In this document: one piece after another, positions 1 to 64,000 of the stretch
How the letters are laid out: every line of letters starts with the position of its first letter
Position numbering within the stretch: the first letter of the stretch is position 1
IMG/VR virus record: IMGVR_UViG_3300046787_000675
Span: 64,001-128,000 of that record
Direction: 5' to 3' (one strand)
Origin: a virus
DNA: 64,000 nt
Position numbers and translations under genes: made by a program
Notes under the pieces: generated by a model
Databases searched by the model: none
What the model was told of the DNA's origin: nothing
The model's input: the letters and a program-made list of their open reading frames with translations, nothing else

Positions 1-48
1 TCCCATAACTACAGCAACCAAGACCATCAATACTAATACTGCGTACAT
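1..48 (-). CDS. Small hydrophobic protein, N-terminus only (runs off the window)
   Basis: ATG at 48 with AAGGA upstream; MYAVLVLMVLVAVVMG... Confidence 0.5.
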   Translation of the reverse strand, partial: MYAVLVLMVLVAVVMG

Positions 49-70
49 ATTTTTTCCTTTTGTTTTTATG

Positions 71-208
71 TTATTTAATAAACCATACAAGTAAATTTGT
101 ATGGGTGGTAGAGGACAATTTGTGGTTGTCTGCTACAATACCTACTGCCGCTACAACATCGTGTTTGTGGAGCAGTTTTTTTACTTCGTCAATTAATGTC
201 TGTGCCAT
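71..208 (-). CDS. Hypothetical 45-aa protein (not in ORF track)
   Basis: GAGGTG RBS, then MAQTLIDEVKKLLHKHDVVAAVGIVADNHKLSSTTHTNLLVWFIK*. Confidence 0.6.
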   Translation of the reverse strand: MAQTLIDEVKKLLHKHDVVAAVGIVADNHKLSSTTHTNLLVWFIK

Positions 209-299
209 TTAGCACCTCACTTTGTTATGTTTTTTTGTTAAGTTTGTCTCCCTTTAAAAAAGAAAGAAAGACAATGGAGAATCTCACATACTAATTATC

Positions 300-1232
300 T
301 TAATTATGTTTATTTTCAAGTATTTCCGCAACTTTGTCGAAGAAATTCTTATAACACATAGCTAATTTTAAGTAGTTATCGTAACTTGGTTGTGCGTACT
401 TTTTAATATCTTCCTTTGTAGAATTAAATACATCTTGAATAGTATTATCCGGTACGGGAAATGTTTCTTTTTTACATATTGGAGGTAGACCTCTACCTAT
501 ATCAATAACCATCTGAGGGTCTTGCATATACATATTGCTTATATGTTTTAGCAACTCCACCCTTTCAATAGATATCCGAATATTGTCTACAGCTTCTGTC
601 CTTACGCGCTCCAGCGCCCTGTATATTCCGTCAACAGTGCACCTATCCATCACATTAGATGTAAGCAACCACTCAGTTATATTTTTAGCTTGACTAGTAT
701 AATTTCTGCCGTACTCGTTTCGGAGTTTAGAAATCATTTCTTTAAGGCACTGCGCGTGTTCCTTTTCCAGGGTTATTAAATCACGCGAAGCGGTAACATT
801 TGTTGCATGTTTTTTATTGTTTTCCCACATTGCGTGTGTGAACGCGACAAATTGATTATTTGGTTTAAAGCCTAAGGGGGAGAAATAACCAATTGACCAT
901 AAATGCTCAATAATGTAAATTGCTTCCTTAGGAGCTTTAGTTTTCCTTAAAAACCAATTATAAATTACTGATCTAAATCGGGGTAAATATTCTTTACCCG
1001 GATATCTACTGTGTTGTGTACAGAAGTATTCGAATATACCTTCTACTAGTTTTTTGTATGTGGGATAGTCTTCTTTATGTATCTTCACAACATATTCGGT
1101 TATTTCTTTCGCTAAGGGTCTGTTTTTTATATTACGGACTTTTATCAATTCCTTATCATCTACAGTAAAGGATATTGCTGTTTTTATTCCTCTCTCCAAA
1201 GAGGCTTCTAAATTAGGGGGATCATTTACCAT
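300..1232 (-). CDS. Hypothetical protein, 310 aa
   Basis: Long ORF co-oriented with neighbours; no motif recognised. Confidence 0.8.
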   Translation of the reverse strand: MVNDPPNLEASLERGIKTAISFTVDDKELIKVRNIKNRPLAKEITEYVVKIHKEDYPTYKKLVEGIFEYFCTQHSRYPGKEYLPRFRSVIYNWFLRKTKAPKEAIYIIEHLWSIGYFSPLGFKPNNQFVAFTHAMWENNKKHATNVTASRDLITLEKEHAQCLKEMISKLRNEYGRNYTSQAKNITEWLLTSNVMDRCTVDGIYRALERVRTEAVDNIRISIERVELLKHISNMYMQDPQMVIDIGRGLPPICKKETFPVPDNTIQDVFNSTKEDIKKYAQPSYDNYLKLAMCYKNFFDKVAEILENKHN

Positions 1233-1395
1233 TGTTTTTTTCCTTTAAGTAAGGGTGTCTTTTTTTTAATTCTCTAATAAATTCCTCAATATCCTGTTTA
1301 GATAAATCACTATGGACTAAATCATCGATTAGAGAGTCCACAGCTACTCTAGTGGAGTCGTCTACGGAAAAACGAAGCGTTATCTTATTTAGCAC
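1222..1395 (-). CDS. Hypothetical 57-aa protein (probable GTG start at 1395)
   Basis: The track ORF 1222..1476 runs into the omegaRNA scaffold; the in-frame GTG at 1395 lies just outside the inferred IS end. Confidence 0.55.
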   Translation of the reverse strand: MLNKITLRFSVDDSTRVAVDSLIDDLVHSDLSKQDIEEFIRELKKRHPYLKEKNNGK

Positions 1396-1560
1396 GTTTA
1401 CTCTGCTTCCTTCTTTGTGTACTTTTGTACAGTTTTTAAGTTCCTGCTTCGTCCCTTTGCTAACGCAAAGATCCACAGGCTCTTCCGGTTAAGCCAACCG
1501 GGATAAGTTTATAGCTGCATTCAGGTCTCTATTAATTGAAAGACTGCAGCTTGTACATTT
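1390..1560 (-). ncRNA. TnpB omegaRNA (reRNA): scaffold over the tnpB 3' end and IS right end, guide about 1409-1390
   Basis: Minus strand: hairpin CCGGTT-GGCTT-AACCGG over the stop codon, GCCTGTGGA...GAAGCAGGAA (CCTG/CAGG pairing), hairpins CTTTGC-GTTA-GCAAAG and TGTAC-AAAA-GTACA. The 5' boundary is approximate. Confidence 0.7.
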
Positions 1561-2592
1561 ATATGTACGCTCGGAAAGTAGTAGCACATCTTTGATGTTC
1601 CCGCAACCCGAGCAAGTTTTACTGCTTGGGTAGAAACGAGGTGCTTCTACAACTTTCCTGCACTTGTATAATAACTGACGCTTAAACTCGTAGAATCCGC
1701 AATCGGAGATTGCTCTGGATAACCTAGAGTTTTTAAGCATATTCGATACACCTAAAGTTTCTACAACTACAGTGCCGTGGTTTTTGGCTATTGTAGTGGT
1801 AGCTTTATGTATGTTATCGTTGCGTACGCAACTTATTTTGTAATAAAGTTTACGTAACTTAGTTACAGATTTAACCCAGTTCTTAGAACCTTTAAGTTTC
1901 CGGGACATAGCCTTTTGTAGTCTATGCAGCCTTTGGAGGTTAGTCTTAAGCGGTTTAGGGTTAGGTACTTCTGTTTTGTCTGATAGGACAGCTAAAGACT
2001 TAATTCCTAAGTCGATTCCTACAGTTCCTGTAGTAGCTCTTGTATCTTCTATTTCTGTTTGTACGGAAATAGAAAGAAACCATTTATCTCCTTTTCGAGA
2101 AACTGTACCAGACTGGATTTTACCTTCGAAACGAAGGGATTCTGTCATTTTAACTTTACCTATTACAGGTAGCCGAACCTCCTTCCCATTTATAGAAAAC
2201 TTATCGTTGCTTACATAGAAGCTATCTCTCTGCCCTTTCTTCTTAAAAGAAGGGAAAGCAGAGAGCTTGCTAAAGAACTTAGAAAAAGACGCTTTAAGGT
2301 TTGTAAAGGGCTGCTGATTTGCATCTTTAGGAGACTCGTACACCCATTCTGGTTTACTCGCATTCCATTGCTTTTTAAGGGCGTCGATGTTAGGTTTCTC
2401 TCCTTTATCTAAAGCTTCTTTATAACAGGCTAACGCCCAGTTGTAAGTAAACCGAGCAGTACCGCAAGCTTTTGCAAAAGCTTGCTTTTGCTCTGCTGTA
2501 GGTTTAAGTTGGATTAAGTGTGCTCGGTTTAAGTTCATAAATTACTGGTAGTTAGGTGTTAAAGGTTGTGGTACTGTGTACATTAAAATACA
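1410..2592 (-). mobile_element. Non-autonomous IS607-like element carrying only tnpB
   Basis: tnpB with no tnpA; GTAC(A) motifs repeated at both ends (2569-2582 and 1417-1431); shared AG dinucleotide at both inferred junctions. Boundaries are inferred. Confidence 0.6.
1489..2538 (-). CDS. tnpB: RNA-guided endonuclease TnpB
   Basis: N-terminal GTARFTYNWAL; RuvC-I GIDLGIK, RuvC-II VVETL, Zn finger CSGC..CTSC, RuvC-III RDLNAAIN; D-E-D triad intact. Confidence 0.95.
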   Translation of the reverse strand: MNLNRAHLIQLKPTAEQKQAFAKACGTARFTYNWALACYKEALDKGEKPNIDALKKQWNASKPEWVYESPKDANQQPFTNLKASFSKFFSKLSAFPSFKKKGQRDSFYVSNDKFSINGKEVRLPVIGKVKMTESLRFEGKIQSGTVSRKGDKWFLSISVQTEIEDTRATTGTVGIDLGIKSLAVLSDKTEVPNPKPLKTNLQRLHRLQKAMSRKLKGSKNWVKSVTKLRKLYYKISCVRNDNIHKATTTIAKNHGTVVVETLGVSNMLKNSRLSRAISDCGFYEFKRQLLYKCRKVVEAPRFYPSSKTCSGCGNIKDVLLLSERTYKCTSCSLSINRDLNAAINLSRLA

Positions 2593-2596
2593 CTAT

Positions 2597-3076
2597 TTAA
2601 GGAGCTAAGTCAAGCTTCTCACATAATTCTTTGAATTTATTCGATTTTACTGAAGTATCCACATAGATATCTAATTGATTCATATGTGTATATTTTACTT
2701 TATTAGTGCTATCCACTGTTTTGAATTCAGGGAATACTTCAGTAGTCTGTGTATTTACGATATATGCTATCTTGGTATACATACATTTATGTAATTCTAA
2801 CACATCTGTTAAATTACATATGTATGTAGGAGGTTTTATTTCTTCGTCTGGTACCATCGTGTCTTCCAGAGGAGGTGCCACATTCATACCTGTAGGTATT
2901 TCTTCGAACTCGACATTTACAATATCTGCTTCTTGATATTCGGTAGTATGTGCCTGGATACGCTCATTCATGCATTTAGCTATATTATCATGAAAATCAG
3001 GGGAGTCGGAAGAAATAGCCTCGATATCATAGAAACTATTATGTAGTCTGGTTATCTTTATTTTGTAGTTTTTCAT
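2597..3076 (-). CDS. Hypothetical protein, 159 aa
   Basis: ORF in the co-oriented gene train. Confidence 0.7.
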   Translation of the reverse strand: MKNYKIKITRLHNSFYDIEAISSDSPDFHDNIAKCMNERIQAHTTEYQEADIVNVEFEEIPTGMNVAPPLEDTMVPDEEIKPPTYICNLTDVLELHKCMYTKIAYIVNTQTTEVFPEFKTVDSTNKVKYTHMNQLDIYVDTSVKSNKFKELCEKLDLAP

Positions 3077-3371
3077 TTTTATCTCTCAGTTGTTGTAGCC
3101 CTTTTTTGTTATCTCTTAGATGAGTTATGTTCTCAGCCCTTTTAAATTTTCGCACTTCTAAGACAGATAATGTTGCCATTCCTACCGGTCTACTTACGTA
3201 CTTGCCCCTGGATCGCATAATTAACGTTGTAGATAGATTAACTACTAAATCAGGGACATCGTACCATGGTCCGGAAGGATGATATAATTGACCGATATAT
3301 TGCAGTTCTATAATATAAGGCACGCCTCCTAATATTATTCCTATAAAAAGATCAGAACTGCTTTCGGCCAT
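3039..3371 (-). CDS. Hypothetical protein, 110 aa
   Basis: ORF with AAGGA upstream. Confidence 0.65.
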   Translation of the reverse strand: MAESSSDLFIGIILGGVPYIIELQYIGQLYHPSGPWYDVPDLVVNLSTTLIMRSRGKYVSRPVGMATLSVLEVRKFKRAENITHLRDNKKGLQQLRDKNEKLQNKDNQTT

Positions 3372-3463
3372 TAGTTGTATATCCTTGTTATTGAGAGATG
3401 TTAATAAAAATATAATCTGTCAATTTGGGATACACAATAGGTTGCAGAAATAAATATGTATAT

Positions 3464-3742
3464 TTATTGTATTTTATCTGCATGTTTCTCTTTTAACATA
3501 AGATTTATAAAGGAGTCTATAATAGAGTTATCTATCTCTTTGTTTTTATGATCCTTTATGCTGTCCTTTATAAGTATAACATTGTCTTTTTCATCTACAT
3601 GAGTACTGAACTGTATGCACATGGGCTTATCTGTGTCTCTTTGTTCTATTGTACCTGTATCTTCTCTATATTTTATTGTTGTCTCTACTTTCCCTAATCC
3701 AGTAGGTTTAAAATAGAGAACGGCCGTTACAATATGTTTCAC
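3464..3742 (-). CDS. Hypothetical protein, 92 aa
   Basis: GTG start with AAGAGGAA RBS. Confidence 0.7.
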   Translation of the reverse strand: MKHIVTAVLYFKPTGLGKVETTIKYREDTGTIEQRDTDKPMCIQFSTHVDEKDNVILIKDSIKDHKNKEIDNSIIDSFINLMLKEKHADKIQ

Positions 3743-4034
3743 GTTCCTCCTTTGAGTCTAACTCGGTTATTAGGCTCCCGTCGACTACAGCCTCCCTATC
3801 GGAGGAAGGCTGAATTATTATGGATATTATTTTTAGGTTGTTCATTATGTGTTTATTGATTTCTTCGTCCTTGTTATCAAATTCCTTAGCAAAGGCTTCT
3901 ATGGCTATTCTTTTTATATTCTCTATTTTGTTTTTATGGTTTATACCACAATACACAGGAATCTTATAAAATGTCTCATCTTCGTCTTCATTTAAAGGAG
4001 GTAATCTAACAATGACGTCGTGCTCAATTAACAT
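3708..4034 (-). CDS. Hypothetical protein (probable start MLIEHD at 4034)
   Basis: GAGGT RBS before the ATG at 4034; overlaps the exonuclease stop. Confidence 0.65.
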   Translation of the reverse strand: MLIEHDVIVRLPPLNEDEDETFYKIPVYCGINHKNKIENIKRIAIEAFAKEFDNKDEEINKHIMNNLKIISIIIQPSSDREAVVDGSLITELDSKEERETYCNGRSLF

Positions 4035-4884
4035 ATGTAACCTCTGGAATATCTCCTGCAAGTGCTTTCCTGGCTATATCTTTTGTATCTTCAGGAAAAT
4101 CGTTTTTTATTAACCAATTCAAAAACCCAGGCTGTTGTTTAGCCAAGTCATTTAGAGACATACCAGAATGTTTACCGATACATATTACAATTCTATTTGC
4201 TGAAGTTACCTTGAATATACCTTGCGAGTCATGCCAATTAGGATCTTTAGATAAATCGGCAAGTATCTTATTACTCTCTTCATCGGCGGCATATAATTTT
4301 CGCTGTGCATCTACTACTTTCAAGGTAGATATCACGTCTCCGAGGGCATTATGGGCATCTTCAATCTCTTCACCACAGTATGTTTTTACCGCCGCAGCTA
4401 GAGTTCTAGGATGGTTCCGGATAAATATCTGGAAGGCATCGATAAGATTTCTATTATCTAGATCTATTGTTTTCCCTAATCGCTTAAGGTTATTTTCCAG
4501 AATGTATCGGTCAAACTTATTGGAGTTAAAACCGGCAATATCTACTTGGCTATATTCCTTTCCATTTTTATGTGTCTTGTTGTTAAATATATGTAGTATC
4601 TGTTCAACTACTGCTTCTAAAGGATTCGCGCCGTCTAATTGTGCTTGTGTTATCCCTGTAAGTGTAAGAACCTCGGCGTCAACTTGCATTCCTGGATTAA
4701 CATACACGTTTATAAGTCTATCGTGCAATAGAGATTGTTTATCCTTATAAGCATTTAAGTTTTCAAGGAGGATATTTATATTCTCTCCCGGCCAAATCTT
4801 AAGTGCACATATTTGAATTATTCGTGCTGTTTGCTTATCGAGACCTGTTGTTTCCAAGTCATAGATTACTAAGGGGTTTTCCAT
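4024..4884 (-). CDS. DEDDh 3'-5' exonuclease (DnaQ/ExoX-like)
   Basis: ExoI YDLETTG, ExoII GFNSNKFD, ExoIII HNALGD; ExoX-type C-terminal IGKHSG..PGFLNWL. Confidence 0.9.
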   Translation of the reverse strand: MENPLVIYDLETTGLDKQTARIIQICALKIWPGENINILLENLNAYKDKQSLLHDRLINVYVNPGMQVDAEVLTLTGITQAQLDGANPLEAVVEQILHIFNNKTHKNGKEYSQVDIAGFNSNKFDRYILENNLKRLGKTIDLDNRNLIDAFQIFIRNHPRTLAAAVKTYCGEEIEDAHNALGDVISTLKVVDAQRKLYAADEESNKILADLSKDPNWHDSQGIFKVTSANRIVICIGKHSGMSLNDLAKQQPGFLNWLIKNDFPEDTKDIARKALAGDIPEVTYVN

Positions 4885-5579
4885 CCGTTTTCCTTTTTAA
4901 TTTTTTCCCATTCGTTTAAGTTATGTGCATCTAGATATTTAAATCTAAGTGGGCACGATGACATACGAAAAGACATAGCACCTTCAGATAATTCTCTAAA
5001 AAATCTACCGTTTGCTAACAGAAGAATCTTAGCGACTTCCAAGACACTTAGAGGTATAGATATAACACAAGATGTAGCTGTATAATAGATACTGTTTGTT
5101 TTAAAGCCGTATTCCTCAATGTATTGTTTAGTTAAACGAGGAAGCAAACCAAAGATATCTTCTAGTTTTCTAAGTACATCTTCGTGCTCTCTCGCTGTTA
5201 AATAGTGTGTGTCTGGAGTAGGGTTATCTTCCATGAATTTTTTCAATTCTTTTAGATTATTTTTTGTCTGGATAGTTATTAATAATTCATGAGTTATAAC
5301 ATTATTAGATAATAACATATTTGCAGCCACTTCTTCCAGAAAAACAGTTAGATTGCTTCGCAGTACAAAAAAATCCTGCATATCTTCTTTTAACGTCTCG
5401 GTATTTATGTGTTTCTCTTCTAGTTTCTTTCTAGCTGCGCGTTCAGCGGACGTGGCCATAAGAACTAAATATTCATAAACAATATCCCCTACTTCAGCTA
5501 TATTTTTATAAGCTGTACCTGCAAGATGGGATTCTCGCAAGTACTCCACCTGCTTAAGTAGATCGGCTTTTTTATCCAT
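4869..5579 (-). CDS. Hypothetical protein, 236 aa
   Basis: Long ORF coupled to neighbours. Confidence 0.75.
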   Translation of the reverse strand: MDKKADLLKQVEYLRESHLAGTAYKNIAEVGDIVYEYLVLMATSAERAARKKLEEKHINTETLKEDMQDFFVLRSNLTVFLEEVAANMLLSNNVITHELLITIQTKNNLKELKKFMEDNPTPDTHYLTAREHEDVLRKLEDIFGLLPRLTKQYIEEYGFKTNSIYYTATSCVISIPLSVLEVAKILLLANGRFFRELSEGAMSFRMSSCPLRFKYLDAHNLNEWEKIKKENGWKTP

Positions 5580-5583
5580 TCCT

Positions 5584-7200
5584 TTATTCCTTTAATTTTG
5601 TTCTGTAATGATTTTCAATTAAGATGTTTATATCCTCCGGAATATATAACGCTTTTTTGGCTCTTGTACAAGCAACATACAATAAATTAGCTTCTTCTGT
5701 TCTAGAAAAAGAATACACAGTTGGAAGTAGATAATTCTTACTTACCTGTTTATTTTTTCTATTATCAGCCTCAATAAATGTATCAACGAAGTCTGTACTT
5801 ACTTCAACAACATCCCATTCTAGGCCTTTAGATCTATGTGCTGTTGTTAGAAGTATAACTGCTTTGTTTTCGGGGACTGCCTCAATCATTATTTTATTAA
5901 CAAGATTCGGAATGTCTTTCCCGTATCGTGCAGTTACTGATAATAATATCTGTGTAGCTACATCATCCGCCCCGGCAGCATAGGCTGCTAGAGATTTAAC
6001 CGCATCAAATGTTCTAATAAAAGAATTCTTTATATGTGCTTTTTTTCCTTCCGATAAATAGTGGACATCCAATACATCTTGCAATAAATCGGACGGCTTT
6101 CCTCCGGAAAAACCAAATGGGATTTTTTTAGCTAAACATATAGCAGCATTATCGAATAACTTGGCATTAGTACGCGTCAAAACAGTTCGTTTAAGCATTC
6201 CTATTGATGATCCTGGATATACAATATGCACACCCGGAGTAATAAGAGGATCAACTATATCGTTAGTTATGGTAGAGCTTAGCGGTACATCCTCATCCTT
6301 CCAGGACTTAAGGATTTTTGTTGCTAATCCGGCAATATAAGGAGGGAAACGGAATGTATACGAAAGTCTGTATTCTTCTGTTATGTTCTCTATATTGTCA
6401 AAGGCATTACAGCTACCTCTCCAGGAATAGATTTGTTGGTGCGGGTCTCCTACATAAAATTTGCATGAACTGGCTCTATTCACAATATCTAATGTAGCTG
6501 CATTAGCATCTTGTGCTTCGTCGTACATTATGTAGTCGTAATGTTTACCTAAATCCATACCTTTTAATTGATATAACTTTAAATAACCATCGTGTGTTAA
6601 TGGGAACGAATCCTCAAAGCTGATCATAACATTCCAGATATTTTTCGCTATGGTAAGGATGACAGCGTCTGGTATTTGTATACCCAATTTAGTCATATAA
6701 CTGTACGGAATGTTATTTTCATTTATTTCGCGGTCAGCTGATTGAGTATATTTATTAACTGTTAGCCAAGCTATATTTGTTAGGCCCCAGTCGACTATGT
6801 ATCGCGAACACCACAAATATACTTCCGATGACGCCTCTATCTCTTTAGATATTATTTTTCTAAGGATATACTCGACACATGTTTTTATTGATGTTTTATA
6901 AGGGTCGGTTATCATTTTGCCGGCTTCCCGGTATTGAGTACCTACGCTGGCGTATGCCAGTTGATGTGTGGTTACAACAGTAACTGTTCTAGGGAACTTT
7001 TGTTTGGCTTCTACTACAATATCTTTATTGTATGCCAAGTATAGTCCTTTCCACGAAGGCATTTTTTTACTTATGCTTTTAGTTAGTTCTACCAGTATAG
7101 TTGTTTTGCCACATCCGGCATAAGCTTTTATAGCTATTGTGTCGTCTTTATTGTACGACCGCTGGATAACAGCATTCTGTTCTGGTGTGTAGGATTTCAT
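5584..7200 (-). CDS. SF1 UvrD/Rep-like helicase
   Basis: AYAGCGKTT, YDEAQD, VGDPHQQIY, FRF, RTNA, TAHRSKGLEW, LLYVACTRAK. Confidence 0.92.
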   Translation of the reverse strand: MKSYTPEQNAVIQRSYNKDDTIAIKAYAGCGKTTILVELTKSISKKMPSWKGLYLAYNKDIVVEAKQKFPRTVTVVTTHQLAYASVGTQYREAGKMITDPYKTSIKTCVEYILRKIISKEIEASSEVYLWCSRYIVDWGLTNIAWLTVNKYTQSADREINENNIPYSYMTKLGIQIPDAVILTIAKNIWNVMISFEDSFPLTHDGYLKLYQLKGMDLGKHYDYIMYDEAQDANAATLDIVNRASSCKFYVGDPHQQIYSWRGSCNAFDNIENITEEYRLSYTFRFPPYIAGLATKILKSWKDEDVPLSSTITNDIVDPLITPGVHIVYPGSSIGMLKRTVLTRTNAKLFDNAAICLAKKIPFGFSGGKPSDLLQDVLDVHYLSEGKKAHIKNSFIRTFDAVKSLAAYAAGADDVATQILLSVTARYGKDIPNLVNKIMIEAVPENKAVILLTTAHRSKGLEWDVVEVSTDFVDTFIEADNRKNKQVSKNYLLPTVYSFSRTEEANLLYVACTRAKKALYIPEDINILIENHYRTKLKE

Positions 7201-7280
7201 TATTATTTTTCCTTTTATGATAAATATAGCCTATATAAATTCTATATCTGGGGTATATTACCTTACCTCATTTATAAATA

Positions 7281-7309
7281 AAAGAGCCGGAGATCTTCTC
7301 CGGCTCTTT
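7281..7309 (-). terminator. Intrinsic terminator (possibly bidirectional)
   Basis: Perfect 13-bp stem AAAGAGCCGGAGA-TCT-TCTCCGGCTCTTT with T-rich tails, just after the stop at 7314. Confidence 0.85.
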
Positions 7310-7313
7310 GTTT

Positions 7314-7952
7314 TTAGCCTATATCTGGATATTCTTCTACAGATTCGTCAGCTGTATATTCAACTAGATCCTTTGCGATTTGCGTAGCAATCTTAATTAG
7401 ATTATCGTCGCTTTCACTAATCGATCTACTCAGAATATCTTTTATTTTTTCAATAGAGTTTTGTAGTTTAACCTGTTTACTGATTCTGTCCACCAAGATA
7501 GGCTTACAACTATCAAAGTTTATAGATTTCAAAACATCTAGTAATTGATTTAATTGGTCAATTGATAGTGTATTTATACCTGTATAAAAGCTATCTACTA
7601 AACGACATAAATCTCGTGATTCTTTGTATACTTCATAGGGTATACCTGATTCGTCAGGGGAATTTACAGGTTCAATTTTATCTTCTTTAAGAAGATCTTC
7701 TTCTGCATATAAAGGTATATTAATATGGTTTTTATCGTTTTCTAAACTAATTTCTATACCGTTATTCGATACAGCGATATTTACATCTACGTGCGTGAAT
7801 ACCCCGTCAGATGTTATTGCCGGTACATTCAGTTTACTCTTTTTAGGTTTACCGTCTGTCATGTTGACTATGGTTAATATTTTGTCTCTGTCTTTTACAG
7901 TTATGTTTTTACCTAACTTATCTACAACAGCATATATCGTTTTTTCTTGCAT
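7314..7952 (-). CDS. Hypothetical protein, 212 aa
   Basis: ORF followed by a terminator. Confidence 0.75.
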   Translation of the reverse strand: MQEKTIYAVVDKLGKNITVKDRDKILTIVNMTDGKPKKSKLNVPAITSDGVFTHVDVNIAVSNNGIEISLENDKNHINIPLYAEEDLLKEDKIEPVNSPDESGIPYEVYKESRDLCRLVDSFYTGINTLSIDQLNQLLDVLKSINFDSCKPILVDRISKQVKLQNSIEKIKDILSRSISESDDNLIKIATQIAKDLVEYTADESVEEYPDIG

Positions 7953-7953
7953 A

Positions 7954-8337
7954 CTATTTCCTACTTTCTTTTCCGCTTTTATAATAGGTGTTATAGATTT
8001 TAATCAACTTAGTTTGATTACTCTCTGTAAGCTGTTTCCACTCTTTCCACGTATTTTCCGAAGGAGGGACGTTGTTTTCACCAGAACTACCATGTATATG
8101 TCCTAACCATTTGGCTTTATCTGCCAATATATCCATTATAGATCTATCTTTAACAATATCCTCTTCCTGTTCCTCCGGATTATGTTGTCTTTTTCTTTTG
8201 GGGGGATGTCTATGATTTTTGTTTTTAGGGACATCATCTGTAACGTCTTTAAACCTATTGAGTAACTTGTTTCGTCTTTTCTTGTTACTTAATAATATTT
8301 TTTCATTTCGACCCTCCTCTTTTTTTTCTATGTCCAT
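7954..8337 (-). CDS. Hypothetical basic protein, 127 aa
   Basis: K/R-rich N-terminal half. Confidence 0.7.
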   Translation of the reverse strand: MDIEKKEEGRNEKILLSNKKRRNKLLNRFKDVTDDVPKNKNHRHPPKRKRQHNPEEQEEDIVKDRSIMDILADKAKWLGHIHGSSGENNVPPSENTWKEWKQLTESNQTKLIKIYNTYYKSGKESRK

Positions 8338-8346
8338 TATTATACC

Positions 8347-8754
8347 TTATTTAGCCATTTTTTTAGGGGGAATATATCCGAGCTCTTCGGCTTTTTTATC
8401 GGAGAGGATATTGAATCCTTTGCGCTCCTCGTCGATTCTCATTGTCCTTTCAATACGATTAGCGTAGTCCGCTAAATTAAGATGAGCCATCGTCTCTTTT
8501 GTTTTTAGATAAACAGTCCCATCGGACGCCTGCCAATGCGTATTGTCCGGGATTTGTTCGACGGCTTGTCTACACTCCTCTTTAAATGTACTGCTTAAGT
8601 GTTTATAGACTGTATCACTAACAACTACCAGTGCTTGTTCTTTGCTACATTTAGTTGTTGTCATTTCTTCGTTTATAAATGCTTCTGTAACGATTTTTAA
8701 AGTGTCCGCTAATGTGTTAACGGAATTAATATAATTTGTTAAATTACTGCTCAT
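8347..8754 (-). CDS. Hypothetical protein, 135 aa
   Basis: Overlaps the stop of the upstream gene. Confidence 0.7.
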   Translation of the reverse strand: MSSNLTNYINSVNTLADTLKIVTEAFINEEMTTTKCSKEQALVVVSDTVYKHLSSTFKEECRQAVEQIPDNTHWQASDGTVYLKTKETMAHLNLADYANRIERTMRIDEERKGFNILSDKKAEELGYIPPKKMAK

Positions 8755-9823
8755 TTTTGATCCTTGTATTTAACCATTCGGTCATTTCTTTTTTAGTTTC
8801 TTCATAGTTATGTATTGTTTCATTAGCATAGTGTTCAACTAATTCCTGCAATACTTTTTCAAATAGACATAGATTATCCATATGGATAAGCTGAGTATCG
8901 TCTGACGGGTCTGGGTTATCTATACCGGGTAATTGTAATCCGCTTATAGTTCGATTAATAGCATTAAAAGAACATGTGAATAAATCACCATTATCCCCAT
9001 GATAAATATGTAACATAAGAGATGCAGAACAAAGTAATTTACCTTGAGCTAATGCCATGGTTAATTCTTTGGACTGTGTTGGTCTATTCTCTGTTACTTT
9101 TATCTCTTTTCCGGATGTAGTCGAATTATCATCTGCTTTCACAGCTAAAGGTCCGTCTACAGCTGCAACAATAGTGAAATTAGTTGTTTTGATATATCGG
9201 TCGGTCTCTGCCCGGAATAATAACCATGTCAGCATCTCTGCCTCAATACCCTGATGTGATGCTTCGTCTGTATCTACAAGGCTTATTTTATTGTAAGCTT
9301 CGTTGTAAGACGTAAAGAAAAACATATTATCAAAAGATTCACTCAATAAATAAGAAACACTATCTGCTGTCTTTTCTGATGTAGTACAGATAAAGGCTTC
9401 TCCTCTCGAAGGAAATAAAAGCACAGTTACTGTTTTTACTTTTACAGGGGCATCTTTCTCTAATGTTTCTCTTACAGACTCTTTTATCTGTTTTAATTTA
9501 CTCTTAGATACATAAGATACATTGAATTCTTTTTTGAATCCTTCTTCTTGACGTTTAACTAATGCATCCATAGTCCCTTTATCAATCTGTTTTTCTACTG
9601 AGACAAACAGAAAGTTCAAACATCCGCCTATTTCTGTTTTGTCCTCTGTAAATTCGACATCACCAGGGAATGATGCAGACCATCCGCAACCTTCTTTTGT
9701 GATATCTTCTTTTCCGTGTTTTTTTAGTGCCTCGATTATACTTTCAGTATCAGTATATGAGGGAGTCCATCTATAATGGCTGTATCCTATTTTAGGGTAC
9801 TTGTCTTGTGTTTTCTTTCTCAT
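8744..9823 (-). CDS. rdgC: RdgC-like recombination-associated DNA-binding protein
   Basis: GCGW; EKQIDKGTMDALVKRQEE...VSKSKLKQIKESVRETL..DAP; TTSEKTADSVSYLLSESF; LTWLLFR; ALAQGKL. Confidence 0.7.
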   Translation of the reverse strand: MRKKTQDKYPKIGYSHYRWTPSYTDTESIIEALKKHGKEDITKEGCGWSASFPGDVEFTEDKTEIGGCLNFLFVSVEKQIDKGTMDALVKRQEEGFKKEFNVSYVSKSKLKQIKESVRETLEKDAPVKVKTVTVLLFPSRGEAFICTTSEKTADSVSYLLSESFDNMFFFTSYNEAYNKISLVDTDEASHQGIEAEMLTWLLFRAETDRYIKTTNFTIVAAVDGPLAVKADDNSTTSGKEIKVTENRPTQSKELTMALAQGKLLCSASLMLHIYHGDNGDLFTCSFNAINRTISGLQLPGIDNPDPSDDTQLIHMDNLCLFEKVLQELVEHYANETIHNYEETKKEMTEWLNTRIKNEQ

Positions 9824-9829
9824 GTTTAC

Positions 9830-9940
9830 TCACTTTTTTGTTTTTGACCATATTACGTGCATATACACCGTAAATACAAGCAACGGATAAAAAATAAAGA
9901 AAGCAAGTATATGTAACACAATGAATAAATAATTGACCAT
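9830..9940 (-). CDS. Small membrane protein, 36 aa (not in ORF track)
   Basis: MVNYLFIVLHILAFFIFYPLLVFTVYMHVIWSKTKK*: one hydrophobic helix and a basic tail; fills the intergenic gap. Confidence 0.55.
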   Translation of the reverse strand: MVNYLFIVLHILAFFIFYPLLVFTVYMHVIWSKTKK

Positions 9941-9971
9941 GTTTTTTTTACTTTCTTTATGCTTTTTATTT

Positions 9972-10175
9972 TTATAGTTGGATAAGATGACCATCTACTT
10001 TGATGGTATCTTTTTTATCACTGTCGAAGTCATCATAACTTATAGCTTTTACGGGTTTAAAATTCGTAATATTAAAAAATTGCTGGGTAAATTTTACTCC
10101 GTACTCTTTTTTAAATTTTTCCATTTTTATAATCCGTTTGTCAGTTATATCGGGAACTTCTTTCCAATCTATCAT
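9972..10175 (-). CDS. Hypothetical protein, 67 aa
   Basis: AAGGT RBS. Confidence 0.65.
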   Translation of the reverse strand: MIDWKEVPDITDKRIIKMEKFKKEYGVKFTQQFFNITNFKPVKAISYDDFDSDKKDTIKVDGHLIQL

Positions 10176-10201
10176 ATTTTTTACCTTTCTTTATGTTAAA
10201 T

Positions 10202-10232
10202 AAAAAACCAGCAGTTTTTACATTGCTGGTTT
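10202..10232 (-). terminator. Intrinsic terminator
   Basis: Minus strand AAACCAGCAA-TGTAAAAA-CTGCTGGTTTTTT after the YopX-like gene. Confidence 0.7.
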
Positions 10233-10236
10233 GTTG

Positions 10237-10821
10237 TTATATAGTATCTACAAAGATATTACCTATTTTTGTAGTTACAGCTGCATATAGAATAGAGATG
10301 CTTAAAGTAGCACATTGCCAGGCTTCTGGGGTTGTTGTTGACAATATCCATCGTTTATTATATCTATCGTAAACAACGTAATAATGCTCTTTATCAGAAT
10401 CCTCGACTATATCGCCATCGTACAACTCCTGTCCTTTCTTATCTCGTGCAAAGGAATTCTCCATAACAATAAACATGTTATCTAGTGGCATTATAAAATA
10501 ATACACACCGGCTATTACTGCTGTTTCGAATGAATGCCAGGAAGATGTATCTTCTCCTGCAGATGCAGGGATCAAAACTTTGTTACCCGATAATAACACC
10601 CCGTAATCCATTTTCTTATATTCCTTATCCCATAACCTGTATACAGCTACTCGATGAGGCATATATGCAGGTGTTTCCGGGAAAGGAAGATTATCTAAGT
10701 TTTCTTTTTTATACTTAGCGTAGTCATTTATAAGAGCATTAAATACAGGAGTGTTTTTTATCTTAGGTACATGAGCTGCGTGTACAATATCTTGTACTTT
10801 TTTACTCGTTGTACTAATCAT
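10237..10821 (-). CDS. YopX-family protein with N-terminal extension
   Basis: YRLWDKEYKKM, DKKGQELYDGDIV, terminal IGNIF. Confidence 0.8.
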   Translation of the reverse strand: MISTTSKKVQDIVHAAHVPKIKNTPVFNALINDYAKYKKENLDNLPFPETPAYMPHRVAVYRLWDKEYKKMDYGVLLSGNKVLIPASAGEDTSSWHSFETAVIAGVYYFIMPLDNMFIVMENSFARDKKGQELYDGDIVEDSDKEHYYVVYDRYNKRWILSTTTPEAWQCATLSISILYAAVTTKIGNIFVDTI

Positions 10822-10840
10822 TGCGAATACGTCTTCGTTT

Positions 10841-11662
10841 TTATTTTACAGTAACAAGATCTTCTGTTTTACATGAAGAGTATTCATCTAGTTTAGTAGG
10901 GAGATCAACAAACTTTAAAACACAAGTATCCTGAGGTTTGGTTTTTTCTGCTTTTACAACAGTCTCTGTTATAAAACTTACTTCCCATCCTTTTGTTCCT
11001 AGAATCGCGGTAAGAACAGATGCATAGAAAGCATATTGGACCTTCAATGTCTCCAGATATTCTTCTGATGTCGCTTTTAAAGAAACATAGATACTTAATT
11101 TATCGTCTTTCACATAATGGTGAATACAATCTACGATCATAGCTATAACACACGATTTTACTTCTGCAATATTAACTGTGTGTATAGTTACACCGTTACC
11201 CTCTTTTAATGCAGGCAAAGAATTAATTAGATTCTGTAACTGGTCGATGTTGTCTGCGGGTTCCCAGAGCTCTGTTTTATTATCTTTTGTACCTACGTCC
11301 GTTACATACGAATAACTACTCCAGGCTCGAATATTTTTACCGTAGTAGGATCCAATATTATCTGTTTGTTGTAATATCATGAGCTGTTCCGGATATAGTT
11401 TTTCACCTTTAACGTAAGCAGCTAAAGATGCCTCGTATTGGCTTTGTGTAGGGAGTTTATCTTCACTGTTTCCTAATACACGTAATAAACGCACGACTAG
11501 TTCGTGACCTAGAGATACAAAGCCTTTAGCTCCGTTTCTATATAATTCAGATAATTTTGTAGATCCATTGATATTCCACAACATTTCCCCTACTGCATCT
11601 ATGGCTGTCTGTTTAGACAGAGCTACACTCAATAAGCCATTTGTTGAATTTATTTTAATCAT
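10841..11662 (-). CDS. Thymidylate synthase (ThyA)-fold protein with degenerate active site
   Basis: GEMLWNINGST~ELLWFLxGxT; IGSYYGKNIRAW~LGPVYGKQWRAW; IDQLQNLINSL; YVKDDKLS~YVADGKLS; PCH, QRSxD, RR and HxY motifs absent. Confidence 0.7.
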   Translation of the reverse strand: MIKINSTNGLLSVALSKQTAIDAVGEMLWNINGSTKLSELYRNGAKGFVSLGHELVVRLLRVLGNSEDKLPTQSQYEASLAAYVKGEKLYPEQLMILQQTDNIGSYYGKNIRAWSSYSYVTDVGTKDNKTELWEPADNIDQLQNLINSLPALKEGNGVTIHTVNIAEVKSCVIAMIVDCIHHYVKDDKLSIYVSLKATSEEYLETLKVQYAFYASVLTAILGTKGWEVSFITETVVKAEKTKPQDTCVLKFVDLPTKLDEYSSCKTEDLVTVK

Positions 11663-11946
11663 TCCAGTTCCTTTTCTACTTTGTGTAAGCCGGTCTTTAA
11701 TTTTTTAATTTTTGATGCGGTATACACTTTATTGTTTGTGATTATAGGTATATACCCTATATGTTTGTTCAACATAGGTATATCTATTTTTTCTGCTCGA
11801 ATATAAAACGATGTTATAGTTGTTTCCGGATTATGTATTCCCCCTTCGGCTAATTGTTGTCGGAAAGAAGTGTCATCGGATAATGGATATAACTTTTTAC
11901 TTATCTCTACAAAGCTATTTACATAAGGTAGTTTATTAGTAGTCAT
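11659..11946 (-). CDS. Hypothetical protein, 95 aa
   Basis: GGAGG RBS; ATGA overlap with the next gene. Confidence 0.7.
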   Translation of the reverse strand: MTTNKLPYVNSFVEISKKLYPLSDDTSFRQQLAEGGIHNPETTITSFYIRAEKIDIPMLNKHIGYIPIITNNKVYTASKIKKLKTGLHKVEKELE

Positions 11947-11958
11947 GCTCTGTACCTC

Positions 11959-12660
11959 CTAATGTAACGGGTAAGAAATAATTTTATGTTTTGTACTCCA
12001 GCACTCTCGGCAATCCCCGCATACTCCTCCCTGTGTATAGGCCTTACATTCCTGTACGCCTTCTACATTTACTCCGGAGAAAAGTAAGTTAGGTATTCGT
12101 TGAAAATAAGAATACTGCTCTCTAGGATCTTTTCCAATAGTTGTAGCAGATAATCTTATTGTTAAATTCGACGGAATTGTATTACCGGAAGCTAAAAAAG
12201 CCTTAAGTATATTTACCTCTCGTGTAGGCAGCCAATGTCTTACTGTCGGCGTATTTCTAACCACAGACACTATCTTATACAAATGCTGAATACTTTGTAG
12301 GTCACCGGAATCATGCCATCTAAATACAGAGGTATCTTTACCCCTGGGGTTGTTTTTCTTGAAATTTATAAGAAAAGACATAGCAAATACCCAATAAGGC
12401 TTACTAATCGAAATTAGGCGCTTTTTATGGGCATTTACAGTGTTATCAAATACATACCTGCCTTTTAATGCATAGCATTTTGAACACACGCTGTTTTTTA
12501 CTTTCCTTAATTTACTTCCGGTTATGCAGTTTTTTGCTGATATTCCATAACCGTAACCCGGCATCTTAGATGGCTTAGATAAGCCTCCGACATATTCCCA
12601 TGCCGATTTTAGGTTTATGGTTTCCAGATCTAATTCTGTTTGTGTTTGTACTTCTATCAT
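11959..12660 (-). CDS. GP88-like phage protein (Cys cluster, radical-SAM-like fold)
   Basis: SKPSKMPG, C-x13-CxxCYA, FRWHDSGDL, HWLPTRE, NLTIRLS, C..CGDCRECW. Confidence 0.8.
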   Translation of the reverse strand: MIEVQTQTELDLETINLKSAWEYVGGLSKPSKMPGYGYGISAKNCITGSKLRKVKNSVCSKCYALKGRYVFDNTVNAHKKRLISISKPYWVFAMSFLINFKKNNPRGKDTSVFRWHDSGDLQSIQHLYKIVSVVRNTPTVRHWLPTREVNILKAFLASGNTIPSNLTIRLSATTIGKDPREQYSYFQRIPNLLFSGVNVEGVQECKAYTQGGVCGDCRECWSTKHKIISYPLH

Positions 12661-12745
12661 GTTCTTTTATCATATTACATATTTCCTTTTCTTTATGTTT
12701 ATTCTTTTTTATAATAACGCTTTTAGAGTCCCGTCGGACATATAA

Positions 12746-12772
12746 CCCGGGAAAAAACTAAATTTTCCCGGG
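12746..12772. terminator. Intergenic hairpin, possible terminator or operator
   Basis: CCCGGGAAAA-7nt-TTTTCCCGGG; weak U-tail. Confidence 0.45.
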
Positions 12773-12780
12773 CTACAGTT

Positions 12781-12954
12781 TTATCTAGATATACGTGCCA
12801 GCACCGATGTAGATAAGGTCATACTCAAATGCATCGGAAGAACATGTGTTCTATCTTTTTTATATCTATCAATAATTTTTTTATTGCGTTCAGGCAATAA
12901 ATCGATTTCATTTTTTAGTTCCCATTTATAAGGTAGAGTTATTTCGTTTTTCAT
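12781..12954 (-). CDS. Hypothetical 57-aa protein (start MKNEIT)
   Basis: AAGGA RBS before the ATG at 12954. Confidence 0.55.
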   Translation of the reverse strand: MKNEITLPYKWELKNEIDLLPERNKKIIDRYKKDRTHVLPMHLSMTLSTSVLARISR

Positions 12955-12965
12955 AATTTTTTTCC

Positions 12966-13073
12966 TTATTTTGTAAAAAGTAAAATTAAAAAAACCAACA
13001 GCGCTGCAAGCGCTAAATATCCCATGTAATAAAATGAGAATCCGAAGAGAAAACAAAGATATAGCTTTGTCAT
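12966..13073 (-). CDS. Small membrane protein, 35 aa (not in ORF track)
   Basis: AAAGGA RBS; MTKLYLCFLFGFSFYYMGYLALAALLVFLILLFTK*. Confidence 0.6.
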   Translation of the reverse strand: MTKLYLCFLFGFSFYYMGYLALAALLVFLILLFTK

Positions 13074-13125
13074 TTTGTATCCTTTAATTTATGCGCCTTT
13101 CGGCATTTTTTATTAATAGCAGTTT

Positions 13126-13710
13126 TTATGCTGTCGGAGACAACATAGACTGTAACTTTTCGGCTGCCTCATTACGCGAATCAAATGCTTCACTTACTAA
13201 GACATACGCTCTTTGTTTCCACCCCATAACCCGGAGGCGTTTTATGTCTTCTGCTTTATACACAGATTCTAACATAGATCTATGTACTGCAGCGGCAATA
13301 ATCCACCATTTCCCTTTATTACTCCATAGTTTGAGTTTTATATTGTTGGTAGGTTTAGGGGGCTCAGAAACTACAACAGCATTTTGTAGGTTTATTTTCT
13401 CTGGGGGATTTTTTAGTACGCCTTCTTTTAAGGTCGCAAATACAATTACCTCACCTTCAACTTCTACACCTACATAGAAATTACCCTCTGCTGATGGTCT
13501 GTAGTACTTCCAGTTATCTTTGACAACGGAAGCGACTTCCAGTGCTGCTTTGTAATCTTTGACTTCCAGACTTTCATCAAGAAGTCCGTAAACAAGGGCT
13601 TTCGCCTTATACTCTTGGGGGAGTATTTCCTTTAGTTTACTTACATATTGTTTAGGATTACTGCGGAAATTTAAACAAATTTCCTGTAGTTCTTTGATGT
13701 ATTTGGACAT
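13126..13710 (-). CDS. Hypothetical protein, 194 aa
   Basis: AAGGA RBS; two parts separated by a Pro-rich linker. Confidence 0.75.
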   Translation of the reverse strand: MSKYIKELQEICLNFRSNPKQYVSKLKEILPQEYKAKALVYGLLDESLEVKDYKAALEVASVVKDNWKYYRPSAEGNFYVGVEVEGEVIVFATLKEGVLKNPPEKINLQNAVVVSEPPKPTNNIKLKLWSNKGKWWIIAAAVHRSMLESVYKAEDIKRLRVMGWKQRAYVLVSEAFDSRNEAAEKLQSMLSPTA

Positions 13711-13751
13711 GTTAGTTCCTTTTTATTATATTACTTCGTTAAGGTGAAGTA

Positions 13752-13916
13752 TTACCTGCAGCGCCTCTTACAAGTTGAAGACGACATCTGCGAAGCCGAT
13801 TTTATATTATCTATAACAAGTGCATTAGATTTACATCTAGTGCACTTGGTAGGTGTTTTATTTACATACTCATAATTTTTACATTTAGAGCATGTATATC
13901 TATAAAGTGCACTCAT
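13752..13916 (-). CDS. 54-aa zinc-ribbon protein, FmdB-like (not in ORF track)
   Basis: MSALYRYTCSKCKNYEYVNKTPTKCTRCKSNALVIDNIKSASQMSSSTCKRRCR*: YxCxxC-x12-CxxC; start overlaps the end of the initiator-like gene. Confidence 0.75.
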   Translation of the reverse strand: MSALYRYTCSKCKNYEYVNKTPTKCTRCKSNALVIDNIKSASQMSSSTCKRRCR

Positions 13917-15195
13917 TTGAAAACTTCCTGCATAAGTATTCTAATCCTTTAGCTTTTATCGTATGTTTATCCTGCCAGAAATCATCATTCTCCACTACAT
14001 TTGCAATATAACGAACTAAGTCAGGCATAGGTGCAGAACTGCGTGTTAAATATTTATCTAGCAAAGAACAAATATATGCTTCCGGTTTTTTAATGGAAGA
14101 CGGCATTATTATCTTTTTACCGGTATATGTCTCCATATACCATATAAAGACATCAGACCGCGTTGTATACTTAGATAAAGCATTGACATCCTTTACAGTG
14201 TTAAGATATCGATTGGCGAGATAAGAATACGAAAGTTTGGTGTCTTTATTTCTGTCTAGGAAATTCTGTATAACTAAAGCAAAGATCTTATGTGCATTCT
14301 GCTCAATTAATTCACTGGAATTACCAAACTCTGAATATATAACCTGGGAAAGGTAATTATCTGTACTGTTTACCAGATATTCAAGAAGAGTATTATAGAT
14401 TTTTCCATCTACCGATATTTCTACAGGAGTCGAAATCATTTCCCTAGCAATTTGACTTAATTTTTCTCGTTGCGAGGATGTGTTAACATCTATAAAAAAT
14501 TTAGGTCTTGGAATCGTTTTCGATTCTACTCTTTTTTCTTTTTTAAGAATAATAGACTCTTTTTTAATTTTACTTGTAGCAGTTTTCTTGTTGCTATCGC
14601 AACAGATAGTAGTTACAGGTTCTTGTTCGGTACAGTTATTACGTGCATTTACAGGTGAATCTACTGTAACTGGATACTCTATATGTAATCCCTGCGGTAG
14701 GGTCTCTACAAAGGGTTTACTATATAGAGTAAGAGTGCGGACATTTTTGTCCTCACTAGATAGGACATTTGTGTCCTCACTAGATAGGACATTTTTGTCC
14801 GCAGTAAATTTTTTTTCTAAATTATTATCAACTAGTGCATTAGATAAATTATTTAAATAAGGTAACATGAACTTATAACAATGAAAAATATAACTGTTTG
14901 TCAGTCCTGCATACCCTTTTCTTCTCTGTCGATTGATTAGTTTTTTGGTACATAATTCCTGCACACATCTTCGTACAGTCCGCTGTGTTTTGTTTGTCAG
15001 TATACTTAATTTATTTATCGACGGGTAGCAGTTACCCAACGAGTCTATATTTTTCTGCAAGGCAGAGTAAACAAGTATTGTCGTCGACGATAATTTTAAT
15101 TCCGGATGCAGTAACCATTCAGGAAATTTATATTCTCGGAATTCTTTAGAGGGGTTTATATCGCCAGTGTATTCTTTTTTATCTGTGATATTCAT
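13900..15195 (-). CDS. HTH replication initiator-like protein
   Basis: LVYSAL..CYPSINKLS..QRTVRRCVQELCTKKLINRQRR..TNSY (phage replisome-organiser winged HTH), followed by internal DNA repeats. Confidence 0.75.
   Translation of the reverse strand: MNITDKKEYTGDINPSKEFREYKFPEWLLHPELKLSSTTILVYSALQKNIDSLGNCYPSINKLSILTNKTQRTVRRCVQELCTKKLINRQRRKGYAGLTNSYIFHCYKFMLPYLNNLSNALVDNNLEKKFTADKNVLSSEDTNVLSSEDKNVRTLTLYSKPFVETLPQGLHIEYPVTVDSPVNARNNCTEQEPVTTICCDSNKKTATSKIKKESIILKKEKRVESKTIPRPKFFIDVNTSSQREKLSQIAREMISTPVEISVDGKIYNTLLEYLVNSTDNYLSQVIYSEFGNSSELIEQNAHKIFALVIQNFLDRNKDTKLSYSYLANRYLNTVKDVNALSKYTTRSDVFIWYMETYTGKKIIMPSSIKKPEAYICSLLDKYLTRSSAPMPDLVRYIANVVENDDFWQDKHTIKAKGLEYLCRKFSNECTL
14736..14803. repeat. 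Three palindromic iteron-like boxes, 24-bp period; putative origin
   Basis: GGACATTT(T/G)TGTCC at 14739, 14763 and 14787 with identical TCACTAGATA spacers; AT-rich tract adjacent (14805-14860). Confidence 0.75.
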
Positions 15196-15201
15196 ATTTA
15201 C

Positions 15202-15813
15202 CTATTGCTTATTCAATTTCGATTCCAGGTAACTGTTTTTTGAACCTTTACCTAAAATTCGTTCTTGTTTTTTTATCTTTTCCTGTTTTCTATTTTCTCG
15301 TCTCTCTTTAAATAGATCAGACGCTGTATAGAAAGGATCCCATAGATATGTTTCTAGGCAGTTATTTTCGTATGCTTTATATGCCGCTAATAACGTTCCT
15401 AAAGCCTGCCAGCAATGTGTTGTTATACCTTTTAACTCAATACTATCTTTGCCGTATATTTTTATTACAGCTTGACGTATTGCAGCGTCATTGCCGGCAC
15501 CGCTATTAAGTAATAATTTTCTAACATTTAAACGCGATATACCTATAGGTGCTTTACCGACATTCTCAATAGATGACCAGAACCTGCCCACCCAAAAAGT
15601 AGTATCCAGCACCTCTTGTCCTACAGATCCATATGCCACTATAGATTCAAATACGACTGTAGAAGCATTGTTGTCTTTTAATACGGTCAACATCTCATCG
15701 TTTTTAATTTGCGTTGACCATAATACTTTTGGAGGGTTATACGCTGTATCTACACAAACTGCTGCACTTTTAAAACAGCCGGCATCCACACCTATAAGTA
15801 TCGCGTTTTTCAT
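15202..15813 (-). CDS. RuvC-like Holliday junction resolvase
   Basis: LIGVDAG, VVFES, GRF, NDAAIRQAV, HCWQAL: RNase H/RuvC motif order. Confidence 0.65.
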   Translation of the reverse strand: MKNAILIGVDAGCFKSAAVCVDTAYNPPKVLWSTQIKNDEMLTVLKDNNASTVVFESIVAYGSVGQEVLDTTFWVGRFWSSIENVGKAPIGISRLNVRKLLLNSGAGNDAAIRQAVIKIYGKDSIELKGITTHCWQALGTLLAAYKAYENNCLETYLWDPFYTASDLFKERRENRKQEKIKKQERILGKGSKNSYLESKLNKQ

Positions 15814-15817
15814 ATTA

Positions 15818-16921
15818 TTATGTCAACATGTTATTGATTGCAGCTTTTGCCTTTTCCAACTTTGCGCACACGTCTTCGTAATCTTTTACAGGTACGCCGC
15901 GAGGAATCTTGGCAATGCAGCTGTCTAGCATAGCAAGATAACCGTCTTGACATGCAGCCAACATTTTTAATTTCTCCTGTACAGTAGCTACATCAAGTAA
16001 TTCATAAGGAGCAGGAACACACACCCACCCTTTTTCGATTAATTTATTTGCAGAGTTTATTTCTGCTTTTGACGGAGGATTTTTTGTATCGAAAACAGGC
16101 GTTATTTTAATTTGCCCTGTGCTGTCTTTTGTTATTTCCGGAGAACAAACTGCTTCCATTACACGAGAAACTTTTTCCTTTAGTGTACTTTCTTCCTGTG
16201 TACTCTCTTCTTGTGTACTCTCTTCGAGAAGAGTATCTTCCTCTTCTGTATAGATAAGATCCTCTTTTAATGCATTTTTTGGCGGAGGGGCTGCAGGTTC
16301 CATATCCATATCTGGAAGTATCATTACCGGAGGAGGTAGCATTTCTTCTTTTCTAGTTTCGCCTCTGACTCTTCTTGCTGTTTCCATTTTTTGTTCCTTT
16401 GTTTGTTTTGTTTTGAATATTTCTTTTATTTGGAGATAATCCTCTTTTACCAGCTTTACAGGGCTAACTGCTAATACTCGATAATCATCGTTTATTAGTA
16501 TGTCCATTTTGAAATCTGATATTATTCGACTATCTACATTGATACGATCTAGATCCCCTAATATATGGAAGGTAGGGATAACTTTTACAGGGAGTGTGTG
16601 TTTCTCGAACCGGATATTTGATTTACTGTACAGGAAGCAACCTTCGAGCGCAGTACTTTCCAGTAAAACACTATACAGTTTAGAAGGATTAATTATTTTT
16701 AGAGATGTCTCTATTCCTTCTGTATCTGCGTCAATTTCTCTGTAAACATACAACTCTATGTTATATTTCTTATCATCCGTTTCTACGGGTAATAATATTT
16801 TAAAAATACCTACCAAACTATTTTTATGGAAATCAAGATATACATCTTTAACTCGCTTGTCTACCTTAACTATTTTTAGAAATCTTGTCAAGGCAGGCAA
16901 ATCAAATTTACAGTACTTCAT
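15818..16921 (-). CDS. Hypothetical protein, 367 aa, with acidic repeat
   Basis: Globular N-terminus, Pro/Glu-rich linker. Confidence 0.75.
   Translation of the reverse strand: MKYCKFDLPALTRFLKIVKVDKRVKDVYLDFHKNSLVGIFKILLPVETDDKKYNIELYVYREIDADTEGIETSLKIINPSKLYSVLLESTALEGCFLYSKSNIRFEKHTLPVKVIPTFHILGDLDRINVDSRIISDFKMDILINDDYRVLAVSPVKLVKEDYLQIKEIFKTKQTKEQKMETARRVRGETRKEEMLPPPVMILPDMDMEPAAPPPKNALKEDLIYTEEEDTLLEESTQEESTQEESTLKEKVSRVMEAVCSPEITKDSTGQIKITPVFDTKNPPSKAEINSANKLIEKGWVCVPAPYELLDVATVQEKLKMLAACQDGYLAMLDSCIAKIPRGVPVKDYEDVCAKLEKAKAAINNMLT
16183..16225 (-). repeat. 15-bp in-frame tandem repeat (EESTQ x3)
   Basis: GTGTACT(C/T)TCTTC units at 15-bp period. Confidence 0.85.
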
Positions 16922-17682
16922 TTACAATTGTAAGTTATTCCAGATAATATTACTTTACTTATAGAGGACGTGAACCATTCACCAATGATATCTATTTCAG
17001 CAGCTATTACGCCTTTACCGTAAAAATGTTCAAACGGATAAGCCACCTTTCCGTTAAGCATTTTTTCTTTTATTTTATCCGCGATTTCCATTCCTGCTGC
17101 TTGTATATCGGAATTCTCAAGATCCGCCCCTTGTTCCTGTAGCCAGGTACAGGTACTACCTGTTCCCCTTACAAGTAAATTAGTTTTTGTGTCTTCTCGA
17201 ACTAAAAATAATTTAGGGGATTTTTGTTTTATAGCGAACTCTTTTATATCTTCCTCTTCCCGGAGTAACGACAATAGATCTAAGGCACTTTTATCGCCAG
17301 CGCGTTTAACCATTAATTGATTACCGTTCCTGCCTAATTCCAATTTTTTGCAGATTCCTGCTGTAACGAAGCTTTCATCTTCATATATAAACTCCAAAGG
17401 AAGTATATGTCCTTTTCGCCTTCCGGACGTTATCTTGATTATGTTCTTTGTAGCATAAAGAAGTTCTGACCCGCCGGATAAACCTTGTCGTATAATACAA
17501 GGTGATACACGTCTATACACAAATTCATTATTCTCAAATCGAACTATATTAAGGAATAGTAGATCTCCCCGGATATATTTATTTATTTCATCGTTGTATA
17601 TACCCGACCAACAACAATAGGTTTTATCTCTAGAAAGATTCGTCTTGAGATGGTCTAGCATCTCTGTTATTTCTTTTTTCAT
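16918..17682 (-). CDS. Hypothetical protein, 254 aa
   Basis: ATGA overlap with the next gene. Confidence 0.75.
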   Translation of the reverse strand: MKKEITEMLDHLKTNLSRDKTYCCWSGIYNDEINKYIRGDLLFLNIVRFENNEFVYRRVSPCIIRQGLSGGSELLYATKNIIKITSGRRKGHILPLEFIYEDESFVTAGICKKLELGRNGNQLMVKRAGDKSALDLLSLLREEEDIKEFAIKQKSPKLFLVREDTKTNLLVRGTGSTCTWLQEQGADLENSDIQAAGMEIADKIKEKMLNGKVAYPFEHFYGKGVIAAEIDIIGEWFTSSISKVILSGITYNCK

Positions 17683-18613
17683 AAGTATCCTTATATCTAC
17701 CTGCCTTCATACAGAAGAAGCAGACTTTTTTATTATCTTCCCGGAATAAACCAGTATGTCCATGTACACAATTTTCTGTTAAGTTAAATGTCTTATCTAT
17801 GCGAGATAAAGCACAGTAGTCTCTTCCGATAGGACAGGCTGTGCATTTTTTATTTTTAAAAGGAGGGTAGATCCCAGAGCATCCTTTTAATCTTTCTTTA
17901 TTTACTGTTTTGTTGCGTTCTTTCTGGGAATTAGATGTATGAATATCTTCCATGTTGATACCATTAAAGGAAGGCTGCAGAATGGCTGTAAAACACATTC
18001 CTCCTAGATCTTCATCTTCATATTCTTCGTATCTAGGTATCCCTATATCGCGGAGAATGTGTTGAATATATGCTCCGCTTCTTACCATGGTAAATACCAT
18101 TCCAGCCGAAGGCCCGGCTAAAGACAGTAAAGAAAGTAAATGCTTTCTACCTTCCACAGGAAGACGGAGACACTCCTTAACATATAATGGTGCCCAGAGA
18201 TTTGTTTTTCTATCCCATACAATACAGTTTTTAGAATTTATCTCGTGAATATTGCCCGAAATCTTGTATGCCACTTCTTTTATTATGTCAGAGGTATAAC
18301 GCTCAGAAGTATAAGAAGATAAAATACCTATTACAGTTTCCTCTTGATACTTCTTTACGTCATTTATTTCGTCCTCGGCATCTTCATAACGCTCATCCTC
18401 TTCCGTAAAAGGGTTATTAAGCTTATTAGATTTTCTAAGTATAGTGTCGCATATAAATTTAGCAATCTCAAGTAGTGTTTTTCCTACTACATAATCATCC
18501 TGTACACAAAAGACATTTTTAAATACATTTTCAACATCCACCCTTTTTTGTTTTAACTGGTTAATGTTATATTCTGGGTGCTTATTTATATCGAAATGTA
18601 TGTTATTCTTCAT
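17630..18613 (-). CDS. Hypothetical protein with C-terminal Cys/His zinc-binding region
   Basis: C..CTAC..C..CVHGH..CFFC. Confidence 0.75.
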   Translation of the reverse strand: MKNNIHFDINKHPEYNINQLKQKRVDVENVFKNVFCVQDDYVVGKTLLEIAKFICDTILRKSNKLNNPFTEEDERYEDAEDEINDVKKYQEETVIGILSSYTSERYTSDIIKEVAYKISGNIHEINSKNCIVWDRKTNLWAPLYVKECLRLPVEGRKHLLSLLSLAGPSAGMVFTMVRSGAYIQHILRDIGIPRYEEYEDEDLGGMCFTAILQPSFNGINMEDIHTSNSQKERNKTVNKERLKGCSGIYPPFKNKKCTACPIGRDYCALSRIDKTFNLTENCVHGHTGLFREDNKKVCFFCMKAGRYKDTYEKRNNRDARPSQDESF

Positions 18614-19433
18614 ACCTTATACGATCTACTAATTTTTTGTATTGGGTATACATCAAATTTTCTATCCCTTTAATATCTGTACTGTTCTTCAAGGCATCTA
18701 GACTTGATATAAGCCTATCTGCATTTTCAGCTATTTCTTTGACAGATATACACAAGGTATTGAATTGATCGTCGTTTACAACCTTTTCATCGCTGGATAA
18801 ACCTACCATAGTATTTATATGTTTAGCCAACTCTATCAGTTCTTTATTGATTGTATTTAACTGGTTGTTGGTACTTTCAATTTTTTTCTCTGCCTCATTT
18901 ATTTTTGTAGATAGCAGAGCGAAGAACCCTACAGGGTGTTTCGGGGTTATACGTGCGGGTTGTTCATTTAAAGGTTCCTGTTTTCTAACAGGTGTAGATG
19001 TTACCTTTTTCACCAGGTTCTCTGTTTCCCGGACAGACATCTTTTTATCCAACACCTCTTCGATAACTTTTATCCTTTGTTCGTCATTGGATATTTTATT
19101 TATCGAGCGAATCTGACTCCATTCAATACCTTTAGAGATGTACTCCAGCATTGCGTCATGATCTGGGCACCGGGTATAGGCTCTGTGTGCTTCCTCGACC
19201 ATTCTCTTAGATATTTTTTGTCCGGCATTAGTTAGTGCTTCCGCCACTCTATCTGTTATAGCTGTACCGTAGACACCTTCTCTTTTCTGCATCTCACCTA
19301 CGATTCTGCCTATTTGCCAATACCCGTATGCAGCCTGGTACCGAATCATTGTATGGATGTCGCATATTAGTTTTGATGCGTCCTCGAAATTATTCGGGAT
19401 CTTTACATCCTTTAAATTGATTAAATCATTCAC
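18603..19433 (-). CDS. DUF1016/YhcG N-terminal-like domain plus coiled coil
   Basis: YWQIGRIV, YGTAITDRVAEAL, ISKRMV, IEWSQIRSI, MSVRETENLV. Confidence 0.65.
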   Translation of the reverse strand: MNDLINLKDVKIPNNFEDASKLICDIHTMIRYQAAYGYWQIGRIVGEMQKREGVYGTAITDRVAEALTNAGQKISKRMVEEAHRAYTRCPDHDAMLEYISKGIEWSQIRSINKISNDEQRIKVIEEVLDKKMSVRETENLVKKVTSTPVRKQEPLNEQPARITPKHPVGFFALLSTKINEAEKKIESTNNQLNTINKELIELAKHINTMVGLSSDEKVVNDDQFNTLCISVKEIAENADRLISSLDALKNSTDIKGIENLMYTQYKKLVDRIRYEE

Positions 19434-19953
19434 TTTGCATTTCCTTTATGTATACATCTAAGGTGTATATAAAAACATTATTACTATTTTGCGTAGGGAT
19501 TAAAATCCTCGGTATAAGAAATAATGTTTTTCCTCTATGTTGTCCATTATCGTTAGCTAAAACAAAGTATTCTTTGTAGCCTTTTATTTTAAACAAAATT
19601 ATAGGTAGTCCGTCACACTCCTCCCAGACATCAAGTAAAAACTTCCATAGCGGTGTTTTTATAATGTCCTTAGTTAGGATGTTACCTATACTTTTAACTA
19701 AAGAAGGATATACCCGCACACGATTTAAACCGTTTTTAGGGAATATCTCTTTAAGTTCTTTTACGAAGTCGTTCTTTAGATTTTCAACTTCGTACATCCG
19801 ATCTTTTACCTGTTTAGCGGTTAATCCGAAAGCAGGAGCAATAAGAGGATACGCCTTTAATATCGACGAATCCTCTTTATGTTTTTTAGTCTCTGCTTTG
19901 GTTTTTTCGACCGCTAAACTCATCATTTCTTGAGGAGTTAGAGGTCTATCCAT
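19426..19953 (-). CDS. Hypothetical protein, 175 aa
   Basis: PIILFK is reminiscent of PD-(D/E)xK resolvase C-termini, but no catalytic motif is seen. Confidence 0.7.
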   Translation of the reverse strand: MDRPLTPQEMMSLAVEKTKAETKKHKEDSSILKAYPLIAPAFGLTAKQVKDRMYEVENLKNDFVKELKEIFPKNGLNRVRVYPSLVKSIGNILTKDIIKTPLWKFLLDVWEECDGLPIILFKIKGYKEYFVLANDNGQHRGKTLFLIPRILIPTQNSNNVFIYTLDVYIKEMQSE

Positions 19954-21383
19954 TATTTTCTCCGTCTTGGTTTAATACCTGGTTTCTGGTCTATGTTTTC
20001 CATAGATTCTTCTGGATCACTTGTTGCAGTTCCTAGTTTGTTATCTGACTCTTCCCGGAACTTACCCATTAGAATATTCTTCTCTTCTGCAGATAATTTA
20101 GTACCTGTTCCCGGCGGTTTGAAATCCTGCTTTTTATATTTCTTTTTAGTATTAATCCACAGTATTTTTTTCAATTTACTGTAGAATTCAGGATCTTCTT
20201 CGCAACGGGCAATTATAGCAGCTCCTACTTCCGAAGGACTTACATCCTTTAAACCAAATGTTTTCGAACTGCATTTTGCAGCACTTTCTCTAGTTATATC
20301 TAGGATTGCATTTAATTCTGATGCAGCTACTACAGATTCGCCACTACCCCAACCGACAGTTCCGCCGGCAAGAATATCAACAAGCGCTCTTTCCCAGTCG
20401 AAATCAACAGTAATCGTTGTTCTTTCTTCCTGACTCTCTTTATCTATATAAGAATCCCGGACAGTCTTCATCAACAAACCTATTTGTCGACCTTGCTCCG
20501 AAAAACATGACTTTAATGTTTTTAGAGTAAAACCTTGCCGTTTTTCACCTACACCATGTTTACCTATACTGTTAGCACGGGAAACCTGTATCCATAGAGA
20601 ATACATAAAGTCTTTATGTACGCCCCCTGGAGTATAGATTTCTTTTTTTGCAAAGCCGGACGGAGGGGCTCCACCTTCTTTATTATCATCTTTATCATGG
20701 TTTATGGCCAGAAGTATTGCCGGCCATTTATTGACAAAGTGAGGTACAAATATTTTTAGGTAATGTGTTAAATTACCTGCCTGCTTCATACCTGAATACC
20801 CTGGAACATGTTCTCCTTTTTCTAACGACTTTATTGCGGAGTCTTCTGAAGATAGACATGATAGGGAGTCTACGTAATACAGTAAGGGTATACCGTAACT
20901 AGGATTATCATCCAGTTTCCCTGTCTTAGGATTTTTTATATGGGTCTTAGCACAGACAGATGTCATGGTAGAGCTAATTGTAGTTAGATCACTAAACATA
21001 TCTTCCTGTGTTTTAGGGGCCACACGCCAGAAGTTACCGTCTGCTGTAGGTTTACCCATACCTCTGTAGATACCATGGACTTGGTCCCATGTTGTTTTAT
21101 TTTCTGCATCCACAAAGCCGGTATATCCTCCTTTACCGGAGATAAAGGAAGATAGGAACCATCCGAAAACAGATTTACCTGCCCCTTGTTTACCCGTTAA
21201 GGTAATGGATCTCTCCAGGGGCAGGACATCGATTCCGATTAGAAATTGAAGGGCTAAATATCTAGGAGGGATCTCAATACCATAAGTTAAATTCATGGTA
21301 TCTTGCGTATCTTTTATATACTCACTACCATTCTTCATCTTACAGAATTGATCTATAAGTGCGTTCTCTAGAATTTCATGCAT
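19953..21383 (-). CDS. RecA/UvsX-like recombinase
   Basis: Walker A GKQGAGKS, FVDAEN, Walker B YYVDSL, AINH, TPGG. Confidence 0.85.
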   Translation of the reverse strand: MHEILENALIDQFCKMKNGSEYIKDTQDTMNLTYGIEIPPRYLALQFLIGIDVLPLERSITLTGKQGAGKSVFGWFLSSFISGKGGYTGFVDAENKTTWDQVHGIYRGMGKPTADGNFWRVAPKTQEDMFSDLTTISSTMTSVCAKTHIKNPKTGKLDDNPSYGIPLLYYVDSLSCLSSEDSAIKSLEKGEHVPGYSGMKQAGNLTHYLKIFVPHFVNKWPAILLAINHDKDDNKEGGAPPSGFAKKEIYTPGGVHKDFMYSLWIQVSRANSIGKHGVGEKRQGFTLKTLKSCFSEQGRQIGLLMKTVRDSYIDKESQEERTTITVDFDWERALVDILAGGTVGWGSGESVVAASELNAILDITRESAAKCSSKTFGLKDVSPSEVGAAIIARCEEDPEFYSKLKKILWINTKKKYKKQDFKPPGTGTKLSAEEKNILMGKFREESDNKLGTATSDPEESMENIDQKPGIKPRRRK

Positions 21384-21386
21384 ATC

Positions 21387-23072
21387 TTAGTCCTCGTTAT
21401 CTATTTCACCTGCCATCATACTTGCCGCTAAATCCTCATCGAAAAACTCATCGGAGTCTTCTTCTGGAATAGACATAGGAAGCGGTGGAGGCGGAGGTGT
21501 TTGTGCTTTGCTTCTAGTTGCTGTTACCGGCGGAGGTGTTGCTTGTCCTGCTTTAGGTGCCACGGGTAAACTTGGGAGGTTAGGTAATCCAGGCAAACTT
21601 GCCGGCGCTGCTTTATTAACAGGTGCTGCCGTAGTCTGCTGTGTTTTAGGTAACGCAGGCAAACTCGCAGGTGCAGCTGCTTTAGGGGCAGGTGTTGCAG
21701 TAGTCTGCTGTGTTTTAGGTAGTCCCGGTAATCCTGGAAGTTGCGGAGGTAAAGCCGGACCTCTTTGTACCGCAGCGTTTGGATCTGTATAGGTTGGAGG
21801 AGGCATAGTAGAGGTTTGTGTCGTATTATGTCCCGGCACCTGTTGGTTGTTTCTTTGTAAAGGGTGTACACCTTTCGCAACCATATCCTTTGCCCCATAT
21901 ACAGGATCGGAAATATTTTCGGATGTCCCTATTACAGGAGTGTCTCCGTTTAAATATTCCAGATAAGGAGAATACTGTTTTACATTACGCAACGCAAAAT
22001 CAACAGCTTCCGGCGAGTACACTTTTACAAGTGTTTCCAGTACATCTTCAATAGCAGCAGGCAATAATATTTCATCCCACGTTCTATACACTTGTTTAAG
22101 ATAATCCAATGAGATTGGACAGGCTAAACCGGAATCCTCTAAAGTATATTCGACTTTAGTTGATCCTTGTGCAGCGTTTATCTGTGTATATGCAGTAAGA
22201 ACTACAAGGTTACCGCCTAAACCGATATTACCGAATTTATTGTTCTCGAACGTGGCAATACCTTCTTCATCCATACTGATCATTTGTGCCGGTCTAAGGA
22301 GATTACGTAAGAATGCTGTTACTGCATTTCTAGGAATTATAAGAACGCCTAGTTCCGGAGTATCCAGCTTTACACCGTTCTCCTGATACACTATACATCT
22401 TACCATTACTTCCCTGATACCGGGACCAGATAAAGATATAGGTCGACCATCGGCGCTAATAAAATCATTACCAAGAGGTGATTTATTAGAACAACTGCAA
22501 CTGGCGCAATCCATATTTAACCATTTAAGCCATTTAGCAGGAACGTCAGGTTGTACCTTTACATTCAGTAATTCTTTTGCTTCGAGTAATTTTATATAGA
22601 TATTACGAACAACACGTTGTAGTGGTGACATGTAGTAACTGACAGCTCTACCTTGTCTATCTAACCACCCCAGTTTTGCTCCTTTACTCGGGTCTGCCTC
22701 GTCCTGTAACTCGCCGGCTTCGCTATACCCGTATGTTCCACCGAGGATAGATGCATTAGTCGTACCGCAGCCCTTTAATACATCCGCGGATACTAACCAA
22801 TCCCCCATTTTATCTTGCGGGGATGTCTCATCCGGATACATAACCATGTCTTCTAATGCCACACCATCCTCTGCTATGGAAGGAAGTATCTTGATTAGAG
22901 TTTTATTATATACCGGTGCTTCCGGTTTACTCTTATCTTTATTTTTAGTTACTTTTGAACTAACCAGTCTGTACCCGCATCCGGGTTTTAATACATAGTC
23001 AGTAATAGGCATTAAACTACCTTCTTCCCATGTTTTTGCAGCTTGCTGCTGCGGTCTCGGTCTTCTATACAT
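21387..23072 (-). CDS. Putative single-stranded DNA-binding protein with Pro/Ala/Gln-rich repeats and acidic tail
   Basis: IKILPS in the N-terminal region; position between polymerase and recombinase; acidic C-terminus (PEEDSDEFFDED..EIDNED). Confidence 0.5.
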   Translation of the reverse strand: MYRRPRPQQQAAKTWEEGSLMPITDYVLKPGCGYRLVSSKVTKNKDKSKPEAPVYNKTLIKILPSIAEDGVALEDMVMYPDETSPQDKMGDWLVSADVLKGCGTTNASILGGTYGYSEAGELQDEADPSKGAKLGWLDRQGRAVSYYMSPLQRVVRNIYIKLLEAKELLNVKVQPDVPAKWLKWLNMDCASCSCSNKSPLGNDFISADGRPISLSGPGIREVMVRCIVYQENGVKLDTPELGVLIIPRNAVTAFLRNLLRPAQMISMDEEGIATFENNKFGNIGLGGNLVVLTAYTQINAAQGSTKVEYTLEDSGLACPISLDYLKQVYRTWDEILLPAAIEDVLETLVKVYSPEAVDFALRNVKQYSPYLEYLNGDTPVIGTSENISDPVYGAKDMVAKGVHPLQRNNQQVPGHNTTQTSTMPPPTYTDPNAAVQRGPALPPQLPGLPGLPKTQQTTATPAPKAAAPASLPALPKTQQTTAAPVNKAAPASLPGLPNLPSLPVAPKAGQATPPPVTATRSKAQTPPPPPLPMSIPEEDSDEFFDEDLAASMMAGEIDNED

Positions 23073-23083
23073 TTTTTTTTCCT

Positions 23084-25201
23084 TTAATATACTTTTGCTT
23101 TTGGGGGTTTATTTAATTGTAATTGACTCTCGGGTATTTTTAGTTTTTTATCGACTACCCAGCCAAACTCTACAGCATCTTCCCAAATTAATGTTTCCTT
23201 CAATACTGGATGAATAATTTCTTTTGCTTCTTTTCTCCAGCGTCTCATTAAAGTTCCTTCACATTTTAGTCCTGTCACATTCGGTAATACGATGCGCATA
23301 CCAAAAAGCATAAGCTCTTTAATTCTTTTGATTTTTTCTTGTAGCTTCGGGTCGTTCTCCTCTAGTTCAAATAACAATTCGTCGTGCACCATATTTACCA
23401 TTTCGAATCCTTCCAGCCACAAATACCACATAGCGAGTTTTATCCCGTCGGCAACTAATCCCTGGAAAGGATAATTACAGGCAGCACAGTAGCCGGATTT
23501 GGTTTTGATACGGTTTGTTATTGTAGATGCGATATAGGCTTTTTCTATCTTTTTTTCGGTCGAACTTATCTTTACTTCGCGAGTTCCGCCTTCAAGCGGA
23601 GACAGGTGATACTTCATTTCAGGGAAACTTGTTACCCATAAATCCAGTAACTCTTCCGCTTCTTCTATTGTTATATCTACGCCGTAATTTCGAGCATAAG
23701 TAACAAAGGTTTTTGCGGATAATCCTCCCGGTTTTCCGAAGTTTAGGGCTTTTGCTATTTGTCTGTACCATGCTTTTCCTCGAACACCTTCTGAGTCATC
23801 TGCAGGAAGTTTTTCCCAATCCTCATCTGTTGCTCTTTCGAATAACTTGAAGATCTTTTGACCAAGCCATACATGCAGGTCTACTCCGGAATTAATAACA
23901 TCCAGCATCACAGAGAAATTGTACCGCGTGTAACATGTCTGAGCTAAAGCACATAATTCTGCCTGTGAATAGTCGCAGGCGAATAACAGCTTTCCTTCCG
24001 GTGCCTTATATATTCCTCTTAGACCTTCTTTCCTAGGTACGTTTTGGAGATTAGGGTAAGAACACGAAGTTCTACCTGTCTTAACCATGTCCCTGTATGT
24101 AGGGTGTACCCGACCATCCCTGCCTATTCTATCATAAATAATTGTCCCGTCTTCCTGGACAGTATTATCGGACAAATAGGTAATAAGCATTTTATTAAGA
24201 TGCTTATATTCTTTATACAATTTAATGAATGTGTAATCGTTGGGAATAGTTGCCAACGCTTCATCCGTTGTCTTTATCCTGGGTGGTTTAGGAGGTGTAG
24301 CGCGAATTATAGTTCCATCTGCTTTCTTTCTCGCGACAGTACCTTTATTTCCTGCTGTTCTAGGTAGAGTGATATTAAATACTTGTTCCATGAACTCCAG
24401 GCGTCGTTGCAGCTCTTTATCCGAGGACTCTCCCGGACGCCAGTTAAAGTATTCTAATTCTTTTAGCTTTAACTGTATCGAATCGTTAATTTTTGTGTAT
24501 AGGCGCTGTCGTTCGTTACTATCTACATACATTCCCCGTAAGGATATATCGTAGAGAACTAACTTCCCATATAAACATATAAATTCAGTAGGATACTCTC
24601 TATTTAACATCTTATACAATTGACATGTATAAGCTGTATCCAGACAAGCATATACAAGATGCTCTGTTGAAGGCATCCAGTACTTATCTCCATCCATTAA
24701 TTTAAATGTTAATCGTATGTTTTTATCTTTATCTACTTTAATGCGCAACATAGTAAGACATGCATAATCGAGCGACGATAATCCTACAAACGTTCCATGC
24801 GCCATGGTATGTAGTATAAACTTAACCTGGGTATCTATGATTTCTTTATCGAGTAATTTTTTCAAAAGATACCGACAATCTGTTCTAGGATCGCCTAATA
24901 CAAAAATATCAAAAGGAGCATTATGAAATATCCATTTACTTCCCGGGTTATTTTCATCGAGTTCCCGGAAGTAATCCCCCCAGTAGGCTACATGTACTAT
25001 ATGTATAACCCCAGCATTATCGTCGCATACTGTAGCTAATACAGGTATTATAGGAGACCCTTTTTGTATTTCTTCGGTCTCCGAGTCAATACCTATAAAA
25101 TCAGCATTTTTTATTGGTTTAGTCACCCCTGGTATATACCACTCAGCACTATATGATTTGTCCCGGGTATGTATTGGTATGACGTAACTATCTACCGACA
25201 T
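23084..25201 (-). CDS. Family A DNA polymerase with 3'-5' exonuclease
   Basis: IDSETE, FHNAPFD, YACLD; TGRTS..PNLQNVP; motif A DYSQAEL; motif B RQIAKALNFG; motif C VHDE. Confidence 0.95.
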   Translation of the reverse strand: MSVDSYVIPIHTRDKSYSAEWYIPGVTKPIKNADFIGIDSETEEIQKGSPIIPVLATVCDDNAGVIHIVHVAYWGDYFRELDENNPGSKWIFHNAPFDIFVLGDPRTDCRYLLKKLLDKEIIDTQVKFILHTMAHGTFVGLSSLDYACLTMLRIKVDKDKNIRLTFKLMDGDKYWMPSTEHLVYACLDTAYTCQLYKMLNREYPTEFICLYGKLVLYDISLRGMYVDSNERQRLYTKINDSIQLKLKELEYFNWRPGESSDKELQRRLEFMEQVFNITLPRTAGNKGTVARKKADGTIIRATPPKPPRIKTTDEALATIPNDYTFIKLYKEYKHLNKMLITYLSDNTVQEDGTIIYDRIGRDGRVHPTYRDMVKTGRTSCSYPNLQNVPRKEGLRGIYKAPEGKLLFACDYSQAELCALAQTCYTRYNFSVMLDVINSGVDLHVWLGQKIFKLFERATDEDWEKLPADDSEGVRGKAWYRQIAKALNFGKPGGLSAKTFVTYARNYGVDITIEEAEELLDLWVTSFPEMKYHLSPLEGGTREVKISSTEKKIEKAYIASTITNRIKTKSGYCAACNYPFQGLVADGIKLAMWYLWLEGFEMVNMVHDELLFELEENDPKLQEKIKRIKELMLFGMRIVLPNVTGLKCEGTLMRRWRKEAKEIIHPVLKETLIWEDAVEFGWVVDKKLKIPESQLQLNKPPKAKVY

Positions 25202-26322
25202 AATTTTCTAGCTTCTGTTATTAGGTTAGTGATCTCTTCTCTAGAGTAGTTATCCGGGTCGTAACCCTCGGCTAATCTCAATGCAGTTATTCCGTTTTTG
25301 AATATTTTCTGCTCTCTACATATTGTTTCAATCTCTTTTGCTTTTGCATACGCTTCCGCTTCCCCGTCAAAAACTATAACGCAGGAGGCAAAAGAACCCC
25401 ACACTAGTTTTAATATTTTTAACTGTTCTTCAGAAACAGATTTTCCGAATGTAGCTACGGCGTTTTTACCTATGCGCCATACATCTGTTACTCCCTCAAC
25501 TATTACAAGATCTGTACAGTAAGATGCAGCAGACATGTTATATAACCATTGAGACTTACCTTCTGTAGTTACCGATAAAGGAGGGAATATGTATTTTTTA
25601 TTCAGATGTTTAATAGGGTGAGGTTTTATAGCCCGGGCTTGCCAACCTATTATTTTATATGCCCGTGTTATAGGTATCAGTAATCTGTCGTCCCAGGATA
25701 TAATATCTTTCCCGGTTTGACCCGTCCATAATTTACTTCCTTTCGGCAGGTACCGAACATCGAAATCAGCATCCAATTCTGAAGGCGTGTACCTTCTTGA
25801 ATAGATATACTGTATTACTTCTTCCGGAACAAGGGGAGAGGTTAGAGGGTAGTTCACCGGTAAATCTACCTTATCGATAAGACCACCAAAATATTTACCT
25901 GGTTTTGTCTTTATTATCTGTTCCGGGGATATTTTGTATCCTTCTTCTACAATCTGTTTAAGTAAAGGATTAAGATAACACCCTTCATTCTTACAGTCAT
26001 ATACAAGACCAAATAGATACCATCCACCGCTTTTCTCGATGCCTGTTTTTTTGCATTTTGTTTTCGATGTAGATGTTTTCGTACCGGTAAAGTGCGAGAT
26101 ATATAACCGTTTTCGGGTGTCTCCGCAATTAGGACAATCTACATGGTATGTCTCTCCCCAATCAGATACTTTGGCATAGGGTTTTGTTTTATCTTGTTTA
26201 AACCTACCTATTGCAACTTCCGACGGGCAGCTATATGCCCCCTCTTTTCCTACACCTGTAACCTCTACATATTTGAACCGATTAACTAATGCTGTATATA
26301 GACCTGGATTGCGTATTTCCAT
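25192..26322 (-). CDS. DNA primase (Zn-binding plus TOPRIM)
   Basis: CPNCGD..C; IIGWQAR; VEGVTD, FDGE, DPD. Confidence 0.9.
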   Translation of the reverse strand: MEIRNPGLYTALVNRFKYVEVTGVGKEGAYSCPSEVAIGRFKQDKTKPYAKVSDWGETYHVDCPNCGDTRKRLYISHFTGTKTSTSKTKCKKTGIEKSGGWYLFGLVYDCKNEGCYLNPLLKQIVEEGYKISPEQIIKTKPGKYFGGLIDKVDLPVNYPLTSPLVPEEVIQYIYSRRYTPSELDADFDVRYLPKGSKLWTGQTGKDIISWDDRLLIPITRAYKIIGWQARAIKPHPIKHLNKKYIFPPLSVTTEGKSQWLYNMSAASYCTDLVIVEGVTDVWRIGKNAVATFGKSVSEEQLKILKLVWGSFASCVIVFDGEAEAYAKAKEIETICREQKIFKNGITALRLAEGYDPDNYSREEITNLITEARKLCR

Positions 26323-27767
26323 TATAATCCTCCTAGATCTAGTTTTCGTTGTCCGGACATTATATTCGTTATATCCGCATGATAGGAATTAACATCGCTA
26401 TCGAAGTTGTCCGGATCTTCGAACCGACAGAATGCACCATTTAATTTTTGCTTCCGGGTTGTTTTTGCCGTCGATCTCGCTTTATCCGTATGTACGGTAG
26501 CAATGTTATCACTATCCCTATTTCCTATTATAAAACAAAAGTCGAACATATTAGGGAATGTTTTATTTTCCTGCGCATGTGCACCGGTCAATTTTGCTTT
26601 AGGACCTTTCTCATTGGCAACACCCGATAACTGGTGTAGAACTATAATAGGACAGTTAAATTCCTCGGCAAACTGTTTAAGTTTGTGCAGGTTATCTCTA
26701 TCGTGTCTTCTTGCTTGTGGATCTGATTTTATTGAAGGATTGTTTATATTTAACTGGTCGGATAACCTGCCCCACCAATCTATGACTATACATCCCGGAG
26801 GTTCATTATTCGCTATATCCTTATGCACCTCTTCGAATAAACCGTCGAGCGATTGATATTTAGTAGTAGATACATCTGCAAACTTAGAATATTTAAGATA
26901 ACGCGGTTTAGCCTTTGTAAGTAACTCTTTTGTATCTGCAGGTACAGCCTTCCAACCTGCAGAGAAAACCTTACGTTGTAACCCTGTGGCCAGGCAACAG
27001 AACCTTATAAACAAATCACCTTTTAATTTCTGCTCTGTTGAATAATACCAGCAATTTCTAGATGTAGCGACACATGCTGCTAAGATCATACAGCCTATGG
27101 TTGATTTACCTCCGCCGGACGGTGCCAGAATACCTATTAATTCGCCGGGTGCTACGCCGCCGTCTAACATCTCATCTATAAACTTAACACCTATAGATTT
27201 ACGCATAGCTGCAGCAAGCATCTCCTCAAAATCTTGTGCGAAGATAGGTTCTACTTTAGCCCGGGTAAACGGGTCGTTTTCGTATTTTAAAACATATTTT
27301 TTTGCTCGTTCGTAAATATCATCTACTTCAAGATCTTCAGCACCGGTTAGCTCAGTTTTAAACGAGTTACTTATAAAAGATACATAATCTGATTTAATTA
27401 TGGTTATAACGTCATCGTTATTTATTTCCGTTACAGGAGCATTGAATGCATAACGAATAAAATCAGTGTAATATAATGTATCTGCTTCAGATAACTCGTA
27501 GTAGGTAAACCACGCCGGCATATCCAGTGTATATGAAGATAGATTCGGTAGCTTGTGTGTCCTCTCATAATACATATTCATATAATTAAATATTATATTA
27601 GCGAATGGGTAATTATTGAAATATCCCATCTCCAATAATAATTCTTTGGAGGCCTCATATAAAGCTTGATCACGCATTACATGTCGAATTACAGTTTTTA
27701 CATCTCTGTAATCGGAGTCACTGTCTCTTCCGCTACCGAAAGAAGTCAGCGAAAAATTGTCGGGCAT
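26322..27767 (-). CDS. DnaB-like replicative helicase
   Basis: APSGGGKST, YSTEQ, IVIDW, LHQL, DKAR. Confidence 0.88.
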   Translation of the reverse strand: MPDNFSLTSFGSGRDSDSDYRDVKTVIRHVMRDQALYEASKELLLEMGYFNNYPFANIIFNYMNMYYERTHKLPNLSSYTLDMPAWFTYYELSEADTLYYTDFIRYAFNAPVTEINNDDVITIIKSDYVSFISNSFKTELTGAEDLEVDDIYERAKKYVLKYENDPFTRAKVEPIFAQDFEEMLAAAMRKSIGVKFIDEMLDGGVAPGELIGILAPSGGGKSTIGCMILAACVATSRNCWYYSTEQKLKGDLFIRFCCLATGLQRKVFSAGWKAVPADTKELLTKAKPRYLKYSKFADVSTTKYQSLDGLFEEVHKDIANNEPPGCIVIDWWGRLSDQLNINNPSIKSDPQARRHDRDNLHKLKQFAEEFNCPIIVLHQLSGVANEKGPKAKLTGAHAQENKTFPNMFDFCFIIGNRDSDNIATVHTDKARSTAKTTRKQKLNGAFCRFEDPDNFDSDVNSYHADITNIMSGQRKLDLGGL

Positions 27768-28371
27768 ATTCGTTTTCTCCTTCGTTTTGTTTTATTTTTT
27801 CAGTTAGCAGAGGACAAACTATAACCATTTCTGGTGATATTCTATAGTGCTCTCCGATCGCAACGGACAATTTAAAAAATATATCATCTATGAATTTTTT
27901 AGGTAAACTATGCCAGTAGATGCATAGTGTTTCGGCAAGTTGCCAGGGTCCAAGTTGCACTTGTCTATTGCCTATTATTTGCTCAACAGACATACCCATC
28001 TCTTCCCACATCCTTATATTTTCCAAAGCGACATTAAAACTTATCTGCATACGCTGTAGTCTTGTTTTTTTAAAGTCCATGAAATCTTTAACTATTTCTT
28101 TAGAGCACATTGCTGCGTAGTAATTTGCTCGTTGTCTATTCTTTTCATCGTCATCATGAAAGAAACAATAATAGCCTGCGTACTCCATACCGGAATAACC
28201 GACCTTCTTTAGGTAATTATCAATAGGTGCCATTATTTCTAAATTTTCTTTCCGTCGTGTCTTGTGCGGATACCCGCCTAATTTCTCTACCGCTTCCGAT
28301 ATCGAAATAGACAGGTTTAAAAATTTAGATAAACTCCCAAGGTTGTTTAATACTCCATCGTTGTTCCGCAT
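27733..28371 (-). CDS. Hypothetical protein, 212 aa
   Basis: ORF within the replication operon. Confidence 0.7.
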   Translation of the reverse strand: MRNNDGVLNNLGSLSKFLNLSISISEAVEKLGGYPHKTRRKENLEIMAPIDNYLKKVGYSGMEYAGYYCFFHDDDEKNRQRANYYAAMCSKEIVKDFMDFKKTRLQRMQISFNVALENIRMWEEMGMSVEQIIGNRQVQLGPWQLAETLCIYWHSLPKKFIDDIFFKLSVAIGEHYRISPEMVIVCPLLTEKIKQNEGENEYARQFFADFFR

Positions 28372-29782
28372 AGTGTTTTATTCTTTTTTTAGATTTAACT
28401 AGAAACCCGTCACCGAAGTCATCTAGAAAATCGTATACTATTCCTTTTTCTTTTCCCGGAGCCACTCTACTTAACCGACCAACTATTTGTATTGCATCAA
28501 TAGACCCGCCACTTCCGTCTGCACGGATAAGCACATTTAAGTTAGGGAAGTCGACTCCCTCTCGCCATGCCGGTGTAGCTATAACTTTCTTTATTGCGCC
28601 GGCGCGGAATAGCTTTTTCATTCGTGTTAGATCTATATTTCTAATGTTATCTATAAACGGTTTAGTGTCTGTTACTAAACCTAATTTACAGAATTCAGCC
28701 CACTTCTCGTTACCTTCAACAGTATTCGGAATACCTCTATGGGCTATGTAGAAATCCGGCAATAACAAACGCAAGAATAAAGCATGTTCTAAAGTTTTGA
28801 CAAGTATAATAATGCTGTCTTCTTTATGTTTATTTGCTGCCCGGGCAATGGTTTGATTTCTGACATCATTTCGCCAATAACCATATCTTGCTCGCTTTGT
28901 ATCGGAGACATTTCGCTGCTTATCCATTGGCCAAGATGACCATGGCATTACAGTTTTAACAGCGACTATACGTGCTTCGATAGGGCAGACAAGATCAAGA
29001 TTTTCCGCTTGCTGATAAGACACAGTGTATCGTATCGGACCCAGCATTGCTATTATCTCTAAATCACACCCATCTGGTCTACCGTCAGGGGATGCAGATA
29101 AACCGTATTTACGACACTCTATTCTGCTTATAAGAGGTAATTGAATGTCGGATGCGCACCCATGGCACTCATCATAAATAAAAATATCCGGCCAGTTAGA
29201 AGGGAGCTTGTGTAAACTTTTAGATGTTATTACGGCCACTCTACAGGAAGGTTTAAATCCTTTACCCCCTGAAACCATGTGAACTTCTGCGGGTTTAGGA
29301 ACATTCTCTTTTATCCGGCTATATATCTCTTCAAGTACAGCAGCTCTAGTTGTAACTATTGCTATCCTTAATGTAGGATACATTTTTACCATCTGTACAA
29401 TCAAGTAAGTTTTACCAAAACCAGGAGGACATTCTATAATACCCATGCGATTTTTTATTACGACATCAAGAGCTTCGGGCTGAAGCTCTCTCAGTTCGCC
29501 GATATTACTTTTATCTGCAGGTTCTAAGGCCGGTCGATCATCTACAATATTTAAAGTATATCCCTTCTCTTTCAAGTGCTCAACAGCAATTTCCAGTACG
29601 CCTTCGTATGTAATGGCGGAGTTATCTTTGGCTACAGTGTATATTGTCCTTAATTCGGACGTAAACCCATAAGGCCACTTCATTGATTTCTTAACTTTTT
29701 TATAGCTAAGTACAGTAGATAACGACGCCACCCATGGCTTTATATGGACTATTCCTTTAGATACGTAGATGTTGATTAACAT
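28325..29782 (-). CDS. SF2 DExH helicase (UvsW-like)
   Basis: LRELQ, PPGFGKT, YDECH, SASP, EGVDFP, QIVGRLSR. Confidence 0.9.
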   Translation of the reverse strand: MLINIYVSKGIVHIKPWVASLSTVLSYKKVKKSMKWPYGFTSELRTIYTVAKDNSAITYEGVLEIAVEHLKEKGYTLNIVDDRPALEPADKSNIGELRELQPEALDVVIKNRMGIIECPPGFGKTYLIVQMVKMYPTLRIAIVTTRAAVLEEIYSRIKENVPKPAEVHMVSGGKGFKPSCRVAVITSKSLHKLPSNWPDIFIYDECHGCASDIQLPLISRIECRKYGLSASPDGRPDGCDLEIIAMLGPIRYTVSYQQAENLDLVCPIEARIVAVKTVMPWSSWPMDKQRNVSDTKRARYGYWRNDVRNQTIARAANKHKEDSIIILVKTLEHALFLRLLLPDFYIAHRGIPNTVEGNEKWAEFCKLGLVTDTKPFIDNIRNIDLTRMKKLFRAGAIKKVIATPAWREGVDFPNLNVLIRADGSGGSIDAIQIVGRLSRVAPGKEKGIVYDFLDDFGDGFLVKSKKRIKHYAEQRWSIKQPWEFI

Positions 29783-31842
29783 TGCGCTAATTCCTCCATA
29801 TCTATTACTTGAGACTTAGCTGCCTCCATTTCCGGAGAGTGCGTAGGAATTATAATGTATAATCCTTTCTCGGCATATGTCCGGGCAATCTTTAGAACTT
29901 CGATAAGTCCGCGTAGTGCTTCATTATCGAGACCTTCTGTAGGCTCGTCCAATACAATAAGAGGGAGATTAGAACCTTTAACCTCGGCAATAGCTAATCT
30001 GTACGCCATTGCCAGTGCCATTTGTTCGCCGCCAGATAATAACCCTGCCCGGAAATCCGGATTAGTGGGTTTGGATGCACGGAACTCGAAATCAGCATCT
30101 ATCCACGCGGTGTAATCTTTACCGAAGTGAGTTAGATAAGCATCGATGATCGCGTTCAATGCGCCTAGAGCAGTCTGCATAACTCTTTTTTGTAAGTTAT
30201 CTTTATGCAATAGTTTTCTGGCATTCTCGAATTTCTCTAAGGTAGTTATTACAGAGCTTCTTTTTTCCTGCTCGGATTTGTACTCTGTCAGTCTCCGTGT
30301 TTCAGCTTTTATCTCTGCATCGATAGCACTAATATTAGAATTTATATTACTTAATTCTGTTCTTAGCTGTTCGATTTGCTGTTTAAATTTAACGGCTGCG
30401 TCTATCTCTTCTGCCGTAGAGAAAGGCTGAGACTGGGCATTGGCAAGGTTGGCTTGAGCAGTAGTCAAAGTATCTTTAAGAGATTGACCATAACTTATAA
30501 GCCTGTTATACTCGCTGGTAGCGGTATAATAAGCTGTCCATTCTTTTTGGATTTCTGCTACTTCTGCTTCATCGAAATTATCGAGACCCTCGTTGATAAG
30601 CGGTTGAATTTGTAACTTGGCAGTATTTAACCTGTTTTTGGCTAAATTGAAATTATTTAGTTTAACCGTGTAAGCACCTACCTTGGAAGTATAATCTGTC
30701 ATCTCTCTATTGTAGCTTAACTTTCTGTCTTCTACCGCTTTCTTTAAGGTGGTAAGCTCGACAGTTATATCTTCTACAGATCTTGTTAAAACATGTGGTC
30801 GTTTACATGTAGGACACACCCCTTCTTTTGCTAACCGGTATAATGCAGTCAAAGAAGAGATTTCCTGATCTTCAGGAAAAGCAGGTTCCGTAGGTTTAAC
30901 CGGGGCTTTTTCCTGTTCGACGCTTTTCCATTTATCCACTTCCGCAGTCTGTGTAGCTACGTCTTTCTGTAGGTGTAAGAATTGTTGTTTCTTCCTTACC
31001 TTATCCAGAGCATCTGTTGCCAATTCTCTCGTAGGGGCGACAGGGGCCGTTAATATATTAGCACAGAAACTATTATACTTAGCTGTAGCGTCGTCGACTT
31101 TAGCCTGTACTAATGCAATACTATGTGCTAATTGAGTTTGTGACGGTTTAGCTAGAATAGCCTCATATGTAGGTGCTGCTTTAGTATGTTCCTCATAACT
31201 GGCTTTATACGCTGTTAGGAGTTCATCTACCTTTACCCTGCTTTCTTGTAGCTGCGCTATTCTTTCCTCAGTCTCTTTAATAGCTACAAGTCTATCAACA
31301 TAATTAGGCAGTTTATTCTGATAATCCAGTAACATACCGCGAAGTTTCTCTGCTCTTTCCGTTTCAAATAGTTGTTGGAAATATGTCATTCTCTCGGAAT
31401 GCGTCATCTCAATAACATCTGTTAATTTCTTTTGAGCAGAAAAACATGTCTTATATAATGTTGAAGCTGACATACCAAGCATTTCAAAAACACGGTCATT
31501 GGCTTCTGATTGCTGTAAAGCCACTTTAGGCTCGATGTTATCTACAGATCTTAACGATACGGCGCTGTTATGTAGATTCCGAATTAATTCGTACTCCCTA
31601 CCGTTATAATTAAAATATAGAGCAGTGTAACCTGAGCTTGCTGTCCAAGCTAATAATTCTTTCTTTATTTGTTTTTTAGGAGGTGTTTCTCCTGTCAAAG
31701 AAAAGTATAACAAGGTATGGGTAAAGTTTGATTTACCGCATCCGTTTTTACCTACTACTATGGTGATACCTGTAGTAAATTCCATTACAGTGTCATAATG
31801 TTGACACCCATTTTTTACCTTAAGTTTTTTTAAGGTTATCAT
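29776..31842 (-). CDS. SbcC/Rad50-like ATPase
   Basis: GKNGCGKS, coiled coil with CPTC zinc hook, LSGGE, VLDEP..LD, THS. Confidence 0.92.
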   Translation of the reverse strand: MITLKKLKVKNGCQHYDTVMEFTTGITIVVGKNGCGKSNFTHTLLYFSLTGETPPKKQIKKELLAWTASSGYTALYFNYNGREYELIRNLHNSAVSLRSVDNIEPKVALQQSEANDRVFEMLGMSASTLYKTCFSAQKKLTDVIEMTHSERMTYFQQLFETERAEKLRGMLLDYQNKLPNYVDRLVAIKETEERIAQLQESRVKVDELLTAYKASYEEHTKAAPTYEAILAKPSQTQLAHSIALVQAKVDDATAKYNSFCANILTAPVAPTRELATDALDKVRKKQQFLHLQKDVATQTAEVDKWKSVEQEKAPVKPTEPAFPEDQEISSLTALYRLAKEGVCPTCKRPHVLTRSVEDITVELTTLKKAVEDRKLSYNREMTDYTSKVGAYTVKLNNFNLAKNRLNTAKLQIQPLINEGLDNFDEAEVAEIQKEWTAYYTATSEYNRLISYGQSLKDTLTTAQANLANAQSQPFSTAEEIDAAVKFKQQIEQLRTELSNINSNISAIDAEIKAETRRLTEYKSEQEKRSSVITTLEKFENARKLLHKDNLQKRVMQTALGALNAIIDAYLTHFGKDYTAWIDADFEFRASKPTNPDFRAGLLSGGEQMALAMAYRLAIAEVKGSNLPLIVLDEPTEGLDNEALRGLIEVLKIARTYAEKGLYIIIPTHSPEMEAAKSQVIDMEELAQC

Positions 31843-31878
31843 ATTTTCCCTCGCTGAAAAATATCTAGTGTTAGATAT

Positions 31879-32967
31879 TTAAATTATGCATTTTTTGAAT
31901 TCGTCTTCTAGAATATCTAGCGGATTTTGCGCCATCAATAGGGACAACACAAAAGTACAGGTATCCGGATAGGTTTCCCTAAATGCTTCCACCTCCTGTT
32001 CCAGGGAAGTTTCTGTTTTACCGGCTAAGATTTCGAATTTTCTCTCTGCTGTCATTATACAGCCTGTGTTGGATTTCTTCTCGTGCACGTGCACGGATCC
32101 TTGTAACAGAGAACACACAGAATCTGCGAGTGCAGCTTCCGTACTTGTATACAGGAGAGATAGATGCGGGATTAACTCTTTAGTAGATGCCATTGCTTTT
32201 ATCTCTTCTGCGATAGCCACAGGATCATCATCTTTTTTACCGTTTAGAGCGTAATCCAGAACATGTCGGGTTTTGATAGGCATAAATACCCATTCCCGCG
32301 GAGACTCAGATGTTATTCGCATCAATCCATGTGGTCCTATCTGATCCAGTGCACAGGGGTGTAATGGTCCAGGAGAAACAATCATGGTTCCTTTAGAATT
32401 CTTTACAATGCTTGTTTTATGGACATCTCCTACAAAAACATTAAATACATTGCTAGGTATGTCTTCTTTATCCAGATCATAAGATCCTTCAAAACCCAAT
32501 AAATGTTTAAACGCACAGTGTAGGTATAAAATGTCACAAGGAGGTACCCGTTCCAATTCCTCCTTGAGAATCGGTCTAGGTACCCAGTTAAGACCATAAA
32601 CAGTAAAATCACCTATTTTGGTTAGTTTTTTGTTTAGCGGTATACCTCCGAAAACACCTACATGACCTATGTTTGATTTTCTGCATACGTCATGGTTTCC
32701 GTTTATGTAATACGTTTTTATTCCGAGTTTATACAGCTCAGAGATAAAATTACGTATTGCAAGAGCCGTATCATCCTCAATGGCTTTCTTGTCTGTTATA
32801 TCTCCTCCGAGAATAACAGCTTTGTTTCTGTCGGGGACAATGTTATCGTTAATGATAACTTCCCGAGCACTCAACAAGGCATTAAAGGAATCCCCATAGA
32901 ATTCCTCGCGTCTGCTCCAAGAATAGCCATTTAAGTGTAAATCGGCTAAATTATATAGTACTGTCAT
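31879..32967 (-). CDS. SbcD/Mre11-like nuclease
   Basis: ADLHL, GGDITD, GNHD, LH, GDVH, SPG. Confidence 0.9.
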   Translation of the reverse strand: MTVLYNLADLHLNGYSWSRREEFYGDSFNALLSAREVIINDNIVPDRNKAVILGGDITDKKAIEDDTALAIRNFISELYKLGIKTYYINGNHDVCRKSNIGHVGVFGGIPLNKKLTKIGDFTVYGLNWVPRPILKEELERVPPCDILYLHCAFKHLLGFEGSYDLDKEDIPSNVFNVFVGDVHKTSIVKNSKGTMIVSPGPLHPCALDQIGPHGLMRITSESPREWVFMPIKTRHVLDYALNGKKDDDPVAIAEEIKAMASTKELIPHLSLLYTSTEAALADSVCSLLQGSVHVHEKKSNTGCIMTAERKFEILAGKTETSLEQEVEAFRETYPDTCTFVLSLLMAQNPLDILEDEFKKCII

Positions 32968-33377
32968 ACTTCCTTATAATATTTATTTATTAATTTCGCA
33001 TATGCTTTTTTACATATACGTTTTTCTACTGGGCGCGGTGGGACTAATAAAAATACAATCCCGAAAGATAACCATATAGAGAACACAACAGGTATCAGAA
33101 AAGGAAATACATAAAATAACCAGATCGCTCCGATTAAACATAGTATCGTTTCCGTCAGGGTATCTTTAAACCCGTACTTTATGTCTGTTACTGCAGTGCA
33201 TAACCCTATAAATATCAATAACACAATAGCCCATACTGTGTCATCTAGGGTCGGTTGTCTTATGGTGTTCAATACTGCTATTATATTAGCATGTATTAGA
33301 AAAAAAGGATGTATAAAGATAGACATCAAAAAGATCCTAATCTTATATATCCCTATTTTTTTGTTATTATTATTCAT
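32964..33377 (-). CDS. Membrane protein, 137 aa
   Basis: 3-4 hydrophobic segments with basic termini. Confidence 0.7.
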   Translation of the reverse strand: MNNNNKKIGIYKIRIFLMSIFIHPFFLIHANIIAVLNTIRQPTLDDTVWAIVLLIFIGLCTAVTDIKYGFKDTLTETILCLIGAIWLFYVFPFLIPVVFSIWLSFGIVFLLVPPRPVEKRICKKAYAKLINKYYKEV

Positions 33378-33541
33378 CTCAGTGTTTGACCTCGATTATC
33401 CGGACTATCAACAGGGTCTGTTACCTTCTTTTTTTCGACAGGTCTAGAGTGGGAATATAACCTCCCGGTAATAAACCTAGATTTTTCGTGAAAGAAGTGC
33501 ATGTCTTGTTTTTTTCGTCGTAGATAAGGGTCATTCCTCAT
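33374..33541 (-). CDS. Basic 55-aa protein (not in ORF track)
   Basis: GGAGA RBS; MRNDPYLRRKKQDMHFFHEKSRFITGRLYSHSRPVEKKKVTDPVDSPDNRGQTLR*; ATGA overlap with the next gene. Confidence 0.6.
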   Translation of the reverse strand: MRNDPYLRRKKQDMHFFHEKSRFITGRLYSHSRPVEKKKVTDPVDSPDNRGQTLR

Positions 33542-33701
33542 TTTATTTCTCCATATTTTTCCTCTTTAACTTAATGTTTTTTTATTATAAGTCAACGCTA
33601 CTATTTTGTGCTAAAAATAGGCGTTTTTACTGCTTTTGTGCCACAGCTAAGGCATACGCATTATATTATGACATAAATTTGGCAAAAATTAAGGGTATTT
33701 T

Positions 33702-33730
33702 TTGCTATAAGGGGTATATGGCTATATATT
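33702..33730 (+). promoter_or_regulatory. Sigma70-like promoter for the plus-strand gene pair
   Basis: TTGCTA-17 bp-TATATT, 28 nt before the ATG at 33759. Confidence 0.55.
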
Positions 33731-33758
33731 AAGGAAAAACAGCAAAAGAGTGGGTTAA

Positions 33759-34040
33759 ATGTTTGAAAGATTGCAAAAAAAAGCTATAAATTTCACTAAA
33801 GCGATGGTGGAAGCGGAAAAACACTTCAGAGATACAGGCGAAGTACAAGTTAGTCGAGAGGAATACCAAGATAGAGTAAAAATCTGTCAAAGTTGTGATT
33901 TGTACGAGAAATTCGCTAAAGATGAATGCGGTGAATGTCTTTGCTACGTAAAAACACTAAAAGCTTGGGGAGCAGCCTGGCACTGCCCATTATATAAATG
34001 GCCAGGAGATGAATTAAAAATAAATAACGAAAAGGAATGA
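33759..34040 (+). CDS. Small Cys-rich protein (DUF6171-like)
   Basis: VSREEYQDRVKICQSC..CGECLC..K..CPLYKW. Confidence 0.75.
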   Translation: MFERLQKKAINFTKAMVEAEKHFRDTGEVQVSREEYQDRVKICQSCDLYEKFAKDECGECLCYVKTLKAWGAAWHCPLYKWPGDELKINNEKE

Positions 34041-34043
34041 TAT

Positions 34044-34601
34044 ATGTCTATTCAAAGTAAACAACTAGCTCATGATAGAGCGCAGGACCAAATCGAACAC
34101 ATGTGGGCAGAGGACGGTGTTATACATGTAATTGATAAAAAAGGTACAAGACATATGTACACGGTTAAAGAAGCAGCGCAGAAAGCCGTCCTTATAAATC
34201 AGCAATTGGAAGCAATTGATAAAATACAAAGAAACCCTGCTTTAGCGAGTCAATCTTTAAAGAATCAACTGGATAGAGGTAATGCTTTTGTAACAAAAGT
34301 GATCGAACTGTGTAAGATAGCGAAAAGACAACAACAAAGCTCTAATAAACAAGATAAAACTAGTTTATTGAATAATTTCCTTGAAGGTAAAGATCCTAAC
34401 GGGAATAAAATTAAAATAACCGATGAAGATAAGTTAATAGAGTTATATAAGTCGGAATTCTTTACATTGGATTATAGCGATATACGAGATGTTCTTAGAT
34501 CTAAATCATTGGCGGAAGAACATAAGAAACCTTTCCTAAGCAGAATGCACACCCAGAAGGTAGCAGAAGCTAATAACTTTAAACCGACGTTGATTGTTTA
34601 A
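34044..34601 (+). CDS. Hypothetical protein, 185 aa
   Basis: AAGGA RBS; no competing minus-strand gene. Confidence 0.8.
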   Translation: MSIQSKQLAHDRAQDQIEHMWAEDGVIHVIDKKGTRHMYTVKEAAQKAVLINQQLEAIDKIQRNPALASQSLKNQLDRGNAFVTKVIELCKIAKRQQQSSNKQDKTSLLNNFLEGKDPNGNKIKITDEDKLIELYKSEFFTLDYSDIRDVLRSKSLAEEHKKPFLSRMHTQKVAEANNFKPTLIV

Positions 34602-35241
34602 TTGAGTCAAGCCACTCGCTTTTTATAGGTAGAGTGGTTAACTGATTCATATATTCGTTTAGAATTCTTTTATTATTATCTTCTAGGGCGTATATCGATT
34701 CTTGCTGCATTTCCCAGAATGTTTTTTCCATTATCTCATCCCCATCGTAGTTATCATAGATCCTATCTATCTCGGGATCTATCGGGACAAATTTCAATAT
34801 TCTGGGAACTTTTTTAATACCTTCTTGTTGAAGAAGAACACCTATGTATGTTTTTATATCGTCGGAGAACTCTTCTGGGTTATAATCGTCCCCTAATAGA
34901 AGACTTACCTCTGTTATTGCCCATAGAATATCGTCCAGGTCTGCAGGTATCCATTCACTACTTAATATAACCCCTCTATTTAATGAGTTAGCTATTGCAG
35001 TAAATGCATAGATGTCTTTGAAGAACATATTGGAGTTTAGAATGGATATACCTGTTAATATTCTATCGAGCATCATATTATTAGGCAAAATACGCATGTC
35101 TTTGCGCAAAGCCATTTCAAATATATCCGCCTCCCAGTCTAAACATTCTGAACCGAACTCCTCGAGGACTAAAGCTAAGGCAGTTGTACAGAATAATTCC
35201 GGGTTATTTAGGATCTCTGCTTTAGATAGTGGTTGACTCAT
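34579..35241 (-). CDS. Hypothetical acidic protein, 220 aa
   Basis: Last gene of the late minus-strand train; convergent overlap with the plus-strand gene. Confidence 0.8.
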   Translation of the reverse strand: MSQPLSKAEILNNPELFCTTALALVLEEFGSECLDWEADIFEMALRKDMRILPNNMMLDRILTGISILNSNMFFKDIYAFTAIANSLNRGVILSSEWIPADLDDILWAITEVSLLLGDDYNPEEFSDDIKTYIGVLLQQEGIKKVPRILKFVPIDPEIDRIYDNYDGDEIMEKTFWEMQQESIYALEDNNKRILNEYMNQLTTLPIKSEWLDSIKQSTSV

Positions 35242-35244
35242 CGT

Positions 35245-36279
35245 TTACCTTTTAGCAAATGCGTCGATGTATTTTTCCAGCTCTTTTGCAGAGTTTACGG
35301 ATAAAGATTCTATAGCTTCTTTTAAATTAGGGATATCCGTGATTCCAAAGACATCGGATAAGAAGGTTTTTACCTTGTCTTGATTAAATTGACCCAGGCT
35401 AAAGTGTCTACCATTTGCTGTCTTGATAAGATTAGTATTGTATTCATCTATTTCACACATTGCAAATTTATACAGTTTGTGTTCTGGAGGTGTAAATTTA
35501 TCGGAATATTTATGTGTTAAGGAAGCGTGCCTGTCTACAGCGTCCAATGCCGAAGCAATATTCGATATAACATCGGCAGCGATAATACCTGTTTCAGCTG
35601 CAGAGTCCATGGCAACTTTCTCTAACAATAACATAGATTCTACATGTTTAGGGTGGGTGTGTTGGATAGCTACACGGCGTACATTTATCGCTTCTTTAAC
35701 ATCCTTTAGATCAGACACAGCATATCCAGCCGTTTTCTGTAGTGAGATAACTTTATCCCTGCCTAAATCGAAGTTTAACACTGTAGCGGTGGCTAACGCC
35801 TGCTGAGCTACTTCTTTCCTGATATTATATGTGTGATGTCCTGGCGTCAATATATCATTCGCGATCTTTTGTAGATCCTCGATAGTATCAACAGGGATAT
35901 CCGCATATACTTTATCACCGTCTTTATATTTAATGGAGATACCGTTACTTGCTATTTTCTCTAGTCGCTGTGCCGGTTTAAAAGAATCAAACGGCATATT
36001 GTATAGCTCACATACTTCTTTTATTTTATCGACTACTTCCTGTCTTACCTGGACACCTTCCATAGCTTGTTTCTGTATGTAAGATGCGGACAACCATGTG
36101 TCAGCTTTACTGGCAATAGGAAACATACGCAATACGCTATCAGCAAATTGATTTCTGTTAAGTTTATTGATATTGTCTTCATCTGTTAAGGATGCTTCCT
36201 TAACGAAATCTGGCATAGGGTTTTCACTTACTATTTTATAAAAATAGGATTTGTTTTTATCTTTGATGTAATCAATCAT
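35245..36279 (-). CDS. KxA-motif-rich probable internal head protein
   Basis: 11 K-x-A tripeptides in 344 aa (EKIAS, QKTAG, EKVAM and others). Confidence 0.55.
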   Translation of the reverse strand: MIDYIKDKNKSYFYKIVSENPMPDFVKEASLTDEDNINKLNRNQFADSVLRMFPIASKADTWLSASYIQKQAMEGVQVRQEVVDKIKEVCELYNMPFDSFKPAQRLEKIASNGISIKYKDGDKVYADIPVDTIEDLQKIANDILTPGHHTYNIRKEVAQQALATATVLNFDLGRDKVISLQKTAGYAVSDLKDVKEAINVRRVAIQHTHPKHVESMLLLEKVAMDSAAETGIIAADVISNIASALDAVDRHASLTHKYSDKFTPPEHKLYKFAMCEIDEYNTNLIKTANGRHFSLGQFNQDKVKTFLSDVFGITDIPNLKEAIESLSVNSAKELEKYIDAFAKR

Positions 36280-36339
36280 TTTATGGTCCTCTGTTATTCT
36301 TTTATACTATATAAGAGTTGTCATTTAAATCCAACACCG

Positions 36340-39300
36340 CTAAAAATATTTAATAATCAAATCGGACAAATATTGATCTCTCTCGCTATTTGTCAGAACA
36401 CGATTAAATAAAAGTATTTCTGCATAGTCGTATTGTCCGAAGTTAACCCCTATCGGGTCATCGTCCCGGACTAACGCACCGAATGTCAGGGTATCGTGGT
36501 CTACGGCATGGTCGGCTATATCTGTGTATTGTACCGTTTCGCTATTTATACGGAACGAAAGTAAATTACCGTTTAACTTTACATTGAATATATGAAGATT
36601 GTCCCCTACATCTGATGTATCGTTTATAACTTGCGGGATAAATGCCGCTGAGCGAATACTTGCAACGGAACCATTACTTAGATCTGTGTCTCTTGTACTT
36701 ATATATGAGTAAGAGTTGTTATTAGTATATTCCAACCAGTTCATAGCCGGAGTAAACGGCAAGGTACTACTATTTCTAATTACGAGAATAGCCTCCCATG
36801 TATTTCCGTCAAATACTGGAGCAGCACCATTTGCCTGGAAGTATTCGTTTAGACCATAACATCTAAGGGTATCATTCCCATTATACACTGCTGGTATTTG
36901 ATCAGGTCCTCCTACCGTCGTTACTACGTGTCCATTAGGAGATATATCGGTAAAACCGCTATTTCCTTCTATATGTAATGCAAGGGCATTTGGAGAAGAG
37001 ATAAATAAGTCATCAACATCAATTTCACTACCGGTAGTAGAGATGCTCCCAAAAGACGTCCCATCAGATGCGTTTAATGAAATATCAAGAAGTGTATCGT
37101 CGTTAGCTGTCATTTCCAATATCATAACAGCACCGCTTAATATAGCCGGAGACATAACAAATATATCTTTCGGTAGATTCTGATTGTATAATGTTTTTAT
37201 TTCCAGAGAAGTTAATCGTCTGGTGAACATAGATACAAAACACATGCTACCTACAAAATAATCGTCCATGGTTACAGGATTATAACCTATACACAAATCT
37301 GCGGTAGATATTATCGGGGCGGTTATAGTTCCTGTTTCAGTCTGTGTTACAGGTACTTCTATTCCGTCTATGTATATCTTAAAGACGTTGAAAGCATTCC
37401 AATCAACCGCAATACAATGCCATACATTATCGTTAAAGGTATCGTCTGTTGAGTATTCCTTTATTTCAGTATCAGCATCTTGACTTACTCTTGCGTATAT
37501 CTTTCCAAGAGCCATATAAATACTGTAATTATCTACTCCTGCTCCGGACGACATTTTGTTTATCAACTGCATTGTAGCGCTCGATACTGTTTTAATCCAC
37601 ATAACATGGGTTCTGTTACCGTCGCGAATATCAAGTAATACTGTGCTTGGAACAGTTACATAATTATCTACACCGTCAAATAGGAATGTCCCGAACTTTA
37701 AAGTCGACTCAACATTTATAAATGAACCTGTAATAGTTGGTACATTGATAAGTGTCGGGTTATGTTCGTAACCAGAATAATCTTCAAACTCCCTACCTAC
37801 AGCAATACCTGAATTAAGAGGTAGTGCAAGAACATAGTTGTTTCTAAAAGACGTATTATATCGCCATGGCTGTTTTGCTACAGTAGAATTATACAGTGTA
37901 GTTACATTACTTGGAGACAGCGCTGAATTAAATATCATAACTTCTGTCATGGATCCTTCCCATAATCCAGTACCAACATCCATAGCACCTACTAAGACAT
38001 TTGCTGTAGTGTTATGGATATCAGATGTATAAGGTACACTATCTTCTTCTATAGCGTCAACATATAATTTTACATCAGCCCCATCATATGTTCCTACTAA
38101 ATGATACCACGTATTTATTGTCGGTGTAATAGATGATACTGCTTCGGCATCTGCTGTACCTAAACCGTCACTAAATACTCTAAATACAAATGCACCGGCA
38201 ACATGCGCTAAATACCAACCGCGTTGATCACTTGAAGGTAGATGCTTCGAAATAGCATACATTGAACTTAATGTATCTAAATATACCCAACAAGAAACGG
38301 TTATATTATCTGTTATCTGTAAAGGAGTAGGGTTACCCACATCCAGATACTGGTCTACTCCATCTAGATAAAGGGTATTTACAAGTTCCTCTTCCGGAGT
38401 TACAGATTCACTTATACTACTGCCTCCGTCGCTACCTCCTGGCGGTCCTTCAGTAGATTCCCCACTACTACTACCACTACCGCCGCCTCCGCCGCCTCCT
38501 CCGCCGCCTCCATCGGAGGAAGAAGGAGGATCAGGCTCACAAGTAGCACAATCAGGATGGGTATCAGGTCCTTTCAAAATAAATGTAGTTTGTTCGCACG
38601 TAGCTGCGTCACACCAAGCTTGTTCTGTATTATTTGCAGCAGGTCGCTGATAACATCCGCCGTTTTGAAATAATACTGGTCCTGGGTTATAATTCCAGGA
38701 TTTTACAATATATGCCGGCCCAGCTCCTTGTTTACCTGCACAAGCCTGCCATTTAACGTTATAATTCTGTATAGCACGCGCACAATCGCATACAGTAGCG
38801 TGGGCCACTGCTGCGCCGCCTATATTCGGGGGATCTACTGTCCCTTCTAGTAACTCAAAACAGTTACCTAGATATGATATTATTGTTGGTTTACCTAATG
38901 CTGCCCAGTTAGCAAACGTCAGAATGAGGTCAGGTTCGCAATTTTTATATTCTTTAAACTTTATGTTTTTCTCTAGACATAAATCACAAGGTGCTAGAGG
39001 ATCTATATTATCGATACCTCCAAGGTCAATAGTAACATCACTGTAGACATGTGTTTCATCTTCTAGTGTATATTCTACAAAAACATAACAATTACCATTT
39101 ACCCCTTTAAAACTTTGATTTACATTAAGAAATACTGTATTTGGATCGAATATGTATATATCTAAAGGATTTTCGCAGTTATGCCATTTTTGGTTTTTAC
39201 CTATTGTGTCGTCGCACTCAGCACAATTTTCAAAAGAATCAGCAGTAATAACAGTTGGGGGATCGTTTGTTAATTCCTCAGTCCTATAGTAACAAACACC

Positions 39301-39345
39301 TTCTACTTTTATAACATTTCCTAAATTAGGCGCATTTATAGACAT
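36340..39345 (-). CDS. Fibre/adhesin: four Cys-rich modules, Gly/Ser linker, two LamG (ConA-like) domains and a third lectin-like domain
   Basis: LDGVDQYL..ITVSCWV..NTWYHLVGTYDG..LYVD..IFNSALS, repeated; GxCY..CxxC modules. Confidence 0.85.
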   Translation of the reverse strand: MSINAPNLGNVIKVEGVCYYRTEELTNDPPTVITADSFENCAECDDTIGKNQKWHNCENPLDIYIFDPNTVFLNVNQSFKGVNGNCYVFVEYTLEDETHVYSDVTIDLGGIDNIDPLAPCDLCLEKNIKFKEYKNCEPDLILTFANWAALGKPTIISYLGNCFELLEGTVDPPNIGGAAVAHATVCDCARAIQNYNVKWQACAGKQGAGPAYIVKSWNYNPGPVLFQNGGCYQRPAANNTEQAWCDAATCEQTTFILKGPDTHPDCATCEPDPPSSSDGGGGGGGGGGGSGSSSGESTEGPPGGSDGGSSISESVTPEEELVNTLYLDGVDQYLDVGNPTPLQITDNITVSCWVYLDTLSSMYAISKHLPSSDQRGWYLAHVAGAFVFRVFSDGLGTADAEAVSSITPTINTWYHLVGTYDGADVKLYVDAIEEDSVPYTSDIHNTTANVLVGAMDVGTGLWEGSMTEVMIFNSALSPSNVTTLYNSTVAKQPWRYNTSFRNNYVLALPLNSGIAVGREFEDYSGYEHNPTLINVPTITGSFINVESTLKFGTFLFDGVDNYVTVPSTVLLDIRDGNRTHVMWIKTVSSATMQLINKMSSGAGVDNYSIYMALGKIYARVSQDADTEIKEYSTDDTFNDNVWHCIAVDWNAFNVFKIYIDGIEVPVTQTETGTITAPIISTADLCIGYNPVTMDDYFVGSMCFVSMFTRRLTSLEIKTLYNQNLPKDIFVMSPAILSGAVMILEMTANDDTLLDISLNASDGTSFGSISTTGSEIDVDDLFISSPNALALHIEGNSGFTDISPNGHVVTTVGGPDQIPAVYNGNDTLRCYGLNEYFQANGAAPVFDGNTWEAILVIRNSSTLPFTPAMNWLEYTNNNSYSYISTRDTDLSNGSVASIRSAAFIPQVINDTSDVGDNLHIFNVKLNGNLLSFRINSETVQYTDIADHAVDHDTLTFGALVRDDDPIGVNFGQYDYAEILLFNRVLTNSERDQYLSDLIIKYF
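38474..38511 (-). repeat. GGN microsatellite encoding poly-Gly
   Basis: (CCG/CCT)n on the plus strand; poly-Gly run in the protein. Confidence 0.85.
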
Positions 39346-39351
39346 ATGTAT

Positions 39352-39882
39352 TTATCCTTGAAAAAAATAATCTCTAATACTGTCGTCAGTAAAATGATTA
39401 TAAGTTAGTAATGCAGTATCTGCAGTTTTATTGTTCATTATCTTATTATGTAGTTTAAAGTCTTGGACTACGTAGTTTATAGTTCTATTCATCAGTTCTT
39501 CTGTAGTAAAGATCATCGCGACAGTATCTGCTCTATAAAAGCCCTGATCTGTTGTATTAGGGTCATCGTCATAGACCTCCATATCAGTAACCGAGGCAAT
39601 GGTCTCTAATACCCTATTTGGATAAATTGTAAATTCAGGGACTACTTCGTATTCTGGTAAAGGAGGCATGACAGATATAGGATCCGGTAAAGATCCGCAC
39701 GGAACATATCTACCTACACGTTGTCGAGGTATACAGTTTTCCGGGGCGCGACATAGTAGGTCGTCTTGACATACAAATATTTTTAGATCCGATGTCTCTC
39801 CGTCATAACTGTGTTCTGTCTTAAATACAGCTAGAAAACTATATTCGTGTAATTCATATATTCTGTATATCTTTAATTGCAT
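39352..39882 (-). CDS. Virion-associated hypothetical protein (paralog of the next gene)
   Basis: IFVCQ..IASVTDMEVY..FYRADTVAMIF. Confidence 0.75.
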   Translation of the reverse strand: MQLKIYRIYELHEYSFLAVFKTEHSYDGETSDLKIFVCQDDLLCRAPENCIPRQRVGRYVPCGSLPDPISVMPPLPEYEVVPEFTIYPNRVLETIASVTDMEVYDDDPNTTDQGFYRADTVAMIFTTEELMNRTINYVVQDFKLHNKIMNNKTADTALLTYNHFTDDSIRDYFFQG

Positions 39883-40292
39883 TAGCAGCCATCTCCCGGT
39901 ACTATTTCTAGATTTGTAGGGGGGATGTTATTCAGACGAGTTATATCTGCTATTAAGATAGTAATTTGCTGTTCCATTAGTTTCCATGTATCTTCTAAAA
40001 ATGATCTAGATGTATGAACTATATCGATGTAATGTTTTCGGAAAAAAGGATTTTCAACGGAAGGATAGTCTTTAGGGAACGCTATTAATTCCTGGTACGA
40101 CGCGATATTTACAAAGATAGCATTTTCTTTACCTTCTTTATATAACGGGACTCCAGGATACATTTGGTAGACGAATATCTCGCCAGGTATATTATTCGTT
40201 GTTTCTTGTACCCATACCTTTAGCCGCCATCGCTTAGGGCCTTGTGTAGTTGATACAAATTCTTTACTTACTTTAAAAAAACTATTACTCAT
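39882..40292 (-). CDS. Virion-associated hypothetical protein
   Basis: IFVYQ..IASYQELIAF..FFRKHYIDIVH. Confidence 0.75.
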   Translation of the reverse strand: MSNSFFKVSKEFVSTTQGPKRWRLKVWVQETTNNIPGEIFVYQMYPGVPLYKEGKENAIFVNIASYQELIAFPKDYPSVENPFFRKHYIDIVHTSRSFLEDTWKLMEQQITILIADITRLNNIPPTNLEIVPGDGC

Positions 40293-40368
40293 TATTTTCC
40301 GTCTATCCTTTTTATAACTATACTGTCAGTAACTCTACTTGCCTACTTTATTTTATACTACATCCTTA

Positions 40369-41097
40369 CTAACTTACAACAAACGGGTTTGCAATTATAT
40401 ATGTATTGTCCGGTGAAGGAGAACAGATAAAACCTGCACTAACTATACCACTTGGTATTGCCGTCCATGTACCTATCGGGTCCAGTCCTTCTATATAGGA
40501 CAATGCTCCACCGAATGAATATTCCCATCTACATAATGTTTCATTAAAAGTTATCTCTGTGTATACTCCTGCTGTAGACCTTGTCCCGCATAAAGACCCG
40601 GAACCATCATAATCATTAATATTTCTGCTTAATGTTCCTCCGTATGTATTCAATGCAGTATTGGTTAATGTACCGGAAAGAATTTGTATTTCTCTAGGAA
40701 CATTAGCTGCTGTTCTGTATTGTATTTCGAAAGATATAGATAAACTACTTGGATATGTTACTATACCACAGTTACAGGTACAATCATCCTCAGTAAAATC
40801 CTCAATAAAAATTGTAGGTACCACTATTGACTCCTCTATAAATTTATAACAATCTCCGGCTAAAGGATATGTTATAAATTCTGCAGTCGTATCAAGTGTA
40901 ACATAGATTACAGTTTCCGGAAAACCGCATAATATATACTTTCTAGATAATATAGAATCAGCACAACATGATTCACAGGTATTGAACTCCCCCTGAAAAG
41001 TACCGGTATCCGGTGGACCTGCAGCCACAGTTGTTCTCTGATAACAGACACCATCTACACGTATAAATGCACCTAGATCTGGAAACACTTTAGGCAT
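40369..41097 (-). CDS. Cys-module adhesin-like protein
   Basis: DGVCYQR..CESCC; YILC..GDCYKF..CTCNC; beta-rich C-terminal domain. Confidence 0.75.
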   Translation of the reverse strand: MPKVFPDLGAFIRVDGVCYQRTTVAAGPPDTGTFQGEFNTCESCCADSILSRKYILCGFPETVIYVTLDTTAEFITYPLAGDCYKFIEESIVVPTIFIEDFTEDDCTCNCGIVTYPSSLSISFEIQYRTAANVPREIQILSGTLTNTALNTYGGTLSRNINDYDGSGSLCGTRSTAGVYTEITFNETLCRWEYSFGGALSYIEGLDPIGTWTAIPSGIVSAGFICSPSPDNTYIIANPFVVS

Positions 41098-41206
41098 ATT
41101 GAGTAAACTCTCTTCATTGTTTTAATTATATAATATAGTTCAACAGCAAATAATAAACTATAACCGTATAAATACTTTTTAAATATAACATTTTAATTCA
41201 TCTTTA

Positions 41207-42883
41207 TCAAAAATAACTGGTTCCTAATGGATCCCAGAGAACTTCAACACCAATAGTTACAGGTGTACATCCTGATGGTCCTGGTGAAGGATCCCCTAAA
41301 CTTATAGTACCACTATAAGAATCCCCTTCTCCGAATGGGAGGGATATAGCAGGAGAGGCGTAGGCTTGTTGTGTAAATTCTAGACCTAAAGCTGGATTGT
41401 TATAAATAAGGACGGTAAATGGAAATTGATATCCGGGATCCGGTGATATATCTCCGCCTCCAAAACCGCATGGGTTTGAATCCGTAGCGGTTATATTCCA
41501 TACCGCCCCGCCGTAAGATTCTCCTGAGTATGATTGTCGTCTGTGCCCATTAGCTATGTAATCAACACCGTTATATGTAACTTTAATATTCCATCTAGGG
41601 AATGGGTTTGTATCTGTGTCACAATCTGTACAGTTCAGATATCCTATCATAGTTTCTACCTGTTCTGGTGTTAATACAGGGTCACTTGTATATGTAAAAC
41701 CACCAAATTCATAACATACTCCATCATATTTCCATGCACCTACAGATCCCCAATCCTCATCATAAGAATCTAGGGTAGCATCTAAAGCTACGTATAGAGG
41801 TGTACCACCACCACAAGGGACAAAGTATTGTACTTCTGGAGGACATCCTTCTGAATAACAACTCCCAGACCCACTCATATCAATAGGTGTCCACGTTACC
41901 GCATCAGGAGTACCTCCATAAGTATAGACGCCTGTAGAAGTATAGCATTGCCCATCTATCATAATAATAAAGTATTCACCATTATATATTCGATAACAGT
42001 CTATACCTAGATCTGTAGAGAGTATATTGACAGTGGTAAGATAATCAGAGCAACTAGAAAATTGTATAGTACAAGCACAACTACAATCATCTATTGTATA
42101 AGGATCCGTAGTATCCACAGCCGTCATACTGTAATCGACGAATTCAAAACAAGTTCCGTAATATGTTATAGTAGCTGCTGGTGACGGTACTATAGGTACG
42201 AATATAGAGTAGATGTGATCACAATCAATGTACTCTAATGAATTACCTGCAGGAGTACTAGAAGAACTACTAGCGCAGCACTCTTCATAGTTGTAATATA
42301 TTTCAGAAGACGAGGAACTATCAGCGCAGCACTCTTCATAGTTGTAATATATTTCAGAAGACGAGGAACTATCTTGAGAAGATAATGATTGAGAACTGCA
42401 TTCAGAATAAACATAAATAGGTGTAGATGAGCTTGATGAACTATGCGAACTGTCTGAACTAGTAACGGATGAGCCATCTCCGCTACATTCAGAATAAACA
42501 TAAATAAGCTCTGATGATGAATAAGATGATGACTCTGAAGGCTGACTAGAAGGTGTATTACTGCTACCGCTACATTCAGAATAAACATATATCGGTTCTG
42601 AAGATGAAGAGGATGGGACAGTAGAAGACTGGCTAGACGGAGTACTGCTTCCTTCACTACATTCAGAATAAATATAGATAAGCTCAGACGACCCTGATCC
42701 AGAACTATCTTGGCTTGAGCTATATTGACTTGAACTATCCGAACTAGGATTATTGGATGTATCTGAGCTACTAGAGGCACATATTAATATTCCCGAACCA
42801 TCACATCTTAATTGACAACTGCCATCCTCGACAAGGATAGCAACATTCTCTATTGTTTTTCCTCCCGCACCTATAAATGCCAT
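41207..42883 (-). CDS. Ser-rich/Cys-module fibre or scaffold protein
   Basis: Six YxYxEC motifs in poly-Ser spacers, then three full Cys modules and a beta-rich C-terminal domain. Confidence 0.8.
   Translation of the reverse strand: MAFIGAGGKTIENVAILVEDGSCQLRCDGSGILICASSSSDTSNNPSSDSSSQYSSSQDSSGSGSSELIYIYSECSEGSSTPSSQSSTVPSSSSSEPIYVYSECSGSSNTPSSQPSESSSYSSSELIYVYSECSGDGSSVTSSDSSHSSSSSSTPIYVYSECSSQSLSSQDSSSSSEIYYNYEECCADSSSSSEIYYNYEECCASSSSSTPAGNSLEYIDCDHIYSIFVPIVPSPAATITYYGTCFEFVDYSMTAVDTTDPYTIDDCSCACTIQFSSCSDYLTTVNILSTDLGIDCYRIYNGEYFIIMIDGQCYTSTGVYTYGGTPDAVTWTPIDMSGSGSCYSEGCPPEVQYFVPCGGGTPLYVALDATLDSYDEDWGSVGAWKYDGVCYEFGGFTYTSDPVLTPEQVETMIGYLNCTDCDTDTNPFPRWNIKVTYNGVDYIANGHRRQSYSGESYGGAVWNITATDSNPCGFGGGDISPDPGYQFPFTVLIYNNPALGLEFTQQAYASPAISLPFGEGDSYSGTISLGDPSPGPSGCTPVTIGVEVLWDPLGTSYF
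42272..42373 (-). repeat. Exact 51-bp tandem duplication (DSSSSEIYYNYEECCA-type unit)
   Basis: 42272-42322 is identical to 42323-42373. Confidence 0.9.
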
Positions 42884-42894
42884 AACACTCTCCT

Positions 42895-44178
42895 TTAGCA
42901 GCAGTATTTAACTTTTGCGTCATAAGTGTTATTAGGAAGCTCTAATACATAACATACATGAATAGGGGAATCACATGCCGCTAAAGCCAAGGCTAATTCA
43001 GCAGTTAAGAAGGCATTGTTTATTGCGTCCTCAAAAGTAGGACCATTTTCTGTTACTTCCGTACTTGTTCCTCCAGGAGGGCATATATCCACATCAGGAG
43101 GACATATATTATTACAAGGTGCAAGTCCTAGAACAGCAGCTGCGTCATCACACGTATTTCCTTTACCGTCTGGAGCTACAGGTGCGGCAAAACCGTCAAC
43201 TAAAACAACATTACCTTGGTAATCGGTATTAATAACCAATACCTCCGGATCATCCGGCGGAACCTCATAATTATTACCTGCAAATGGACCTGGACGAGGA
43301 GGTAAGACATCCCATTGAATATCCGATAATTTACCGTCGTGTATAACTAGATTCGCCCAGTAAACTTTTAGTGTTCCTGCCTCGGTACATCCTATATCCA
43401 CAACTACCGGGATAAGACCTAAAGGTTCTTTCTTGGCTCCGGCTGTGTCTGGTGCCGCGTCATGCGTATCTATTCGTGGCCATAAAGGAAACTCCAGATA
43501 ACGCATCGTATATTTACCTGGTTCATTAGGATCCGGAAGACAACACCATCTAGGGTATCCGGATTGGCGTTGGAAGCTCTCATCCCTATCTACTTGTCTA
43601 AGGGTGTAATCTTTTTCTGGCCTTTCTCTCCGTTGTAAGTGTAACTCGCCATTTACCACCTCCGCTATAATACTGTTCTCTTTACCATCCGGACAACAGG
43701 TATTAGGCAAAGGAGGACCGTCTGGATTTTTTTCTCGGACACTAAAAGGTAATGGTGTAACTGTTGTGGGTATATAAAACCATGGAAGAGGATCGATTGT
43801 CGGGAATCGCGGTCTACCGGTAATTAACCGAATCATGTCTATGCCGTCCCCTTGACAGAAACACTGATCGGCATATATAAGGATGGCTTCTTTTTCCGGT
43901 GTACTTAATTTGTTCCACAGGTTAGGGTAATCCGGATCATATGACACACCGTCCAACACAGAATAATTATCATTAAAAGGAATAGTATCGATGTCGGACT
44001 GTTCTCCGAAATGATAAGGGAAACTGGCAAGATGTTCTGAACTTGGCGGGTAAACATAACATGTAGGTTTCTCAAACGGTGTTAAGATAAAACTATCGTA
44101 ACATTCGTTCGTGTTCCCTACATCTCTGTATACGGCACCGTTGCCTATGTTAAAAGGTGACCCATATAATCTGCGCAC
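42895..44178 (-). CDS. Pro/Cys-rich tail-fibre-associated protein
   Basis: 427 aa; CFC, CC, CNNICPPDVDIC; ends YCC. Confidence 0.7.
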   Translation of the reverse strand: MRRLYGSPFNIGNGAVYRDVGNTNECYDSFILTPFEKPTCYVYPPSSEHLASFPYHFGEQSDIDTIPFNDNYSVLDGVSYDPDYPNLWNKLSTPEKEAILIYADQCFCQGDGIDMIRLITGRPRFPTIDPLPWFYIPTTVTPLPFSVREKNPDGPPLPNTCCPDGKENSIIAEVVNGELHLQRRERPEKDYTLRQVDRDESFQRQSGYPRWCCLPDPNEPGKYTMRYLEFPLWPRIDTHDAAPDTAGAKKEPLGLIPVVVDIGCTEAGTLKVYWANLVIHDGKLSDIQWDVLPPRPGPFAGNNYEVPPDDPEVLVINTDYQGNVVLVDGFAAPVAPDGKGNTCDDAAAVLGLAPCNNICPPDVDICPPGGTSTEVTENGPTFEDAINNAFLTAELALALAACDSPIHVCYVLELPNNTYDAKVKYCC

Positions 44179-44181
44179 GAG

Positions 44182-44970
44182 TTACTGCCTTTTTCTTATC
44201 TTTATGCTGCCTGGTTCTTTATCAATATATAACGCTGATGAAACTTCTAAAGGAATGTCACCGTTTACCGGTAACAGACCGTTTATAACATATACTCCGT
44301 CGGGTAGAGAATTAATAGTTGGTTCTTCACACATTTCAGGATTTGTATTACCTAAATTAGGCATTTTACCTTTACCTATTCCTTGAGATGCTGTGAATGT
44401 TAAATTGTTATCTTCATAAGAAACAACACAGTTATATCCATCCTTAAACTTTATGACATCTGTAGGGAGATCTTGGATATTGAGAATATCGATTAGTGTG
44501 TCTGTATCTTCAACACTGTTACACCGTGTTATGTTTTGAAATACTATCGCCTCAATAAATTCTATATGCCATTGCACTCTTGCTGACTCTATTTCTAGGG
44601 GAGTATTAATAGGGAACAAAGAAGTAGATATAGGCGTTTTATAAGATAATACACCCGACACATAACCGCCTAAAGATCCGACAGTTATTATATCTCCTTT
44701 AATTGTTACATCCGGTAGAATAAATGTATAATCCCAGTAGTCTCCATTAATATAAATAGATCTAAAATTTAAAGTAACTTCGTTAGATGCTTCCGTCGCG
44801 GACATTAAATAAGTTATAGGATAATCAACCGGAGTTGTTGTATCGGTAGGTTCTCCCTGTATTACGATGTATATGTCTAATATACTTGCGGCAAATGTTT
44901 TTATGTCCCCCGATAAAATAGGGACAAAAGGATAATCTCCCTGGGATGAAAAATGTCTATTTAAACTCAT
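44182..44970 (-). CDS. Fibre-base paralog family member
   Basis: YPF; FKDGYN; VINGLLPVNGDI. Confidence 0.7.
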   Translation of the reverse strand: MSLNRHFSSQGDYPFVPILSGDIKTFAASILDIYIVIQGEPTDTTTPVDYPITYLMSATEASNEVTLNFRSIYINGDYWDYTFILPDVTIKGDIITVGSLGGYVSGVLSYKTPISTSLFPINTPLEIESARVQWHIEFIEAIVFQNITRCNSVEDTDTLIDILNIQDLPTDVIKFKDGYNCVVSYEDNNLTFTASQGIGKGKMPNLGNTNPEMCEEPTINSLPDGVYVINGLLPVNGDIPLEVSSALYIDKEPGSIKIRKRQ

Positions 44971-45680
44971 GAAGTTATATCCTTAGCTTGTTGGAATATT
45001 AAGGCTTTATTAGTCTTTATCCTTAGGTTTGCCTCAGGCGTAGCGTTCAACCATATATGTTTGCTTGTTACACCGTTTACACTTTTTATCTGTCCTTGTG
45101 AAGAATCAACAAGAGACGGGTCTTCACCTAATACATCCAGAGACAACACATTGTCATCCAGAGTCCATTGAACACCGTGCCGGGCTATAATATTAACTGC
45201 TCCCCATGCTGCTTGATTATCTGTGTGAATGTATCGTATAAAAGATGTACGATAGACTTTGCAGGTGTCTATATGTAAGGTAGCCTCGCCTGGAACAATA
45301 TTGAAATATCTCCCTTGTGCATTTGTTACTAATCTTCCGGCTCCTAAACTATCTAGGACCAATATACCTATATTTAGTCCTGCATCGTTATAGACATTTG
45401 CTTTTGTGTCTCCGGAAGCAAAAACGCACACGCCTGCGTTTTTGTTATCTGCATCTGTAAAAATTAATTTTATCTCGTTTTCTTCGCCGTATGTCCCGTC
45501 TATTACAGTTAAACTTATAGGTAAGGTAACCGGCGATTTAAAATAAAAATGTGCATCCAGGAAAACATCGTTACCGATGTATAACTCGTCCAGTTCTTCT
45601 CGGAAGAACGCGTCGAACGGATAAGGAACCGTTAATACAGTATCTCTAAAACTCTGGTTTCTAATTACGTAATTAGGCAT
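44967..45680 (-). CDS. Fibre-base paralog family member
   Basis: YPF; IKSVNGV. Confidence 0.7.
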   Translation of the reverse strand: MPNYVIRNQSFRDTVLTVPYPFDAFFREELDELYIGNDVFLDAHFYFKSPVTLPISLTVIDGTYGEENEIKLIFTDADNKNAGVCVFASGDTKANVYNDAGLNIGILVLDSLGAGRLVTNAQGRYFNIVPGEATLHIDTCKVYRTSFIRYIHTDNQAAWGAVNIIARHGVQWTLDDNVLSLDVLGEDPSLVDSSQGQIKSVNGVTSKHIWLNATPEANLRIKTNKALIFQQAKDITS

Positions 45681-45690
45681 AAAAACTCCT

Positions 45691-46302
45691 TTAGACTACA
45701 ACAGTCCAACCTCTACTTATTAAAATATCTATGTAGGCGTCACCTACAACACTTGGCGGAGCATTATTATCTATATTCAGTATGCCGCCTGTTTTGTTAT
45801 GGGATACAAGTGTAGAGAGAAGATTGTCAATACTCAACATATTGAGACTATTATTGTTAATGATTATTGTTGTTATATTTATAAAGTTTGACAAATCAAT
45901 AGTTGTTATTTCCATACCGGCAGCTACTATACCGGTAAAGTGCTCAAGGTTACCTTCGTCGACAACATTAATGTTATTAGGTGTGCTTACATATAAATGT
46001 GATGGGTTATTGGTTTCATCTACAGGTGAACTGTCATTCCATTCCCATTTTAATACATCTGTGTTATCTGTTCCGACTACAAAATTTATATCTGTAGCGT
46101 CTGAAGAGAATAGAAAAACAGAAGGGAGATCCCCACAATCAGAACTGCAACTAGAAGATATTCCCATGCAGTCTTCGCAGGACTCATGAGTACTATCTAT
46201 AATTGTGTGTGTTATAGGACCGGAAACTACTTCGGCAAGTTCGTAGCATTGACCTTCATGTTTAATAAATCTTGCTCCGGTATAAGGGACGAATATATCC
46301 AT
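45691..46302 (-). CDS. Cys module plus PKD-like and short LRR-like adhesin
   Basis: EGQCYEL..CEDC; WEWNDSS..NNPSHLY; IDLSNFINITTIIINNNSL; ends RGWTVVV. Confidence 0.7.
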   Translation of the reverse strand: MDIFVPYTGARFIKHEGQCYELAEVVSGPITHTIIDSTHESCEDCMGISSSCSSDCGDLPSVFLFSSDATDINFVVGTDNTDVLKWEWNDSSPVDETNNPSHLYVSTPNNINVVDEGNLEHFTGIVAAGMEITTIDLSNFINITTIIINNNSLNMLSIDNLLSTLVSHNKTGGILNIDNNAPPSVVGDAYIDILISRGWTVVV

Positions 46303-46312
46303 AAATTTTTCC

Positions 46313-47239
46313 TTACTCGCTACTGCTGCTAGAAGAGTTATCTATATGGGTATATAGGGTCCCTACTTCATTATTGTTCTCATTATAAATTACCTCTTTA
46401 TAGATATTTTGACAAGATGGCTCCTCTGGGGTCTCAGATGACTCCGATGATTCGGAAGGGGCACATGGATCGTCTTCATTAGGTTGAGCAGGGAAATAAA
46501 TATCTAGAGGTAACGATATATTGTCTCCTGCTCCTTCGTCTCCCCTATCGATATCTGTACTGTTTACAGGGGCGCATTCTTCCATACACCCTATAATATC
46601 AATATCTATGTTTCCGTTTTCGTCGGGCGGAGTATTTGCAATAGTGTATATAAGCGGGTCTTGATTTACTTTTACATCTCTATCAAGAAACGATACTAAA
46701 CTGAGTTCATCTAATTCATCGTCATTCCTATCTATAAAAATATTACTACCTTCAATAGTTATGTTTAACAATGAATTCGCGCTTAATAGTTTAAGTGCGT
46801 TATCCAATGAATAAGTCAAACCGTTTATTTCTATTGTATATGTTGTAGACATATTAGGTGCAGATATAACTACCTCATCTTCTAACGCGACACTTACCTG
46901 TCCACTATAATAACCTTGTCTTTCCAGTGCGCCCGGCCCGAACATAACATACCCGTGACCTAATACATCCATTTCCAGAGGATAGATTAAACCCGGCTGA
47001 GGATCCTCTACAAGAACATATGCTATCGGGATATTATTGGTTAAGTCTTCTAAAATGACAACAACAAATCCTATACCTACACGCAAGCATGTTAAAACAG
47101 GCTGTATAGATGGAGGGACTGTTAAAGATAACCCTGTTAATATATCGTTAGGGATATCTTCTGTATGGGTATCAATTAGAGGAAATTTAACGTCTGCATT
47201 ATTACTATATAAATTAGGATTTTCTGACATATTAGGCAC
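46313..47239 (-). CDS. Fibre-base paralog family member
   Basis: NADVKFPL; IYTIANTPPDENGNI; CMEEC. Confidence 0.7.
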   Translation of the reverse strand: MPNMSENPNLYSNNADVKFPLIDTHTEDIPNDILTGLSLTVPPSIQPVLTCLRVGIGFVVVILEDLTNNIPIAYVLVEDPQPGLIYPLEMDVLGHGYVMFGPGALERQGYYSGQVSVALEDEVVISAPNMSTTYTIEINGLTYSLDNALKLLSANSLLNITIEGSNIFIDRNDDELDELSLVSFLDRDVKVNQDPLIYTIANTPPDENGNIDIDIIGCMEECAPVNSTDIDRGDEGAGDNISLPLDIYFPAQPNEDDPCAPSESSESSETPEEPSCQNIYKEVIYNENNNEVGTLYTHIDNSSSSSSE

Positions 47240-48347
47240 TTCCTGAGCTACCGTCCGGCGGACGGAAATAAACTATGTTTGTTAGTGTTATATTACTTCC
47301 GATATGCGTTACACTAAATGTAGTTGTCACTTGAATTAATATCTGATCGGGAGAATCGTTAAACAAGGATGTATTAGTTATCATTAATACAACATCCCCG
47401 AATATCTCGTCCCCTGAAGCAAGAGATCCTGCATCTAAGTCAACCTCAACTGTGTTACCTGTAAAAGCCGGTCCTGAAAGTAATGGGGCATTAGTAGCGT
47501 TCTCTCTACTTACTACCCTTACTTCAGTGTTTCCAGGAGCAATACCGTTCCAGGTAAAATAACTCATTCCCGATTTACGAAGGAATGTGAATTTAACATT
47601 TATAGTTATTGGTCCAACGGACGACGGGGATATATTCCGATAATAAGCCGCGGCAGATATAGATTGACCAAATGATTGGGCACTGGCTTTTACACTTTGT
47701 TTATGAACAAGGTAGTTCCAATAATTTAAGGCAGTTAACGCCTGTACATATATACCGGAGAAGTTTTCTAACGGAGCACCGTCCGGAGCTACCGGAATAG
47801 TGTTTGTTATGGTGTCACCGGTTAGCTTCCATATGTATTGAATCATTTCGTCTATTCTATCTAAGTAAGTCTGGAAAGTCTCGTATGTAGGGCAGTCTAT
47901 ACAAGGGCCACATATATCTAATAGTGTTAAAAGATTTTCTCCTTGAATGTAATTACTGCAGCTGTCTGTTGTAAGAAACGAAACACCCAGTAAGTCTTCA
48001 GGCGGGGTCGATGCGATTTTAGTATAATACAATACTGCGTCTGTAAATGTCCAAGCATCTCCTTCCGGAGTAACATTAGTCTCGACGTCTAAATATGGAC
48101 CGGATATATTACCTCCCTCTATCATATTTTTTAAGGCAAGATATTTCTGTACATAGTATAGATTGCTTGTCTGTGCTGTATTCAGCGTTATAGATGCCAG
48201 TGCTATATCGGCATCTAACTCTATGCTTCCCTGACTATCTAGTCGTATAATTCTATTAGTGCAATCAATTAAGTCTCCATTTTTCTTTAGAATTTTTATC
48301 GTCGGGAGTAAGCGTACTGTGGAATCCGGATTAAAATCATCATACAT
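47232..48347 (-). CDS. Tail/baseplate-associated protein
   Basis: DICGPCIDC followed by an amphipathic helix; Ig-like C-terminus. Confidence 0.65.
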   Translation of the reverse strand: MYDDFNPDSTVRLLPTIKILKKNGDLIDCTNRIIRLDSQGSIELDADIALASITLNTAQTSNLYYVQKYLALKNMIEGGNISGPYLDVETNVTPEGDAWTFTDAVLYYTKIASTPPEDLLGVSFLTTDSCSNYIQGENLLTLLDICGPCIDCPTYETFQTYLDRIDEMIQYIWKLTGDTITNTIPVAPDGAPLENFSGIYVQALTALNYWNYLVHKQSVKASAQSFGQSISAAAYYRNISPSSVGPITINVKFTFLRKSGMSYFTWNGIAPGNTEVRVVSRENATNAPLLSGPAFTGNTVEVDLDAGSLASGDEIFGDVVLMITNTSLFNDSPDQILIQVTTTFSVTHIGSNITLTNIVYFRPPDGSSGSA

Positions 48348-49288
48348 TATAAAGTATTCCCCAAACTCAAAAGTTTATTCTGTACATCATTGATTATATC
48401 GCGTGTCGCGTCGTAGGCGCGTTGGAGCTGACTATATCTTAAATTAAGGGCAGTTATAGATTCTTTAATAGCCGCGATATTAGGATCCTCTGGACAACAG
48501 GGAGTAGCACACGGGTTCCCTATAGTTATACCAGCAGCCTGGTTGATTATTTCCGTACAGTCCGCCGCGAGAACTTCGAAGTTTCGAGTTAGATCAGGTA
48601 ACAGACCGTTAATGCTTCGAATAGGTACACCAAGTTCATTAGTTAAAGCATCTATAACATCCTGATCAGAATTGATAGTTGTGCTGTTGACATTAGGCGT
48701 GACATCGATTGTGATTATAGATTCGTCTCCGGAAGATTGTACATCTAGTGATACATTGGCTCCTTCCTTGAATATAATTGTACCGGATAGTAATCTATCG
48801 CCTATTGCAAGATACTGTACGTTAATTAATCCTCTAGCTATGCGTGTAGGACTTATGTAGGTGCTTGATGGATCAAACCTCCAGACACCTAATTTAGTAG
48901 AAGTCTCTGCGGCATTACCTATGATTATTTGACCGGTACAGATATATAAGGCAGCTAATGGTCCGGTTAATTGAACTCTGCTAGGAGTAAAGATATAAGC
49001 CTGTTGTAAAGACGTGTTAACTAATATGTTTTTAAATACACCTATCGGTTCCGGGGTAGACGGGTCGTCATAACCTATCGCGATGTCTATATGTGCTCGT
49101 CGCGCAATTATGTAATGAATATAAAACTTCTCTACATCTATTTGCGGTATATTAGGTACACACATGTACAAATCCGTTATAAGGGATGTAGGGAGCTTAA
49201 ACGATCCTGATATATCCTCTCCCGGAGATTCATCCTTAAGAGGAAATGACCGGTGCATGTTCTGGTCGCAAAATTCCTGGTAAATCAT
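48347..49288 (-). CDS. Fibre-base paralog family member with C-terminal coiled coil
   Basis: NMHRSFPL; FKEGANV; IRSINGLLPD; NPCATPCC; heptad repeats. Confidence 0.7.
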   Translation of the reverse strand: MIYQEFCDQNMHRSFPLKDESPGEDISGSFKLPTSLITDLYMCVPNIPQIDVEKFYIHYIIARRAHIDIAIGYDDPSTPEPIGVFKNILVNTSLQQAYIFTPSRVQLTGPLAALYICTGQIIIGNAAETSTKLGVWRFDPSSTYISPTRIARGLINVQYLAIGDRLLSGTIIFKEGANVSLDVQSSGDESIITIDVTPNVNSTTINSDQDVIDALTNELGVPIRSINGLLPDLTRNFEVLAADCTEIINQAAGITIGNPCATPCCPEDPNIAAIKESITALNLRYSQLQRAYDATRDIINDVQNKLLSLGNTL

Positions 49289-49299
49289 CTAACCTTCCT

Positions 49300-50850
49300 T
49301 TATACTTGTATTAAGATAATACCTGTAGCTACGATATTTATAGGGTCATCAGGGTTATCCGCGGTAAGAACATAATTAAGCATTCCCCTAGAAGCACCTG
49401 TTAGAGGTATATCTGCTGACGCGACATAATAAATATCTCCGGCAGAAACCGAGCCAGGTATATTAGGTAGAGCTATAACTGTATCTGCTCCTGGAGTAAC
49501 GCCCGATACATTTGGAGTAGGAACTAAACTATAAGAACATTCCGGGGCAGGCTGATTAGCTACAGGGCTAATTATCTGACAGAATATTTTAGCAGTGTAT
49601 GTCCCGCTTCCGAAATCCGGTAATAAACACCGGCAATGTACACTGGATAATCTGTTTATAGGTAGCTGTGTTATTACATGGACGCCTTCTACCGAAGTTA
49701 CAGAGTTATTTAAATTTAGTACCTGTGCTGGGATAGCTAAATTATTAAACAAAGATGAACCGACGGTAATTACATTACTTCCATTAGGACCACTAGCCGT
49801 TACAGTTATCCCGGCTCCTGCCTGTACCTTAGTGACTACTTTGGCAATCTTAACAGCACGCGTTATAGCATTAATAGATATTACGGCGGTACCCGTAGGG
49901 GTATCTTCTGAAGTAGTATAATCAATAGTGTTTATTGTTACTCTGCCATTAGAATTAATAATGTTTAGTGCAGCCGGCGTAGATGTACGGATAGAATGTA
50001 GGAGTGCCATATCCTTAACATCGGCTGATAAAACATTTAACTCAATATCCTGATCAGGTGGAGTTACATCTGTAAACCAAATACCGTTTTCATCTTTAAA
50101 TATTAAATCCTCAAATAAGTGAGTACCTGTATCGCGTCCTATAAAAGTAGCATCACCAACACCAGCAAGTATTGCCTCAACTAAATTAACATCGATAGCG
50201 TGTAAAGTTGTGAAGGCATAACCATATGTTGCCCCCGCAGGAGGATCACTAAAAGAACCTGCAGGTAACCATTCTCCTTCCAGTAATAGAAAAGACATAT
50301 GTGTATGTGTTATAGGCTCGTGTTGGGGAGGGAAGACGCGAATAACTCCGTCCGAGTAGTATTCCAATACCCTTACACCCATTGCCGGTTTAGTTTTTAT
50401 AACCGTACCTTCAACAGAGTTGGACAAGAAGTAAATACCTGCCGACGGAGTAATGCTGTTAAACAGTCTTGTTTGGGCTGGGCTATCTAATTCCGCAATA
50501 CCTTCGATAAGAACATCGGCTACATAATCAGTAGTTTTATTGATTATTACGCCGGTAAATATTGAACTATCTGCAGGAGTAGCTTGTTGATTAGCATTTA
50601 AGATATCCCATTTAGATAAAGCTTTTTTATGTAAAAGAGTAGCGTTATCCAGGTAAACAACATGACCGGGTAAAGAGGTGCTCTCTACAGGGATATTTTT
50701 TAAAACTAACTGCTGTCCTGCTTTTATTGAATCCAGTAGATTTTTTAATACTACGGTTCTTTCTGCCAAGATGTTAACAGGGGAATTTACGCTTTTAGCT
50801 TTTAAAGGATCCCCGTTTACAACTTGTGGTACTGATACTGTCCAACTCAT
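49300..50850 (-). CDS. Baseplate/tail-fibre attachment protein
   Basis: N-terminal VNGDP..VNSPVNILAERTVVLK fibre-anchor pattern; PGHVVY..A..GV..G beta-clip-like segment. Confidence 0.6.
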   Translation of the reverse strand: MSWTVSVPQVVNGDPLKAKSVNSPVNILAERTVVLKNLLDSIKAGQQLVLKNIPVESTSLPGHVVYLDNATLLHKKALSKWDILNANQQATPADSSIFTGVIINKTTDYVADVLIEGIAELDSPAQTRLFNSITPSAGIYFLSNSVEGTVIKTKPAMGVRVLEYYSDGVIRVFPPQHEPITHTHMSFLLLEGEWLPAGSFSDPPAGATYGYAFTTLHAIDVNLVEAILAGVGDATFIGRDTGTHLFEDLIFKDENGIWFTDVTPPDQDIELNVLSADVKDMALLHSIRTSTPAALNIINSNGRVTINTIDYTTSEDTPTGTAVISINAITRAVKIAKVVTKVQAGAGITVTASGPNGSNVITVGSSLFNNLAIPAQVLNLNNSVTSVEGVHVITQLPINRLSSVHCRCLLPDFGSGTYTAKIFCQIISPVANQPAPECSYSLVPTPNVSGVTPGADTVIALPNIPGSVSAGDIYYVASADIPLTGASRGMLNYVLTADNPDDPINIVATGIILIQV

Positions 50851-50860
50851 TTAAATCTCC

Positions 50861-51445
50861 TTACGGTTGTTCCCATGTTTGTGCCCAGCGGACGCCTACT
50901 TGGGCTCCGGCTAATATAGTCACTTCTTCTAATATACCTACAAGATCAGCAAATAATACAGAGGAGTACATTATATCGTTAGCCATATCATCCGGGTCTA
51001 GATAACATAGAGCGGCACCGTATACCTTACTTACGCCGGCTGTAACTTCGTTACCGGAAATAGGAACAGCTGCGTTGTTATCGGAGATAGCTATAAAAGT
51101 CGCTTTATTGCTATTGTAGGTACTTTCATCGGACGAACTTAAAGAAGGTGTAGCCGCCAGAGGTACACGCATAAAACTCTTAGTGTTATCCGAGGCTGTT
51201 GTCTGGTAATAATCTACAGTTCTATCTACCAGGGGTGTCGTTTCATTTAACGGCGAGGAAGCATTACTATACGCGATGTACATGCCGTTTATGAATTTAT
51301 TCCCTACCATAGCCTGTGCGATTAAATCCATACCGGAGTTAACTATAAGGTTACGTTTTGTTAGTATTACCTTGTCGCCTTCTGCGGTGCGTACAAAAAC
51401 TTCTATATCGCCTCGCATTCCATTACTGTGTTTCTCTTTTATCAT
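50861..51445 (-). CDS. Baseplate-associated structural protein
   Basis: RGDIEVF..KRNLIVNSG..IAQAM pattern; C-terminal VRW. Confidence 0.6.
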   Translation of the reverse strand: MIKEKHSNGMRGDIEVFVRTAEGDKVILTKRNLIVNSGMDLIAQAMVGNKFINGMYIAYSNASSPLNETTPLVDRTVDYYQTTASDNTKSFMRVPLAATPSLSSSDESTYNSNKATFIAISDNNAAVPISGNEVTAGVSKVYGAALCYLDPDDMANDIMYSSVLFADLVGILEEVTILAGAQVGVRWAQTWEQP

Positions 51446-51457
51446 TTTATCGATCCT

Positions 51458-52990
51458 CTAAAAATTCCCTACGGGAGCTAATAATTCTGTTTTCGATCCT
51501 GCTTCCAATTCATCTACCTCTGCAATATAAAAGACATCTAAGGATTCGGATGAATTCCCTGTGTATATCTCCTCTAGTATCGGTAATTCCTTACTTAGAA
51601 ATAAAGTAGTTCCGGCAGGAATTAATGATCGTATGTTTTTAAAAATCTGAGAAGATAAGCCGTCTTCAAAAATTTCGTTGTTTAGCTTTATAAATAAACT
51701 GTTAGTCTGTAAATACAAATCCCTAAGCTCTTCAAACGGATTTATGTTTTCCGGTATTTTTCCGTATTTTAATTTGAGCTGCTCGAAAAAAGTCATCCCG
51801 TTCTCGTCTCGGGTATTTAATCGTGTCATAAGATCTTCGACATCTTTAGGGTGACCGCCGACAGCAAACCTGTAATGGGTGTACGGTAAATTATCGATAA
51901 AGTCCGTAGCTTCTCCCTCGGGAATTATTTTTGTTATGTTGCCGTTTCTGTTTCGGACTATGAAGTTTAAACCGTCGCGCTCTAAACTATACCAACCTTT
52001 AGGTTTATATGTTTCTACCGGCATACGTTCGTTTAAGAAATGGATACCTCCGCCGTGTTGCAGATATATGTAGCCCTTATCGATTGTCAATCCTGCTAGA
52101 AAAGAAGATTCTAATACTTCGGTACCGTACCGAATATCAAATGCATCGAATATAAGTGTATAAGGATAAATTGTCTTACCTACAGCAGTTAAAACAGTAG
52201 TTTCTTTAGGAGCAATATATAAGTTATTATCTGTCTGGACACAAACGCTATCTCCTTCTTCGTAGATATCCTTGACTACGCCTTCCTCTGTTACAGGATC
52301 TACACCAGTGAGTAAACAAAATAAGGAATGCAGCCGGGCAGTAGTTAAGCCGTTAACGCGGATGTCCCAGACTAAATTTATCACCTCTTTTACTTTCTCG
52401 TCGTTATATCCGGATATCCCTATTATGCTTCCGAAAAAATTACAGATGTCGTTCTGATCTTCTAGCGTATTAAATCCCCATAGACTAAACGCGGTATAGG
52501 TTTGTGTTCCGTCGTTTATAATTATCTTTTTTATATCGGGGTTATCAATAGGGTTATTTTTAAATTTTAACCAGCCATTAGTTACAGTGTAATCTACATC
52601 GAGAGTTAGGACGCTGGAAGGTGAAGCTATTGAAATGGATAAATAAGGTGGGATGAAGTTACCTATCTTAAAGGACGGCGATAAAGGATAAACATCGTTG
52701 GTGTCGTATGTTATGCCTGCCTGGTTATAAGTTATATCTCCGCCGTATTTGTATTCATCTGTATCCATATCTTTTGTAGAGAAATTAAATAACCGCGTAT
52801 TATGCAATTTATATACAGGTATATCTGTGCGGGAAAGATACTTCTTTAATACCTGCTCCAGATATATTGTTGTCTGGGCGCGAATAGCTACAGACGTTGT
52901 GTAAGCATCGATATACGACGTATTACTGTAAAAGGATGTCCAGAAAAACCCGAGTGCTTTTTTTAACTCTTTTATTGTATCTTGTATCAT
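51458..52990 (-). CDS. Baseplate wedge subunit (partner of the J-like protein)
   Basis: Immediately downstream of the J-like gene; LGFFW; IRSLIPAGT near the C-terminus. Confidence 0.6.
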   Translation of the reverse strand: MIQDTIKELKKALGFFWTSFYSNTSYIDAYTTSVAIRAQTTIYLEQVLKKYLSRTDIPVYKLHNTRLFNFSTKDMDTDEYKYGGDITYNQAGITYDTNDVYPLSPSFKIGNFIPPYLSISIASPSSVLTLDVDYTVTNGWLKFKNNPIDNPDIKKIIINDGTQTYTAFSLWGFNTLEDQNDICNFFGSIIGISGYNDEKVKEVINLVWDIRVNGLTTARLHSLFCLLTGVDPVTEEGVVKDIYEEGDSVCVQTDNNLYIAPKETTVLTAVGKTIYPYTLIFDAFDIRYGTEVLESSFLAGLTIDKGYIYLQHGGGIHFLNERMPVETYKPKGWYSLERDGLNFIVRNRNGNITKIIPEGEATDFIDNLPYTHYRFAVGGHPKDVEDLMTRLNTRDENGMTFFEQLKLKYGKIPENINPFEELRDLYLQTNSLFIKLNNEIFEDGLSSQIFKNIRSLIPAGTTLFLSKELPILEEIYTGNSSESLDVFYIAEVDELEAGSKTELLAPVGNF

Positions 52991-52994
52991 TGAC

Positions 52995-54551
52995 TTATAC
53001 TTCCTTTAGGGAAACATCTATAAGATCCAGGCTAGAAAAGAATTTAACATTTCCTGCCGTTACACCTTCGAATTCTACTGGTACCTCAATATTATTATTG
53101 TCGGAGGTGTGTCCAATAGTACCGTCCGGTAAATAAATTGTTCCGTGCATTCTTATAGGCATTTTAACATTTGCAGAAGGGAATAATTTTTTTATCGCAT
53201 AAACTACATCCGATGCGGGGAACGAAGATTTACCTGCTTTCTGTGTATTGACCGCAGCAGCTATTTCGGATTTTATAGAGGTTATATCCGGAGGAACAAC
53301 ACCGGAAAAATAATCTACAGAAACTCCTATTGATATTTCAATAGGTATAAAAGCTTTAATAAGTATATCGCCTATAGCTGTCTGTATCTCGTTATCTTCG
53401 ATATAAGTCTGCAGTTCGTCTATGTTAGGCATATATAATATCTCTAGAATATAATCCTTAGTCGTATCTACAGTAGCTTCCGTGTTCTCGTCGAAAAAAT
53501 AAACAGATAGAATCTGGTACCGGCTATACCGCGCTTCCTGTTCGTTTTTTATATATGGTCTGGTATTCGTACTGCTATATCCCAATACATGTTGGATGGG
53601 GGTATCTATTATATTTGTTCCAGAACGTATGCTTTTTACAGCGTAGGCACCGGCATATAAAGACGAAGGAACGGTAACTGTCCATTGTGTACCTTCTACA
53701 CGGGTAGCTGTCAAAGGAATCAATATCTTCTGTATAACTGGGTTAGTGCTTACATATGCATCGGATCGTCCTCCGCTCGATATACCTGTTACTGGATGTC
53801 TATCGCGGATTTGTACTTCATCGCCGAAACCAAATACTTGTACATCAAGAACATTATAAGGCGAATTAGTGAGCAGGGATCTGATATTGTCTTTACCCGT
53901 GGCGGATTCAGCTGTGATTCCTAATTTTGCGCGGTCTATGAGGTCTTCTGTTGTTTCCGGTAAACTACCTCCGCTGAAGGTAGACGATGTCTCCATTTTC
54001 TTAATATATGTCGAAGATAGGTTATGTGTGCATACTTGTCCTGGAGACAACACAATATCTGTAGGTTGTTTGCTTATTACTTCGATCTGCATTACCCTGG
54101 TTGTGTTATTAACCTCTAATGCCTTGATATAAGACACCTGTGTAGTATCCTGTTCTGTAATCAAACCTAAAGCACCTATAAATGTAGTTGTCGGAGAAAA
54201 TTGTATACCTGCGCATGTTATAATTGTTCCCGCGGGTATAGCAACAGAAGAGGCTCCTGAAAAATAAACAGATATAAAACCTGTTGAGCGTGTACCTTCT
54301 TTACGAGTAACATTGAAATTTGAGAGAAGTAAATCTACAAGCTCTTCGTCTGGACTATCCGAATTTAATACCTGGAACAATGACATATTATTCTTCAATG
54401 TATCTATTTCAGTATCTCTATTACTTAAATTAACAGCCCATGGTTTAATAATCTGCTCATGGAATACGCCTCCTATAGACCAATCATAGGTAGGGAAATA
54501 TTCTTCTAATGTTCTCTTTAATTCTTCTTCATTTTCTTTTAGCGTAGCCAT
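52995..54551 (-). CDS. Baseplate J/gp6-like wedge protein
   Basis: NFNVTRKEGTRSTG, IPAGT, FSGGSLPETTEDLIDR, GGRSDAYV. Confidence 0.85.
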   Translation of the reverse strand: MATLKENEEELKRTLEEYFPTYDWSIGGVFHEQIIKPWAVNLSNRDTEIDTLKNNMSLFQVLNSDSPDEELVDLLLSNFNVTRKEGTRSTGFISVYFSGASSVAIPAGTIITCAGIQFSPTTTFIGALGLITEQDTTQVSYIKALEVNNTTRVMQIEVISKQPTDIVLSPGQVCTHNLSSTYIKKMETSSTFSGGSLPETTEDLIDRAKLGITAESATGKDNIRSLLTNSPYNVLDVQVFGFGDEVQIRDRHPVTGISSGGRSDAYVSTNPVIQKILIPLTATRVEGTQWTVTVPSSLYAGAYAVKSIRSGTNIIDTPIQHVLGYSSTNTRPYIKNEQEARYSRYQILSVYFFDENTEATVDTTKDYILEILYMPNIDELQTYIEDNEIQTAIGDILIKAFIPIEISIGVSVDYFSGVVPPDITSIKSEIAAAVNTQKAGKSSFPASDVVYAIKKLFPSANVKMPIRMHGTIYLPDGTIGHTSDNNNIEVPVEFEGVTAGNVKFFSSLDLIDVSLKEV

Positions 54552-54554
54552 ATG

Positions 54555-54977
54555 TTAATCCTTCTGCACCTGCTGTAATGTTTTAGGCATAATTACTGTT
54601 AATTCACTGCCCGCTGCTGTCTTTAATGTTATTTCTATACTTAAATAATCTACATCCTGTTTAGTGACTCGTAATGTATAATTGGCTATTTTCTCATCGT
54701 CAGGTGTAGATGTTGTGTAGCTCTCATCTAATTGTTGAAGTACATTATTACATGCTATTCTTAATGTTCCGTCCGCACCTGCGATATCCGCTACACTAAT
54801 AACGTTTCTAACAGCGGGAATAGTGGTACCTCTACCAAAAGGATCTGTTTTTATATCTGTCAATAATAATATCATGAACCTTTGTACTAATTTAGCAACA
54901 CCTGTTATAAATGTACCGTTCATATCTAAGTCCGGGGTACTATCTTTAATATTACCTAAAATGTTTATATCGTACAT
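54555..54977 (-). CDS. gp25-like baseplate/sheath initiator
   Basis: ITGVAKLVQRFMILLLT..P..GT; DDEKI; upstream of the J-like gene. Confidence 0.75.
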   Translation of the reverse strand: MYDINILGNIKDSTPDLDMNGTFITGVAKLVQRFMILLLTDIKTDPFGRGTTIPAVRNVISVADIAGADGTLRIACNNVLQQLDESYTTSTPDDEKIANYTLRVTKQDVDYLSIEITLKTAAGSELTVIMPKTLQQVQKD

Positions 54978-55372
54978 TATACTGTCTCTAAATTATTTAT
55001 AAATTCTGTTCCGGTAACTATCCCTATATTACTCAATTGTGTACCTAACGGTCCTTCGACGATACCTATATTTCTCTTGTAATTAACGATATTTAACCGG
55101 CGTTTTAACCTACTGCCTTTTCTTAAATTTTCCTGCCTCTGTATCGATAACATAAAAGCAAATGCTTCCTGTATACCGGTAAATTGTCCTTCAGTAGTAG
55201 AATTAGTTGAACCCATATACCCTTGTAATTCTTTCAATATATCCGCTGTAAACTCTTCTGTTAAAGATTCAGGAAATATATCTGTCAGATAGGATGGGCT
55301 ACCATTCAATACGTTTTTATATTGTGTTTCGAAGTAGGTTATTAACTTACTGCAGGCTTCTTGTACCGTCAT
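54977..55372 (-). CDS. Hypothetical protein, 131 aa
   Basis: Translationally coupled ORF. Confidence 0.7.
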   Translation of the reverse strand: MTVQEACSKLITYFETQYKNVLNGSPSYLTDIFPESLTEEFTADILKELQGYMGSTNSTTEGQFTGIQEAFAFMLSIQRQENLRKGSRLKRRLNIVNYKRNIGIVEGPLGTQLSNIGIVTGTEFINNLETV

Positions 55373-56072
55373 TAAATCCCTCCTCTAGCTTCTTGGTTAT
55401 TGTAGATATTCTGGAACTTACAGCCGGGGCACTTACCCCTAATTTTTTTGCGATAACGTGTTTAGGTAACATTTCTTTACCTCCGTAACCTGTAGTCCAT
55501 TCTAGAACTTTTTTATTTGTATCGTCGAGATCGTGATACACATAATCCATCCATACCTGCTCCGGTGTTTTACCTGTGCCGGTAGTTATCTGTACTCCTT
55601 TGTCATCGAATAGCTCAGGACTTTCTGCTACTTGTTTTGCTTTCTGTACGCGCTTAGGAGATATCTTAAAAACATCGGCAATAGTCTGGTCGGAAGGAAC
55701 AACTCCATGTATATCTAAGTAATCTTTCTCGAACTCGTAAATCTTATGCCTATCAAGTCTAACCTGTTCCGGAATATGTATTGCGCTGGAGCGTTCGGCT
55801 TTATAACGGTGTAATCCTTTTAAATTGTTATATATGTGTGTAGGCAGAGCTGTTCCTTTACTTGGGTCGTAACTATTCAATGAGTTTGCTGCAATAATGT
55901 AAGCTCTTATTTTTAAAGAAGGACTACCAAAGGAATTCAACGCGGTTTCTATTATAGGCGTTAATTTACGCAGAAGATTATTATAATTTTCTTTAGTTGG
56001 TTTATTTTTCCACTGAGCATATTCATCCAGCGGTTTATTTTTTTGTTCAGTATATTCGTTTAGTTTAGGCAT
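55347..56072 (-). CDS. Phage sigma70-family sigma factor
   Basis: Region 2 YDPSKGTALPTHIY..L; IHIPE; region 3 PSDQTIADVFKISPKRV; region 4 IAKKLGVSAPAVS. Confidence 0.85.
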   Translation of the reverse strand: MPKLNEYTEQKNKPLDEYAQWKNKPTKENYNNLLRKLTPIIETALNSFGSPSLKIRAYIIAANSLNSYDPSKGTALPTHIYNNLKGLHRYKAERSSAIHIPEQVRLDRHKIYEFEKDYLDIHGVVPSDQTIADVFKISPKRVQKAKQVAESPELFDDKGVQITTGTGKTPEQVWMDYVYHDLDDTNKKVLEWTTGYGGKEMLPKHVIAKKLGVSAPAVSSRISTITKKLEEGFNDGTRSLQ

Positions 56073-57574
56073 TATAACAACTCTCCGTTAAGTTTTACAC
56101 CTTTCCATAAAGTACTGTATATTGGGTGATTCTCAAAGGTAACATCATCATTCTTGTTATCTTGCTCGTTTCGTAACGCACTTATATCTATGCCTGTGGT
56201 TAATGAACCGTTTTGCTGGGTCATATCCGCAGTTATTACTACCTTTGTAGCCATACCATATAATGTGTCTCCTATAAATGATACTGACTCGGCATCAGTA
56301 TTCTTAAACTTTATATTTGTACCCGGCATTATATCTGTTCTAAATGAAGTACTTATTTGTCCGGCGCGTTTTCGCAATTTAAGAAATGAGTACATTACTT
56401 TTGTAACTTCTTGACCTACAGATGTTATATAATCCTCTATTGATTTACCACCTGTAGCTACATCTTTTTTGTTAACTGCTCCTTTATTATCTTTATCAAC
56501 TTTTCCAGAACGTGAGCTATACATCACACTGGCGTGAGGGTATACCCATTCAGGTAAAGAACGGAAATGATAATATTTACCTTTTTCCCCTCTTAGATTT
56601 TCTCCGCCTTGACCTTCTAATGGGGGGAACGCGATGCGGATGCTATCAGTATTTACTGAAGGTGCTAAAGGAGCCCTGCAGATCACACCGTCAACCGGTT
56701 CCTTAGTTGCTCGCCCACTAGAATTCAACAACCATAGATTGTAATCGTTAGGAGTTAATTCAATAGCATGTTGTCTTCCTAATGCTAAAGTGTTGGCTAT
56801 GTATATGCCGTTATTATAGGGTACTAAACTTAGAAACATGTATTCTGCGACTTTCCTTAGTGCTTCCCAGTTATTGGTTACCGACCATGCCTCTCTGTAT
56901 TTCCGGGCTATGGATGTAATCAAGGTATCTGACCCTATAGACAATTTACTGATGTCAGCACCTTCGTATAGTTTTATAAAATCAAGATATTTAATAATTG
57001 CAGGATCGCCGGCAACAGACGCAGCATTAGACGCCGCCTCTTTTATAACCGCTGGGATAAAAGAACCGGAAATACCTTTTGAATCTAAAATAAACATAAA
57101 ATCAGAATATGATTCTATATTGACATTTGCATTATCTGCTACTGTTCCTGTCTGGACAAATAGAGCGACTATATTTTCTCTAACACTTATGAAATCGTTA
57201 TCTCCCACATATGCCATAGAAGTAGCTGGACTACCTGCAAGTCTTCGGAGTTTATGTTCTATTTGCACCTCTAACGATGTTATACTTTTAAAAGGTGTAG
57301 TGCTATCAGCACCGGATATTCCTGTAATGAATCCGTCAAGAAGTAAATGGTCATCATCATTGACAACTAAATGCAGTTCGCACGCCCCTCCTTCTATCAG
57401 GTTTTTAATAGGCGTAATAGTTTTGAGGTCATCCAGAGACGTGCCTGTGGCCAACATAATATCTGCTCTCGGTAGCTCGTCTAATTCGTAGGTAACTTGT
57501 AGACGGGCAATAGGGAACTTCTCATTGTTCGTCAATAGATAGGCGTCACCTACATCTATGTACGTAATATCCAT
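56072..57574 (-). CDS. Baseplate hub protein (gp27/gpD-like)
   Basis: LLDGFITG; FRTDIMPGTNIKF..G...KV; gene position. Confidence 0.6.
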   Translation of the reverse strand: MDITYIDVGDAYLLTNNEKFPIARLQVTYELDELPRADIMLATGTSLDDLKTITPIKNLIEGGACELHLVVNDDDHLLLDGFITGISGADSTTPFKSITSLEVQIEHKLRRLAGSPATSMAYVGDNDFISVRENIVALFVQTGTVADNANVNIESYSDFMFILDSKGISGSFIPAVIKEAASNAASVAGDPAIIKYLDFIKLYEGADISKLSIGSDTLITSIARKYREAWSVTNNWEALRKVAEYMFLSLVPYNNGIYIANTLALGRQHAIELTPNDYNLWLLNSSGRATKEPVDGVICRAPLAPSVNTDSIRIAFPPLEGQGGENLRGEKGKYYHFRSLPEWVYPHASVMYSSRSGKVDKDNKGAVNKKDVATGGKSIEDYITSVGQEVTKVMYSFLKLRKRAGQISTSFRTDIMPGTNIKFKNTDAESVSFIGDTLYGMATKVVITADMTQQNGSLTTGIDISALRNEQDNKNDDVTFENHPIYSTLWKGVKLNGELL

Positions 57575-58279
57575 TTATTTACATGTCTCCAGTATATCCA
57601 TTATGTATGCTGCTAATTGATCTACCCAATTAGGTTCGTCTCTATAAATAGATTCTAGGTATTTATCTTTAAAGGTATATTCTGTTTTTTTAACATTATT
57701 AAATATGGTCTCCCAATTAACGGTCATTGTATTTATTATTTCCATACCTATAGAGAAAGATGAAGGTATACCCGACCGCAACCTAAACCAGAGTTTATTA
57801 TCTACTATATATAATTTATTAGACTGTCCGTTTGTGAATGTTATGGCTTGTACTTCCGACGTTAAACCTTTGTTATCCGAATAAGGAGTATAGGTTAATG
57901 TATCTCCTCCTGTAACATCTGCAGATATTCTAAGACGAGATATATCGATACCCCCATCATTATAAAGCTGGATAGGGACAACACTATTGTATTTGAATCC
58001 CGGGGAAGGAAAAAGTAATGCTGACCTTGTGTAGCTCTGAACCTCTTCAAATGCCAATAGTCGATCTCTAAGAGCAGATCTAAGAACTAGTTTTATAGTC
58101 TCTTCAATATAAAAAGATCTATACATATCGTCTCTACCTACTTCTCTAGGGATAAGTGTATCTATTTGTTTTTTGCACGCTCCCTTATAAATAAACGGCG
58201 AAAACCTCCGAGCATATCTCTCGTCTGTTATTTTCTCCCCTTTAGCTAATATACCCCACGCTCTATTAATTTCTGCCAT
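57575..58279 (-). CDS. Hypothetical tail/baseplate protein
   Basis: Lies between the hub and tape-measure genes. Confidence 0.65.
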   Translation of the reverse strand: MAEINRAWGILAKGEKITDERYARRFSPFIYKGACKKQIDTLIPREVGRDDMYRSFYIEETIKLVLRSALRDRLLAFEEVQSYTRSALLFPSPGFKYNSVVPIQLYNDGGIDISRLRISADVTGGDTLTYTPYSDNKGLTSEVQAITFTNGQSNKLYIVDNKLWFRLRSGIPSSFSIGMEIINTMTVNWETIFNNVKKTEYTFKDKYLESIYRDEPNWVDQLAAYIMDILETCK

Positions 58280-58721
58280 TGTTAAATTCCTGTATACGAC
58301 CTATAAAATCTATTTTAAACGTATTACCTTCTACATTATCTTTACTATAATTACCTATATCCATGCTTGTTGCCCAACCAGATAAAACAATTTTGTTAAA
58401 TGACATTTGTATAGGTGTTCGTTTATTTGTTATTTTTATTGCGCGATAGAACGCCATAAAAGGAGGGATCTCGGAGTCACTATTTTCACATGCACTTGTT
58501 ATATTTATACCTTCCAACGTAAATACCCCTAATCTATCGTTAAATACATTGATAAATGCGCGAGACCCTAAGCTATATAGTATTTGGAAGTTAGGAGACA
58601 GATTACCTTTTATATCTGTTATCCATGTATTCGCCCCGTTCAGCTCGTTAATAACTAGTCGGACAGGGGAAGATGCACTAATCTCTCCTATCTCTGTCGA
58701 GGAAAAATAATCGTTCTTCAT
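58266..58721 (-). CDS. Tail-tube-initiator-like protein
   Basis: 151 aa beta-rich (NFQILYSLG..FINVFNDR..FTLEG), directly after the tape measure. Confidence 0.55.
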   Translation of the reverse strand: MKNDYFSSTEIGEISASSPVRLVINELNGANTWITDIKGNLSPNFQILYSLGSRAFINVFNDRLGVFTLEGINITSACENSDSEIPPFMAFYRAIKITNKRTPIQMSFNKIVLSGWATSMDIGNYSKDNVEGNTFKIDFIGRIQEFNNGRN

Positions 58722-61150
58722 GGTCTATTCCCTAATTTATATTTCATTAAACTTAGTATTTCATCTAGGGCATCGGCCATTCTATTAGATGCCCCACCTC
58801 CGTTTTTTTCTCGCATATTTGCCTCTTTTTTCTGGAAGCCTTCGAACTCGTCCCGTGACATTTTTTCAGTCTTCCAAAACTCTGTAGCGGCTTCTTCTAA
58901 ATCCATTGTATTATTGCGGAGGTAATCTGCCCTGGCTTTAGCTACATTTCTTATCCTATTAGCTTTCTCTCTTTCTGCAGCATATTCAGGACCTTCTTTT
59001 TCATCGCCTTCAATAGATACGAAGTCTTGTATATCTGCTGTTCGTTCTAAACTAAGTATAGTTTTAGCTCTTTTTTCTAGATCGACATCTTCTACTTTAG
59101 TATCTTTAAATGATCCTTGCTTTAATTCATTTATAACTTTTTCTCTTTTTATACGTCCATACTCTTCCGGACTAACTTCTTCTAAGAAAGACTCGATGTT
59201 CTCTAATCGTTTAGCCGGATCTTTTTCACGTATAATTTTATTTGCCTTTACAGCTTGCTCTTCTGTTAACTGTCCTGTTATAAGACCGGAATAGGCTCGA
59301 TAAAGACCTTCCTGTAACATTGCAGGGTCAGCACCGTCAAGGGTAGCAACCTGCTCTACGTCCGCAGCTAATGCAGACATATCTACATCGACATCCCCCA
59401 GAATAGTTTTTATAAAGCTCCCAACACTGTCAGTAGATTTAGGATCTGTTAAAGCTTTACTTAGTGCGCGTAACCCACCAATAGCTCCTTTACCACTTGT
59501 AATATCACTTAAAGCTACACGGAACTCAGCTTGACCCATTAATCGAGATTTTTCTGCTGTTGCATTATAGGATTTTATTATTCTATCTGCGTCGCGTGTT
59601 CCTGTTCCAAGTCCCATTGCCTGCGCACTTTTATTATCATTTCCTATGAACTTCCCTATCGTTTCTTCTATTTCTATATTTGAATAATTTTTTTCTTGTA
59701 AGGCAGAACGTATTGAATCAACTGTTATAGCTCCTTCAATAGAATCTACAATAGAAGTGTCCTTACCTCTGTTTTGTAAAATATCTTTTAAATTTTGTCT
59801 CCTGGATTTATCGAAACTATCGAGAGTAGCACCTAAGGCTATATCTGTAGCTGCGCCGGAAGATCTAAAACGCATAGCTGTATTTGTATTAGATAGATTT
59901 TGTATAGTTGCTGTAGAGATATCTTCGTTTCCTGTTTTTGCTCTAAGTTCGCGAACTATCTCGTCGTTAGTTAAATTTACACCTCTACCATTAAGGGATT
60001 TAACAAATTCATTAGCCTCTTCGTCTGTTTTACCCGAAGCGATAAGATAAGCATATGCGCCGGATATGTTTCGAGCTAAGACACTTTGTTGTGCTTTTGT
60101 AACCTGTGTTGTTATTGCGTTACGTGTTGCTACTTCATTAGAGAATTTATCATCGCCGCCGGCAATCCGCATAGTTCCTAAAAGTAATGCTGTATCCTGC
60201 GCATTACTAAATGCCCCGAACGAGTCTGTACCTATTTGATTAGATATTTGAGCAGACATATTAGATAAGGCGACTAACTGTCTATTTGTATGTCCTGTTG
60301 CGAATCCGGTACCGGCTAATTTTCTTAATATGTCGGAAGACAAATCACCCATAGAAGATTGATAATTGGTGCCAGTTAATGCATTGGCTTGGTCTATAAG
60401 ATCCATGACATCGCCGTCAAAAAACTCTTGTAGTGATTTTATTGTTTTTGCCATTCCGCGAGTTGCCTGCTTTGCTTGTTCAATATCACCCGTGTATTGT
60501 CCTGTACGGGATAGTTCTGCAGTTATTTGACCGACTTCTTTACCGGTGAAGCCTTCGTACTCTTCCATGTTAGTAAAGTAATCACTTACTATAGTTGACC
60601 CTATTGTCTTGGCTCGTTCATTTAAACGTGTTTGTAATATGGTCTCTTCTTCCCCTAAACCAATAGCAGGGGCTGCGCCGAGATATCTGGATGCTTCCTC
60701 TATACCTTGCAATAGCTCCAGGGGCTTGTGTGTATTGAATTGCATCTTGCTAAGAAAATTAGTTATCCCGAAACCAGAAGAGGCACTTGCTGCCTCTTCA
60801 GGACTTAAACCGAATATATTCGTATGAATTCGTGCATTTTGAATCCGTAGCTGTTCATCCATAACAGACCTAGATCCAGACATTAAATTATCCATGAATG
60901 TTGTATTCATAGAATGATAGGCGTGTATACCTGGGTTTATACCAAAATTTCTACCGTTAAGATAATAAGGTGCACCGGCCAAAGAGAAACCGCCCATTCC
61001 TTCTACTCTCCCGCGTAATAGGTTTGTAGCTATCGGCTGTAATAAATTAGTTAGTTGCTGAGTTAATGCTGGATCGCCTACAACATTCGATAATACCTGT
61101 TGTAATAACGGCCCTAGATTATCTACACTTGGTTGTTGGTATGACGACAT
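58718..61150 (-). CDS. Tape measure protein
   Basis: 810 aa, helical and Ala/Gly-rich; follows the frameshifted chaperone pair. Confidence 0.7.
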   Translation of the reverse strand: MSSYQQPSVDNLGPLLQQVLSNVVGDPALTQQLTNLLQPIATNLLRGRVEGMGGFSLAGAPYYLNGRNFGINPGIHAYHSMNTTFMDNLMSGSRSVMDEQLRIQNARIHTNIFGLSPEEAASASSGFGITNFLSKMQFNTHKPLELLQGIEEASRYLGAAPAIGLGEEETILQTRLNERAKTIGSTIVSDYFTNMEEYEGFTGKEVGQITAELSRTGQYTGDIEQAKQATRGMAKTIKSLQEFFDGDVMDLIDQANALTGTNYQSSMGDLSSDILRKLAGTGFATGHTNRQLVALSNMSAQISNQIGTDSFGAFSNAQDTALLLGTMRIAGGDDKFSNEVATRNAITTQVTKAQQSVLARNISGAYAYLIASGKTDEEANEFVKSLNGRGVNLTNDEIVRELRAKTGNEDISTATIQNLSNTNTAMRFRSSGAATDIALGATLDSFDKSRRQNLKDILQNRGKDTSIVDSIEGAITVDSIRSALQEKNYSNIEIEETIGKFIGNDNKSAQAMGLGTGTRDADRIIKSYNATAEKSRLMGQAEFRVALSDITSGKGAIGGLRALSKALTDPKSTDSVGSFIKTILGDVDVDMSALAADVEQVATLDGADPAMLQEGLYRAYSGLITGQLTEEQAVKANKIIREKDPAKRLENIESFLEEVSPEEYGRIKREKVINELKQGSFKDTKVEDVDLEKRAKTILSLERTADIQDFVSIEGDEKEGPEYAAEREKANRIRNVAKARADYLRNNTMDLEEAATEFWKTEKMSRDEFEGFQKKEANMREKNGGGASNRMADALDEILSLMKYKLGNRP

Positions 61151-61548
61151 TATTTGTTACCTTTCTTTTTTTCTTTCTGTTCGCGATACAATGTCATTAT
61201 TCTGCTATAATACTCTTGAACTTTTACAGGGTCACTAGTATCTAATTCAGTATTAAACTTACCTTGTACTTTTTTAAGTTTTTTATAATCTAACCAAGGT
61301 AACTCCTCTAATGTATATCCTTTATTTATTTTATCCCATAGATTTAATCTTTTTTGATGGGAGATATTAAACATCGACACACTATCCAACTGAAGTCGCA
61401 TATAATTAGAAAATATCTGACGTTCGATATCATCTATAACAAGAGACTCTCTAATTATGGATTTTTTATATTTTTTTGAAACGGTACTGAAGTCTAAGGC
61501 TTTAGTAGTGTGTGCTCTTATCGCCAGACGAGTCCAGCGTTCTGATAA
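61150..61548 (-). CDS. -1 frame extension of the tail assembly chaperone (gpGT-like)
   Basis: The frame of track ORF 61150..61401 stays open back through the slippery site at 61554-61548. Confidence 0.75.
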   Translation of the reverse strand, partial: LSERWTRLAIRAHTTKALDFSTVSKKYKKSIIRESLVIDDIERQIFSNYMRLQLDSVSMFNISHQKRLNLWDKINKGYTLEELPWLDYKKLKKVQGKFNTELDTSDPVKVQEYYSRIMTLYREQKEKKKGNK

Positions 61549-62162
61549 AAATTTTCGTCGAAGGCACCCTCCGACGCTGCCGCTATAATTGAATGGAATG
61601 TTATAAGAGCCTTAAATACCAGTACCTGTCTTGTTTCGGTTACTCCTCCAAATCTTTTAGCGAATTCAGAGGTAGCTTCTTCCCAGGTAGGGAATTCCTT
61701 TATAGCAGGTAAATTATATGTTTTTTTATCTTGATCCACTTTTATAGCTGTAACACTGTAGAGGGCTTGTATCTTCCGGGAGATAGTCATCGATTCTACA
61801 TAATTACGCTCTTTTACAGTATAGATAAGGCGCATAACTTCTTCTGTTATGGTATCTGTCTGTTCGCGGAAGCTTACTACGAAATTACCGTTAAACAGGG
61901 AAATATCTTTTTCGTATGGTTTATTTGCCAAAATACATCTTAAATATTCTTTCTGTTCCGGTTCGACTAATTTCGGGGTAGGATTTCTAATATCCCATTG
62001 GCATCTCGGACAGGTGTGTTGCGCCTTTTCCTGAAGGAGTTTAATAGTATCATCCTGTTCTGTCTCAGAACTAGTTTGTTGTTTAACTGGGGTCGGGTCA
62101 ACTGGTTTAGTTTTTTCGTCGGCAGCAGGGGGTAAAGACCACCCTTTATGTTCTGTACTCAT
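61518..62162 (-). CDS. Tail assembly chaperone (gpG-like) with CxxC
   Basis: CPRC; ends ENFY.. with a slippery heptamer; upstream of the tape measure. Confidence 0.75.
   Translation of the reverse strand: MSTEHKGWSLPPAADEKTKPVDPTPVKQQTSSETEQDDTIKLLQEKAQHTCPRCQWDIRNPTPKLVEPEQKEYLRCILANKPYEKDISLFNGNFVVSFREQTDTITEEVMRLIYTVKERNYVESMTISRKIQALYSVTAIKVDQDKKTYNLPAIKEFPTWEEATSEFAKRFGGVTETRQVLVFKALITFHSIIAAASEGAFDENFYQNAGLVWR
61548..61554 (-). other. Programmed -1 ribosomal frameshift heptamer A AAU UUU
   Basis: X XXY YYZ in the zero frame (GAA AAT TTT TAT), 9 sense codons before the stop. Confidence 0.75.
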
Positions 62163-62174
62163 GGTTCTGTTCCT

Positions 62175-64000
62175 TTAACTATTTGTAATGTATTGGTCGA
62201 ACGACTTACTATCCCCTAATCCAGTTCCATCGGCATCTAACGAACGGATTATAGGTGTTTTATCTGCGAATACTTCTGTTCCGGGATAAGCGTAAGTTTT
62301 GCCTAAAATACCGTGCTCTACAGCATTTTCAACCCATGTTTTACCACTGTCTTTAACCATTCTCTGCCAGGCAAGCTCAGTAAAATAAATTTTAGAAACG
62401 TCAATATTATACATGGTTGAAGACGAATCCGGGAAACAAAAATCAGTATAGTTATGAGCTTTATCTGTAAACATCCCTTCTTTAACCGCTTTCTTAAATA
62501 CCGCGGTAATGGCACTTGCAGCTTTTGTTATATTTTCTTTTGTTTTAGTTATTGTAGGTTTTTGTACAACTACATTTATGCGCTGACTAGTTGCGATAGG
62601 ATTAGGGTTACACCCTTGATTAGCCTGTACAGCTTTTTCTGAAAGTATTGACTCTTTACTTGCGATTACACCTGTAGTTTTTATGGATCCGTTTACCTCT
62701 ACAGAAGGTACACTTGCGGGAATACTTATAGAGATATTCTCTGTTACTCCGGATGAATTCAAACTAGGTCTTTTTATATTTGATTCCCCTTTTTCTATTC
62801 CTATTATAGGCGCGGTAAACTGTACTTTTGCTTCTCCTAGTAACATCGCGGTATCTGCACTGGTAAATAAACCGGTAGCTGTACGATAATTACCAAAAGC
62901 ACCTATGCCGGTATGCAATATGTTTAGGTCAGTTGCCAGCATTAATAAATTTGCTTTACCTGCATCTATAGTTATTTCACATTCATTACTTTCTCTCTCT
63001 GTACCTAAACCGTTATCCGAATTAGAGGTCGAATGGCCAGAGATAGAAAAACGCTTCGCGAGATTAACTATACTGGCATCTTTTGCCTTTATATAAATAC
63101 CTGATCCTTTTGTATTACCATTTTTTAAATCTTTTTCAGAGGCATCGTTTATAGTGTTTTTATCTGCTTTGTTCTCTATAACCATGGCACCTTTACCGCT
63201 ATTACCGGACAGTAAATTCATAAAGGTATCTGCTTTGATATTTACTCCACCTTTATTCGCGACGAATTCTATATTCTCCCCTACTTTGTGGATCTCGTTA
63301 CGCGGGATAATAGATATTAAATCTCTACCTGCCTGGAACTTTATGTCCAGCGGTGCCGAGAATATTAATGTCCCTTTATCCATGTTTATACCTGCTCCGA
63401 AACCATCACCGATATGTAGACCTCCGTCGTCTTGCATAATAAAGGACGAGGAGTTTTTAAATAGACGAACAAACCTACCGGACTCTACTTCGATAGGATC
63501 TGTTAACAAGTCAGGTAATTTATCGAGTGAGTATTCCGGTTCTGTTCTGTCCAGAGGGGGAAGAGACATATCCTGAGTAGAAGCTATTTCTTTTTCTCCT
63601 TTAGGCGGAATTACCCATATGCTTCCTTCCTGACGGAGTCCAGACCAGAAATACTTCTCCTCTTCAAATGTTTTTATCTTATCTTTTAATAGGGATTGAA
63701 CAGCATAATATTCTTCGACAGAAGCTAAACCTAACTCTTTTACTTTAGCTTCTACATCCGTCATGCCTTTGTAAGGGTCTTCTTCCGGTTCCGTATCCTC
63801 AGGATATAATGACCCGGTATCTGCTGTTTGCTGCGGAACGCGTATAGCCCCTGTTTTATACAAGGCTATCTCTTTAGCTGCTTCTATGCGATATATGCCG
63901 TCCCCTTTATTAAGAACACGTGTCAGCCCTAGTAGTTCATCGTCATAGGTATAAATCTTTTTGTCGCTTTTCTTAGGGGTCTGTGTAAATGTCATTTCCC
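62175..64000 (-). CDS. gp5/VgrG-like baseplate spike protein, probably 5'-truncated by the window
   Basis: SSFIMQDDGGLHIGDGFGAGINMDKGTLIFSAPLDIKFQAGRD beta-helix-like repeats; frame open to the window edge. Confidence 0.6.
   Translation of the reverse strand, partial: EMTFTQTPKKSDKKIYTYDDELLGLTRVLNKGDGIYRIEAAKEIALYKTGAIRVPQQTADTGSLYPEDTEPEEDPYKGMTDVEAKVKELGLASVEEYYAVQSLLKDKIKTFEEEKYFWSGLRQEGSIWVIPPKGEKEIASTQDMSLPPLDRTEPEYSLDKLPDLLTDPIEVESGRFVRLFKNSSSFIMQDDGGLHIGDGFGAGINMDKGTLIFSAPLDIKFQAGRDLISIIPRNEIHKVGENIEFVANKGGVNIKADTFMNLLSGNSGKGAMVIENKADKNTINDASEKDLKNGNTKGSGIYIKAKDASIVNLAKRFSISGHSTSNSDNGLGTERESNECEITIDAGKANLLMLATDLNILHTGIGAFGNYRTATGLFTSADTAMLLGEAKVQFTAPIIGIEKGESNIKRPSLNSSGVTENISISIPASVPSVEVNGSIKTTGVIASKESILSEKAVQANQGCNPNPIATSQRINVVVQKPTITKTKENITKAASAITAVFKKAVKEGMFTDKAHNYTDFCFPDSSSTMYNIDVSKIYFTELAWQRMVKDSGKTWVENAVEHGILGKTYAYPGTEVFADKTPIIRSLDADGTGLGDSKSFDQYITNS

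What the first reader, a model, noticed from the sequence alone, without database searches (positions are those of the whole stretch)
36340..46302. Possible split-domain 'scaffoldin' for plug-in receptor-binding proteins
Seen: a ~50-aa module recurs in four genes, with the pattern [Y/W/F]xxC, a hydrophobic strand, GxC[YF], then Cx1-2C. Examples: KWHNC..GNCYVF..CDLC, KYILC..GDCYKF..CTCNC, EYIDC..GTCFEF..CSCAC, YFVPC..GVCYEF..CTDC. Three proteins (39345-36340, 41097-40369, 46302-45691) start with this module lacking exactly the first strand and its Cys: MSINAP..EGVCYY..CAEC, MPKVFP..DGVCYQ..CESC, MDIFVP..EGQCYE..CEDC. MDIFVP matches the second strand SIFVP of a full module. Protein 42883-41207 carries six isolated first strands (IYIYSEC, IYVYSEC x3, YYNYEEC x2) in Ser-rich spacers with no rest of the module. 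The three truncated proteins have different C-terminal payloads: LamG domains, a beta-rich domain, and PKD/LRR-like. Inference: orphan strands complete the truncated modules in trans by donor-strand complementation, locked by an intermolecular disulfide or shared Zn site. That would give a branched, exchangeable adhesin array analogous to cohesin-dockerin. I know of no description of this in phages, but could not search.
Basis: partly seen in the sequence, partly recalled or inferred. Interest (0 to 1): 0.9.

Follow-up and report, generated by a model that had tools for sequence, protein, structure and literature searches.

The report
Split cysteine module docking phage fibres
Several tail-fibre proteins of this uncultured 160-kb phage start with a small cysteine module lacking its first strand, and a serine-rich neighbour carries six spare copies of that strand, which suggests, without proving, a new plug-in system for attaching exchangeable host-recognition proteins.

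Summary
A ~55-aa four-Cys module occurs seven times in full form in p1001, p242 and p558. A form lacking strand 1 and Cys1 heads p1001, p242 and p203, and p558 starts with a degenerate variant. p558 carries six isolated strand-plus-Cys motifs in Ser-rich spacers.

A profile search of 1.84 billion proteins found an unnamed, metagenome-only family. About 40 proteins start with the three-Cys open form, followed by unrelated C-terminal domains. Internal copies keep Cys1.

The isolated strands are selected: 86-100% identity against 36-55% for the spacers. They recur in three diverged relatives, and in further contigs as looser aromatic-x-x-Cys forms. They lie mostly in the gene upstream of an open-module gene (5/34 against 3/429, Fisher p 8e-5; criterion set post hoc).

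In one contig the module is split between two adjacent genes at the strand 1/strand 2 loop.

Trans completion is therefore the best reading, at about 0.5, but it is not shown:
- An AF2 surrogate that linked the two halves in one chain did not dock the strand.
- One relative has an open module with no isolated strand nearby.
- Neither Zn nor disulfide was tested.

Another first-stage note of this scan (e1-5731411) covers the same stretch; none was seen on other DNA.

The parts
46162..46302 (-). Open (three-Cys) N-terminal module of p203, residues 1-47. Strand 1 and Cys1 are absent.
   Evidence: An in-frame stop lies 14 codons upstream.
45691..46161 (-). p203 payload, LRR-like by eye and of no known family.
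   Evidence: The L001 gene at the same position shares only the first ~45 aa.
42898..43032 (-). C-terminal four-Cys mini-motif of p427, ending V-K-Y-C-C, directly upstream of p558.
   Evidence: Conserved in 12 homologues down to 31% identity. Its role in docking is an inference.
42773..42883 (-). p558 N-terminal three-Cys variant, residues 1-37.
   Evidence: It is shared with the L001 727-aa protein, where only the first 30 aa align.
42659..42679 (-). Isolated strand 1 of p558 (I-Y-I-Y-S-E-C).
42572..42592 (-). Isolated strand 2 (I-Y-V-Y-S-E-C).
42485..42505 (-). Isolated strand 3 (I-Y-V-Y-S-E-C).
42398..42418 (-). Isolated strand 4 (I-Y-V-Y-S-E-C).
42326..42349 (-). Isolated strand 5 (Y-Y-N-Y-E-E-C-C).
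   Evidence: It lies in the 51-nt repeat.
42275..42298 (-). Isolated strand 6 (Y-Y-N-Y-E-E-C-C).
   Evidence: It lies in the 51-nt repeat.
41615..42241 (-). Three full four-Cys modules of p558 (residues 215-272, 272-348, 350-423).
41207..41614 (-). p558 C-terminal domain of no known family.
40960..41097 (-). Open N-terminal module of p242, residues 1-46.
   Evidence: An in-frame stop lies 9 codons upstream.
40765..40947 (-). Full module of p242, residues 51-111.
40369..40764 (-). p242 payload of no known family. It has no homologue among 5.8 billion clustered proteins.
39208..39345 (-). Open N-terminal module of p1001, residues 1-46.
   Evidence: An in-frame stop lies 2 codons upstream.
38536..39195 (-). 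Three full modules of p1001 (residues 51-125, 130-191, 196-270).
36340..38535 (-). Gly/Ser linker and LamG-type payload of p1001.
   Evidence: PF13385 at E 6e-41 in two stretches, and PF02210.

Best explanation
The region encodes the exchangeable host-recognition set of a myovirus-like phage, built on a previously undescribed ~55-aa cysteine module.

The full module has these parts in order:
- strand 1 ending in Cys1
- a tight turn
- strand 2
- a hairpin carrying G-x-C2-[YF]
- a C3-x-x-C4 pair at the start of a short helix

p203, p242 and p1001 begin with an open form that starts at strand 2 and keeps only C2, C3 and C4. Each continues into a different C-terminal binding domain.

p558 acts as a scaffold. 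Its Ser-rich stalk carries six short aromatic strands, each ending in Cys.

The proposed mechanism is as follows. Each stalk strand pairs with the unpaired N-terminal strand 2 of an open module, so the split falls in the strand 1/strand 2 hairpin loop. The strand's Cys then completes the four-Cys cluster, as a shared Zn site or as a disulfide. In this way several receptor-binding proteins are fastened to one scaffold.

Shown: the modules, their open N-terminal form across the family, selection on the isolated strands, and their genomic association.

Inferred: the physical pairing, the stoichiometry and the chemistry of the lock.
For: 1. About 40 proteins from unrelated contigs start with the open module within about 10 residues of Met. 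The three Cys are invariant, and the downstream domains are unrelated. Internal copies keep Cys1, and about four in five also have an aromatic residue three positions before it.

2. Ser-rich linkers sit before strand 1, not after it, so strand 1 belongs to the module that follows it.

3. Between the window and its relative L001, structural neighbours are 48-63% identical. The fibre-like genes share only their first ~45 aa.

4. The p558 counterparts in L001 and L011 have quite different spacers and C-terminal domains. They still carry six and five isolated strands, most ending Y-S-E-C.

5. Within p558 the strands are 86-100% identical, with synonymous Ile and Cys codon differences. The spacers are 36-55% identical.

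6. By a fixed rule (aromatic-x-x-Cys flanked by low-complexity linker, or at the C-terminus), p558 is the only hit in the 51.8k residues of the genome. Across 23 contigs the rule hits 5 of 34 genes directly upstream of an open-module gene, against 3 of 429 other genes (Fisher p 7.6e-5).

7. In L015/L016, seen in two independent assemblies, a 980-aa protein in tail-tip position ends with a full module followed by a terminal K-W-V-S-C. The next gene starts 30 nt later, after a single TAA and a GGGAG ribosome-binding site and in the same frame. It starts with the open module.

8. In the siphovirus-like L012-L014 there are two isolated strands and two open modules, laid out as a possible chain. 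L018, L020, L034 and L036 show the same neighbourhood.

9. In L021 the scaffold counterpart has no isolated strands, and the p242-type and p1001-type genes are also absent. This is a joint loss.

10. In the AF2 model of an open module, the extreme N-terminal hydrophobic strand has no partner, and the C-x-x-C pair sits at a helix start.
Against: - No structure or binding test supports the pairing.
- AF2 on a natural chain carrying an open module, a Ser linker and an isolated strand left the strand as coil at pLDDT about 58. The whole model reached only a mean pLDDT of 63.
- Sequence likeness between the isolated strands and true first strands is little more than aromatic-x-x-Cys. A position matrix ranks them 7th to 265th of 720 Cys windows.
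- L021 keeps a 57-aa stand-alone p203-type open module with no isolated strand within 10 kb.
- p203, p1001 and several L001 genes are not directly downstream of a strand-bearing gene.
- The numbers of strands and open modules do not match in the window (6 against 3) or in L001 (6 against 4).
- The association rule was written after some of the data had been seen.
- Some proteins carry both halves, so completion within one chain is possible.
Confidence: 0.5

Rival explanations
1. The open module is a self-sufficient N-terminal anchor. It seats each receptor-binding protein on a conserved baseplate or fibre protein through another surface. The fourth metal ligand would be water, an acidic side chain or a partner residue. 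The strands in p558 are unrelated nodes that bundle or cross-link the chains of its own Ser-rich stalk.
For: - L021 has an open module and no isolated strands.
- The p203-type gene always sits between the p308 and p237 homologues, away from the scaffold gene.
- An acidic residue two positions before C2 is common in open modules.
- Likeness between the isolated strands and strand 1 is weak.
Against: - It does not explain why the N-terminal copies always lack exactly strand 1 and Cys1.
- It does not explain the module split across two genes in L015.
- It does not explain the matching counts in L012.
- It does not explain why strand-bearing genes are enriched next to open-module genes.
Confidence: 0.25
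2. Completion happens within one chain. The isolated strand folds back over the Ser linker onto the open module of the same protein, which amounts to a circular permutation. The many strands of p558 would be spares or serve its own degenerate N-terminal module.
For: The L011 359-aa protein, three L018 proteins and P0016 carry an open module followed by a linker and a strand in the same chain.
Against: - p558, the L001 727-aa protein, the L020 882-aa protein, the L036 690-aa protein and the L015 980-aa protein carry isolated strands without a canonical open module; p558 and the L001 727-aa protein have only the degenerate N-terminal variant.
- p203, p242, p1001 and many others have an open module and no strand of their own.
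- AF2 did not fold the strand back in the one case tried.
Confidence: 0.1
3. The isolated strands are decayed leftovers of modules caught in expanding Ser-rich tandem repeats, and they have no function.
For: They lie in DNA tandem repeats, one pair being a nearly perfect 51-nt duplication.
Against: - Strand identity is 86-100% against 36-55% for the spacers, with synonymous codon changes.
- Y-S-E-C is kept in three diverged phages whose spacers share nothing.
Confidence: 0.05

Closest known systems
Donor-strand complementation and exchange in chaperone-usher pili (Fim and Pap subunits)
   Same: A domain lacks one beta-strand, and another polypeptide supplies it. Proteins that carry both halves could form chains.
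   Different: - The pilin is an Ig-like fold lacking its C-terminal strand, and the donor is an N-terminal extension.
- Here a ~55-aa Cys module lacks its N-terminal strand, and the donors are internal or C-terminal.
- There is no periplasmic chaperone or usher.
- A Cys lock is proposed here.
- There is no sequence relation.
Cohesin-dockerin scaffoldins of cellulosomes
   Same: One scaffold carries several docking sites separated by low-complexity linkers, and it takes proteins with a common small docking module and varied payloads.
   Different: - The docking site here is a 7-10-aa strand, not a 150-aa cohesin.
- The plug is a three-Cys module, not a Ca-binding dockerin.
- There are no Pfam hits to either family.
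Branched receptor-binding complexes of phages (CBA120 TSP1-4, G7C gp63.1/gp66, Klebsiella anchor-branch systems, T4 gp10-like XD domains)
   Same: Several receptor-binding proteins have conserved N-terminal attachment parts and swapped C-terminal domains, and they are mounted on one another.
   Different: - Those systems use trimeric gp10-like or XD domains or conserved peptides.
- No such domain is detected here.
- A split-domain strand donation has, to my knowledge and in the searched literature, not been reported for them.
Intermolecular Zn(Cys)4 sites: the CD4/CD8-Lck zinc clasp and the Rad50 zinc hook
   Same: Short Cys-bearing segments of two chains share one metal site that holds them together.
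   Different: Those sites are 2+2 Cys. Here 3+1 is proposed, together with strand pairing. Metal binding was not tested.

Membership tests
Cys module family defined here (no Pfam, PHROG or source name) | G-x-C-[YFW] hairpin followed 15-60 aa later by C-x(1-4)-C, with Cys1 15-45 aa before C2, usually preceded by an aromatic residue (aromatic-x-x-Cys1) | tested here: met
   There are seven full copies in the window. The profile finds 36 proteins at E<=1e-3 among 1.84 billion, two of them visible false positives.
Open N-terminal variant of that family | Starts within about 10 aa of Met at strand 2, has three invariant Cys, and lacks strand 1 and Cys1 | tested here: met
   p203, p242 and p1001 meet it. 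So do 27 further sequences in A2 and about 12 more from a metagenome scan.
Chaperone-usher donor-strand complementation | Ig-like pilin fold lacking its C-terminal G strand | tested here: not met
   There is no pilin, usher or chaperone family hit. The missing strand here is N-terminal.
Chaperone-usher donor-strand complementation | The donor is an N-terminal extension of the next subunit | tested here: not met
   The donors here are internal, in Ser-rich linkers, or C-terminal. One is N-terminal, in L020.
Cohesin-dockerin | Cohesin (PF00963) and dockerin (PF00404) domains | tested here: not met
   The Pfam scan of all ten proteins at E<=0.1 gives only LamG-type hits in p1001.
T4 gp10-like / XD-domain branched tailspike anchors | gp10-like N-terminal domains detectable by profile | tested here: not met
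   No PHROG or Pfam hit in the N-terminal parts.
Zn(Cys)4 structural site | Four Cys clustered around a metal | not testable with these tools
   There are only indirect hints. C-x-x-C sits at a helix start in a model of mean pLDDT 63. An Atlas neighbour with a metal-binding Cys cluster scores TM 0.56 over 51 aa. No PDB fold match was found.

The most novel reading that the evidence does not exclude
A split four-Cys domain serves as a general plug-and-socket for phage receptor-binding proteins. Short strand-plus-Cys sockets sit in Ser-rich scaffold stalks, or at the C-terminus of a tail-tip protein. They complete the three-Cys open module at the N-terminus of each receptor-binding protein in trans, and a shared Zn site or a disulfide locks the pair. 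Proteins with both halves build chains. The system would be used by both myovirus-like and siphovirus-like uncultured phages.
Probability: 0.45. Interest if true: 0.85.

Novelty: new variant of a known kind. Interest (0 to 1): 0.72.

Why it matters
How phages mount several exchangeable receptor-binding proteins decides their host range. It is also the basis of attempts to understand and re-target them.

The known attachment parts are large trimeric domains. A 45-aa plug and a 7-10-aa socket would be a much smaller docking pair, and they would come from a family with no name in any database.

It would also explain how fibre genes can be split, shuffled and chained without losing attachment. One example of such a split is caught here.

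The family is easy to recognise in sequence, so tail-fibre genes in uncultured phage contigs could be annotated from it.

Tried and rejected
- AF2 of p242 from a single sequence failed, at pLDDT 31.
- AF2 of the natural L011 chain (open module, linker, strand) with a 31-row alignment gave a moderate module model and no docking. I read this as inconclusive.
- Adding the strand rows to that alignment made MAFFT misalign the C-x-x-C half of the modules onto the strands, so they were left out.
- Foldseek against PDB and VIA-align wide gave no match. The Atlas search gave only weak rows.
- Megablast of the region against phage records found nothing. p242 has no homologue by word search. The baseplate J protein found no relative in IMG/VR.
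- The DNA pattern scan of GTDB genomes gave only chance hits or other families, so no host could be named.
- I first read the p427 C-terminus (V-K-Y-C-C) as a terminal socket for p558. It proves to be part of a conserved four-Cys mini-motif of its own, so I keep it only as a possibility.
- The idea that 'strand 1' belongs to the preceding module was rejected from the positions of the linkers.
- Hidden upstream starts or read-through for the three window genes were rejected.
- No sulfotransferase is present in this genome.


Full report
**What is there.** The window lies in a 160,705-bp single-contig virus record. The finding sits downstream of a baseplate J-like gene at 52995-54551, where myoviruses keep their fibre genes.
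- MAFFT aligns seven full modules and the three N-terminal copies. G and C of the G-x-C-[YF] motif are invariant, and the N-terminal copies begin just after strand 1 and Cys1.
- A six-frame profile scan of the whole genome finds the module only in these four genes.
- In-frame stops lie 2, 9 and 14 codons upstream of the three starts, which excludes a longer N-terminus.
- p558 also begins with a degenerate three-Cys variant.
- Pfam and PHROGs recognise only the LamG part of p1001.

**The family.** A profile of the eleven copies, run against 1.84 billion representative proteins, gave 36 hits at E<=1e-3. Two are visible false positives. All real hits are metagenomic and unnamed.
- Wherever the module stands at a protein's N-terminus, it starts within about 10 residues of Met at strand 2 and has three invariant Cys. 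This holds for the 30 sequences in A2 and about 12 more from a metagenome pattern scan.
- One clear exception starts with a full module, in L011. A few variants carry an early extra Cys.
- Internal copies keep Cys1, usually preceded by an aromatic residue three positions earlier.
- Ser-rich linkers lie before strand 1. Strand 1 therefore belongs to the module that follows it, and the N-terminal copies are truly incomplete.

**Exchangeable payloads.** L001 is a syntenic relative on a 98.6-kb contig.
- Structural neighbours are 48-63% identical to the window's.
- The fibre-like genes align only over their first ~45 aa (30 aa for p558), and after that the domains differ.
- This is the usual signature of a conserved attachment part with swapped receptor-binding ends.

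**The isolated strands.**
- The window's six strands lie in an 87-nt and a 51-nt tandem repeat.
- Among the four 29-aa units, the strand is 86-100% identical at the protein level, with synonymous Ile and Cys codon differences. The spacers are 36-55% identical. This confirms the exact 87-bp spacing noted elsewhere in the scan. The spacing is not kept in L001 or L011.
- The scaffold counterparts in L001 (727 aa) and L011 (522 aa) share neither spacers nor C-terminal domain with p558. They still hold six and five such strands, most ending Y-S-E-C.
- By a fixed rule, p558 is the only hit in the genome's 51.8k residues.
- A position matrix trained on true first strands from other contigs ranks the window's strands only 7th to 265th of 720 Cys windows. 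Likeness beyond aromatic-x-x-Cys is therefore weak.

**Association of the two halves.**
- In L015/L016 a 980-aa protein in tail-tip position ends with a full module and then a terminal strand-plus-Cys. The next gene follows after a single TAA, a ribosome-binding site and 30 nt, in the same frame, and it begins with the open module. The module is thus cut at the strand 1/strand 2 loop between two genes.
- In the siphovirus-like L012-L014, the gene after the presumed distal-tail and tail-tip genes that follow the tape measure carries one isolated strand. The next gene has an open module plus one isolated strand, and the gene after that has an open module. That makes two sockets and two plugs in gene order.
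- L018 has four consecutive open-module genes, and the first three have a strand after their Ser linker.
- L020, L034 and L036 show strand-bearing genes directly upstream of open-module genes.
- Over 23 contigs, 5 of 34 genes directly upstream of an open-module gene meet the strict rule, against 3 of 429 others (Fisher p 7.6e-5). The rule was set after part of the data had been seen.
- L021 cuts both ways. It lacks the isolated strands and also the p242-type and p1001-type genes, yet it keeps a 57-aa stand-alone p203-type open module.

**Structure.**
- AF2 on a natural L011 chain holding an open module, a Ser linker and a strand gave a mean pLDDT of 63. The module shows three strands and a short helix starting at C-x-x-C. 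Its N-terminal hydrophobic strand is unpaired, and the isolated strand stays coil at pLDDT about 58. This does not decide the question.
- No solved fold matched.

**Mechanism and standing.**
- I take trans completion as the best single reading, at about 0.5. The isolated strand pairs with the N-terminal strand 2 of an open module, and its Cys completes the cluster.
- That the open module is a shared attachment part for exchangeable receptor-binding proteins I hold at about 0.9.
- The lock (Zn or disulfide), the stoichiometry and the oligomeric state are inferences.
- It works like donor-strand complementation and like a scaffoldin, but it is a member of neither family.
- Four literature searches found no description of it.

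Noticed in passing
L001:7273-8178; L009:1338-2480; L011:2913-3983; L012:541-1212; L015:5210-6445; L019:1125-2459; L021:14553-15455: Sulfotransferase-like genes sit inside or beside the fibre gene clusters of seven related contigs. Six have PF00685 and/or PF13469 hits on record (several only weak or faint); the L021 gene has none and was recognised by eye. This genome has none. The isolated strands are Tyr flanked by acidic residues, which resembles tyrosine-sulfation sites. I did not test this.
   Followed up: partly
window 42898-43032 (p427 C-terminus): The p427 family ends in a conserved four-Cys motif whose last residues are V-K-[YW]-C-C in most members (A-F-C-C or similar in the three most distant). 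It is kept in 12 homologues down to 31% identity and lies just upstream of the scaffold gene.
   Followed up: partly
L001:3950-6133, 6168-6905, 9181-9939; L011:281-1849, 1851-2882; L015:4471-5175; L054:5379-6134; P0017, P0031, P0037: Many open-module proteins end in the same unknown C-terminal domain, closing with W-x-[KR]-G-x-x-W. It is a second recurrent part of this system.
   Followed up: no
window 39352-39882 (p176): p176 is a conserved small protein (54% identical in L001) with four Cys within 30 aa. These include G-R-Y-V-x-C-G-x-x-P-D-P, which resembles a first strand. Its stop and the p1001 start are in the same frame, two codons apart.
   Followed up: no
L021:3919-4092: This is a 57-aa gene consisting of nothing but a p203-type open module. 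A separate LamG gene lies just upstream of it.
   Followed up: partly
window 46313-47239 (p308) and L001:1-217: The protein upstream of the p203-type gene ends in a Ser- or Ser/Gly-rich tail without Cys in both phages, after a conserved V-G-T-L-Y-T-H.
   Followed up: no
L003, L004, L006-L008, L030, L031, L042, L048: An unrelated 73-aa membrane-like protein family shares the peptide V-I-K-V-D-G-K-C-Y and turned up in the pattern scans.
   Followed up: no
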